Positions 1 to 64,000 of a DNA stretch of 64,000 nt are shown here, in pieces. The notes beneath the pieces were generated by a model. It was given only the letters and a program-made list of their open reading frames with translations, was not told the DNA's origin and made no database searches. How positions within the stretch are numbered: position 1 is the stretch's first letter; every line of letters begins with the position of its first letter. A program made the translations under genes and the position numbers. Origin of the DNA: Podarcis pityusensis (taxonomy: Eukaryota); the NCBI GenBank assembly GCA_964106645.2, contig OZ067046.1. One strand, given 5' to 3'.

Positions 1-352
1 GGGAAGATCCGGATTCAGCGTGACGAACTGTTTCAAAAGGACTGGAGCAAATTTATATTTTATATGAAAGAAAACTGTAAACAGTTGAAAACGTTTGTAG
101 GTCTGAGCTGAAATGTTTGGTAATGTGAAAATAAGGAGCTGATTTACATATAAGGGGGTGAATGCTAAAAGATAGATATAAGGTAAAAAAGTGGTAACAG
201 AAATGTGAAGAATTGGTAAAGCTGTGTGGAGGTCAGATAGAGGGAGGGAAGGAGGTTGATGCTTTGTGTAAGCAATGTCTTAAGTTATGGATTTGTGTTA
301 TGAAAATGTAATGAAATATGGAAAACTCAATAAAAATCATGTTTAAAAAAAA
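1..352 (+). mobile_element. L1-like LINE 3' end
   Basis: ORF2-tail-like start, A/G-rich 3' UTR, AATAAA at ~329 followed by an A-rich tail. Confidence 0.55.
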
Positions 353-1175
353 GAAAGTGTTCACGTGTGGGTGGATGTGCACATGGAAATAATGGATCTG
401 TGTGACCCATGTGTGCATTAAAACTCAAAGTGCTCAGGAAGCAGGAAAGAGTCTGCTCTGGCGCATCAGAGTGCTGTTGAAGTGTGTGGGAATGTTAAGG
501 AAGGTAGGAGAGGATATATTGTTTTGATATTATCCCTCCTCACTCACACTAGTGAGTAAACAGCAGAGCACACCCCCTTTGCAACTTATAGGAAGCAAGT
601 TGATGATTCATTAGTGTCCTTTAATTAAGCAATCCAGTCTGGATTGTTCCTGGTAAGTTTCCCCTTTATTTTCCTCTTATCTTAAAATAATAATAATAGC
701 ACAACACAGTCTTCTTTAAAGAAGTTTTACTCACATTCAGTTCACAGCAGTGATCTGGAGGCAGGCTTTATCTTGTGGTTACAGTGAAAAGAAGTCTGAG
801 CTACACCTCAGACTTACTGCTTGTGGGCTCCATCCTATGTGAAGGTTGAGCCATTCGCTGGCCAAGAGCCAGGAGAGCGAGAGTCCAAGAGAGAGATGGT
901 TGCGTGGCCAACCCTTTTATCTGGTCAGCTAGGGTCACACCCATCTACCTGGTCACACACAGGGTGACGAAGCTCCAGAGCAAGTATGAGAGGAAGTCCT
1001 CCCTGTCTGGAGCCACATTCCCCTGTGTGTCCATTCTAGGCAACAGGAAAACATCCCACAATGTGAACATCAGAGCACTCCCTGTTTTCCAGCTGTGCTA
1101 ATGTCCTTAGTTCCTGGGAATGAAAGAGGACAGGGCCAATGGCAACTGCGTGCAACAGCCACCGTCTTTACATGC

Positions 1176-1456
1176 TAGGCTTGCCATATGTCAGGAAAAT
1201 TCTTAACATGTCCTGGTTTTCGGGTCTAAAAATGAAGTCCGGGGAAAATTTCGCTGAAATGGCAAAATGTCAGGGAAAACCCGGATGTATGGCAATGCAA
1301 TGGAAAAAGCAGAAGAAACAGCTCAAAAAGCTTAAAATCACCATTTTTGGGGTAGGTTTCCTCCAAGATTTGGGTTTGTTCCCCCCAAAAAGCTTAACAA
1401 AGCTCAACAACTTTGCGGGTGTCAGGAAATTTATTTTTTGAAATATGGCAACCCTA
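1176..1456. mobile_element. hAT (Tip100-like) non-autonomous element
   Basis: TIRs taggcttgccatat / atatggcaacccta; 8-bp duplication tacatgct at 1169-1176 and 1457-1464. Confidence 0.8.
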
Positions 1457-1594
1457 TACATGCTGCAATCACTGCACTGCCAAATTCATAAATGCCAGAA
1501 TGGGGGAGGAAGACCTGCCCTTTGGGTCAGCGACTTACAACTGTGGGCTTAATGTGACCTAAATTCCAAGCTTCTGCAAGGAAATGCATGAGAC

Positions 1595-1790
1595 ACATAA
1601 GAAACTGCCTTTTACTGACTCAGATCAATTGGACTATCTAACTCAGCACTGTCTACACTGGCTAGAGTGGCTGTTCAGGGTCCCAGACAGGGTGCAATAC
1701 CTAGCCCTACCTGGAGATGCCAGGAATTCAGTCTGGTACTTTTTGCAAGGCAGATGCTCTTTCACTGAGCTACGCTACCACTTTAGCTGT
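1595..1790 (-). mobile_element. Old tRNA-headed SINE
   Basis: Reverse strand shows a degenerate A-box (tagctcagtg) and B-box head; similar to the copies at 17944 and 31170. Confidence 0.55.
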
Positions 1791-3661
1791 GGCTTTTGGC
1801 TGCCTTCCACCATCACCCAAAGCATCTATTTTGGTATAATAATAAATTTTAATTTATACCCCGCCCTTCCCAGTTTAAAAATCGGGCTCAGGGAGGCTAA
1901 CAGCAAATATAAAACATGGATTAGAATGCAACTTTAAAACAGCATAAAATACAACAAAAAATGCAGCATCAATATCAACAGAATTCAAAAATTCCGGGGT
2001 CAATTTGGGGAGGGAAAACAACAACACAACGTATGCACGTTGATCACAATGAAACATGCCTTCCATGCTTCACATTTCCAACTCAGTGTGAGGAAAAAGA
2101 GTCTGGGGGCCTAATTTATTAACTGCAGCCCAATTATTGAAGATGGCTTAATTTGCCTTTAATGTTCAGTGACTCCATGACAGAGGGTTTTGGTGCTCAA
2201 AAAACTTTGCTGCAAATGGTGAACATGTTGCAGGATCAGTTCAGAACCATGCTATATCATTACTTTATGCAACATTAAATTAACAGCCTGGTGTTCCTTA
2301 ATTGCATCAGCATGTTATTGGCTCTCTTGGAGCACTGGAGATGAGGAAGCTCTTCAGGGAATCGCAGCTGATTAATGAGAGTGCGTCAAAACTTGTCAGA
2401 AGCCAGCAACCCCAGTATGTTTCCCCTATGGGAGAAGATGATAATGAATGAGATATGAAGATAGGCATGGGGGAAGGGGCTATAATGAAAAACTGCTCAC
2501 ACCCTTAGCTAATGCATGCTTATTGGGAAGTAATTTCCTTTGAGTTCAATGGGATTTGCTCCCATCCAAGTGTGTATATAGTGCCCTGGCTCAACCAGTT
2601 GAGGGACCGTTCTGGTAACAGTTACTAGGAAAAGATGGTTCAGATGCTGGAAGTGTGAGGTTTGCAGCCAAATCACAAGTGCATGTTTTGCTAGGCAAGC
2701 ACAGAGAGATCTTTTGTTGTTGTTGAAATTTAATCTTTATTGATTTTAAATATTAAGTCCCTTCACCACAAAAAGAACAACAAAAACAGATCCCACCAAA
2801 TAGAAAGAAAATGTTACATATAAAATAAAATTCTTCCATATGTTGAGACTTCCGTCGTCCTCAGTATGGGTCCTTCGTTTCCTTGTTGACTGCATATTTG
2901 TATATTCTTTAACTTAACATAAATTATCCATTGTACACAGAGAGTTCTTAAACTTCCTAGAGAGGATCCTTTGTGTGGCCTACTTCTCCTGCCTCCTCTG
3001 GGTGAGAATTCTGTAACAGACAAGATAATCCTTTATCCTTCCTTCTGTCTCTCTTTCCACCATGCTTCCAAGCTAAGCAGACATGTTTTGCTGATGCTCC
3101 TGGCTTCAGCCAGTGTTTCTGAGACTACCAACATTTATTTTACTGCAACTCAGAATTATTTTTCTGCATACTACTTTTTATATATGCTGCCTGAATTGAA
3201 ATGTAAGTAAACCTTTTTTGTTTATCATGCCAAAATGGTGATGAAGAGGGGGAGGTCAGCAGACCACAAATAAAAGGGCATAAAAGGGTGTGATTGCCTA
3301 ATTCCAAGTTTTAGTAAGGTGCAAAGCTACAAGTGTTTTACTCTGCTAACAGACTTCAAAACCCACTTACTTTTTGTATGTCTCCCACACACCTAAGAAA
3401 GGAGGTTTACATTTTAATCTACAGATATAATCCATTTCCTACAGGAAGTAGATGTGGCTGAAGCTTGAAAGCAGCAAGGAGTTACAAAAACTTACACTCC
3501 ATCTTTGTACATTGCAAGGCGCGGTTACACTGGAAAATCTTTATGCCATCTGGCAGAATTTTATCTTGTACACAAATAAACTTCACTTAACAATAACAAC
3601 TCATACTGCCTTCCCGTGAGATCTGGAACTCTAGAGTTACCTTTCATTTTTGAATGCAATA

Positions 3662-3903
3662 CAGTGGTACCTCAGGTTACATACGCTTCAGGTTACATAC
3701 GCTTTAGGTTACAGACTCCGCTAACCCAGAAATAGTACCTCGGGTTAAGAACTTTGCTTCAGGATAAGAACAGAAATCGTGCTCTGGTGGTGTGGCGGCA
3801 GCTGGAGGCCCCATTAGCTAAAGTGGTGCTTCAGGTTAAGAACAGTTTCAGTTTAAGAATGGACTTCCGGAACGAATTAAGAACTTAACCCGAGGTACCA
3901 CTG
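3662..3903. mobile_element. Tc1/mariner (Tigger-like) MITE, ~240 bp
   Basis: TIR CAGTGGTACCTC...GAGGTACCACTG with TA target duplication; same family at 31938 and 37791. Confidence 0.9.
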
Positions 3904-4402
3904 TATGTGATTTGTACCATTCTTTGTCCCTATGCTTCTTAACTGGATTTCTCTTTCACTCTCTTTTTCTTTGGGTAATATGGCTTGCTTTGCATTAAAA
4001 TTGATTAAAAATGTTGTTTTTTTTTAAAAAAGGACACTGAGCATGGCGTTGAAGGTGAATAGGGTCAGGTAATCACTGAAAAAGTTAGCAAGATCAGCAT
4101 CAGATTATGAAACAGAATCATGGATCTGAAGGAGGAAAAACCAAAGAAAAGACAGTAATCTATTCTGGCACTTTGGGGACAGGGAAGTGTGAATGGAGAA
4201 AGTTGGAGAAACAGAAACTGGGCTATTGGCAAAGCAATTAATAAATATTAATAATATGTCTGTGGAAAAGACATCCCCAGGAGCTTAAGAATTGGTCTAA
4301 GTGGAAAGCAGGACTGGTGGACACACACACACAGTTGGATTGATGTACCCTTGAGGAGTAAGACAAAAAATGGGATAAATTTGATTTTAAAATGGAAATA
4401 TA

Positions 4403-5304
4403 CCGTATTTTTCGCTCCATAGGACGCACTTTTTCCCCTCCAAAAATGAAGGGGAAATGTGTGTGCGTCCTATGGAGCGAATGCAGGCTTTCGCTGAAGC
4501 CTGGAGAGCGAGAGGCATCGGTGCGCACCGACCCCTCTCGCTCTCCAGGCTTCAGGAAGCTATCCGCAAGCCTTGCAAGCCCGGTGGGAGTTCCCGCGGG
4601 CTCACAAGGCTTGCAGGCAGCAGCCTGCAGCCCTGGCGAGTGTCCGCAAGCCTTGCGCGCCCGGCAGGAGGTCCCGCCCAGCGCGCAAGGCTTGGGGCTG
4701 CAGCTTGTCGCCCGAAGCACGGGGAGCCCTCCGGAGGGCTCCCCGTGCTTCGGGCGAGTGTCTGCAAGCCTTGCGCGCCCGGCAGGAGGTCCCGCCCAGC
4801 GTGCAAGGCTTGGGGCTGCAGCTTGTCGCCCGAAGCACGGGGAGCCCTCCGGAGGGCTCCCCGTGCTTCGGGCGAGTGTCTGCAAGCCTTGCGCGCCCGG
4901 CAGGAGGTCCCGCGCAGCGCGCAAGGCTTGGGGCTGCAGCTTGTCGCCCGAAGTACGGGGAGCCCTCCGGAGGGCTCCCCGTGCTTCGGGCGAGTGTCTG
5001 CAAGCCTTGCGCGCCCGGCAGGAGGTCCTGCCCAGCGCGCAAGGCTTGGGGCTGCAGCTTGTCGCCCGAAGCACGGGGAGCCCTCCGGAGGGCTCCCCGT
5101 GCTTCGGGCGAGTGTCTGCAAGCCTCGCGCGCCCGGTGGGAGGTCCCGCCGAGCGCGCGAGGCTTGGGGCGGTAGCCTGCAGCCCGAAGCACGCGAGGCT
5201 TGGGGCAGCAGCGGGGGGGGGGATAATTTTTTTTATTCATTTCCCCCCCCAAAAAACGAGGTGCGTCCTATGGGCCGGTGCGTCCTATAGAACGAAAAAT
5301 ACGG
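4403..5304. mobile_element. TcMar-Tc2/pogo-like MITE with an internal tandem array
   Basis: TIRs CCGTATTTTTCGCTCCATAGGACGCAC / GTGCGTCCTATAGAACGAAAAATACGG, with TA on both sides. Confidence 0.88.
4635..5190. repeat. 118-bp GC-rich tandem repeat, ~4.6 copies, internally palindromic
   Basis: gcaagcct(t/c)gcgcgc recurs at 4646, 4764, 4882, 5000 and 5118 (period exactly 118); units nearly identical. Confidence 0.95.
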
Positions 5305-6119
5305 TAGTTAGATAATATTCAGCTCTGTATCCCAGCATATGAGCATGATTCCTTTATCTACTTTTTGAATTAGCTGGTGCTTCAGCTATCACATTCCCAG
5401 TTTAAAACTGGTTTGCTTGGGAATTGAAGAATGTGATTAAGCAACTCCTGTTTTAATAGACGTTTTGCAGATCTGGCTTGAGGTTCCTCGTGCTGCTTAG
5501 TGGTCAGTTTGTCACTTAAAAAAAAATAGGAGGTAGGATCATCTGGTTGGCTGGATTCAGATGAACAGTTTTCTTCTACGAAGATGCACTGACTTTTGAA
5601 GTCTTATGGTGTTTGGAATTAAGGAACGCAATGCATTTCAAGCAACCCCCCCAAGAATCCCGGGAACTGTAATTTACCCATCACAGGGTTACAATACCCA
5701 ACATTCTTAGCAATCTACAGTTCCCATGATATTTGGGGGGAAATGTGCTTTAAATATGTAGTGTGTGCGCTAAACAACTCATCTTATAAGGTTGTGTCTA
5801 AGACTGAGCAAAAATCCCCTTCCCCAAATCCACAGCTCAGTCCAGCTATTCAGGGGTGTGAAGGATTATTGAAAGGATCTGTCAAATGGAGAATTACCGT
5901 TGTGTTGGCAGTGATCCTCTCCACTTCATCCCCCCCCCCTTTCACTCTCTTTTAGTGCCTCAACCAATCAGCTTCAACACTGGGCATGCATGTATGTTTT
6001 GGGAACAGCTTAAGAGTACAGGTATTTATGGGCTGTGGCCAGCAGTCCCAATATATTTGTCTTTCCAAATCCATGCAGCCAAAATACCTTAACCCACCTC
6101 TCCCCACCCATAGTCTATA

Positions 6120-6470
6120 GGTAAAGGTAAAGGGACCCCTGACCATTAGGTCCAGTTGTGGCCGACTCTGGGGTTGCGGCGCTCATATCGCTTTATTGGC
6201 TGAGGGAGCCAGCGTACAGCTTCCAGGTCATGTGGCCAGCGTGACTAGGCCGCTTCTGGCGAACCAGAGCAGTGCACGGAAACTCCGTTCACCTTCCCGC
6301 CGGAGTGGTACCTTTTTATCTACTTGCACTTTGACGTGCTTTTGAACTGCTAGGTTGGCAGGAGCAGGGACCGAGCAACGAGACCTCACCCCGTCGGGAT
6401 TCGAACTGCCGGCCTTCTGATAGGCAAGCCCTAGGCTCTGTGGTTTAACCCACAGCACCACCCGCATCCC
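6120..6470 (-). mobile_element. Sauria SINE (Squam1), full length
   Basis: tRNA-like head and (ACCTTT)n tail on the - strand; TSD acccatagtctata / acccctattctata. Confidence 0.92.
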
Positions 6471-7967
6471 ACCCCTATTCTATACTCTCCTTTAATTTAT
6501 TGTTAGAATGTCATTTTATGTGTATTGTTAAAAAAAAATAAAGTTTTAGCAGAGCAGGTATTTTACAACCTTCAGAATAGCCTTTTAGGATTACCATTTT
6601 ACAATTTTGCAGCACTGGAGATGGGACGTGGCAATTTGCTATTATACGTGAGCAGACATCTGAACCCAGGCAATTGCACATCTGAGTGCAATACTCCATT
6701 CAATGCGTCCTTTCACCATAGTGGGACTGATCATTATGCACAGTGTTGTGTGTGTGTGGGGGGGGGGAGAGGAATTATTTTATTTTGTAGTGAGGACCCT
6801 GTAGCAATCATTGTAAGCTGGAAATCAGACTTCCAAATCCCATATTGAGTCCGCTGTTACTGTGAGCCGACCACACTGCTGAAAAATCCGTCACTGTTGT
6901 TTTTCTGATGGGATACTATAATGGAGTTCTTTTCAGAGCTACATTTGCAAACACTGCTCTGTTCAGTAACCAGCAGATGGTAATCAAGAGCAGACTGGAA
7001 GCCTGTCCGTTGAGATTTAAGCACAATACTTCTGTGGCATACTGAGCGTTTGCCAAATGAAGTTACAGTTTACAAGTTCAGTTCTAAATGCTGGATTGCT
7101 CAGCTCTTTCTAGTTCATTGAAGTGTACGGGAGTCTGAATTGTCTGGCCTTTTTGGAATTGCAGACCTTTTTTTCCCTGGGATGTCAAAGAAGTTTACAT
7201 CTGCTGTCAAAGCATCCGCTCTGTTGCAAAGCGAACTGATTGCCTGTCCCGACTGAGGAATGGCTTGAATTTGAGAACGCATAACATATATTCCATCACA
7301 AACAACTTATAAGAGGTAAGATTTTGGGCTGGGGGGGGGGAATCCTTCACTACAGGATGCAATAAATGTGATAGTAGTCATGTTGGTCCAGTAAACTGGT
7401 GAGTATTAATGGATACTGCCAGATATAAAATAGTGGCATTAAATCTTAAGATTTAGAATGTTGTAAAGAAATTGGACTGTGTTCTCAGAATACTCTTAGT
7501 GGAGGTATGAACAGTGTTTACTTTCTAAAAGAAGGGATTCTGGTTCTCGGACCTAATATGTTCACTCAGAAAATGTTATTTGAAGCCAAATGGTAAACTA
7601 TCCTAATATATAGTGTTTAAAATCCGATATTCCCCTTCGATATAGCAAATTACCTTGGTTAACCATGATATGCACTGGCTGTGTGAATATTTCTCCTTGA
7701 CATTTTGTGGTACTATCCATAGAGCTTGGTCCATTAGGGTAAATGGAGAACTGCCCCATTGACCTCAATGTGTCAATCTTCCTGCCTGTCAGTCTTCCTC
7801 TTCCTTGGCCACACTGTTATCCTTGTAGAACTCAACAGAGAAGTGGATGGGTGGGAATTAGAATCAATTGACTCTCCCTGTCACTGGGCCAGGCTCCACC
7901 TACTGTCCGGGTTCCCTGTATTCCACACCACCAAGCTTAATAGACACCAGCTACTACTACTGAATAT

Positions 7968-8326
7968 GGGCAAGGGTGGCGCTGCGGTCTAAACCACAGA
8001 GCCTAGGACTTGCCGATCAGAAGGTCGGCAGTTTGAATCTCTGCGACGGGGTGAGCTCCCGTTGCTCAGTCCCTGCTCCTGCCAACCTAGCAGTTCAAAA
8101 GCATATCAAAGTGCAAGTAGATAAATAGGTACCACTCCGGCGGGAAGGTAAACGGCGTTTCCGTGCACTGCTCTGGTTCGCCAGAAGCAGCTTAGTCATG
8201 CTGGCCACATGACCCAGAAGCTGTACGCCGGCTCCCTTGGCCAATAAAGCAAGATGAGCGCTGCAACCCCAGAGTCGGCTACGACTGGACCTAATGGTCA
8301 GGGGTCCCTTTACCTTTACCTTTACC
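7968..8326 (+). mobile_element. Sauria SINE (Squam1), full length
   Basis: gggtggcgctg head ... ggggtccctttacctttacc tail; actgaata duplicated at the flanks. Confidence 0.92.
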
Positions 8327-8424
8327 ACTGAATACTATTTACCAACTATGGACATAGTGCAAACTTATAAGGGCAAAACTATATCTTCCATGAAAAACAA
8401 GGGGTCTTCAAGAGCCATATTGGG

Positions 8425-8674
8425 CAGGGGTCGGCAACATTTATCTTGCCTGGGCCAGATCCGTCCCACAGAGATCTTTCTGTGGGCTGGATTGCCTGCG
8501 GTTTTCAGCGATTTTTGGCATCTGCACGTGCAGATGCGATTTTCGGCACTGAGGAAGCGAGTCCCTGTGCCACACTGCGCCGGTTTAGCACAGCGCACAA
8601 GCATGCAGCTTGGTTTGGGGGCGGCTCGTGGGCCGGTCAAACGACCTCCGTGGGCCTTAGATTGCTGACCCCTG
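8425..8674. mobile_element. hAT (Charlie-like) MITE
   Basis: TIR caggggtcggcaa / ttgctgacccctg; 8-bp TSD atattggg / ctattggg. Confidence 0.85.
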
Positions 8675-11549
8675 CTATTGGGGCACGCTGCACTTGTGTG
8701 CAAACCTCACAGGTGAGCGCGGAATGGATGAGCACGGTAAGCTCAGCCTTTTCTCTTAAACGCCATTGTTTAAAGCAAGTAGCCTCCTCGGCTTACAGCG
8801 GCTTCCTGCTTCACAGTCACCCTGCATGAGCTGGAGGGTCATGGAGATAGCAGCATGGTATGTCCATGTGTGAGCTCAACATGCTCGTCTCTGCTCCTGG
8901 CTAGGGTTTACCTGCAAGCAGAGTGCTGAAACGGGGATCTGGATTGCAGACAAACTTGCTGGCTCAAATAGTGAAAGGTCCCTTCCAGATGAGCGGCTTA
9001 TTGTGCATTCATCCCAATGTGTTTGCACGAAGATTGCATGGAGGTTAGATGACCTCAGCTATTTATCAAGGATTCATTCTAATTGGCCTGTGGGGAGGCT
9101 CTAGATGGCTTTAAGCAAGCACCCCCCCCACACTTTCCTTGTCCTTCCCAATCTTTGCAGAAAGCGGGTTTGTTGCGCAAGAGTGTCCAAATCGATTGCG
9201 CAGCCTGAGATTGCCAGAACATGATTGAGTCCCAGCTGTAAGTGGCAACAGCCTGGAAGCACCTGAAGCCGCCATATTTTAAGAGTTTGGCTCAGAATGG
9301 CACCTGATCTGGGGGCACTGTTTCTATTCATGGAGTGTGTGAGCAATAATGTGCTCCCCTTGCTAAATTTGCATGAGAATCAAGAGCTTTGCCTTTATTG
9401 GTTCATCCTGGAGTTCACATTTCAGGTGGCACTTCCTCTAGGGAAAGGGGAGCTGGGAGCCGGGTTGAAAACTCTGGAGCCGCACCAGTTCTTGCTTCTA
9501 GCTGAGGGCAAAGGCTAACTCTAGGTCTTTGTTCGCCTCACTCTTTGCTCTCACCTTCATGGTCACAGAAGGAAATGTGGCCTTTTCCCTTCACTGCCTC
9601 GCCTCTGCCTGCCAGCCCCTTTTCCACAGCCCTGCAGCAGCGTGTGAAAACTGTAGAGGGATTGTTACAGTTGCTCAGGGCAACAGGAATTTATGATACG
9701 TTTTGCATCATAATTTAGAAGCCTCAGAAGGGGAACATTGTGTGCTGAACAGCTCTCCCCAAGACTCCTCCCAAACATCCTCGCTGTCTCTTTTGCTGCA
9801 GGCTATCAGAAGTCGAAATAGCCATTTAAGAAACAGCTGGGAGCAACCAGGAAGTAGACAGGACATATCCTTTAGGCCTCCTTTGTTTCATCGGCTTCCT
9901 TCTGTTTCTCATTTGTTCTTGCTTCCCTGAGCACTAGCAGAAGAAATGATCCCCTGCTCTGGATACTGCCAAGCGTATTGCATTTTCTTTCAAACAAACA
10001 AGCCTAATAAAATATCATCTAGCAGGACTTTCACAGAAATCCAAGGTGGAGACAGATGTCAAGCTACCTGCTGCTGCAGATAAGTCTAGATTTGCACAGA
10101 GGTTATATCTGACATGACTGTCAGCAGTGTTGAGAGGTACCATTGGAGCAAGACTTGGGGGGCAGAGGTCCAGGGCCCCACTCAGCAGAATGAGCAGAAG
10201 GGACCCTAAACACAGCAAGGCTGCATTTATGGATGGGGGAAGAAATCTGAGTCAGTGCACATTTATAGGCAAAAAACCAACCTGATCTGCACTTTCTGAA
10301 ATGATATGTGAGCAGAAACACAGCAATCCTTCAACGTCCACAGTTCTCCAAGCTTGCCATGGTGTTTTCTTACCAAATAATGTGTGCAAAAATGCTTATA
10401 TTCAGGGAATGTGTTCATAAAGGCGTATGCTAGGGGAAATAACACTATATCAGGGGGAATTGCTTTCCAAATATGCATCTTAGGAAAAACTGCATGCAAA
10501 AAAAAAAAAAGTGTGTTTTAACACCCCCCCCCCCCAATTTGATGCTGGAACGTGGAGAACTCAATTTAAGAATGGGGAGGAAAACTGAGAGAAACTTGAA
10601 ATTGATTCCTCCCCAGCTACTTTTAAAGTCAGTGGAGGCACATTATCATCTAAACAGCCCCTCTCATAATTCTTTTAAGACCAGAGTCCAAAACTACCCA
10701 CCTGAAGTACTAGTAAAATCTCCAGGGCAACTTTACACAATCCATTTCCCATGGAATAGAAAGAAGGCACAAAAATGTCATGTTGTGTAATAATCCTTTA
10801 GTTTGAAAGACAGAGACTGAGCAGACAACAGCCAAGCAGCCAATCCTAGTCCAAATCTGCTTCTGGCCCATAAACAACAGTACCATCCTGTGGACTCCAA
10901 AGCTTTGAAAGTTTAGAAAAGCTTTCAGGTTTTTTTTTTTTATCTTGACAAACCTCTACTCCCAAAACAGTTCCTTCCACTTTCCCTGGCCAGGCTAGTT
11001 TTTTTTAGCTTCCTCCCTGGTGAGGGGATGAGCTTTAGGATGGCACAACTGGTTTGATTACCATTCGGGACTCTGAGGCTCATTTCTTTTTCAGGCTCTG
11101 CCTAAACTGTTGAGGCATTTCAGTTCCCAGGAGAATATTCTGGAAGGTGGCAAATTCTCTGCCTCAAAACCGAGTGAAGAATTTCAGGTGCATCCACGAA
11201 TCTAGTTTTGATGCTATCTAATATTAATTTAACATTGTTGAAGGAAGCAGTTGGCTTGACCTGTTGGATCAACTCATCAACCTCTGATGGATGATTTAGA
11301 AGGATTGGTTCCGGCATCACTTTCGCTGCCCTCTCCCCCTTCTTCCTTCCAGCCCTTAGTACATATCGCTTCCTTCATCTCCACCCCCAATGAAAAATGT
11401 TCAGAGACGGTTTCACTTTCAAATTGTGGAAGAATTCTGCCACTCTCCTCAAGTATACTCAGCAAACCTCTCTCCCCTCATGCTTCATTAACCACAAATA
11501 TGGTGGACAATTTGGGGAGCTATTATCATTCACACTATACATGGGTGGT

Positions 11550-11970
11550 GTGATATTGTTGCCTGCCACCCCAATCTCTGAGCGATGCAAGATTCCAGAG
11601 GTTCCAGGCTCTCACCAAAGGTTCAGTTTCATCGGAATGAGGGACAGCAGAGACTGTGGTATCATTATGCTATATGGTTTATTTACACATATATACAACC
11701 TGAGCCTACAATGGAGAGGCTCACAGCATCAACAGCCCAAGAAGCTCTTGCTTCTCCCATAGCCACGGCCTTGGCTCTCAGCAGAAATCAGGCATGTCTC
11801 TGTCTCTCAAATGCCCAGCCTGCTTCTAGCCACTAGCTCACACAATTCAACCCTGGCTTTTGTCCTTCTAACTAGCAGCTAGTTGAAGGAGGGCCCCCAC
11901 CCATTTTCCCTCTGACACGGAACCACTTCCTTTCTTACCTTAATGACCCATATTTAGAGGGCATTGCCAA
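11550..11970 (-). mobile_element. Possible solo LTR
   Basis: Starts with TG; reverse-strand AATAAA (tttatt ~11678); LTR-like layout. Ends and TSD not resolved. Confidence 0.3.
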
Positions 11971-12534
11971 GAAATGTGTCTTGTTGAATTCAGGAATTAG
12001 AAGTCACTCAGGTACAGGCTCTCCCCACACCCCAAAACTCACAACACTATGTTCAGTCAGCAGGATCATGAGGTGTACAGTGCAGTCATGATCTGAAACA
12101 AGGTTTTAACCCCACACATTTACCACAACCCTCAGCCCAGCATGTATTCTGAGTGCACTGCAGACATATAAACTAGGAAGAGTGGGAGTTATAAGCAAAG
12201 GATAACATGCAGAGATATGCATAGATGACAGCACCTTCTGTGGATGCCATAATCACCTCTACTCTCTCCTGTCCATCATCAGCAAAATAGTTTTGTGAAA
12301 TATGTTTCCAGTACATTAATATACATGGGTGTAGCTAAAGGACAGAAAATATGAACCCTATGATTGATTTAGAATTAGAGGGACTTGGAGACTGAAAGGT
12401 GGAGCAAACAGAGAGCACATGGCCTTTGGAGGAAGCATGAGCCTGAAAGCAAACTGATGTATGTAACCTGAAATGAAAGAAAGGGGAAATCACAAAGGAG
12501 GAGTATACATGAGTAGCCAACAGGTGCAGGGTGA

Positions 12535-13088
12535 ATGTCAGGTGGGCTAAAGCTCAGAAAGAGCTCAGGCTTGCAAGGGAGATTAAAAATAATTTTAAAA
12601 GGTTTCTTCGGCTATGGTCAAAGCAAGAGGAAGAAGAAGCAAGCAATAGGTCCTCTGCGTGGAGAAGATGGAAAATTGCTATTGGGTGACAGACAGAAAG
12701 TGGAACTGCTCAGCACCTACTTTGCCTTGGTCTTCACCCAAAAGGAAAGCAATGCCCAACCTGGTGAAAAGAGAATAAACGGTGTAAGGAAGGAACTGCA
12801 GCCCAAGATAGGAAAAGAGGTGGTAAGGGAACACCTGGCTATTTTAAATGAATTAAAATCTCCAGTGCCTGGTACTAAAGGAGCTTGTGGATGTAATCTC
12901 AGGGCCTCTGTCTATAGACTTTGATGATTCTTGGGGAACAGGGGAGGTCCCTGCAGAGTGGGCAAATGTTGTCCCTATCTTCAAAAAGGGGGGAAAAGAA
13001 GACCGGGGTAACTACCAACTGGTGTGCTTGACGACGATACCAGGGAAGGTCCTAGAACAGATAATTCAACAGTCAGTCTGTGAACACT
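12535..13088 (+). mobile_element. CR1 LINE ORF2 fragment, frameshifted
   Basis: Translations ...GPLRGEDGKLL..QKVELLSTYFALVFTQK and GEVPAEWANVVPIFKKGGKEDRGNYQLVCLTTIPGKVLEQII are CR1 pre-RT/RT motifs. Confidence 0.88.
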
Positions 13089-13578
13089 TTGTTGTTGTTT
13101 AGTCATTTAGTTGTGTCCAACTCTTCGTGACCCCATGGACCAGAGCACTCCAGGCACTCCTGTCTTCCACTGCCTCCTGCAGTTTGGTCAAACTCATGCT
13201 GGTAGCTTTGAGAACACTGTCCAACCATCTTGTCCTCTGTCATCCCCTTCTCCTTGTGCTCTCAATATTTCCCAACATCAGGGTCTTTTCCAGAGAGTCT
13301 TCTCTTCTCATGAGGTGGCCAAAGTATTGGAGCCTCAGCTTCAGGATCTGTCCTTCCAGTGAGCACTCAGGCCTGATTTCATTCAGAATGGATAGGTTTG
13401 CTCTTCTTGCAGTACATGGGACTCTCAAGAGTCTCCTCCAGCACCATAATTCAAAAGCATCAATTCTTCGGCGATCAGCCTTCTTTATGGTCCAGCTCTC
13501 ACTTCCATACATCACTATTGGGGAAACCATAGCTTTAACTATACGGACCTTTGTTGGCAAGGTGATGTCTCTGCTTTT
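13089..13578 (-). mobile_element. BovB (RTE) LINE 3' fragment
   Basis: KSRDITLPTKVRIVKAMV..IDAFELWCWRRLLRVP..LKLRLQYFGHLMRREDSLEKTLMLG; (CAA)n tail. Confidence 0.93.
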
Positions 13579-13930
13579 AGAATCATAGAATCGTAGAGTT
13601 GGAAAGTACCCCAAGGTTCATCTAGTCCAACCCCCTGTAATGCAGGAATCTCAACTAAAGCATCCAAAACTGATGACCATCCAACCTCTGCTTAAAAACC
13701 TCAAGTGAAGGAGAGCCCACAATCTCCTGAGGGAGTCCATTCCAATGCTGAACGGCTCTTACTGTCAGAAAGTTCCTCCTGATATTTAGTCAGAATCTCT
13801 CTTCTTGTAATTTGAAGCCATTGGTTTGTCTTCTACCCTCCAGAGCAGGAGAAAACAATCTTGTTCCCTCTTCCATGTGACAGCCCTTCAAATATTTGCA
13901 GATGGCTATCATATCTTCTCACAGTCTTTT
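13579..13930 (-). mobile_element. CR1 LINE 3' end
   Basis: agaatcatagaatcgtagagttggaa... is the reverse complement of the CR1 (ATTCTRTG)n terminus, followed by the 3' UTR/ORF2 end. Confidence 0.85.
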
Positions 13931-14747
13931 CCAGGCATAGCAACCACAAGGCCAGTAGCAAGTTCTTCTAACATCATCAGTCAGGACACCTCCATACAAT
14001 ATTTAGTGCTGAATTAATCTAGCACCACTTTAAGGATGTTCACTGCTTCCTCCCCTCATACAGTCTATGGGTGACTTTGTGCATTTCAAAGGCATTAGGA
14101 GCAGGACATTCACTGTTGCAGCACTTGCCTTATGGAAATCCCTTCCTACTGACCTTAGATAAGCACCAACTGTGTTAAACTTCCTTCAGAGTTTTCTGTT
14201 TCCATGGCCTTTCTCTGAAATGTGACCCCAGCAACATGCAACATTGATCAATGTGATTTTATTTTCTTCTGAATTTCATGTGGCATATTGCATTCTTCCG
14301 TTGTATGCTGCTCTGGTTTTTTTAAATGTGTGTAATTAATTAACTAAAATAATGTTTTTTATTTTATTGCAACTTGTGAAGTGCACGTGTGTTTGATGAA
14401 TTTACTGTTGCATTTTTCTCTGTATGACAGAATCCAGTATAACAATTTTATATGCCATTTGGTTGTATTTGAGTTTATTTCCAGTGGACATTTTATTTTT
14501 ATTTTTTGTATTTATGGGGAAATCTTTGGCTATGATATCTATCACTGGAAAACAGTCACACTGGTTTGTTGTTTTGGGTACAGAAAGGATGGTACAAGAA
14601 GAAGAAGTCAAAATTAGGCATTCTATTAACAGGTGGAGCCTTCCTGTTGGCTGTAGGTGCAGTATGCAGGTGTCAATATCTGAAACAGATACACAAGAAT
14701 GCAGGACACTGCTTTCTCTAATTCCTGAATGGTGTATGTGTGTGTGC

Positions 14748-14749
<2 letters not shown>

Positions 14750-14787
<38 letters not shown>
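14750..14787. repeat. (GA)n microsatellite
   Basis: Direct inspection. Confidence 0.95.
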
Positions 14788-14791
<4 letters not shown>

Positions 14792-15379
14792 CAGGGTAAG
14801 TTGTAGGCAAGAGAACAGAACCAAGTCATCTGGACTGCAGCAGAGCAGAGCACTCACTTTGCTTTTGTGATGAGAGAAGGATTGCGTTTCGTTGAGAAGG
14901 TCTCTCTCCCAGCTCATCCAAGCAAATGACCAAATAACTCACAGCATTTCCAGACTGCCACTCTTTCCCTATTCAATCACATACTGGCAGGTTGCACAAG
15001 AAAGTTGATTTGGAACTCTTGCGTAACAAAACCCACCCGCTTTTTTTTTGCAATAAGGAAAGTGATGGCAAAATGCACTGGGGAGCATGAGATGATAACA
15101 TTTGCTCGAGGCAACATTGTCTAACCTCCCTGCAGACAGATCAGAATGAATGATTGATTTAACAGCCATTGCTGTTACCCTTGATGCAAGCATAGCAAGA
15201 TGACTGCTCAATAAAAGGTTGCTTCCTTTGCCTGTCTTAAAACTTACAACATTCAGTTTCACTGGATGGTCCCACGTTCTGGTATTACGAGAGAAGAAGA
15301 AAAAACCTCCTTATCAACTTCTCCATACCATCCATGTGTAAATTTATACACTGTTATTCGTTCCCTTCCCTAAACTAAT

Positions 15380-15736
15380 TGTTGTTGTTGTTTAGTCATT
15401 TAGTCGTGTCCAACTCTTCGTGACCCCATGGACCAGAGCACGCCAGGCACTTCTGTCTTCCACTGCCTCCCACAGTTTGGTCACACTCATGCTGCTAGCT
15501 TCGAGAACACTGTCCAACCATCTCATCCTCTGTCGTCCCCTTCTCCTTGTACCCTCAATCTTTCCCAACATCAGGGTCTTTTCCAGGGAGTCTTCTCTTC
15601 TCATGAGGTGGCCAAAGTATTGGAGCCTCAGCTTCACAATCTGTCCTTCCAGTGAGCACTCAGGGCTAATTTCCTTAAGAATGGATGCATTTGATCTTCT
15701 TGCAGTCCATGGGACTCTCAAGAGTCTCCTCCAGCA
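15380..15736 (-). mobile_element. BovB 3' fragment inserted in an older CR1-like remnant
   Basis: BovB C-terminal peptide; (CAA)n tail; 12-bp TSD ccctaaactaat at 15368-15379 and 15737-15748. Confidence 0.92.
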
Positions 15737-17943
15737 CCCTAAACTAATAAGCCCCAAATATTGTAGCTTCAGACTTTTCCACACAGGGAAGTTTTCCCAG
15801 CCCTTCCGTCATTTTAGTTGCCCATTTTCTGAACTTTTCCAAGATCTACCATAACATTTTGATGTGCAGCAGAAGCCCCAGAGTGAACTGCTAATCATTC
15901 CTGTTGCCAGTCACTGCTCTCTCCACACCCCTCTTCATTGGAGCAGGAACAGGGAGGCCAGATTCGGCCATAGGTCCTCCAGTTGATGATCCCCAAACTA
16001 ATGTGCATCCAGGACTATGAGACTGTAAATCTCATTTTCCTGTTTTGAATAATACTGATACACTTCCATATAGCAGTAATAGAATTCACGCAGAATACTG
16101 TATGCAAAGAGAGCAAATCTAGATGGGACCTAGCTGAATTTCCGAAGAAGAAGAAGAAGAAGAAGAAGGAAGAAATGCAGCCAGAGCAAATAAACCTGCA
16201 GTCTTCTCAAACTCAAGCAGGCCTTTGTTTTGAAGAGTTGCTTATCTAGATGGAAGCCCTTTGAATGAACAATAAAGTGAAGTAAATTTTAAGTACAGCA
16301 TCACAGAGTCTCTCTGTGCGTTCTTTATCCAAAGGACTCAGGAGGACACCTTTAGAGGAACAAGATCTGAAGTGCAATCTGGAAGAATTCAAGGGTACAA
16401 CAGTATTGAAGATAATCAGATTCCGTTTCAAAGGCAAAAAAGAAAAGAAAAAAGTAATGAGACGCTCATTTCTGCTGGTTGGTGATGCAGGGATAAATGA
16501 ATCATTTAAGCTGTAGTTCTCTATAGACCTACCTGGAAGGTTAGCCTTAGTCGGCTCGGTGGAGCTTACTTCTGAGTAGACATGCACAGGATTGTACTAT
16601 TCAAGTTCTACCTCCACACCTGTATTTAAATAACATTTAAATATAGGATGGCCTTTGGATCCAAGAATCCCTGCTGTGGGTCTGGCTGGCTCAAACTGTT
16701 TGCATGAAGCACATTTCCCAGGAGAAATCCAGCAAGCTCTGAAATCTTTCTAAAATGGATCTGAGGAAGAGTCACCTAATCCCTTGGTGCTGGTGTGATG
16801 GAAATTATTTGGGTCACCAAAACCTGGACTTGATCGTGCCGTTCTAAAGGCACTTATCTGACTACCACCCTCTCTGAAGCTGACATCTCTCTGTTGAGTG
16901 GCCAGGGATAATTAGCCGGATTATATGCATTTGGTAGGGAGAGCACTGTTTTTAGCATCGCAGTGCACTGGGAGGGCTCCTCTTTCTCTAGCCCCCTCCT
17001 CTTTAATTTTATGCCAGGATCTCTGTAGGAAGAAATCGCCTTGTCACCCAGCCTCTCCTATCAAAGGAGCGCACATGTGCTCTTTATTCTCCCCTGGTTT
17101 CATTGTCTTTTTTTGGTGCCTCCCTCTCCCTCTCTCCCTCCCTCCAAAAGATAGTCAAGACAAATGAAGACTTCATCACCATGATCACGGCCAGGACATC
17201 TGGGAAGGGATGGAAGAGAGACAGAGGCATGCACAGCAGAATAGCTAGAGAGAAACTGTGACAGCAAGTCTGCGTCATTCTGGGATGTGGGGTTTCGAAG
17301 CAGAAGTGAAAGTGGTAGCGTTGCCCGTAGGCAATGAGGCTAGATAATGACAGGAAGGGGGGGGGTGAAGGTCCCTGAGGGCCATTGTGATGGAGGAAAG
17401 GGAAGGCAAAAAGAGGCGTCTGCACAGGCAGTTGATAGGGGTGTGTTTGTGTGTGTGTGTGTTTGAGAATGAGGGTCCTTGCTGGAATTTGCAAAATGAC
17501 TTTTCTTGTCAATTGCTATGTGTGTGCTCTCTTCTCTCCCATAGGGGAAAAAAATTGCTCTTGAGGGATACTACTAGCAGTTTTTAATCCACATTAAGGA
17601 AGGAAAGATTAGTAGTGGCTGTTGCTGATCAGGTTGCGTTTTCTAAGGAGTCTGAAGCCTGTCTAAAGCGTGGGGCTTGGAAGTCTTTCCTACTGATCCC
17701 AGGTGTATAAAAGTTGGTCATTTCGTATCCATGGCTTGTGAAGGGAAGATGCTAAGCATATGCCGAAAGCCACTCTTTTCTGAGTGTTTCTTATGTTTCA
17801 GGACATATGACTTGGCCACGGGAACAGACTTAATAAGGAGACTCATGTTTAAGCCTAAATGGGATCTCTGGAAAGTCTTCAGTTGCGAAGAAGAGGAGCT
17901 TTAATTAAACCGGTTTGCAAAGGGAGTCCTTCGGACTTGATGG

Positions 17944-18098
17944 TGGCGTAGCTCAGAGGCAGAGCACAATGCGAAAGGTTCCGGGTTCAATCCCAGACAT
18001 TTCCAGTCAGGGTTGAGAGAGACTCATTGTCTCCAGTTGACAATACTGAGGCAGAAGAACGAATAGTCTCCTCGCTATAAACCATCTCCTTATGTTCC
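17944..18098 (+). mobile_element. Old tRNA-headed SINE next to the promoter
   Basis: A-box tagctcagagg, B-box ggttcaatccc, non-tRNA body ending cttatgttcc. Confidence 0.65.
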
Positions 18099-18099
18099 C

Positions 18100-18775
18100 A
18101 AGTGGGAGGGCGTAGCACTTGGAAGAAAAGGCGCTCTGCACACGCTCAGAGGTGCGGGATCAACAATATGTCATTGCCATCGCTTAAGATTTCCAGAGAA
18201 TATGAGCCCCGAGGTTCTGGGGCGGGCCTCTTGACGGAGGACTCGCTGCCGCCCCAACTCTCGCTAGAGAGAGAAAGGACAACATACACCCACAAGAGAG
18301 GCCCTGAAACCATGTTGCAAAATAAAATAAAAAATTAAAAATCCTCCTGGGGCGGAGTAGCGGGGCGGAGTCAGCCAGGAGAAAGAAGAAGAAGGAGAAG
18401 AAGAGGTGGGGTTTGGAAGCCTGTTGCCCCCTGGAGTGGAGGGAAAGGGACTTGGGAGCGGAGGCAACTTGCGCGCGTCCTGCGTCTGAGCGCGCCACGC
18501 GTTTGGCAACGGGAGAAACCGACGCGATGTAGGATCGGGGCGGCGGGGGTTTGGCTCAGGGGATCGGGGCCCCAGCCCAGCCCAGGCTCGCCCCCTCACC
18601 TCCTCCTCTGCTTTGGTCGATTGGCGTCTGCCAGGCTCCCTCGCTGGCTCTCCAAGGCAAGCAGCAGGCACATCGAGCGTGTGGCTGGGAAGAGCGGGTG
18701 CGCCGGTGGCAGTGGTGGTGGGTTCGCTTCCCTCCCTCTCCTCCTCTCCACTCCACCCCGCTCCTCTTCTTCTCC

Positions 18776-18820
<45 letters not shown>

Positions 18821-18923
18821 CCCCCCACCCCGCCTCTCCTCCTTTTCGCGGCTGTGTGATCCCTGGACAAGGCGTTTAGTGACGGGGGAACGTGCTACCA
18901 GGCTTAAAGTATGGCAAGCAAAG
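18100..18923 (+). promoter_or_regulatory. CpG-island promoter / 5' UTR of GABRA4
   Basis: High CpG density against a CpG-depleted background; two GC boxes GGGGCGGAG (18349-18357, 18362-18370); inverted CCAAT (ATTGG 18620-18624); directly upstream of the ATG. The TSS cannot be placed from sequence alone. Confidence 0.8.
18777..18818. repeat. (TC)n microsatellite in a polypyrimidine tract, probable 5' UTR
   Basis: About 21 perfect TC units, ~105 nt upstream of the ATG. Confidence 0.95.
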
Positions 18924-19006
18924 ATGGTTTCTGCCAAGGAGCCAGCGATCGCGATGCCTTGGGGTCTGTCTGTCACCTTCCTACACTTCCTGTGCCTGAC
19001 GACCTG
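18924..19006 (+). CDS. GABRA4: GABA-A receptor alpha-4, coding exon 1 (signal peptide)
   Basis: aagATGG start; MVSAKEPAIAMPWGLSVTFLHFLCLTT resembles the alpha-4 signal peptide; donor TG|gtgagt (phase 2). Confidence 0.93.
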
Positions 19007-19225
19007 GTGAGTAGCAGGGCAGCATCCCCATCCCACCCCTCCGTCCAATTCCCTGGCACCCCTTACTTGATGCCCCGGATTTGGGAAGGGGAGAGAGAGA
19101 GGAAGAAGGTGAGTTGGCGAGGGCTAAATCAAAGCTGCCACCTCTCTCTCCCCGCCTCTCCTTTCTTCTTGCCTCTTTCCCACTAAAATGCTTTTGTGCT
19201 TCCACCCCCCCCCACTCCCTTGTAG

Positions 19226-19344
19226 CCTCACCGTGCTCCCGGGACAGCTGAAAAAGGAGGAGAAATTATGGCCGGAGAATTTCACGCGCATCCTGGACCG
19301 TCTCCTGGATGGTTATGACAACAGGCTGCGTCCTGGATTTGGGG
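19226..19344 (+). CDS. GABRA4: GABRA4 exon 2
   Basis: Acceptor ttgtag|; (C)[39 protein letters not shown]; donor G|gtatgg; 119 nt. Confidence 0.96.
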
Positions 19345-21984
19345 GTATGGTTACTGTGTACGGTCCCTGCTGTCTGTGCTGAGTCTGCCTGTGTGTCTTG
19401 TCTGTGGGGGAAATTCGCCTAGGTATGCTTCTGTGCCTTTCCAAACCAAAACAAAAACAAAGTAATGATGATGGTTGATTTTCTCTTGTTGTGTGCCTTC
19501 CACAAACCATGTTGAACCCATTTCCCTCCTCCAGCTCTGCTATATCTGATCACTTGGATGGGGAAGGGGGGGGGGAGAAAAGGAAGGGAGAGCCTTCTGA
19601 TTCTTTACATCCCCCCTCCTACAAAAGAAAGAGAACCACATTCCAGATTGTGGCACCCAAAGCTGCTCCTTCGATGCTTAGAAACGCCACAGCCACCCAC
19701 TGGTTCTAGCACAGCTGCTCAGACCAGTTTCCTGGGTCCTGTTTTGGATTTCGGTGGCAGCTTGTCAATCAAAATTCCGCTACATGCTTAACATGAGCAG
19801 GGAGGAAGTTTGGTCTCCTCCTCCGAGTTCACATCCTTGGCGATCCAGCAGTGGCAAGGCGGCTCCGGGGAACCTTCCTCCCTGCCAGTTTCGGCTACCT
19901 CCTCTCCCCTGCCCCTCTCTGATTTCTGCCACATTAAGCAGAGAAAACAGGGATTTAGCAGCTGGGCCCCCATTCCTCCCCACCCCCCCCCCGCCCAACC
20001 TCATCTGCAGATTGTGTACATGGTGGTAGGAGAGAAGTTGAGAGTTGGTTGCCTGGATCCTGCCACTTTGGGGGCAGCAATCGCTTGGCATTCTGTCAAA
20101 GGAGAGCAAATGCAGCTGCTGCTTCTGATTAAAAACACACCCGCACACTCCGGCAGTGAGGCTATGGGAGGGTTTTTTGGTTTTTTAAAATAAATCTTGC
20201 ACCTGCATCTGATGATCTTGGCAACAACGTTCACATCGAAAGCCCCATCCTTTGCAGGCGGTAGCAGCAGAAAGTGGAACGCCCCCTTCTTTAGCTCGCA
20301 TTTATGCCCCCTCAATTTTTTTAGCTCTCGTCCAATACATGGGGACCTCCAGATTTTGTAGCAGCCGCTCATCCTGGCTTCGCTTAATTGCTGCCCTCGC
20401 CGCTGCATTAATTATACTTGTTCATTTTTCTGATTTAGCAGGTTGGGTGGCTGAACTTTGAGTCAACCCATGGCCAGATTTGTGGGTTGCATTTGTGACA
20501 TAGGAGGTGCAAAAAGTCCCACAGGATCAAGCAACACTCCGCCTCCCCTGTGCTTCCATGACAAAGTGTTGAGGGCTGGCTGCAGCTCTTCCTTGTTTCT
20601 GGAAACGGGCATGTGTCAAAATGTAGGATGAGGCGATGGAGTTATTTCGGAGGCTACTATGCAACCAGCACTGAGCAAAGACTTTGCTGCGGCTTGTTCT
20701 GTGAAAACATTGTGCTTCTTTCTTTAAGTGCTTAGTTTAGACATGTGATACACCTACGCTGGCATCTATGCCGGTAATTTCCAGATATGCTGTTACCCAG
20801 TGCAGTCATAATGGGAAGCAACTTGGCACTATCAGTTCCTGCTTATTTTAGACATCTTTTCAGTAGAGTTGGGCTGCTCTGAGGTCTGTTGAAGAACACG
20901 AAGCATAGATGAAGTTAACCTTATGAAAACATGACACTCAACCAGCGACACGATGGTTTTCTTGTCTCTTTTATACATTTCTCTCCAGCGTGCATGCACA
21001 GATATTGTCTGATCAGAAATCACATAGATGTTTTGCATGTGTTTTTGTGAGATGATAGCTTTTACTTGATCCACTTTGGTTGGCATAAGGTTCTGGAAAC
21101 TTTTGAGTTACAGTAGAAAACTTTACCAAGAAGATTAAAGGCAGCCAATTTTTTCTAGCTCAGCTCCAAAGAACCGTAGCCCAAGTTAGACATAAAGAGA
21201 GCTTTTGGATTTATGGTTCTTGAACAGCAGCTCTCCATGTCACATGGCAAAGTCCTTTTGAGGGAGATTATGTGATACTGGATGCAGGACTAGTCTGAGA
21301 TATTTTGCTGCCTGAATCCAAGGACAATAAGATGACCAGACTGGTAGCTGGATTTTATTTCCAACACTGGCGATGGGGCATTATGCTTCCATAGAGAGCA
21401 ACAGACTAGCTTAGGGAATGCAGGCCAGGTCAGGCCACAAACACATCTCTGCCCCCCAGCAACTTGCTGCCACTCCCTGGCTCTCATGATTGGATACCCG
21501 AGGAAGCTGCCCCACACTGTCCAATGGTAGGGCCAGTCCTGATGGCATAGGAGACTACAATTCAAAGGGATGGGGAGGAATCAAAAAGTATACTGGACCC
21601 AACTGCTTAGGCACAGTATGAACTTATGCATGTTGTTCAAAACTAAGTCTCACTATAATCAGTGGGGGTTGCTGTCAAGTAAGTGAGTTTAAGACCGCAA
21701 CCCTAAAACAGTTCTTTTGCCTATATGTGGAACAAAATCAGACAACTACATGTAATGTTTAGAATATTTTCTCTCATCCCAACTATTTAATTGCTTCAAA
21801 CATGCATGTTTGCTTATTGAATAGCACACATGGGGCTTAAAGAGCTTAAGGTCTTTGAGTTATATGATGTTCTACTGACCCAAGAACTCAAAGGAATTGC
21901 TTCCTGCTAGTCTGTCCCCCGGCCACGTATCTTAAAAATGTTTAGAAGGCTAAAAAGGTGTACACACACAGTTAAGTCCAGTCG

Positions 21985-22124
21985 CACCAGAAGCGGTTTA
22001 GTCATGCTGGCCACATGACCCGGAAAGCTGTCTGAGGACAAACGCCAGCTCCCTTGGCCTGAAAGCAGAAATGAACGCTGCACCCCAAAGTCAAATTCAA
22101 CTAGACTTAACCATCCAGAGGTCC

Positions 22125-22130
<6 letters not shown>
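21985..22130 (+). mobile_element. Sauria SINE 3' half (older subfamily) followed by (CA)n
   Basis: tagtcatgctggccacatgacccgg...gtcctttac; (CA)n to 22159. Confidence 0.8.
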
Positions 22131-22161
<31 letters not shown>

Positions 22162-23364
22162 AAAATGATAACTTTTTTGTCTCTAAAGTGAAGCAAACAT
22201 TTGCATTAATAAGCAACTAGAGTCCCTACATGACTGAGAATCAGCCCCAGAAGTGTTGAATGAACAGATGTATCAGCTTCTGGCTCCACAATGATGTGTC
22301 CCACAAACCATAGCTGGCCTGCTAAAATGCATGATCTCATCTATTTTACATCTTGTGCAGATTTCATACTCACCTGAGAAAGAGGCTGTTAATCTTTCTG
22401 GAATAAATGCCAATTTTAGGGTCCCATAAATGATTATATGTCACATTATCTATCTGAGGCACATAAAGTCATATAATTGAGAGGTACCCTCAGGGGCCAT
22501 TTGATGGTTGGAGAGTCAGTGGTTCAGATAAATAGGAGTATTGCTACACAGGATTCACACTGAGATGACTCTAGATTGGGGTGGGATTCCTGTGACTAAA
22601 AGATTGCACACATGACGGTCTGCCTAATTTCAAAGTAGGGCAGCCATCACCAACAACATAAAGAAAAAGAGTAAATGGATAACATAAAAATAGTTATAAA
22701 GGGCAGAGATTCGCATATAATTTTCATGGGCTGCCCTTTATAACTATTTTAGAAATAATTGCTATAATTTAAATACATCTCACCAGAGTGGAGAAGACTG
22801 TGACCAGGTGACTTGTCTACTTGCTCATCTTCTCTCCTAATGATAACTGCTGATGGACAAGTTCTGCCTTCACTTAAGTATATATTTAAATTGGGTCACA
22901 CTGGGCAGCAGGGGTGCCATCTTGAATAAAATATTGGAGTGGCAGGTAAGGCCCACCCCACATAATCAATCACAGGACGCGATGCACACACACCAATTGA
23001 ATGGCAATGCCCATCAACTTTGGGGGCCACCCTGCCCCCCTCAAAATTTTTATTGGGTGGTGGGCAAAGGGACCTTAGCTCCTCGGAGTTGTCTCCTATG
23101 CAGAGGAAGGTGCTTCCATATAGAGGAATGCTCTCTGTAAAGTATGGCGCATGGGTGTTCTCTGTCAAAATCCCCCTGCAAGCAATTTGTTCAAACCTGT
23201 GGGAAGAGTGACCTGTTCCTCACCAGTGACCTGCTAGGCATGGGGTGGAGGAGGGCTGGCAGAAAGAGAGGGGGAAAGGGGTGATTTGATCCATTTTCAG
23301 TTCCTAACCCTACCCACTGCTGGCTTTGACCCCACCCACAGCTGGCTTGCAGCCCCTGAAAGAT

Positions 23365-23753
23365 AAAAAGGTAAAGGTAAAAGACCCCTGACAGTTAAGT
23401 CCAGTCGGAGATGACTCTGGGGTTGCGGCGCTCATCTCGCTTTACAGGCCGAGGGAGCCGGCGTTTGTCCGCAGACAGTTTTTCCGGGTCATGTGACCAG
23501 CATGACTAAGCCGCTTCTGGCGCAATGGAACACCGAAACCAGAGCAGCAAATGGAAACACCGTTTACCTTCCCACCACAGTGGTACCAATTTATCTACTT
23601 CCACTGGCATGCTTTCGAACTGCTATGTAGGTTGGCAGGAGCTGGGACCAAGCAACGGGAGCTCACCCCGTCGCAGGGATTCAAACCGCCAACCTTCTGA
23701 TCGGCAAGCCCAAGAGGCACAGTGGTTTAGACCACAGCGCCACCCGCACACCC
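23365..23753 (-). mobile_element. Sauria SINE (variant subfamily)
   Basis: aaaggtaaaggtaaaagacccctg ... cagcgccacccgc; flanks cccctgaaagat / ccccggaaagat. Confidence 0.9.
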
Positions 23754-24399
23754 CCCCGGAAAGATGGTGACCCTTAAAAGGAGAAAAGGTTGTCCACCCT
23801 GGTCCAACATGGGGCAGATAGTGGATATTTGGGCTGCTTCAACAATTACAGTTATAGGTTTACACCTTAAGGAGAAATGTGTGTAAATGATACAAGCATG
23901 TGTTTGGAAACACTTTGTCTAGTACAGGTATGTCCGCTTGAGAGGCGAAGGTGTATGTTTGATGGCAAGCCCGGGTTATAACACCATCCCTGTACTCTGT
24001 AGGCTTGGTAGGCCCTACTCCAAGGGGCTTACAACCTCAAAAGAGACCCAAGCGGAACAGCAGAGGCAGAGGAAGGAAATTTAGGTAGGGTAAACAGGAG
24101 AAGGATGTGCAATTATTTCAAGTGCATGTACTTATTTTAGCTACATGTGACTGACAATGCAATCCTAGGCACGTCTCCTTGAAAGTCAGTCCCACTAAGC
24201 CTTATTGCCGGCCGGGTGTGCACAGGACTGCAGTCTTAGATGCAGTAGTAGGGTATTGTGAATAGGGGTTTGTTCCAAAGGCTTTGCAGAAAAAGAAGAG
24301 CTTTGAGGAGGGATCTGGAGGAAGTGAAGGTAGTTGGCTTCCTAGGTGTATTCTAGGAGTGGATCCTAGGCAGCCAGGGAGAAAAGATGGAGGAGTTTC

Positions 24400-24790
24400 A
24401 GGGAGCATTTGGACAGCTAAGGGTGGTGAAGCTGGATAAGTGAAGGTTTGTTGGGATACAAGCGCAGAGAGATGAGGACTCTAAAGGTAAGAACAATACA
24501 CTTGTGCAAAATATCATTACGAACAGGAAGCCAAAGCAGGAATTTAAGGATGGGCTTTATATGATCTTGAGTGATGAGGAAGGTGGAAAGCTTTGACAGC
24601 AGAATCATGGATGGACATAATGGACCAAGATGAAACAGTGGAAGACCACTTCAGGTGTGGAATGGGGCAGCTGATTCTTGTTGAATGAAGATCCAGCAGC
24701 AGACCTGGGGTTGCTGCCATGTAAATGAATGAAGCAACCTTGTAAACTAGGAATGTTGGAAAACTACCATGCATAAGATAGGGTTTACTT
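24400..24790 (-). mobile_element. Old L2-like LINE fragment
   Basis: Degenerate DHIKPILKFLLWLPV...ILHKCIVLTFRVL, an L2 ORF2 C-terminal motif. Confidence 0.6.
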
Positions 24791-25913
24791 TGTGTTCACA
24801 TTTGGAATGGAAGGAAAATTCAATGAAAGCCCTAGAAAGAAAACCTTTGAAATCCAAGTTGGGTGTTGGGCCATTTTTGTTGCTTCTTTGTCCAAACTCA
24901 AAAAGGTGAACAGTTTTTAAAGCTCCTAAGAAGCAGATTGAATAAAAGACTCTGATTTGGGGAGATAGTATCTAGCCTTGTATTGTCCATTTTTGTAGTA
25001 AAGGTACCTTTCTGCTGAACTAGAAAGAACTCATATTATGATTTAATCGTGATTGTATGGCAGTGTGCAAAGGTTTGTTTCTTTGACATAACTCAGAATA
25101 GCAGCAGCTGATTAATCATTAAAATATTCTTTTTCTTCTTCGTTTTTTTCTTTTTTGCTGACAAACTTTTATGCCAAAAGTGTTTCACTTTTTTCTTTTC
25201 TTTTTTTTTGGAAATCATGTAATTCACCAATGAACACATAAGTAAACAAATGTCAGAGAGCATGGCAAGATTCAATGAGAAGAGAACATTTAATGTTAAA
25301 GTTGTGTTCCGGGTTGACAAGCAATGGAATATTTAATGTTCCTGCTGAATCATGTTCTCCAGCACATTTAGCTCTAGTTAAATTCTGTACAGATTTCACA
25401 GGAGCTGGGTTGACATGTCACAGATTCTGTGAAAGCACCTGTGTGGCAGTTGTTATTATTTTAAAAAAACCCAGAATCATAGAATTGTAGAGGGTACCCA
25501 AGGGTCATCTAGTCCAACGCCCTGCAATGCAGAAATCTCAGCTAAAGCATCCATGACAGATGGCCATCCAACCTCAGTTTAGAAGCCTCTGCTTAAACCT
25601 TCTTTTTAGTTTCATTTCATTTCATTTAAACCTTTTATTTAGTGTTAAGGGAGGGGTAGTATCTCTTGTTGGGGACACATTGTGCTCCTTCTGGGGGAGT
25701 TTGCCCACCTTTGGTCCACACCCTGCACTCAGCTTTCACCTGTGACTCCTAGAAGCTGCCAGCATTTGACCATGGCCACACCCAATATAAAAAAGAAAAC
25801 TTGTCTGCAAGGGCTTAAGATTTATATGTGTTGTTTTTTTAAAAAAAGAAAAGGTGAAAGCACTTTCTTGAGGGGGCTGGGAGAGACTACCAGTGAGGCA
25901 ACTTTTCCACGCC

Positions 25914-25916
<3 letters not shown>

Positions 25917-25962
<46 letters not shown>
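25917..25962. repeat. (TC)n microsatellite
   Basis: Direct inspection. Confidence 0.95.
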
Positions 25963-25966
<4 letters not shown>

Positions 25967-26035
25967 GGACTACAACATTATACCTCTATCATACTTCTGC
26001 CTGTGTCCATTTAGCTTAGTTTCAATCTCAACCCT

Positions 26036-26385
26036 AAAGGTAAAGGGACCCCTGACTGTTAGGTCCAGTCGCGGACGACTCTGGGGTTGCGATGCTCATC
26101 TTGCTTTATTGGCCAAGGGAGCCGGCGTACAGCTTCCGGGTCACGTGGCCAGCATGACTAAGCCACTTCTGGCGAACCAGAGCAGCGCACGGAAACACCA
26201 TTTACCTTCCCGCCCGAGCGATACCTATTTATCTACTTGCACTTTGACGTGCTTTCGAACTTCTAGGTTGGCAGGAGCAGGGATTGAGCAACAGGCGCTC
26301 ACCCCATTGAAGGGATTCGAACTGCCGACCTTCTGATCGGCAAGTCCTAGGCTCTGTGGTTTAACCCACAGTGCCACCCGCGTCC
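26036..26385 (-). mobile_element. Sauria SINE, full length
   Basis: Same consensus as 6120; aaccct duplicated at both flanks. Confidence 0.92.
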
Positions 26386-27954
26386 TAACCCTGATTAAAA
26401 GTGCACTGGCATGAAAAATGTAGAGGCTGAAACAGAATGGGTTGACTTCTGCTGATAAACACCTTGGGTAGGATCCGGCCAAATTTTAAGTCACATGGAT
26501 TTCCTGCTGAAATTAATGGCCCTTAAATGTGTCAGCTTGGCTGGGCTGTGCCCCTTGTGAATTATAAATAAAATCCGACCGGTTTATTACAACAAATCAT
26601 CATGTAACATTCTGCTTTCTAGGTTAGAGCAGAATGACGTGTAAGCGTCTGCTGAAGCCTGGATGTCTTCCAAACTCCCCACCTCCCCAACCCGATAAAT
26701 ATTTCCTTATCAGTAATTTTGTCGTACAGTTTTCCTGGAATGTGGAGATACTGTTGGCTTTCTGTTGATTTCCTAAAGATGGCATGTACCCAGATTCAAA
26801 GAAATCTGAAACCATCTTGGCTTCAGTAGAGATTTCATCAATTGCAACATTACCTTAGACTCTTAAAATTAGTCCCTGTCAGTACACTGCTTAGCATTTG
26901 TAGGGTAAAAGGCTGAAAAATGAGTAGGAAGTGCTATCAGCTTGCTCATCTAGAGAAGGGGATTTGTACCACCCTGCTTTTTAAAAGTGGGCGTATGAAT
27001 GGTTCTAACAGCCATCAGCCCAGCCCCCAGGCACTGTGAGTTCCAGCCACCCCTGGTTATCCACCCTCTGCTTCTTCTAGGAGTTCATACCCAAAAGAGG
27101 TATTTTAACTGGTAAACATAGAGAGACAGAGGCATTAAAAGACAGTCAATACAGAAAAGAAACCAGATGATAAAAAAACTCCTAACTTCTCTTTCGACTC
27201 TTCATTGATAATAATTTGCTGGGCTTGAACTTATAATTTTGGAAGTATGAATGTCCATTCAATTACAACAGGATTGGAACCATGATAGGTATTCTCTTCT
27301 CCAATCCTCTCTCCATCCCCCCTCTCTTCCTCCATGCTTTAGAGGTGAATTTTACTTCAAATCTCTTGATCAGCCAGACCAATGGGTTGGGCTTTGTGTG
27401 CCTAGCCACAGACCCCTCACCCCCCTGGGAGCCAAGGCCAGGAAAAACAAGACACAACGCAGTAGGATTAAAATTAGGCCACAACTTTATTAAATTTCAG
27501 ATGTAGGAAACCTTGGCTTAGGCACTGGGCGGTTATCCCTCTTAGCCCCCAATTGGGGACTGAGGCTGGGCAAGGGTGAGGCAGGAAATATGGGGGAGAC
27601 TGCAAAATGGATGTTTACGCAGCTGCCCCCCTCAAGTTCTGAGAGTTTGACCATACACCGAGCACTCGTGGCCAGTGATTCCCTGCGAAAACCCCTTTAA
27701 CGGGGCCCTGCTAACAGCACTGCACGAGGGGTGCATAACCACGCTACCCCTCCATTCCGTTGATGGCCTAAAGAATACCACCCAAGGCCTAAAATCACCA
27801 AAGTTGTGACAATTGCTATGGGGAAGGCAAAACCTGCAGAATCTGGGAAACAGCAACCATCGTGCGACTGCAGCAATGCCCACGGACCTGAAAAGGAAAA
27901 GGTTAACCTGCAACAACCTTAAAACAGTTAGAGAGAGGGTAGGGTGGGTGATAA

Positions 27955-28300
27955 GGGATGCGGGTGGCGCTGTGGGTTAAACCACAGAGCCTAGGACTTG
28001 CCAATCAGAAGGTCGGCGGTTCGAATCCCCATGACGGGGTGAGCTCCTGTCGCTCGGTCCCTGCTCCTGCCAACCTAGCAGTTCGAAAGCACCTCAAAGT
28101 GCAAGTAGATAAATAGGTACCACTCCGCTAGGAAGGTAAACAGCGTTCCTGTGCACTGCTCTGGTTCGCAGAAGTGGCTTAGTCATGCTGGCCACATGAC
28201 CTGGAAGCTGTATGCCAGCTCCCTTGGCCAATAAAGTGAGATGAGTGAGATGAGTGCTGCAACCCCAGAGTCGGCCAGGGGTCCCTTTACCTTTACCTTT
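27955..28300 (+). mobile_element. Sauria SINE with a small 3' deletion
   Basis: gggatgcgggtggcgctgtggg ... ccctttacctttacc. Confidence 0.92.
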
Positions 28301-28498
28301 GGTGGGCAAGGTGAGCAGTCATTACTGTTACTTGAAGTGACCAGCCAGTGTGCAAGTTAACTTTGAAGATGGACCTTCCTTCTCTATTGTTAAAAGGGAA
28401 ATGAAGCAGGAAAAGAGTCATTGTCTCTCAGGACATAGATATTCCTTAAAGATCACCAATTATTCACCTGGCAGGAAGTGTATTGTGATGGAATGGGC

Positions 28499-28611
28499 AT
28501 TGAGTGTAAGACAGCTCTCGAACCACTCTTTGTCTGCTTTTTTGGCGTAGGTGACTCACCCACGCCAAAAAAGCAAACAAAGATTGGTTCGAGAGCTGTC
28601 TTACACTCAAT
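28499..28611. repeat. 113-bp near-perfect palindrome
   Basis: Arms 28499-28554 and 28556-28611 (56 bp, 3 mismatches), 1-nt spacer. Confidence 0.95.
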
Positions 28612-30480
28612 AACCAGCACTTTGGACCAGCTTTTAATTTATAGCTAGATAGGATCTGAAAATGTAACTAAATTGTGTTTTCTCTGCGCTGTTACCTGAA
28701 ATATTTTTGTAATGTTGATGGAGAGTAAGTGATTGGGATTTTCATGCTGTCGTGCAATTACAGTTCTACTATAGTTGGATACCTGTTTGGACATCTGGAG
28801 GGCTTTTATCGACTTATAAGTACAATCTTGGATGGAAGTACTGCTTGATATTGTATTATCAATGTGAGTTGACAGTGTTTATTGGCACTGTGTATTTTTC
28901 TTTCCTTTTTTAATATCATGTTTTCTTGGTCTTTTTTCCCCTCAAGAGTTTTTTGTCCAAGAGTTTGGAATCTGTGATTTTCAGGATACCAAGGAGGGAT
29001 TTAGGCTTGTTTTTAAAGCTATGCTTAAGGAAAAAAACTATTGGATAACTAGCCAGAATATAAGCTGATGCAGGCCATTTGATAAATATAAATTCACGTG
29101 ACTCCTGTAAAACATTGTCAATCATAGCTTCTGATCTCAGTAAGAAAGGAATTCAATTTGCTGTAGGTTTCTTTCAGAAACATACATAATTTCTGGCTTC
29201 TCCTTCAACTGTATATGTTATAAATGACTTATATAATAACGTGAAACAAATGCCAGTCATGAAGCATGACTAGTTTGGTAATTTAAAGGGGGGGAAATAA
29301 GAATTTGAGACTTGAAGTGAGATATTAAAAAAAACTATGTTTCATATTTAATTATCAATATTTGATAGCCCATATTTTGTAATCGCATACCACTTGCTAT
29401 TTTATGTTTGTAATCTGCTAGCTGCTGTTCCTTAATAGTCGACAATTTATCACTCAATAGTAATTGTTTAAAATCAGCATTGGTTTGTGCTAAAAGGAGT
29501 CACATTGGTTCTTTGCAACATCTGGAACAAACTCATTTATATCAGTCCTTCATTACAACACTTTACTGAAATACAGAAACATGGTCCTGGTTTGTACATC
29601 ACAGTAAGCCATGCCAATCCCTGCATGCTTTGATCCTTCCCACTGGTGTGTGGGAGAAACAAACCATGATCCCTGGCTTAGCAGCATAATTTGTTTCTTT
29701 CCAATCAAACCTAAATCTGTAGCCAGAGTTTGCTCTTGATTTATTCTTCAGGGTTTGTTTGGAGTGAAACAAATTATGATACCCAGTTTGAAGGTAACAT
29801 TAAGCCAGGGATTTGGGTTTGTTGCTTCTGCACACAAGGCAGGTGAGATCTGTACATTCACAGCAAATCATTAACTCTGGTTAACCGTGGGAAACAATAT
29901 TTATTGGCCACCAGCTATATTTCAGCCAGTATTAAGGAAATGGTTGTATTTAGAAAAAAGAGAGAAGATGAGATAAAAGGAAAGACTTCTTGTCATCAAA
30001 ATCTTTGGCTTAACAATGTTGCTTTGGAAGAAGTTGTTATCTTGGTTTGCCTCAAATATATATATATATGTATATGTATATGGCATATTTCACTGAGACA
30101 ATTTAGGATGATGCACAGCACTTGTTCATTAGCAGAAAACCTGACACTACATTATTCCAACGTGCAAAAGCAAGTCAGACTCTTGCCAACTACATTATAT
30201 GATCATGAAGTATAGCTGTAAGTTAGAAAGCGTGAGTCTCACTCAAATAATTTAAGTGGAATAGTTTGCTGATAGATTCCTGCCAATGGGTTAATCTTTC
30301 CTTGCATGGAAGACGATACTGTGTCCTCACATGGTTGATTCTGTGCCTGGTGCAGGGACTTGCAGAAATAGCTCCGTTTATGGAGCCTTCCCCTGCTAGC
30401 TCCTCCTAGTTAAGAATTGGGGGAAATGGAGCTGTCCATCTCCTGCTGATCTTCTGTATAGCAAGGCTTTGGAAAAACCT

Positions 30481-30501
30481 TTCAGCACCATGGACAAGAC
30501 A
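30481..30501 (+). promoter_or_regulatory. RE1/NRSE (REST)-like site in intron 2
   Basis: TTCAGCACCATGGACAagaca versus consensus TTCAGCACCnnGGACAGCnCC; the first 16 positions match. Confidence 0.55.
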
Positions 30502-31937
30502 CTCATACAGACTGTCCGAAAGAGCTTTATTTATCTCTATAAAAAGAATAGGTACATACTCTTTGATTTAGGAGGGCATTTATGAATAATGAACTTATGC
30601 ATTGTGAACTTGGAATTTTCTTTTTCTACTGACTGCAGGATTTACAGCCTCTATGTATTTTTTTTTATAAAAAAACCCATTTTATTGTATTTCGGCTATC
30701 ATGCTAGCAGCAGTTTGATACATCAGCGATGCTTTATTATCTTTAATTCTAAAACACTCTGAGCTTCTCATCATGAATGTACAGGGGGGATATGAATCTG
30801 GGAAACAAGCAAAATGCCCCAAAGTCTTCAGGATTTGCCATATATTTGGAGTTGGGAGAGCCAAGACAGATGAGGCAATAACAAAGCTCTTCATGAATTA
30901 ACACGCTAAAGTGTCTATTTTAATATATTAGCTCATTTTCAGATTACTCACAAAGTGAGCAAAAGTTCTTTAGTAGTTTCTCAGACCCTGTGTTTGCTTT
31001 GTAGTAGGAGCGGTCATTAAAGTCAGTGGGAGTTGAACCCACCAATTTTTGCTTGGGGGACGACGACTCATATTTATAGGCTCCATGTGCACAGATGTAT
31101 TGATTGGTCCTTGAAAGCCTGGCGTCTCAGCAGTAATTCACTGATCAGCCATATCTCTACCTTAGAAGCAGGGGAGGGCTATAGTTCAGTGGCAAAGCAA
31201 CTGCGTTACATGCAGAACAACTGGGATAAACCCTGCCTGAAATATTGGAGAACTACAGCTATTCAGTCTAGAGTAGATGATATTGAGTTAGATAGACCAT
31301 TGGGTTGACTTGGTATAGGGCACCTTCCTATTTTCTTAAGGGCCTTAAACCACAGCTGTTCAAATTTACAATGTCACTGTTAACTTTCAGAATGTAATTC
31401 TTTGGTTCCTGGATGGGCATCCCAGGGGTCATAGCATTCTGCTGATCTTCCTCTCCATAAACAGAGAGAGGGATTTGCTGGTGGGGCATGAGTCTGCTCG
31501 TGGTTTCCCCACTGCATTCCTGAATGAAAGGGAGGGCTATAAAAAGCCCAGCAAGACTTGGTGGTTCTACCATCTTCAATTTTCTCTCTCTCACCCCCTT
31601 TGGATTATGTTTGCGTGAGGTGTTCAATTCCTTCTCCATAGCTGAGACATGCCACCATCTCAAAACTGATGGCTAACAAAATCAATGAGCTCTCAGTAAG
31701 GAAAACAATTATCAGCCAACCATCTTGGGCCAATCTCCCTAACAGAAGGAAGGCCAGTCCTTAGTAATGGCAGAAAGAAGCAGAAACGTCAGGGTTATTA
31801 TTGTAACAAAAAGTGCAGTGAGCAATTCAGAAAAATGTACCCAACACTTCAGAAATGGATTTGTGAGGAGCAAATGGGGTAGCCATTTTGTGGCCGTGGG
31901 CTATATCAATTTAGGCCTCTGACCTTGTTTCTCACTA

Positions 31938-32172
31938 CAGTGGTACCGCAGGTTACATATGCTTGAGGTTACATACGCTTCAGACTCCGCTAACCCAGAA
32001 ATAGTGCTTCAGGTTAAGAACTTTGCTTCAGGATGAGAACAGAAATCGTGCTCCGGCGGCACAGCGGCAGCAGGAGGCCCCATTAACTAATGTGGTGCTT
32101 CAGGTTAAGAACAGTTTCAGGTTAAGTACGGACCTCCGGAGCGAATTAAGTACTTAACCTGAGGTACCACTG
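31938..32172. mobile_element. Tc1/mariner (Tigger-like) MITE
   Basis: CAGTGGTACC TIRs, TA TSD; same family as 3662. Confidence 0.9.
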
Positions 32173-33625
32173 TATTTATTGGTTGTTCAAGCTCATAGTA
32201 AACCAGTGTTATAATTACACCTGCTTATTTGGCTCCATACATTACCCATTGCTCAGTTCTAGAAAGGCTACCAAATCACTGCATAGTACCACTTCTTGTG
32301 CTGTATCCATACTTCCCAATGCTTTCCCCAAAGGATGGAAAACTTGTGGCCTTTCAGGTGATATTGGACCCCAGTTCCCCTCAGATTCCTACACATGAGT
32401 ATGAGTCTGGCAGAGACACATGCCCGACTGGCATGTTCTCTCCCTCCTGGTCGTTTGTTCGGGAGATTCAAAATCTTTCTCCAGCCTGAACATTACAGCG
32501 ACTGATGCCTTAGAGGCATCAGTACACGTCAGGATCATCAGAGTATAGGCAGCCAGTGTACAGACTCAGTAGCCCAACATTTTGGCTAAACTATGTTTCT
32601 TTACATATACACACTCGGAGCATCGTAACTCAGCTCCTTCCTCTTCAGCATCAGACAGCAAAGAGAAAGAACAAAGGACAATTGTCCTACATCACAGAAA
32701 CACAGTAATACAAACATCCTGTCTCTGTCACTTCCCACAACGTGGAATGAAAATATACACCATCATGTGATATAACCAATCCCATGACGGGGAAAGAATC
32801 CTAACAGGTCAGTGCTAGGGAAGATGGGAATTGGAGTTCATCAACTTTTGGAGGGACACAGGTTCCATATCCCTGTCCTACTGTCATACCAAAAGTTTCA
32901 CCTGAGCTGTCAATTTACTAGACAAGCCACTATCCCCTTGAGTACAAACCTTCTACAATATGATGATGATGATGATGATGATGATACAGACCAAGCTTGT
33001 GGTGTTGTTGTAAGAACTACGAAGACGTTGCATGCAATGCACTTTGCCCACTTGAAGTTTGATATATACATGCCAAGAGTGATTATGGATTGGTTATTCT
33101 ATAACTATAATTAGGTTTTTTATGGTTTATTTAAGTGTTAAGTGTTCTCAGGTTGGATTTGGTGGCTGTTCCTCACAGATACTGATTAAAGGATGTAGCC
33201 CTGACACGACTTACAAGTTTGCCTTCTCTTCAATGGGATTTGCAAGCTTGTAAGTATTACCCAGATGGTTGCCTTAATCTTTAACATGCCATTTTAATTG
33301 TTACTAATTTAATGCAACAGCATAGCTTATCCACTCCCACTTATCACTAGAGTTTGCTGTTCTTTCAGAAGGAAATAATCAGGGGGACTGCAGTGATGCT
33401 TATAGCCACACACAAAGCGCTCAGTAGTTTCTAAGTGAAGGATTTGGGACAAAAAAAGGATGGGGGACTGGTACATGAAAGCAACCTTAACAAGAAAAGC
33501 TGAATGTGCACTTTAAAGCACACTCAGTGCACATTTAAAGCACATGGCTCCCCCACCCCAAATCCTGGGAAATGTAGTTTGTTAAGGGTGCTGGGAATTG
33601 CAGTTCTGTAAGGGGGGGTAGACTA

Positions 33626-33978
33626 GGGACACGGGTGGCGCTGTGGGTTAAACCACTGAGCCTAGGGCTTGCCGATCAGAAGGTCGGCGGTTCGAATCCC
33701 CGCAACGGGGTTAGCTCCCGTTGCTCGGTCCCTGCTCCTGCCAACCTAGTGGTTTGAAAGCACGTCAAAGTGCAAGTAGATAAATAGGTACCGCTCTGGT
33801 GGGAAGGTAAACGGCGTTTCTGTGTGCTGCTGTGGTTCGCCAGAAGCGGCTTAGTCATTGCTGGCCACATGACCGGCTGTACGCCGGCTCCCTCGGCCAA
33901 TAAAGCGAGAAGAGCGCCGCAACCCCACAGTCGGCCACGACTGGACCTAATGGTCAGGGGTTCCTTTACCTTTACCTA
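33626..33978 (+). mobile_element. Sauria SINE inserted in a palindromic MITE (~33510-34050)
   Basis: 12-bp TSD gggggtagacta (33614-33625, 33979-33990); host halves ctgggaaatgtagt / actacagttcccag. Confidence 0.92.
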
Positions 33979-35020
33979 GGGGGTAGACTACAGTTCCCAG
34001 CATTCTTCGGGGAAAGTAATGCATGTTGGATGTACTTTAAGTGTATGGTGTAGAGAAGGCAAAAAGGATGTGGATTTAGCCCTGCTTTACCAGAGAAACC
34101 TACTTAGCCAATGAGCACACACTTCACCTGCCAGGGAACGATCCCTTCCCTGGCTACATTTGACACCCACACGATCCCTTGTGATAAGTAGGAAAGAAAA
34201 CTGGAGAAAAATGATACACAGTGAAATTCTGTTTGTGTTTACTCAGAAGCAGAAATGTTTTCTCTAGAGAACACTCTGGTGTTTTTAGCGGAACTCACAT
34301 TGTGGTATGCCTAGGATTGCGAAGCCCCATTGAACACAACAGAGCTTCCTTCTAAGTAGGCATGCATAGGATTGCACTGAACACAGGACAAATGCCGAAA
34401 TATAGCTGTCCTTTGTCAACAACAAACTGTCACTGTTTTCTGTGTTGAATATATATTATATGGTAATTTATGGACCTAATATGTATTTGCACATGTTGCC
34501 ATGCAACCAGTCCACACAGAAGATAGGCACCCTATATATAGAAATGAGCAAACCAGTGATATTTTAGGGAGCAGGCTAGCAGGCAGGGCCCATTACTTAC
34601 GTACATCACAGGAGCCTACACAACACAAAACACTGTTGCCTTATGTAGGTTTTATTTTATTTGTTTTTATCTTATATTTTGGAAATGTACATCCACGTTT
34701 TTTTCCTTTAATTGTTTGGGGGGTCCCCAAGAGAGTGGGGCCCTAAGCTACAGCTTGTTTAGCTTATACGTAAATGCGGCACTGAAACCCGTATCTCATA
34801 AGAGCAATCTAGGTGTTAGGCGCAAATGAGCCTTACCAAGCCTCTGTGTTCTTTGAAAATGAAAAACATTTTTGGAAAGGGCCAAGTCTGGGTGGAGGGG
34901 TGCTTATCCTATTTTCTGCTGACTGGTATTCAATTCCACTTAACTCCCTGCTCCCTGCTTTTTCCCTCTGTGGCTTTGCAAGCTTCTTGGGCTCCTGTAG
35001 CAGTGGGTGGAGCTTGGGAC

Positions 35021-35185
35021 CATAGCTGTCAACTTACAGATTTGAAAATAAGGGACCAGCAGCCTCAAAAATAAGGGATCAGCAGCCAAAATAAGTTATT
35101 TTTTGGGCACAGCTATGTTCAACTTCTGAGCCCCTCCCAGCCAAAGGCAGAAAGCCCAGCCAGCAGCCAAACGAAGCCTCAAGCT
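35021..35185. mobile_element. Truncated copy of the hAT element at 43457
   Basis: catagctgtcaacttacagatttgaaaataagggaccagcagcctc shared with 43457. Confidence 0.85.
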
Positions 35186-35698
35186 TCTTATATATTTATT
35201 ATTTTGGAGATAGTTGGTAAGTCATTATTGTGTGTACTGGGAGTTTTGCCCCCAGTCCTGATGTGTAATATGGGTTTAAATATACTGACCTACCTTAAAG
35301 GCTTCTTTTAACCATTACTGTGATTATACACGGAGTGCTTAGACAGCTCAGAGAAAATGTAATAATTATAATACTCCAAAGAACTTCACCCTTTGGAAAA
35401 TGTGACTGCATTTACCCTGGATCAAAAGACATTTCTCTGCAGGAGTTCTAACCCTTTTTTTTGTTTATTAAAAAATATATGATTTGATCTTAAGTTCCTT
35501 CGCCAGTAACCAGACAGATAATTGCAGCAGGGGTGTGTACGTGGGTGCAGTTAATAATAAATATAATGAGGGCTGGTTCAGGAGCTTGTGAACTGGGAAG
35601 CAACTATATCATTTGATGCTGATTGTTTTAAACTTTTTAAAATGTTGTATTTTGAATTGCTGTCACTCGCTCTGGGATGTTAGAATGAAGAATGGGTA

Positions 35699-35737
<39 letters not shown>

Positions 35738-35741
35738 GTTT

Positions 35742-36089
35742 AAAAGGTAAAGGGACCCCTGACCATTAGGTCCAGTCGTGACCGACTCTGGGGTTGTGGC
35801 GCTCATCTCACTTTATTGGCTGAGGGAGCCGGTATATAGCTTCCGGGTCATGTGGCCAGCATGACTAAGCCGCTTCTGGCGAACCAGAGCAGCAGACGGA
35901 AACGCCGTTTACCTTCCCGCCAGAGCGGTACCTATTTATCTACTTGCACTTCGGGCTTTCGAACCGCTAGGTTGGCAGGAGCAGGGACCAAGCAATGGGA
36001 GCTCACCCCGTTGCGGGGATTTGAACCACCAACCTTCTGATCGGCAAGTCCTAGGCTCTGTGGTTTAACCCACAGCACCACCCGAATCC
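35742..36089 (-). mobile_element. Sauria SINE, full length
   Basis: Consensus match; taataatacttg duplicated at the flanks; preceded by (AAT)n. Confidence 0.92.
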
Positions 36090-36642
36090 TTTAATAATAC
36101 TTGCTAGTGCTTGCAAAATGTTTTGTGTGTGCTATTCATCACCTGATGAAGCCTCTAGCCCACCTTTGACCCAGTCATATTTTTACCTGCCCTATAGCTA
36201 ATGTCATATATGACATGTAGTCACCAACACAGGGGTCCTTTTGGACCCAGAAGAGGGTGGAACTGTAGAAGGAATGGGGGTGGAGCAGAAGGGGTATAAT
36301 GGGGTGGGGTGCACTTATATGCACTCCGTCAATATGTGGGGGGGCTGGGAATGGAACCCCCATGTGAAATCCTCCCCACCTGTATTCAGTTCAAGCTTTG
36401 ACTTAAGCCTTGGTAGCCAGCCTGTCGGAAAACAAGAGAAAAATTGGAAATGCAAAGAATGTGGTTTTCTACAATTCTTCGGAGATAATTTTCATACAAG
36501 TGTTCCAAGAAGCCATCCGTACAATTGGCTTCATACTTTTGTTATAAACTTATTCTGCTTACCTGAAAAACAAAATTGTCAGTGTCATTTAAGCCATGAA
36601 GTGAGGCTGATCGGTTTTCCAGGCAGCTGTCCAAATGGCAAA

Positions 36643-36874
36643 ACTGGATGACTCAGATGACTGCTAAAAAGATATGGGCCTAGTATTTACCTATACATTG
36701 TCTTTCTTGATTTCTTTCCCAGGTTGGTAGTGACTGAAGTTATTACCATCTGTCTACTGCTCAGTGACCTTGGCAAAATTAGATGGTATTCTTAGCACTG
36801 TCCCCAGTGGACAGGTGTCCTGCTCACGAAATTGGCCCCAGTTGATACCTTGTTGGCATCTTTAGCTGATAGGC
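36643..36874 (+). mobile_element. LF-SINE remnant (5' half)
   Basis: Colinear blocks ACTGGATGACTCAG, CCCAGGTTGGTAGTGACTGAAGTTATTACCATCTG, AGTGGACAGGTGTCC, AATTGGC and CCTTGTTGGCA match the LF-SINE consensus as I recall it. Confidence 0.75.
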
Positions 36875-37790
36875 TGTGTGTTGAATAACAGTGAAAAGCA
36901 AATTACCTCATAATTTCTTCAAATGACCTTCTTTGAATCAGGAAGATGTCATAGATGTGGTTGCAATCTTCAGTATATCTCTCCTACAGCAATGTTTTCA
37001 AACTTCTTTTCCTCTGGGGATGCTTTCTATGTAGACATCATATTTTTTTGTTTATTGAGGTGTCCCAGCACATACCTGTTGTGTAACCTCTGCATGTGGT
37101 GGCCAATGAGTTGCTTTACAGATGAACTCCCATCAGGCCAATGGTCAGGGATTGTAGTCCAACAACATCTGCAATCCAACTCCATGCTGGCTATCCTTGT
37201 TTCATGGGATTCTGGACGGGTCTTTGAGCACGGTCTCAGCTTGCGAGGGGAACTTGGCAGAGAGGTTGATATCTGCCTTTCCATCATATTAAACACCACA
37301 CACTTGTCTGAGACTACTCACTGCAGAAAAGAAAAACCAATAATGGCATACAAACTTTAAGAGGAGGTTTCTTATGACCTCCCTCCCTAAGGAACATGCA
37401 GGGCCACAGCTTCAAAACCATACCAATAAAGTAGATCTATTTGGTAATAAATAAACTACTCAGCAGCAGGGCTACAGAGCTTCTGTGATTCTGAAGAACT
37501 GCCGTACAAGCATACAGTTTGACTGCAACCTGCTGAGAACTGCAGTTGTCTTTTTTAAAAATGCACAACCAAATTTCTAGGTAGTGTGGCTACAGATATA
37601 TCGGCTTGAACGTGTGTGGAGAAACCATTTCAAGTCTATTATTGCAGCTACGCAGACTAAAACATCATTTTTTCTGTGAGTAGGGTGTACAAAACGAGTG
37701 GCAAATATACGCTGACTTCATAGTTTTGTGGCTGTGGCGAACATTTGCTCTTCTAGTTGCATGTGTGTGTAGGTTAGTTCCTTTTGTATA

Positions 37791-38032
37791 CAGTGGTACC
37801 TCGGGTTACATATGCTTCAGGTTACATAAGCTTCAGGTTACAGACTCCGCTAACCCAGAAATAGTGCTTCAGGTTAAGAACTTTGCTTCAAGATGAGAAC
37901 AGAAATCGTGCTCCGGCGGTGCAGCAGCAGCAGGAGGCCCCATTAGCTAAAGTGGTGCTTCAGGTTAAGAACAGTTTCAGGTTAAGTACGAACCTCTGGA
38001 ACGAATTAAGTACTTAACCCAAGGTACCACTG
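37791..38032. mobile_element. Tc1/mariner (Tigger-like) MITE
   Basis: CAGTGGTACCT TIRs, TA TSD. Confidence 0.9.
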
Positions 38033-38438
38033 TATAAACCATGCTCAAATCGTTGCACAGGTTCAAAATCCCATAGAAACACTAACAGCGAACTGAAAGA
38101 TAAAAAACTTAAACTAAAAAAGGGGGAGATCGGAGAGCACCATACTTACACCCTAAATAGTTGGGACCAAAATACTTCCAGGAATAGAAGTGGCTTCATT
38201 AGGGCAAACGAGGTATTGACTCACCAATTTCAGTGTACCCTCAGTAAGCCCCAGGCTGCCTCGTTTCTTACATGCAACCAGTCAGAGGGTGGCTCTGCCT
38301 GCTATTGGCTGTGGTGCCACCCACTGCTGACCTTCCTGCCTCCCATCCTGCCAGCCCAAATGGGCACCGGTCATCACTAGCTCCAACTCTATGAGCCTGT
38401 CTGCCCATACAGAACTTTTGAGGAGCTCTGCTTGATTC

Positions 38439-38687
38439 GCCAGTGTGGTGTAGTGGTTAAGAGCGATAGACTCGTAATCTGGTGAACTGGGTTCGCGTCT
38501 CCGCTCCTCCACATGCAGCTGCTGGGTGACCTTGGGCCAGTCACACTTCTTTGAAGTCTCTCAGCCTCACTCCCCTCACAGAGTGTTTGTTGTGGGGGAG
38601 GAAGGGAAAGGAGAATGTTAGCCGCTTTGAGACTCCTTCGGGTAGTGATAAAGCAGGATATCAAATCCAAACTCCTCCTCTTCTTCT
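38439..38687 (+). mobile_element. Squam3-type tRNA SINE
   Basis: gccagtgtggtgtagtggttaagagc head, B-box gggttcgcgtctcc, (CTT)-type tail; further copies at 57074 and 60541. Confidence 0.85.
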
Positions 38688-38945
38688 TGCCCCCATTTGT
38701 CTGCCATACATGTTGTTGGGGGGGGGGATTCAGGAAAAGGCCGTCTCTGTGGCAGCACCCAGTTGATTGCACTCTCTTTCCCAAGAGAGCCGTCTGTGTT
38801 GGTATTTTGCACAAAGTGAATTTTGTATGTGTGTGCGTGGTGGCAAGCCTTTCTGGTTACTGAATGCTAAAAAATTATCTTTTTTTTAAAAAAAACTTGC
38901 TCTTTCTGTAAGCTTGCATCTCTGTATGTGTGTGCTATAAATAAA

Positions 38946-38990
<45 letters not shown>

Positions 38991-40779
38991 ATTCTGATGG
39001 TGTTCACCACCCTGGGCATCCTGGAGATGAACTGGGGAAGCAGGATATAAATATTTTTGTGTGCATTAAATGCATTATGAAAAAAGAATAACGACCATAC
39101 CATCTTAGAGAAGTCCGACTTTGTGCCTAGTGCCAGCAGTGGAACATGGTCCAGGGTCACATTTAAAGAATTATAAATGCTAAGTGTTACTTAGTGCTTT
39201 CAAGTGTTCAAAGAGATTCAGATAGGTTATATAATCCTTACGCATCACTAGGCGACACCAGTTCTTAAAGAACAGGAAGCAGCATATTAGAGATGCTCCG
39301 TAAGGTGCGCAGGACAAAGGCTCTTGCGGGCTTTCAAGGCCGCCCCTTGAATTGGGCTGAGAAGCTGAGGAGCTAGTGCAGGCAAAGAAGACTTGGAATA
39401 CTAATGAATTGGAAGTCTGTTGCTGCTCTTGAGCAACCAGCCTAGATATCTGAGTAGGAGAGAGAGAAATGCAACTGCCCCCCTCCCCAGCCCACCTATA
39501 AAAGCATTTTATATTCATAAATATTTATTATCAATTTAAAGACGTAATTTGCTGGGAAGTTACAGATCTGCCTGCTCCAAATGTGCTTTTCCACACCGAA
39601 ACTGTCCCTTTTCCGTTCTTCTGTTCCCAGTTTGCCTGTTATCATCTCAGCTGAAAGAGAGTGGCACAGAGTGAGGCTCGGCAGCCGACGTGAGATGGGG
39701 GGTGGGGCAGCCACTGGACACTCTCCCTGCCTGATGTGAAACTGAGTAATAATTGGATTTTGCACTCAGTTGCTTTCCATTCTTTGGAATGTTTGTTCCT
39801 CTGAGCGGTGATTCATACTTGACAGTGCCCATTGCAGTATGTGTAAAGCTCCCCTACTATTTAGCTGACATTAAAAATGCTCACCACTGAATCTATAAAT
39901 AGTTCCTAGAAGGCAAGCGGGGATTTTTTTAGAAGGTCCACCAAGAAGCAGCTTTTAATTTTCTCCAACCCAGCATTAGCTTGCTCTTGTGTAATAACTG
40001 TATACCTTAGCATCAGAATGTTCATCTGTACTGTGAGCAGATGTTTTTCTTTTCAATCGGGTAATAAAACAATTTCCCTCAGTAGCACCTTGTTGTGCCA
40101 CTTTGCCTGGGTATGTTAAGTTCTAAACCAAAATAAATTGAGGTATTAAGGATAAGCAGGTCCTGGCTGGCATTTCATATTTGTGTCTTACACTTCAGCA
40201 GGCAAGCTGGCACCCAGGGTGTTCTGTACTGTCTGAAATGGTGTTAAATTAGTCTTTGAATTCCTAAAAATTCCCCTCACTACTTTTGGTCTCACGCTTC
40301 AGAGTATGTGCACTCCCTTAGGATTAGCTTGAGGTTCAGTTAGTAGATCTTACTATGGAAGTTTCCCATTGCTGGTTGTTTACTATACATGTTGCATGCA
40401 CTGGGGTGGTTAAAAGTATATTATTATTTAATTTTCATAGTGCTTTTATGACACATGAAATTCTAGAGAACAACACATTAAAAAAGAGAGAGGAGGACTC
40501 TGCCAAAAAGAACTAACAATCAGTAGTGAAGGAAGCAGAGGGAGGGAAGCAATAGAAGGAAGGTGGGCTTTTAAAAAATGTATCTATAAAGGCTTTAATC
40601 AGTGTTTTTTCAGTTGATGTGCACTGGAGCGCAGTTCCGGCACCTCTCTGGCGGGTGCCATTGCGGGCCAGCGCTCCCCACCCGCTTCTTGCCTTTACAT
40701 ACTTCTGAGAAGCTCAAAACAGACATTTCAAGTCAAAATGCAAGTCTACACTTTGTTAAGATCTATGACTCCACCTTGA

Positions 40780-41133
40780 GGGACGCAGGTGGCGCTGTGG
40801 GTTAAACCGCAGAGCCTAGGACTTGCCGATCAGAAGGTCGCGGTTCGAATCCCTGCGACGGAGTGAGCTCCCGTTGTTCGGTCCCTGCTCCTGTCAACCT
40901 AGCAGTTTGAAAGCATGTCAAAGTGCAAGTAGATAAATAGGTACCACTCTGGTGGGACGGTAAACAGCGTTTCCGTGCGCTGCTCTGGTTCGCCAAAAGC
41001 GGCTTAGTCATGCTGGCCACATGACCCGTAAGCTGTACGCCGGCTCCCTCGGCCAATAAAGCGAGATGAGCGCCGCAACCCCAGAGTCGGTCACGACTGG
41101 ACCTAATGGTCAGGGGTCCCTTTACCTTTACCT
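40780..41133 (+). mobile_element. Sauria SINE, full length
   Basis: Perfect 13-bp TSD tatgactccacct (40764-40776, 41134-41146). Confidence 0.93.
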
Positions 41134-41271
41134 TATGACTCCACCTAGCTCCTAGCCACATTTGGTCAAGCTATGGGGTAGAGCAAATTCTTATTTCCTT
41201 TTCTTCATTCTGTCTCCTGTGTAGCAGTGGCGAGTTTTAATCTTTCGGCCAGGCCTCTACCATTGCACATG

Positions 41272-42280
41272 TCTTCTTCTTTTTTGGCGATCACTTGTAG
41301 CCGAGTAAGATTGTCTTCCATAAACATGGTTTTAACAATGAGTCCGTAAGTGACTGTGGAGGCCAGTTCTGGATCAACACATCCTTCCACAGTAGGCACA
41401 TAGGTTTCTGGGCAGGAGTTGATCAAGGTGAGGGTTTGCCAAGCGTGCCTTCCTCTTAGCACGTTTCTTCCTTTTGTCCTGAGTTTGAGCATCTTCAAAG
41501 TCCACAACACCTTTGGTAAAGGCTGTTCTCCAATTGGAGCTCTCGCAGGCCAGTGTTTCCCAGTTGTCGGTGTTTATATACATTTTTAAAGATTTGTCTT
41601 GAGAAAGTCTTTAAACCTCTTTTGTTGACCACCAGCATTACGCTTTCCATTTTTAAGTTCGGAATAGAGTAGTTGCTTTGGAAGACGATAATCAGGCATG
41701 CGAACAACACGAGCCGTCCAACAAAGTTGATGTTGAAGAATCATTGCTTCGACACTGGTGATCTTTGCTTCTTCCAGTACACTAGCATTAGTTTGCCTGT
41801 CTTCCCAAGTGATATAAAATTTTTTCCAGAGACACCGTTGATGGAATCTTTTGAGGAGTTGGTGATGGCGTTTATAAGTGGTCCGTGTTTCACAAGCATA
41901 CAGTAAGGCTGGTAGTACAATAGCTTTGTAAACAAGCATTTTGGTTTCCCTGAGAATGTCCTGGTGCTCAAACACTAGAAAGTCAAAAACCATTTTGGGA
42001 TTCAGGAAGGGTAGCCTCAGATATAGTTAGGATGTGGTTTGCTAAGATCCTTACAAGAATTTTGCAGGCCGCAGTTAATAAAGAGATGCCTCTATAGTTT
42101 CCACAATCCATTCTATCACCTTTTTTTAAAAAAGTTGATAATTTTGGCATCCCTATAGTCTTCTGGTATCTCCTCTCTCTCCCAGATTTTTTTGATGAGC
42201 TTGTGAAGTTGTTGTGTCAGTTCATTTCTGCCCACTTTGAAGAATTCGGCAGGTATCCCATCAGGTCCGCTGGCTTTGAT
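41272..42280 (-). mobile_element. RTE-clade LINE (non-BovB) with internal deletion
   Basis: RT N-terminal GPDGIPAEFFK...DCGNYRGISLL (~42020-42275) joined to C-terminal KMLVYKAIVLPALLYACET...RMPDYRLPKQLLYSEL; (GAA)n tail at ~41272. Confidence 0.85.
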
Positions 42281-43456
42281 TCAAAGAAAAGCAATCCGAT
42301 GGATTTCCAATGACAGTTGAAGCATTAGTTCTGCGTGCTTTGGCATGTTAGCTTGACCACTGATACAAGATCTTCAGGTGTGTAAAAGAGAACCCAGCAA
42401 TGCAAAAGCTTTACACACATGGAACCAAATGCCCTGCAATAAGCAATAAGTTTACAACAAGGACATTCAAGGCAGATGTACAGTGAGTCCAAAATGGCCT
42501 TGAAGGTGAAGTAGGGAGGCCTGGCAAGCCTAATTTTGCCCATAGGTCAGAGGTTTGTCAACCCTGTGCTAAGCGAATAAAGTCATGTTCAGAAAAGCTG
42601 TCATTCCAACAGGAAGATGTGGGGACTTTCAGGAGTTGATTTCAAGCAGCTGCACAATCTTGATGACTTATGAATTAAAAATGGAAAGTCAGAAAAAAGA
42701 GATAGAAGGTGAAGACTTTTGAACTAGAAAATTGCAGGAGCTGATTGAGGTGACTGTGATCCGAACATAGCTTGTATATTGCTGCTTTGTTGGGAAAAGC
42801 TTCTAGTGATTCCTGCATTCATCTTCTTCCGAACTGAACTCTTAGGTGTAATTTACAAACTGTGAAGTGAGGTAATTTTACATGCTTTTGTTCTGTGTTC
42901 AGTTAGCAGCTTGAAACCTCCATATCGGGCCAATGGGAAATAATAATTTCACTTTTCTCATTCCTTATGCTTCCTTTCTGCATTTTGACACTAAGTGACA
43001 TTTGCGCACACAACAATGTTAGGCACAAGGCAAATGCGCTTTACCTTTCAACAAAATCTTCACAGTGTTGTCACATTGTGCCTGCTAGGCTGCAAGAGTT
43101 GTTTAAAAGAGCCCAATAAACTCAACAGCCTGGAAGTTTGAAGGCTTCGAAATATATGGAACGTCTTCCTCTTTGGTATAGCCAAAGAGATTACGGTAAC
43201 AATCAGGGACAAATCAACAATGAAACTAATGAAGCTTAACCTTCAGGGCCCCTAATCCTGTTGGGGTTCCCAGAAGCAACTTTAGTCCACACTGCGACCC
43301 AATTAGAGTCACATAACTCAATCTGAGTTGTATATATTTGTTGCATACATTTCAATCATCCCAAAGTTTGAGAGTCAGTAGCACAGATGTTGTAAAGGTG
43401 TGCTGATCTGTCATGGAACAAGCCCACTGCAGAAGATAATAGTGGCTACCCAGACC

Positions 43457-43979
43457 CAAAGCTGTCAACTTACAGATTTGAAAATAAGGGACCAGCAGCC
43501 TCGAAAATAAGGGATCAGCAGCCAAAATAAGGGATTTTCCAAACACAGGTATGTTCGACTTCTGAGCCCCTCCAAGCCAAAGGCAGAAAGCCCAGCCAAC
43601 AGCCAAACGAAGCCTCAAATGGTGGTTCCCACAGCGCAGCAACCCGGGAAAGGGGATGCAGCAAGGAAAACCACCGTCACCTCTCCGCTGGGAAGCGCTG
43701 AGCAAAGGCGAGTCCCGAGGCAATGCGGCCGATTTGATCGGCACAAGGCATGCAAGCTCCACCTCCCCAGTCGTTCTTAGACTCCTTATTGGGTGAGCAA
43801 CGCAGCCAAGCAACACAGTTGGAGCCTCCCTCCTCCCTGGCCAGCAGGGAGGGAGGGAGAGGAGATGCTTCTTTTGAAATCCGGGAAATTTAAGGGACAT
43901 CATCAATAAGGGACAGCAGTGGGACACAGCGCTGGGATAAGGGACTTTCCCGCCAAATAAGGGACGGTTGACAGCTATG
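43457..43979. mobile_element. hAT non-autonomous DNA transposon
   Basis: TIR ca(a/t)agctgtcaac / gttgacagctatg; perfect 8-bp TSD cccagacc (43449-43456, 43980-43987); subterminal aataaggga repeats. Confidence 0.92.
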
Positions 43980-44136
43980 CCCAGACCTCATTGTTGGTTG
44001 TGAAAGGGCTTTGGTGACGGTTCAAGCTTCAAGGCCCGCAAAATGTAGGTCCATCACTGATAGCATTGAGATTCCTGCATTAGACGTTTATGTTGTGAAC
44101 TGCCCTGAATCTATGAATGAAGGGGTATGTGTGTAT

Positions 44137-44170
<34 letters not shown>

Positions 44171-46231
44171 CAACCAAATAACCAAATAAAAAAATAAAAA
44201 ATAAATATTGTATATGCCTGAGGTCTTTTTTAAGATACACAGTTTTGCAGCAGAACCCATCTATGTTATTATCCCCGTCCACCTGCTAAAGTCATAAGAA
44301 CATAAGAAAAGCTCTGCTAGATTGGACAAAAGGTTGCCCCCATGATACTATACAGATTTTGAACCTGGAGAGAGCATGGTGGAGGTTTCCACCTGGCTAG
44401 CTAAATAATTCCTTCCCATCACAGACTTACCTAAGTGTAAGTCTGTGTGCCTTTCAGGGGGGTTGAAGTAATAAATGTGTTATGGATAATAGTTTAAGGG
44501 GACAGAAGGATGTGCTCAAACAAGCACCAATAGATCGTGCCTTTCAAATATACCTACTTGAGACAAAACAGCTTTTGGAGGCAGCAAAGACTGTCAGCCA
44601 GTATGCTGATTTTTAAAAAAATCTAATAAGGATAAATTGTTTTGTAGAAATATTATGGACACTGTTGCTATTTTGTTTGCTGTAATCGTTTGAAAAACTA
44701 AAATGGTGCGTAGGGTATTAAGAGGCTATAATGGGCAATAGATGCTGGTGACTTGTTTTCCAGCTCTGTATGTGAACATGCTGGCTATGTAACTTGGCTT
44801 AATAAACCATAACTTGGCTTATTAAGACAAAATATGTATGAGCATTTTGACTGCACGCATGGCCACTTTTCTCCTTCCTTTGCTGTGAACTGATTAACCT
44901 GGACATTAATTGTGGTCAAGGATGTTAAACTCAAATGACTTGGAGGGCAAATCCCCACCCCCACTCCGCGAAAATGCTTGGGAACCACAGTATTCTCATA
45001 AATAAATGCAGGTCCCACCTTCTGAACACAGTGCATTCCCAGGAAATAATTTGTTAAGTGAGCATTCACATAATGAGCTGATGAGCCATTATTTCTTATG
45101 GGAACGTTTTTAATCCATGAGCTCTCTTCCTGCAGCCAACTAGCAAAAGAGAGGCAGAGGAAAAATCTGATTTGTCTAATGTCTCCTGTTCCCTGATTTG
45201 TCTGAATTATCCTGCTTGGTGATTTGTCCGAATCTTTCTCCCCACTCCTTCTCTCCATGGTTTTTGCTTAAAAATGGCAGCCCCTAGCCAGCAAAGCACA
45301 AAAAAAGGAAGGAAGTGGGCAAACTCTGGCTGTTTGGATATCTGAATCAGCCATGTGTGCAGCAAGGTTTCGGCATAATTCTTTGTGTTTGGATAAGCGA
45401 ATTTTCGCATAATGAGCAGGTGGATAGTGGGACCTGTGTGTATTCTGAGTGAGGTGTGGTAGGATTGCATTGGGAATTCTAACTTCTTTATGTTTTCTAT
45501 TTCTCGTGTAGTTGGATCACACTCTGGATAGGTTCACATGCAGGAATGAACTCTGTGCCCACACCTTTACCTCGTCCTCCCCCCTCTACACTCCCTTATC
45601 AATTGATTACTTCCTGATGGTTGGTAAACCAGTTTGCCATTGCATCCAAACTGGCAAACTATGGCATGTACCTACGTTGCAGAATGGGACTGTAAAATAG
45701 TATTTGATCTTAGGGTGTTACACTGATTTGCAAAGCAAGCACAAACCATAGTTTGCCAGCTTGGATGTAACTGCAAAATATGGTCTGTGGCAAATGGCAT
45801 GGTCTGCAGCAGATGGAGCACAAAAGGGGAAGAGGGATAGGGAGTGTGAAGAAGGGAGCAACTGAGTATAGGGCTTGCTCCTCTAGTGTCAAACCATGGT
45901 TTGGTGTTATATGTGAACTGAGTCTTTGCGAATGCAGTTGTATATTCCCCATTAACCCAATTTGAAACAAAGTTTGAAGGACCAGACCACTTTTCTCTAT
46001 ATAAAAAAAGAGCTTTTTCCAGATCTTCATGTGCATGTATTTTCTTGCCCATGTCAATCCGTGACAACGCATTACAAAAGCATTTCTGAATTATACCAGT
46101 GTACTTACGTAAGTCAAGAGATGGCATGAAAATCAACATTATGCAAGAATTTCCAAGTTCAGCAGGCTTGGTTGGAAGAACATGCTGCCTGCGCATTTTC
46201 CTCCGATTAGTCAAATGAATCGTCAAAGTGA

Positions 46232-46429
<198 letters not shown>

Positions 46430-47055
46430 TGATTTTGTAGGGTTGAGGTGGCAGTGAGGAAATGAACCCCAGTAATGAGTGAACGACTAATTCAGATGCC
46501 TTTGTGCACTGCTGTCAATCATGCAAAATAGGGAAGATTAGCAGCAGCCTAATTTTCAGGCTATTAATAGATGTGGCAGCCCTGATTCTGTTCCTCCTAT
46601 GCAGGCTGGATTTAGACCAATGTGTGTGAGTTTTTTTGGTTTTTGTTTAAATCGCTTTCAGCAGATTTACAACAGCTATGGAAATGATATAGCCAGTTCT
46701 TTGGAGAAGAGTCACCCCAATATAGAATAATTCATAACCTTGTTGGATTTGAAGGACAACAATGGCAGGAACAGAGGCATTGGATACTGGCATCAAAGAC
46801 TTAGTCTGAGCCACAGACTGAAGTCTGTGAACTGTACATATTAAACAAAAGACGCCCATTTCCCTGAGTTGCCTCATTTTGCACAATTTATACTACTCCT
46901 TTAAGTCATGGGGAGGGGCAAGAAGCTAATGCAGAGCTATAAGGCTGTGCCCTCAGTTACTAGAAATCTTATTAATCTTCTGAGGTTTCATAAGGTATTG
47001 CCTGTTCTCATTCCAACAGTAAGGACTATAAATTCTCCCAATAGATAAACAAATA

Positions 47056-47744
47056 CAGTGGTACCTTGGTTCTCAAACTTAATCCGTTCCGGAAGTCCAT
47101 TCCAAAATGAAAGCGTTCCAAAAGCAAGGCGCGCTTTCCTATAGAAAGTAATTCAAAATGGATTAATCCATTCCAGACTTTTAAAAACAACCCTAAAACA
47201 GCAATTTAACATGAATTTTGCTATCTAATGAGACCATTGATCCATAAAATGAAAGCAATAATCAATGTACTGTACTATAAAATAAATAAGAAAGTATTGT
47301 AGATGATAAAAATTAAAATTAAATTTTGTTCTTACCTGCACTGATGATAGTCATTGTTTGGAGGGTGGGGGGGCTTTTATCCATTTCCACAGTCACACAA
47401 TCAATCAATCAATCAATCAATCAATGAGTAGATGAACTGGGTTCTACACAGTCACAAAAACAAATTAACTGAAAAAGCCTCAAAAACAAAATTGCAAAAT
47501 AAATAGCAAAAACAAAAGCTCCAAACTTAATCCATTCCGGAAGTCTGTTTGACTTCCAAAATGTTCAAAAACCAAGGCGCAGCTTCTGATTGGTGCAGGC
47601 GCCCCAGAAACAACAGCTGACAGCTGCAATGGACACTCAACTTCCAAAAAATGTTCGAAAACTGGAATACTTACTTCTGGGTTTTCAGTGTTTGGGAACC
47701 AAGGCGTTTGAGTACCAAGGCGTTTGAGAACCAAGGTACCACTG
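47056..47744. mobile_element. Tc1/mariner (Tigger-like) non-autonomous element, ~690 bp
   Basis: TIR CAGTGGTACCTTGGTTCTCAAAC / GTTTGAGAACCAAGGTACCACTG; TA TSD. Confidence 0.92.
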
Positions 47745-48726
47745 TAAATGCAAGCTGAGGTTCTCAGGTAGTTGAGTTTCACACCCAGTTCCATCTTCCA
47801 CACATTTTCTCTCCTCCTGCTTGGAAGTCGCAGCAAATGCATAGTCGTGACGCTAGTCTATGCCTTGCTCTTGTTCAATCTGTGCATTTTCCAGTGCATG
47901 TTTTTCAAGTGCCCAGTGATTTCACAATTGGTTCGCTAAGGTTTCAGACCTAGTCACATTTATTTGGGACTTGATTTCAGCTGAAAATATCAACTTCGTG
48001 TGCATATCCTTTTCCATATGGACTTGCCCTCTCTGCTGAGGTTTGAACGCGTTTGCTCTGGAGCCTCTTTGCTCTAGATGTCCATATGACCTTTGCAGTT
48101 CACATAGGGTTCTGCATTAAGCCATATGCATGCACCTATAGATCTTTATCTACACACACACACACTTTTTTTTAGTCCTGTGAATGCATTTATGAAGGCC
48201 ATTGGAAAGATGCGTGTACATAAGTTGTGTCCAAATAAAGGGCTGCATGATCATTTTGTGACATGCTACTTCCCATTTGGATCATCCCATCTGTGTTTTA
48301 TTTGTTGAAATTAGATAATATTCCTTTGATTTTGGCTGATATAATTAATCATGTGGCCCACTGAATATTTTAATTTGTCCATCTGTTTAAAAAAAATAGC
48401 GTGGACATGAAAACCATTAACATATGTTAATGAATTAATCATTCTGTTTCCAGTTCTGTGCTAGAGTACAAGTTTAATTGCGTGCTTCTTGCCATTCTAT
48501 TAGATTATAGTAATTATTTTTGATTGATTTAATATGTATAGCAATTTATTTATATGAGTAATGTGGAAAATTAAAGTATTAAAGGAGTACATAGTTCTGT
48601 TTAATTGATAGAAATGTGTTTAGGGAGTTTACAGTTACCAGTGACTAATTTGTCCTTGAGGGATATTCATAGAAAGGATATGCTTATAAAACATATTAAG
48701 TTTGTGTCTCTTCCAAATTACTGTAG

Positions 48727-48947
48727 GAATACACGATGGATGTTTTCTTTCGTCAGACGTGGGTCGACAAAAGATTAAGATATGATGGTCCCATTGAAAT
48801 TCTAAGACTTAACAACTTGATGGTTACCAAAGTGTGGACACCAGACACTTTCTTCCGGAATGGGAAAAAATCTGTCTCACATAATATGACAGCCCCAAAT
48901 AAACTATTCAGAATCATGAGAAATGGTACCATCCTTTATACAATGAG
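48727..48947 (+). CDS. GABRA4: GABRA4 exon 4
   Basis: ctgtag|GAA; [17 protein letters not shown]...[37 protein letters not shown]; donor AG|gtagtt; 221 nt. Confidence 0.98.
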
Positions 48948-49042
48948 GTAGTTGATTTATCTATCTTTCCGTTCTTTTATTTTACTTTGCGTGAGAGAGG
49001 GAACACATCATTCTGGGGCTAATTCTATTTTGTTCCTTATAG

Positions 49043-49125
49043 GCTCACCATAAGTGCTGAGTGCCCCATGAGATTGGTCGATTTCCCAATGGATGGTCAT
49101 GCCTGTCCTCTGAAATTTGGGAGTT
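49043..49125 (+). CDS. GABRA4: GABRA4 exon 5 (Cys-loop)
   Basis: ttatag|; (R)[27 protein letters not shown] containing the C-x13-C loop; donor T|gtaagt; 83 nt; not in the ORF track. Confidence 0.97.
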
Positions 49126-50167
49126 GTAAGTCACACAGACCTTCTCTACTTAACGTTTTATGTATGAAACTGGTCAGATAATATCCAGAGCTGCATGGCT
49201 TAGGTCAATTGAAATTAATAGCAGGGGATATCACTGGACTGGTTGAGAAATGGCAGCTTAAAACAAGGGAGAAGGGAGTTGGGAAAAGTTCTGCTGTTTT
49301 GCTTCTTGGTGTTGGCTACTGTGTGGTACCCATCTCTGCCATTTCTCAAAGTTTTGTGTGTGTGTTAAAAACAACCACCCCTCAGTGTTTCTCCATCCCT
49401 GCTTTACTCAAAGTTGTGCGGCTATTTAAAACCACCATGTTCCTGTCAGTGTTTCTTCATCCCTGCCTTACTCAAACTTCTGCTATTGTTTAAAATAGCT
49501 GTCCCCCCCCCTTTAAGTGTCTCTCCCTTCTCACTGTACTCAAAGCTCTCCCTCATCCATTTCTCGCCAGCTCATGTGACAGAGATAAAGGTTGTGGAGC
49601 CCTCTAATATTCCATAGTACAATGTATTTTGCTCCTGGTACCATGTGTTTTCTTCAGTGTGAAGTTCCAGGGGCACTGTAGTAATTTAGAATATATATAT
49701 ATTTCATTAACAAGAAGACACCCATATGTGTACAACACCCATCAACTGAACTTAACCTTCTCTAAGTGAACAAGTTCAATGGCACACTTGCTCTTAAAAT
49801 TCTGTTTCATCTTAAAGATACAGTAACATATATCATCATGGGGTGTGTGCACAAAGATGGCTGTGGGGGCAATCTGGGTGTAAAGAAGAGCTGAGAAAAG
49901 TGAGGAAGGGGGAGGAAATGTGGGGTGCAGGTAAAAATGGGGTGTTGCAAAAAAAAAAGAGGGGAAAGGAGGCAAGGGAATGGGAGAAGTGCCATGAAAA
50001 GAAATGCAGAATAGAATGGGATGGTGGCTTCACAACTGATTGGAAACTGAAAATGAAGCTAATTGCTATGTGTGGCTTGAGGAAGATTCAGGAGTTTACC
50101 AGTAGGGTAGTTTGTGTTCAAGAGGAAGTTGCACATAAGGAGGGAGAGGAGGAGGAGGCATGAATAT

Positions 50168-50508
50168 ACGGCCTCGGCCCAGTATACCTGAAGGAGCGTC
50201 TCCACCCCCATCATTCAGCCCAGACACTGAGATCCAGCGCCGAGGGCCTTCTGGCAGTTCCCTTGCTGCGAGAAGCCAAGTTTCAGGGAACCAGGCAGAG
50301 GGCCTTCTCGGTAGTGGCGCCCGCCCTGTGGAATGCCCTCCCTTCAGATGTGAAGGAAATAAGCAGCTATCTTCTTTTTAAAAGACATCTGAAGGCAGCC
50401 CTGTTTAGGGAAGTTTTTAATATTTAATGCTGTATTTTTTTTAACACTTGATTGGAAGCCACCCAGAGTTGCTGGGGAAACTCAGCCAGATGGACGGGGT
50501 ATAAATAA

Positions 50509-50552
<44 letters not shown>
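50168..50552 (+). mobile_element. L2-clade LINE 3' end
   Basis: Encodes GLGPVYLKERL...RAFSVVAPALWNALP; ends in ataaataaa(tta)n. Confidence 0.85.
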
Positions 50553-50553
<1 letters not shown>

Positions 50554-50878
50554 GGGGTGAAGGTGGAAATGGCTGTAAAGCGGAGTCACTGCAGAATTGA
50601 AGAGAGAAACTGCTTCAGAAATGGGGTTGGGAAGGTGAAAAATTAGCTTAGTAATTGTATGGGGTGGGAAGAGGAAGCTCTAGGGGTTAATATGGGGCGA
50701 ATGTCAGTGGTGGGTCTGGCAAGCACAGCTGAGCAGCAGTTCACTCCTTAGTAAAAAAATAAAAATATAATTATTAAGGTGACTGGCTAATCAAAGTAAA
50801 AAAAACCTGAAGCGCTCCAAAGGCCTGTTGGCATGAATAGGTTAAGACCCAACATTTTAATTGTATGTATTTTTCCAG

Positions 50879-51022
50879 ATGCATATCCAAAGAGTGAAAT
50901 GATTTACACCTGGACAAAAGGACCTAAGAATTCAGTGGAAGTTCCTGAAGAGTCTTCCAGTTTAGTTCAGTATGACCTGCTTGGGCATACAGCATCCACT
51001 GATACTGTTAAATCCATTACAG
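50879..51022 (+). CDS. GABRA4: GABRA4 exon 6
   Basis: ttccag|AT; (Y)[47 protein letters not shown]; donor G|gtaaga; 144 nt. Confidence 0.97.
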
Positions 51023-51818
51023 GTAAGAATCTAGTTGGTGATAATCAACTTAAGGGGTGGAGTTAGCGGTCTAATTTTGTTTTAGCCAAAGATGTTTTGG
51101 AAATCTCAGTGTAGCCTAAGAGGCATAATAAGCATATGACAAACCCTAGACCATTTATCTCCAGGCTTACACTAAAGCAGATAGCCTGTTGCTGCATGCT
51201 GTGCTGTCTCTCTTCGGAAAGCAAAGTGAAAATGGTTGAAAATGCAAGATTGTCGCTACCGACATATTTTCATAGCCGTGCTGCTGGCAAGTGTTGATCT
51301 TTGTGATTTATCATGCTACAAATTGCATGCAGATTGGCCAACTAAATCCCTATTAGAATTGCTGCTGGAGCAAACACATTAAACATAACAGCTATTACTG
51401 CTGGGTTGTTTTTTAAATTTTTTAATATATTTTTGTGTAGTGATAAAAAATAGCAACAGGCAGCAGTGTGAGAAGTGGCAGTGTTTAAGATCTGTGGGTG
51501 TTTTTGTTTTTCATTTTTTTAAAAATGATGGCTGTTGGTTGGTTATATGATTGTATTGCTAAACGCTCTATTACTGGTGCAGTTTGAAACATGCTCTAGC
51601 AGAGATCACGACAGAATTAAGCAACAGAGGGAGCAGATGTAGGCGACAGATTTCCGAGTGTCGTTATTGATAGCAAGATGAAGCAATATTTTCCTAATGT
51701 ATTGGATATTATCTGTAAGTGAGATATCACTGATCTATAATGGAATATCAGGCCAAGATTCTTAGATTGCTCCTTAAGAAGGTGTCTCCGTGATCTTGGT
51801 AAAAAATCTCAGTATGTA

Positions 51819-52076
51819 CCGTATTTTTCGCTCTATAAGACGCACCAGACCACAAGACGCACCTAGTTTTTGGAGGAGGAAAACAAGAAAAAAAATATTC
51901 TGAATCTCAGAAGTCAGAACAGCAAGAGGGATCACTGCACAGTGAAAGCAGCAATCCTCTTGCTGTTCTGGCATCTGGGATAGCTGTGCAGCCTGCATTC
52001 GCTCCATAAGACGCACACACATTTCCCCTTACTTTTTAGGAGGGAAAAAGTGAATCTTATAGAGAAAAAAATACAG
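51819..52076. mobile_element. Tc2-like MITE related to 4403-5304 (opposite orientation, no array)
   Basis: TIR CCGTATTTTTCGCTCTATAAGACGCAC; its right ~90 bp is the reverse complement of 4403-4490; TA flanks. Confidence 0.88.
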
Positions 52077-53475
52077 TAATTATAAAACAACTAGATCCTG
52101 GAGTGTAATGGACTTCCCAGCAAGATGCCTTTACATTTCCGTCGACTTCTTTTAAAATTGAGTTTGAATAGCAGCCCAAATCTGGAATGATGGTTTCATA
52201 CCAGAATTTCCACCAGAAGGCTCAGGTTGTTTATAGCTTTCCTTTAAGTGGGTGGGTGGTATGTGGGAGGAGAAGATGGGCGGAAGTGAGGCAATTAATT
52301 GAGCATTTTGATCATGCTTTGGGTTTTGGCAGGCAATTTATTTTCACGGTGTGGAATGAAGAACATTGGTCTGGTTCTATCCTGCACACAGTTGCACTTT
52401 GGAACAGACCTGACCCATCATGGGCTTAATAAACCTCCTGTTCTTAATGCATGCCCTAGACTGGAGAAACAGGGATGGAAAAACAGTGACAGGCAGGTGG
52501 CCAGCGACAACACATCTGGTCAACTATGTTTGGCTCTGTAGACTAGGACATGAGCATGGGAGAAGGCATGCAAGCCTGTAATATGTTTGATAATCCTTAG
52601 CTCTTTACTGTCTTGGCTTTGAAACTCATTTGCTCTTGTGCAGCATTTTTTGGTAGGTCCTAAGCCTGACTCCAAGTAGGATGGAGAGCCAGCCCATTTC
52701 TTTTCAGGTGGACCTATAACCACCTCACTTCATCCCCCCCCTCCTGCTTTGAGCATTGGACTGGTCCCAAGGTCCCAAGCATACTTTCCATACAGCCACT
52801 ATTATGGAAAATTTCCCATTGCAGGCCCCACTGAAATGAATGGGTACTCAACTACACAAGCCCAGGGAGGTGCTTTTGTGCTGCCCCCATTCATTTCAAT
52901 GGGGTTTAAATGGGAGAACTTCACCTGGTGAATAACAACTATGCTTGGTATTCATTGGCTTAAAAAAATCAATGAAAGGAAGACATTTTCTTGGTGCATC
53001 TGTTGAAAATATAATCCTGAAGTAGTAATTATATGTTTTCCAGATGCTGCAGTATCAGAACAGACAGCTAATATTTTACTTATACTTATTTTTCCCACCC
53101 TCCAGCGTATACCTACATATCTTTATGGTACGTGAAAGTATGAGGGATGTCAAACAGTCCCTATTATTTCATGTTTTACATCCCACCTCCTGGGTAGTAT
53201 TTTAAGATCTACTTGTTTTCCCTGGAATCAGTATGGCTTTTGTTTATTATTATATATCCTGTTCTTCCTATGTGGAGCTTGGAGTGACTCATGTGAGCTC
53301 CCACTGCTGTCTTAGCTAGGCTGAAACTTCGTTCAATTTAGTGAATCTTCATGTTTTCAGAGTTAAATGAACTGAATGCAATTTGAGTAGCTGGAGAATA
53401 TGTTAAAATAAATAAATAAATCTGGGTGTACTGAAAGTTTTTTTTTTAAATGACTTTTGGCTTCCCCCCCTTTAA

Positions 53476-53643
<168 letters not shown>

Positions 53644-54642
53644 TGACTTTGTATGTCTTTTTAGTCTTCTTGAGGAGCCCAGCTGATTTGAATGAGAGAT
53701 TTGGCCAAGGAAGGAGTATGCCCTCAGGCTCTGAATCTGTAATGTCAGCTTCGCTCATACAGGCCCCTTTCTCCTCCTGCCTTGGCGAGAGTGAATTGAA
53801 AAAGCAATTAGGAAAATCGATTACGCGATATTAGAATGAAGCACATTAAAATGCAATTTGAAAGAGGATGCTCCAATTGACACTGAAAGCAAGAGGAGAC
53901 AAACGGCATGGAGGCAGCGCACAGGGAGCTGAGGGGGAAAATCTGGGTTTCTGACAAAGGAGAGGAGAATACAGATACAGCTGAAGCAATTTTCTAAAGA
54001 AGTTATCTTTCTAAACCTCAGCATTGCCATGCATTGGAGAAGGATTAATCAAGTGGAGACCATTGAACCAAAAGACCTATTAAGCAGTACATTTCAGAGG
54101 GAGATGAATAAAAGAGGTTAAAATTAGGCCTGGCAGGGGCGGACTTTCCATCTGAAAGAGAAATCTGAATATGTATGTATTACTTAGCCCTCCTCCATTT
54201 CATCCCAGCAAGAAATCGCAAAAGAAAACTCCAGTGGCGGCTTTTCTTGTTGAGGCTGTAGAAAGGTAATAGGTTTTACAGAACTGAAAGTGCTTTGATA
54301 TAGATCCATTTTTGCTTGGGGTGTATAGATTTATCCCCACCTAAGCCTAAGTTGTCTCTGCTCAGACAGGTTCCCATAATAAATTAAAGCCTGATAAATA
54401 GGTTTTGTCAGAGATGACGTTGATGTTTCATCGATGTTTTTATGGCTCTGCTGTTGATTTTGTCCTTATATGTTTTACTCCACCTTGCTTGATTTCTACG
54501 AAAGTGCAGATTATTAAATTCATGAATAAATAAATAATGGTGGGATGGATTCAGAAATCCATATTAGGGCAATGCCTTTATTGGGCTAACCAAAAGGTCA
54601 CAAAAGTTTTTGAGTTGCCCTGAACTCCTAATATGACTCGAT

Positions 54643-54778
54643 CAGTGATTCCCAAACGTGGGTCTCCAGCTGTTTTTGAACTACAGTTCCCATCATCCCT
54701 GACCACTGATCCTGCTAGCTAGGGATGATGGGAATGGTAGTCCAAAAAATGCTGGAGACACAAGTTCAGGAAACCCTG
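54643..54778. mobile_element. Short palindromic hAT-like MITE
   Basis: cagtgattcccaaac ... gttcaggaaaccctg with an internal ttcccatcatccct / agggatgatgggaa stem. Confidence 0.7.
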
Positions 54779-55380
54779 ATTTAGAGGGTTGGTTGGAGAC
54801 TCTCTCTCACACACAGACACCCCACACAAATGACCTGGGAGACAGGATTCTGAATTGGAGGAATTTTGGATTCTCCCCCCACCCCCATGGCTGACATGAC
54901 TATCTTTAGTGGGATAGTATTTGTATGTGCACCCAGCAGGCAGGTGGTGATGTGTATGCTGTAATGGGTTGTGGTGGGTGGCTGTCAATTACAAAGGGGG
55001 TTTGGGGTTGGCTTACCCACACCAAGAGGAGCTCAGAAGGATGGAAAGTATCCATGGTAACTTAAATAACATTGTTGCCTTTGACTGTCCTGTATAAGTA
55101 AGGCTGATGAGCATTTAGCAATGCGTTTGCTGTACTGTGTGTGTTGCCAGAGAACTATTTGTTGTAGGATGGGTGCTGCTCCTGCTGGCAAGCTTCTTGA
55201 GCTCCACACAATGTCATCCAAATGCCAGCCTGTATTTTTCTCCTTATTTACCTAACAAGCCTAGAAGTGTCTACTTGGAAGTCCCACCTAACTCAATGAG
55301 GCTTACTTCCAGGAAACCAGGTATTGCAGCTTTAATCTAGACTTACCCTTTCCATGGAAAATCCAATCAGTTAAAAAACT

Positions 55381-56022
55381 TTGTTGTTGTTGTTTAGTTG
55401 TTTAGTCGTGTCCGACTCTTCGTGACCCCTGGACCAGAGCACACCAGGCATGCCTGTCTTCCACTGCCTCCCGCAGTTTGGCCAAACTCATGTTTTGAGA
55501 ACATTGTCCAACCATCTCGTCCTTTGTCGTCCCCTTCTCCTTGTGCCCTCCATCTTTCCCAACATCAGGGCCTTTTCCAGGGAGTCTTCTCTTCTTATGA
55601 GGTGGCCAAAGTATTGGAGCCTCAGCTTCAGGATCTGTCCTTCCAGTGAGTATTCAGGGCTGATTTCCTTCAGAATGGATAGGTTTGATCTTCTTGCAGT
55701 CCATGGGACTTTCAAGAGTCTCCTCCAGCACCATATTTCAAAAGAATCAATTCTTCGGCGATCAGCCTTCTTTATGGTCCAGCTCTCATTTCCATACATC
55801 TCCACTGGGAAAACCATAGCTTTAACTATACGGACCTTTGTTGGCAAGGTGATGTCTGCTTTTTAAGATGCTGTCTAGGTTTGTCATTGCTTTTCTCCCA
55901 AGAAGCAGGCATCTTTAATTTCATGACTGCTGTCACCATCTGCAGGGATCATGGAGCCCAAGAGAGTAAAATCTCTCACTGCCTCCATTTCTTCCCCTTC
56001 TATTTGCAAGGAGATGATGGGA
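55381..56022 (-). mobile_element. BovB 3' fragment
   Basis: PTKVRIVKAMVFPVEMYG..WCWRRLLKVPWTARRSN..FGHLIRREDSLEK; (CAA)n tail. Confidence 0.93.
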
Positions 56023-56789
56023 CCAAAAAACCTAGTTGCCAATAAACCATTGGTGGTATTAAGTCCCCATCTGAACGCACCCTGAAGTTTGTAGCAATAA
56101 ACCTTCATTTGCTGGTCTTTGTGCTCAAAGGTGAAAATGCTTTAAAAAAATACTGTATAGTTTCCTTGGATTTTTTTTCTAGCTAGCAGTCATTCAGCAA
56201 GTTTGGAAAATTCCATCATTCCAAGAAGTACAGTTCAGTGTTTCCTGCTTTGTTTGTTCTCTTTCCCATCAGAGGCGCTTCAGGCTCCCAGCGGCCTGCC
56301 TTTGTCTTGTTAGATTTGATTATATGAGAAGCAGGGTCTTGCATAGCCATTCAGATTACATTTCTCCATCTTCAAGCAGGCATGAAGAAGCTCTTTATAT
56401 TTTTAATGTTTACAGAGACCCAGCAGCTTTTGTCTGGGTGAAAAGTTTTCAATGGGAAGCTCTTATAAGTACAGCTGATGCCAAGAGCCAGGGATAGCTA
56501 ATGTGAGCCAGCTTCATGTAAAATAAACATGATGGTTCAGGGTTTCATCATCCCCCTCCTTTGCAAAAAATGCTTATGAAACAGTGAGATGTTCTAGGTG
56601 TGAGACTAGAGGAAGGGCAAGGCCCAGCTAAGACATTTCTCTGTCTGAGGCAAATATTATGCTCCCCATGCCATACCACTCACCAGAAGCAGACTAATCA
56701 AGTGTCTGTATTTTCCAGAGACAGTCCCAGATTTACAGAAGCCATCTCGGTTTCTAATCTGATCCTGGAATGTTCCACTTTTCCTTAGA

Positions 56790-56980
56790 CAGGGGTGCCC
56801 AAACCTTTTCCAAAAGGGCCAGATTTGATGAAGTGAACATGCATGAGGGCTGGCCAAAGTTGTTGAACTTTTTTTAGATTGAAGTAGGATTTTACCCAAG
56901 GACATATACTGCCACAGGGGCCGGATTAAATTGACCGGCGGGCTGGATTAGGCCCCCGAAACGGACTTTGGACACGCCTG
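56790..56980. mobile_element. hAT MITE nested in an older short element
   Basis: caggggtgcccaaa / tttggacacgcctg; ccttag duplicated at the flanks. Confidence 0.75.
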
Positions 56981-57073
56981 CCTTAGGACATCTCTATTTT
57001 CATTGGAGAAATGTTGAAGGGTATGGTTATGTGACCTCAAGCCAAGGAGATAAGTAACTATACAACCTTCATA

Positions 57074-57378
57074 GCCAGTGTGGTGTAGTGGTGTAGAGTG
57101 GTAGACTCGTAATCTGGGGAACCGGGTTAGCGTCTCCACTCCTCCACATGCAGCTGCTGCGTGACCTTGGGCTAGTCACACTTCTTTGAAGTCTCTCAGC
57201 CCCACTCACCTCACAGAGTGTTTGTTGTGAGGGAGGAAGGGAAAGGAGAATGTTAGCCGCTTTGAGACTCCTTCGGGTAGTGATAAAGTGGGATATCAAA
57301 TCCAAACTACTTTTCTTCTTCTTCTTCTTCTTCTTCTTCTTCTTCTTCTTCTTCTTCTTCTTCTTCTTCTTCTTCTTC
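57074..57378 (+). mobile_element. Squam3-type SINE with an expanded (CTT)n tail
   Basis: Same consensus as 38439; ~22 CTT units. Confidence 0.87.
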
Positions 57379-58754
57379 AGACATCTGAAGGCAGCCCTTT
57401 ATAGGGAAGGGTTATTATGGGATGGGATGTCCTTGTTTTCATTGGAGAAATGTTGGAGGGTATGCTCTCTTTCCATATTCCCAGATGAATCTCATTCCTA
57501 GTAGCCTTCCTGCAGAAAGATTTAACAGATAAAGAGCTTCCTTAAAAAGTGCCAAGTGATAATCCTGCCATTTCCCCTCCAAGAAGCAAAGTGAATTGTT
57601 CCCATTAATATCGATGTCAACAGTTCTATTTGGATTACGAGAGGAATAAGAACAGTCACAGTTTAGGCTACAACATAAATATATTAGCATTCATATGCCA
57701 ATTAGGCAATCTGATACTCTCTTTAAAAAGACTTGAGTTTTTAATGAAATACACGATAGGATAATACTTAACAATTAAATATCCGGGGAGCACTTCTCTG
57801 CTGTGCTTCTGTGTATATACCCAGAGAGAATCAGAAGGATTAACAGTAGTCTTTTGTTATGTTTGGAATTACTATTTTAATCTGAAAGGCCCCTTCAAAA
57901 TAAAATGTGTAAGTTCCCAAATAAAGGAATTGTCTTCCAGTAGGATACAATCCCTGTCTACATAATGCAACACACTTCCCCCCCCCCCTGTGCTTTCTGC
58001 CTGTACTGCCCAACTCCCCAGCATGAGATCTGGAAAGTGGCTGCCTCTTGGAGGCTGCCAGAAGGGAATCATCTCTTTGGGGTGATTCCTCATGGATCTG
58101 AGGCCAAGTCTTCAAACTTTTGCCCTGCTGGACACAGCAAGGAGAGCAGCTCCCTGCTAAGCTGTGGCAAGATTCCAGGGGGTTCCAGGAGCTCACCTAG
58201 GGCCTGTGTTCCCATGAGAGTTAGGATGTGTCTTCAGAAATATGGTTTCGTTACACATATTTACACCTTTAGTCAGCATGGTCAGCTTAAGAGGGGCTTG
58301 TTCCCCACAGCCGTACAGCACTGGAGTCCAAGGTATCTCACCCGGCCTGCCTTCAGCCAAGCTCTCAGCTGTCCTCAGGCCTCATGCCAAAGACCCCAAC
58401 CTCTTCTTGTGACATCACACCCAGTTACCATGGCAACCTTCCAAATTCCATGTCTCTGTTCACACCTCAGGCCGGGGTGGGGGGGAAAAGGACAGTTATC
58501 GTGCATTGCCAATGGTCCTCAGCAACCCTGCATTGTTTCTTAGTGCCCCCAGTTTGGCCAGATAGTTGATGTTGTCGACTGCTGAAACCTGGTTTGCTGA
58601 TGTAGTGTGTGCCCCTTACAGTATCCGATCTTTATTTTATTAGGTATCTGGCCTGCCATTGTTAGAGGCACCAATCTTGAGTAAGGAAACTTGCTCCGAA
58701 ATGAGAGTTTTCTACCCAAGATCCCTTGGGCTCAGCCTCATTTCAATGGACTGT

Positions 58755-58758
<4 letters not shown>

Positions 58759-58794
<36 letters not shown>

Positions 58795-59230
58795 TTATTA
58801 TTTATACCCCACCCATCTGGCTGGGTTTCCCCAGCCACTCTGGGCGGCTTCCAACAAAACACTAAAATACAGTAACCTATTAAACATTAAAAGCTTCCCT
58901 AAACAGGGCTGCCTTCAGATGTCTTCTAAAAGTTTGGTACTGTCGTTATTTTTCTCTTTGACATCTGGTGGGAGGGCGTTCCACAGGGCGGGTGCCACTA
59001 CCGAGAAGGCCCTCTGCCTGGTTCCCTGTAGCTTTGCTTCTCGTAATGAGGGAACCGCCAGAAGGCCCTCGGCGCTGGACCTCAGTGTCCAGGTAGAACG
59101 ATGGAGGTGGAGACGCTCCTTCAGGTATTCTGGGCTGAGGCCGTTTAGGGTTTTAAGGGTCAGCACCAACACTTCGAATTGTGCTTGGAAACGTACTGGG
59201 AGCCAGTGTAGGTCTTTTCAGTGAGGTCAC
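58759..59230 (-). mobile_element. L2-clade LINE 3' end
   Basis: VLTLKTLNGLSPEYLKERL...RAFSVVAPALWNALP; (AAT)n tail; same family as 50168. Confidence 0.87.
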
Positions 59231-60540
59231 CTCCTCTCTGCTTCCCCATACTCTTGCTTTTGATGCTTCTGTTAATTTCTTTATCCTCTTCTGCATCGCA
59301 AGGCAGATGTGAATGTGCATACCAAACCCACGCTTCAGGTGATCCTGAATCCACATTAAATATGTTTTTAGATGTGCTGTCAGATGCCCAGAGTGGCTGG
59401 GGAAACCCAGCCAGATGGGCGGGGTATAAATAAATTAATAATAATAATAATAATAATAATGTCTCAAGTGTGCATTGTGACACAGATGCAGTTTTGAAAG
59501 TGTACAGTCTAAACACAAACTTTCCATGCACAGCTTTCCTTTTGCTGGAATGAGCACATGTGTGCATGCACACACATGCACACAGCATTGCAGAACACAG
59601 AGAGCCTTTCCCCGAGGTGGTTATGCTCTGTACTAATTCAAGCTGCAGCCTCAGTCCTAGAGCTGTAAGTGGATTGTTCCATATCATTAGAGCTATATTA
59701 CAGAACTGTCAGGAGGAACACTGTACTGCTGTATTTGATCACATACCGCTGTCTCCTTGGCTGCTTTATTAAAATGTATAGTCTCTCATGTTATTTTAAA
59801 GCAATATTGAGTTCATTCTTCCTCTCTGCCTTCTGGTGGAGAAAGAGAGAGAGAGAGAGCCATAAACAGAATTTGCAGTGGAATCACTGTCATTTAGAGC
59901 TCTGAGCTTCAGTGGAGCCTTTTAGGTTTGCAAAAAATAGGTTTTTGCCCCCCCCCCACCCTCCTTGGATAAAACGCTTTAATTGCTATTGGGGTCACGT
60001 AGACCACAACTAAGTAAGATTTTTTAAAAAGCAATAACAAGATGTATTGGACCCAGGGATTCAATCTGTAGTGGTATGTCTTTAAAAATACACTGGAAAA
60101 TCATACAGCACATAGCACAGCAGGTTTCAATTGCTAAAACAGGCGTAAAAATAATCAGTTGACTGGTCCACCAAGACCTTGATCAATTTTCAAGTATGAA
60201 AACTTTTTTGACCACAGTCAGAGTTCTAGGCATTCTTTCACGGAAGTAATGACTCCATTTTAATGTAAAATTATGAATTTGTTTTCAGTGCTTATAATGA
60301 GTGCATGCAACTGTATCCAAATGATATTAGGGTGTGTATGTAATGGCAGCCCCCATGTTAATGCCCGTGATGTCTCATGGATCCTGGCTATCTCTAGTAG
60401 CTAGGAATAAAAAATATGGAATGGGTGAGGCCATAGTTTTAACTTCTGCATTAATCTAAAATAGTTATGGTGCTGTTAAAGGAGAGTTTTCACCACACTG
60501 GAGTAACTTAGACACTAACAGTCAGTGTGGCATTGTGGCT

Positions 60541-60792
60541 AGAAGAAGAAGAAGAAGAGTTTGGATTTGATATCCTGCTTTATCACTACCCGAAGGAGTC
60601 TCAAAGCAGCTAACATTCTCCTTTCCCTTCCTCCCCCACAACAAACACTCTGTGAGGTGAATGAGGCTGAGAGACTTCAGAGAAGTGTGACTAGCCCAAG
60701 GTCACCCAGCAGCTGCATGTGGAGGAGCAGAGACGCGAACCCGGTTCACCAGATTACGAGTCTACCACTCTTAACCACTACACCACACTGGC
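60541..60792 (-). mobile_element. Squam3-type SINE
   Basis: Reverse complement of the 38439 family. Confidence 0.87.
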
Positions 60793-60989
60793 TCTCCAGT
60801 GAATGCTGGACTAGTACCTGGGAGACCGAGGGTTCGAATCTGCCCTTGACCATGAAGCTCGTTGGGTGACCTCTCAGCCAAACCTACCTAGAAGCTTGTC
60901 GGGTGACCTCTCATTGCCTCTCAGCCAAACCTACTTTGCAGGGCTGTTGCGGGGATTAACTGAGGAGGGGGAGAACCATGTATGCCACC

Positions 60990-61521
60990 TGTCACAGACT
61001 GGCTGGATGATAAAGAGTGGTAGGAAGCATCAGGCGGGAGATCCCCATGGGAAACCCCAGAGGAGGAAGGCTCAGAGCCAAGAAAATTGATGGAGGTCAG
61101 AGGGAGAAGAGTGGGAGGAGGGATTGGAGGCCGAGAGGCAGCAGGATATAGGGAGCAAGGAGAGTTGGTGACCGGGAACTGTTCTGACTCAGAGGCTAAA
61201 GTAGAAAAATTCCAGGGGCCTGCCTCTCCTACTGCGACAAACTCCCCTCTCCACTAGTCTCCAAGGACATGCAAGGCGATGTGTAGAGTGGAGCAGAGAT
61301 TACAGGTGCCCAGGTGAAGTTTGAGACTGCTTGGAAAACATCCGGCAGAGGAGGAGCCCTAGAGGAAGTGGAAGGTGAGGACTGTCAGTCCTGGGAACTA
61401 GCAGGGCAAGTCCTGCTGGAAGTGTTGCTAAGTTGTATGCCATATTCTTGAATAAAGAATTAGCTGCACCAATAGTCTCTGCTTCCTGTGTGCTGACCGA
61501 CATCTGGGCCCAGCCCTGACA
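60990..61521 (+). mobile_element. Solo LTR (Gypsy-like)
   Basis: TGTCA...TGACA termini; 5-bp flanks ccacc / ctacc; AATAAA at 61451; interrupts an older SINE. Confidence 0.75.
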
Positions 61522-61561
61522 CTACCTTGAGTTCCTTGGGCTGGGAAAAGGGATATGATTG

Positions 61562-61598
<37 letters not shown>

Positions 61599-61860
61599 CC
61601 GCACTCATGCAGTGTTTCATCCTCCCCACTTTAATTTCAGCTGGGGTCTCATTTGTCTCAATGCTTTTTAATGAAATCCTCAAATGCACTCCTCCCCCCC
61701 TTTTTGGTAAGGAGAGTGTTGAAACACTTCCAAACTATTTCAACTTGCACCATTTTGTATTTGGCTATGGCCCCAAATATATTGGAGTGATTTTTTAATT
61801 TAAAAAATTGATATGATTCTCAAATGCAGCAGCGTTGCTTTGCTTCTTTTCTTTTTACAG

Positions 61861-62120
61861 GGATAACAACGGTTTTGACCATGACAACTCTGAGCATCAG
61901 TGCGCGGCATTCTTTGCCCAAAGTCTCCTACGCCACCGCCATGGACTGGTTCATTGCCGTGTGCTTCGCCTTCGTCTTCTCTGCGCTGATTGAGTTTGCA
62001 GCTGTCAACTATTTCACTAACATTCAGATGGAAAAAGCCAAAAGGAAGGCTGCGAGATCTGCTCCTGAAGTTCCAGCAACTCCTATGCAGAAGGAAAACT
62101 GTGCAGAAGAGGCACCCACG
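61861..62120 (+). CDS. GABRA4: GABRA4 exon 8 (TM2, TM3, start of intracellular loop)
   Basis: ttacag|GG; (G)[86 protein letters not shown]; donor |gtattt; 260 nt. Confidence 0.95.
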
Positions 62121-62452
62121 GTATTTAGCCTATTTAATACAGTATGCATTAAAACGTGACTAGTGAAATGTTGACCAAAAGTGCATTCAAAGCTGGGACA
62201 GGGTTGAAGTGCATGGTCAGCTTCCATTCTAGGGTGGTTTGAACCCATCTTGCTTTCCACTGTCCTCTAGCTTCCTTTGAGACTGTTACTTTTGTCCACA
62301 GCCTAGACTGCACCCTTACTTAAACTGACTTCTTTGTCATTTCCCTTCAATCTTACATTTCAGTGTTACTTAGTGTTACTAAGTGTTACTACAGTAACAT
62401 TTCAGTGTTACTAAGGCAGAAAGCAGTGCATCTGCAACACCAGTAGCAATTA

Positions 62453-62864
62453 CAGTGGTACCTCGGTTTTCGAGCGTAATCCGTTCCGGAAGACAGTTCG
62501 AGTTCTGAAACATTTGAAAACCAAAAACTCAACAGCCGAAAGCTAGGCCTCAGGATCTTGCACTCAGCGGAAGCTGCGTAGCATGTTCGACTTCTGAGGT
62601 GTGTTCAAAAACTGAAGCATTTCCGGGTTTATGGTGTTTGAAAACCGAAATGTTCGTCAGTGGAGACGTTCGAAAACTGAGATACCTGAAACTGTTCTTA
62701 ACCTGAAGCACCACTTTAGCTAATGGGGCTTCCCGCTGCCGCCGTGCCGCCGGAGCACAATTTCTGTTCTCATCCTGAAGCAAAGTTCTTAACCCCAGGT
62801 ACTATTTCTGGGTTAGCGAAGTTTGTAACCTGAACCATATGTAACCTGAAGCGTATGTAACCTG
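62453..62864. mobile_element. Two fused, truncated Tigger-like MITEs
   Basis: The left part starts TA-CAGTGGTACCTCGG like the 47056 family; from ~62685 the sequence is the reverse complement of the 3662 family without its TIRs. Confidence 0.8.
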
Positions 62865-64000
62865 TACACTCTTTTGCTCCCCTTAAAACCAGACCTCTTT
62901 GCTTTACTTCCTTGTTGCCATTTTCCTAGATAGGCAAGGAGGTCTGAAGGTCAAAAATATAGATTATGTTAAAGAGTAGGCAGCTCCATGTAGCATATTT
63001 AAACTTAAAAGTAAGCTTGTGGGGCCCTTATTCAGATCAGGATCACTGCATGTGAGGAAGAAAGGTTTATTTATAATCTCCTGTACCATCTTTCCCAGCC
63101 GCCTCCATGCTCTAAGTAGCAAATAGAAAAAAGCTCCCATGGGCATCAATGGGAGCTTCCACCTACCTTTCACTACTTGGTGTTGGGCTGATTCTGGGGG
63201 AAATCATAGTGGGGAAAGGAACGATTGAACTTCCTTTCTTTGCATGCTGTGGTCTCAGTCTACATTGTACCGCCATGATTACTTTGAAGATTGGATGCTG
63301 GACTTGCTGTGGGCTTGGTTTCTGGGACTGGATCCAACCTATGATCCTGGGACTCATGATGTGACTCTTCTGTACACTTTTAACCAGGATTTTCAAAGCT
63401 AGAAAGCTTTGAAGCTAGGAAGGCTTCTCACAATTCTATCTTTCAAATTGGTGTCTACCATGTGTCAACGCCATTTTGGAAAATCCTTTCCGAGACCATT
63501 CTTCAGGCTGCATATTCTCAAAAAATTTCCTTGGCCCAGTCCAAAGAAAGTGGATTGGATCCTGCAGGCAGAGATGGAATTGTATACATTCCTTATTTAG
63601 TGCCATGTTTTAAGGGTGTGATAAAACGAACAGGAAACGCAGAGGCTTTTATTTTCACTTGACGCATCTGAAGGAAATTACCCTCCATTAAACTGTTATC
63701 GGAAGCAGACATCCACATGAGACATTGCTGTATAAAATGAATCCTCAGCTCATTTAGGCTGACCCTGAGATAAAGCCACATCATCAAAGTGCTATCACAC
63801 AATCTGAACTGGCTGTCAAGGCTGGGGATCAGGTTGCTGCCTGTACTTTACATTCGGACTCAAAATATTACAGCAACAGAACAGCTGCCATATCCAGCGC
63901 ATGCTCAACTCAGGGGTGAGGAACAAGGGTTTAAGATCCATCCCAAGTGGAAAAGGTTCCTTTGCCAATCAGCCAAGAAGAGAGAGACAACAGGGCTGAT

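Follow-up and report, generated by a model that had tools for sequence, protein, structure and literature searches.

The origin and change of tandem arrays inside MITEs, and the feeding of satellite DNA by such arrays, have so far been argued from static catalogues in clam, frog and fly. In the clam Donax trunculus, the accessible text on DTC84 describes a pearl-like, tandem-repeat-containing MITE that has an AA duplication, a microsatellite and as many as five 156-bp repeats, in which the repeat variants are ordered, each repeat holds a palindrome, and units are deleted from a preformed array (PMC3879986). The Tc1/mariner MITE miDNA4 of Xenopus tropicalis and the Xmix/Xstir elements are vertebrate TIR MITEs that contain a monomer or an internal array that varies, with microhomology-driven change, and the available portions of two reviews present miDNA4 as a proposed case of capture of an existing repeat and as a source of TIR-free satellite (PMC12628747, PMC9659126). 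In lizards, the Anolis elements TcMar-N4 and TcMar-N6 are non-autonomous, have CCGTA/CYGTA ends and a TA duplication, and were called Tc2-related; in the accessible part of that report no partner was found, and arrays or palindromes are not mentioned (PMC3014272). Passer transposons, among them Anca-PasserC of Anolis and Vibe-PasserC of Vipera, are described in the available text as having TIRs of 27-29 bp that start from CCGTA, together with a TA duplication (PMC7386202, PMC9976928); fish members function in human cells, and the words 'MITE', 'lizard' and 'tandem' are absent from the accessible text of the latter source (PMC9976928). The available parts of PMC7325037 and PMC10702118 were also used for comparison. 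In the literature covered, which consisted mostly of non-subscription papers, no description of the lizard family reported here was found.

The window, which is the whole 64,000-nucleotide stretch of Podarcis pityusensis DNA that was analysed, holds at 4403-5304 an element of this known type, a tandem-repeat-containing MITE like DTC84 and miDNA4. The original prediction, made from the sequence of the window, had described a 118-bp period, a zero-spacer 50-bp palindrome in each unit, a second hairpin with a 14-bp stem, and intact TIRs with a TA duplication, and each of these parts was recovered: the period is repeated 4.7 times at 4635-5193 with 95% matches, three of the palindromes are perfect and the third in order has one mismatched pair, the 14-bp stem is broken once (C>T at 4802, in unit 2), and the TIRs agree at 25 of 27 positions with TA on both sides. 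Two more hairpins were found beyond those listed in the prediction, at 4494-4555 (zero-spacer) and 4566-4613. The features of the element and of the neighboring gene are as follows.

4401-4402, no strand: left TA target-site duplication; a single TA at the empty site
4403-4429, plus strand: left TIR, 27 bp, Passer type; 25/27 identical to the Anolis PasserC TIR (PMC7386202, supplementary file 3)
4463-4481, minus strand: subterminal inverted copy of the inner TIR, found in transposase-coding copies too
4494-4555, no strand: single zero-spacer hairpin with 31-bp arms, 94%; common to sister families and the transposase-coding copy L206
4566-4613, no strand: diverged, older homologue of the second hairpin
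4635-5193, plus strand: 118-bp tandem array (4.7 periods) in which five hairpins with 14-bp stems alternate with four 50-bp palindromes
4708-4757, no strand: palindrome 1, perfect
4826-4875, no strand: palindrome 2, perfect
4944-4993, no strand: palindrome 3, with one CpG-type C>T at 4954
5062-5111, no strand: palindrome 4, perfect
5194-5277, plus strand: 3' tail of G-run, T-run, C-run and subterminal repeat; related to the L206 3' end (86%, last 101 bp)
5278-5304, minus strand: right TIR, 25/27 against the left TIR
5305-5306, no strand: right TA target-site duplication
18924, 19229, 48835, 49062 and 61860 (within 18924-62000), plus strand: GABRA4 exons

The array length at this locus is taken as it stands in the assembly. 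Outside the array, the longest zero-spacer arms in the 64-kb window are 10 bp, and the predicted fold of the element reaches -422.5 kcal/mol; shuffled versions average -219 (z -42), and none of the 20 is as low. The inverted copy of the inner TIR at 4463-4481 is likely a second, putative transposase site. Compared with DTC84, the lizard element has a TA duplication, Passer TIRs, up to 14 units per copy and a unit that consists almost wholly of two hairpins, and both a partner transposase and ancestral forms are present in the same genome. In contrast to the capture proposed for miDNA4, it has a homologue of its unit inside the parent-like transposon. It differs from Anolis TcMar-N4 and TcMar-N6 in the body of the TIR.

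Recent mobility had been proposed for this element, and the presence/absence check bears this out. In run X1, an 837-base contig covers 3910-4402 and a contig of equal length, depth and strand covers 5305-5626; the two overlap by two letters, which is the pattern of an empty site with one TA. Contigs of runs X15, X6 and X16 cross the junction with letters that do not match the element, so that empty alleles were seen in public contigs of four runs. Because the empty site has a single TA, the insertion is recent; the element is absent at the orthologous spot in other sampled animals, and the insertion is unfixed. In run X15, a left-flank contig also ends exactly at 4402, and this pattern would fit a heterozygote. 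The neuronal gene predicted about 13 kb downstream proved to be GABRA4, with its ATG at 18924 and with GABA-A alpha-4 as the best PDB match of exon 2 (E 1.7e-14). On the other strand, an exon of a beta-type subunit gene, which we take to be GABRB1, precedes the window by about 13.6 kb; its distance to the element is about 18 kb. The two genes are divergent on either side of the element, which is therefore intergenic.

The assignment to Tc2-like elements was supported in a more specific form, since the MITE is a non-autonomous derivative of Passer (pogo). Its TIR is short (27 bp, thus under 30 bp), carries the CCGTA motif and matches those of PasserC elements from both Anolis and Vipera (PMC7386202, supplementary file 3), with two mismatches between 4403-4429 and the young transposase-coding copies. 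A conserved transposase motif was found at 14 genome loci; among the 13 that were extended, both TIRs are present at nine, an ORF of 424-425 aa lies between the TIRs at eight, and all three aspartate motifs are retained at six. The partner transposase is within the expected 400-500 aa and has the same ends as the MITE: like PasserC, it is a single 425-aa ORF with DDE_1, HTH_Tnp_Tc5 and DD35D (spacing 35), together with a weak BrkDBD match that, at 22.2 bits, falls just below the 23.4 cut-off. Unlike PasserC, the MITE has no ORF and the transposase-coding copies hold variable arrays in their 5' region; five young transposase-bearing copies have an array of 112-114 bp of their own (2.1-8.1 copies), and two of them also a 223-226-bp array. 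Intact Passer DD35D genes are present at L211, L213, L214, L216, L207 and L206 (on C4, C5, C7, C19, C2 and C1, respectively), some of them at least 99% identical (L211 and L213 share 99.5% over 1,945 bp), with GC-rich variable arrays between the left TIR and the ORF. These genes are candidates for an active reptile Passer.

The youngest transposase copies match the MITE at the ends only (about 80-87% over 80 bp). The L206 copy, which has an intact 425-aa ORF, agrees with it at 92% in the first 173 bp and at 86% in the last 101 bp, and contains a 2.7-copy double-hairpin repeat of its own, and these end matches together with the repeat point to an origin of the MITE by internal deletion. The clan TIR has at least 4,519 exact ends in the genome. 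A hairpin arm of 20 or more was present in 28 of the first 30 clan matches by position (201-1,265 bp) and in none of the composition-matched controls; the commonest form, seen in 11 of these 30 members, is 263 bp with one hairpin. Sister MITE families have separate 89-bp and 119/129-bp arrays, the latter motif matching 211 times. Hairpin chains and variable arrays thus recur throughout the clan, transposase-coding copies included. Sister arrays were located at L153 (C1 19925), L157 and L226-L233, and the 119/129-bp family reaches at least eight exact units at one locus. Copy L172 has a near-perfect hairpin with 49-bp arms made from its own subterminal sequence, which suggests fold-back synthesis.

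The subfamily has at least 324 copies in the genome (by a pattern at a junction that occurs once per element), and the palindrome core matches about 850 times per strand. To assess unit number, 108 copies were dissected (18 reached via the unit, 28 via the left arm and 62 by position from match lists; the set omits L049, a distinct copy with four units and both TIRs). Both TIRs are present in all 108 and TA..TA in 106, and each copy has from 0 to 14 palindromes, always between the TIRs, so that unit number is not fixed, as had been predicted. The copies are MITE-like in their TIRs, high copy number, dispersal and lack of an ORF, but owing to the array their length ranges from 331 to 2,086 bp and is neither short nor uniform, as in other repeat-containing MITEs; the variable internal array between conserved ends and the ordered repeat variants place them with the tandem-repeat-containing MITEs. 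An identical 232-bp left arm is shared by 39 of 104 copies, many of them chosen for left-arm identity, and these have from 1 to 13 units; unit number therefore changes faster than point mutation accumulates. In L102, L112 and L094, the 118-bp-array MITE inserted independently into the same TA within other abundant repeats, that is, at target hot spots. L014 and L049 were considered as one duplicated insertion with a changed unit number, but their flanks diverge about 20 bp upstream, and they arose by separate insertion events into the same TA of another repeat. The last unit of L087 is interrupted by an unrelated insertion of about 450 bp.

By four left-arm sites, 75 of the 104 ungapped copies are classed as young and 29 as older. 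A census of C1 and C2 (n=64; five of 69 copies, four gapped ones and L049, were left out) showed that young copies have 6 units at the median and a private divergence of 0.4%, and older copies 2-3 units at the median and a private divergence of 1.1%. Age and unit number are negatively correlated (Spearman -0.50, n=64); however, the census copies are related and represent in effect one lineage change, so that p-values overstate the support. The palindrome is imperfect in 24 of the 29 older copies and in none of the 75 young copies; among older copies with one unit, it is imperfect in 8 of 9. The transposase-coding copy L206 has the old allele at both left-arm sites open to comparison, and the old state is therefore ancestral, which fixes the direction of change. 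Because units are fewer and the palindrome is imperfect in the older copies, growth and perfection of the array belong to the master lineage and not to the insertion at 4403-5304. The intermediate imperfect palindromes could be products of crossovers between units instead of stepwise correction.

Variant maps showed that the unit variants follow an order common to the copies, and this order is inherited from a master of roughly nine units. Within the sub-lineage of the window copy (38 copies), 24 have fewer than nine units, nine have nine and five have more, with peaks at nine and seven; the C1 and C2 census of the same sub-lineage (n=13) gave 10, two and one, respectively. The window copy has a hybrid first unit and then three units that are alike; none of its four point changes extends beyond a single unit. 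Given the shared order, the four palindromes against about nine in the master, and the confinement of changes to single units, the window copy is most likely a contraction from the master.

Of 17 units of odd length, six show one recurring deletion of 57-58 bp, bounded by short direct repeats where the two hairpins end, although some of the six may share descent. This recurrent deletion backs the earlier suggestion of hairpin-driven slippage, and slippage at hairpin ends is the likely driver of unit-number change; its setting may be gap repair after excision or ordinary replication. Among 55 element-private variants, 11 are present in more than one unit, which indicates that expansion, after or around insertion, also occurs in some arrays. 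Frequent correction of one arm by the other in inserted copies was considered and rejected, because the 511 present-day palindromes show no excess of compensated changes (2 against 3.9 expected); one-sided changes number 332, and 266 of the 511 cores are still perfect. When the window unit was compared with the homologous L206 unit over 33 stem pairs, five compensated double changes, two two-sided changes to G-T and five one-sided changes were counted; on this comparison, the stems co-vary over longer time.

Altogether, the reading we prefer, with a probability of about 0.78, is that the element is a recent, unfixed insertion whose array is cargo of the family, likely derived from a master of about nine units and cut to four palindromes by hairpin-promoted slippage. 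The MITE would have arisen when an L206-like transposase-coding element, already equipped with a homologous double-hairpin repeat, underwent internal deletion; in the master lineage the palindrome was presumably perfected, probably with one arm serving as template for the other, and the unit then amplified. The candidate partner transposase would cut and paste the element at TA, and when the hairpin-rich strand is copied, in donor gap repair or ordinary replication, the polymerase may slip between units or between the short repeats at hairpin ends, with loss of units more often than gain. Inserted copies would be methylated and then decay as neutral passengers. The original prediction had seen here a satellite being born, an array expanding at this locus and elsewhere that is leaving, or will soon leave, the confines of its TIRs by the route proposed for miDNA4 in the available part of PMC12628747. 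A rise from 1-2 to about nine units, and up to 14, did take place in the lineage, the 11 duplicated private variants and a partial head-to-tail duplication in L070 (an internal copy of its own tail) speak for expansion, and a satellite in the making is nonetheless improbable: each of the 23 unit clusters found in the 100 listed matches on C1:1-103 Mb is bounded by TIRs, so that TIR-free 118-mer arrays such as those attributed to miDNA4 were not found there, and long arrays without element ends were not seen within the assembly, where the maximum is 14 units. The second hairpin has 1,225 exact matches genome-wide against about 1,470 predicted from C1 density, a total that leaves no room for a large assembled block. 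The claim was also not borne out at the locus itself, where the array follows the family's variant order, is shorter than the nine-unit master and has no private change duplicated between units. That the assembly has inflated the array is hardly credible; assemblers have trouble with palindromes and GC-rich repeats, and the array is known from the assembly, but its units carry locus-specific changes and yet follow an order shared over many chromosomes.

Two functional readings were weighed against that of neutral cargo. The hairpins may be of adaptive value to the element, with an array of perfect palindromes raising the copying rate through stalled repair synthesis or by aiding gap repair or transposase synapsis, so that perfected, longer masters outcompeted the ancestral form. 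The young perfected lineage outnumbers the old forms by 41 to 23 in the census at a divergence of 0.4% against 1.1%, 28 of 30 clan members picked by position have the long hairpin arm that composition-matched controls lack, and stems diverge yet stay paired; we nevertheless consider selection rather unlikely, as the rise is a single event in one lineage, the 263-bp one-hairpin form is the commonest clan member (11 of 30), template switching yields paired stems in the absence of selection, and older families also lose detectable copies. Far less probable is a co-opted insert that regulates GABRA4 or the divergent beta-subunit gene, as a CpG island or a source of hairpin RNA. The element does sit between the divergent genes, at distances of about 13 kb to the promoter of GABRA4 and about 18 kb to the beta-type exon, and in base composition the predicted CpG-island-like block was confirmed (GC 0.68; CpG o/e 0.86 for the element against 0.33 for the window). 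The unmethylated state of an island was not: in the left arms (n=104), the transition rate per site is 0.018 at CpG and 0.002 at other C/G sites, and this 9.0-fold excess indicates, from the substitution pattern, probable germline methylation across the family. Because of this excess, the CpG richness reflects youth and not an island. The element is moreover missing from the empty alleles of four runs, its position is intergenic, no RNA run was among those that contain the right flank, and none of 65 Rfam matches to it reached the gathering score, all being generic hairpin matches.

A broader reading, about which we are doubtful though less so than about selection on the hairpins taken by itself, is that a vertebrate Passer clan, still live, constructs its interior through fold-back copying: hairpin modules would be added, perfected arm from arm and tandemly amplified in transposition-linked repair, with perfected arrays favored because they raise the copying rate, and the sister families with 89-, 112-114-, 118- and 119/129-bp units and the transposase-coding copies would be parallel outcomes. 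If it were true, ancestors, intermediates and enzyme would have been caught together in one genome. The locus at 4403-5304 is an ordinary young insertion, and the family is well suited to testing how arrays grow in MITEs. One genome holds a series of parent-like transposon, imperfect one-unit ancestors, perfected multi-unit masters, contracted daughters and empty alleles, along with near-identical intact transposase genes for a candidate live enzyme, and the completeness of this series makes slippage and gap-repair models directly testable. It also shows that hundreds of perfect 50-bp palindromes, apparently methylated, persist in a vertebrate genome.

Other elements were encountered in the window and in the search for the partner. 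The top DDE_1 matches (30 of 150 listed loci and five more) were rejected as partner, being Tigger-type or domesticated and lacking the clan TIR at their ends, and a search with the BrkDBD family gave two weak matches, neither with the TIR. L128-L150 and further matches form a large Tigger-type family with many open ORFs of 566-567 aa, probably also recent. At 51817-52079, the window holds a second member of the same TIR clan, in the common 263-bp one-hairpin form. A short element with a 16-bp tandem repeat, presumably Tigger-like, adjoins the MITE at 3660-3905, and its repeat recurs at 31950, 37804 and 62824.
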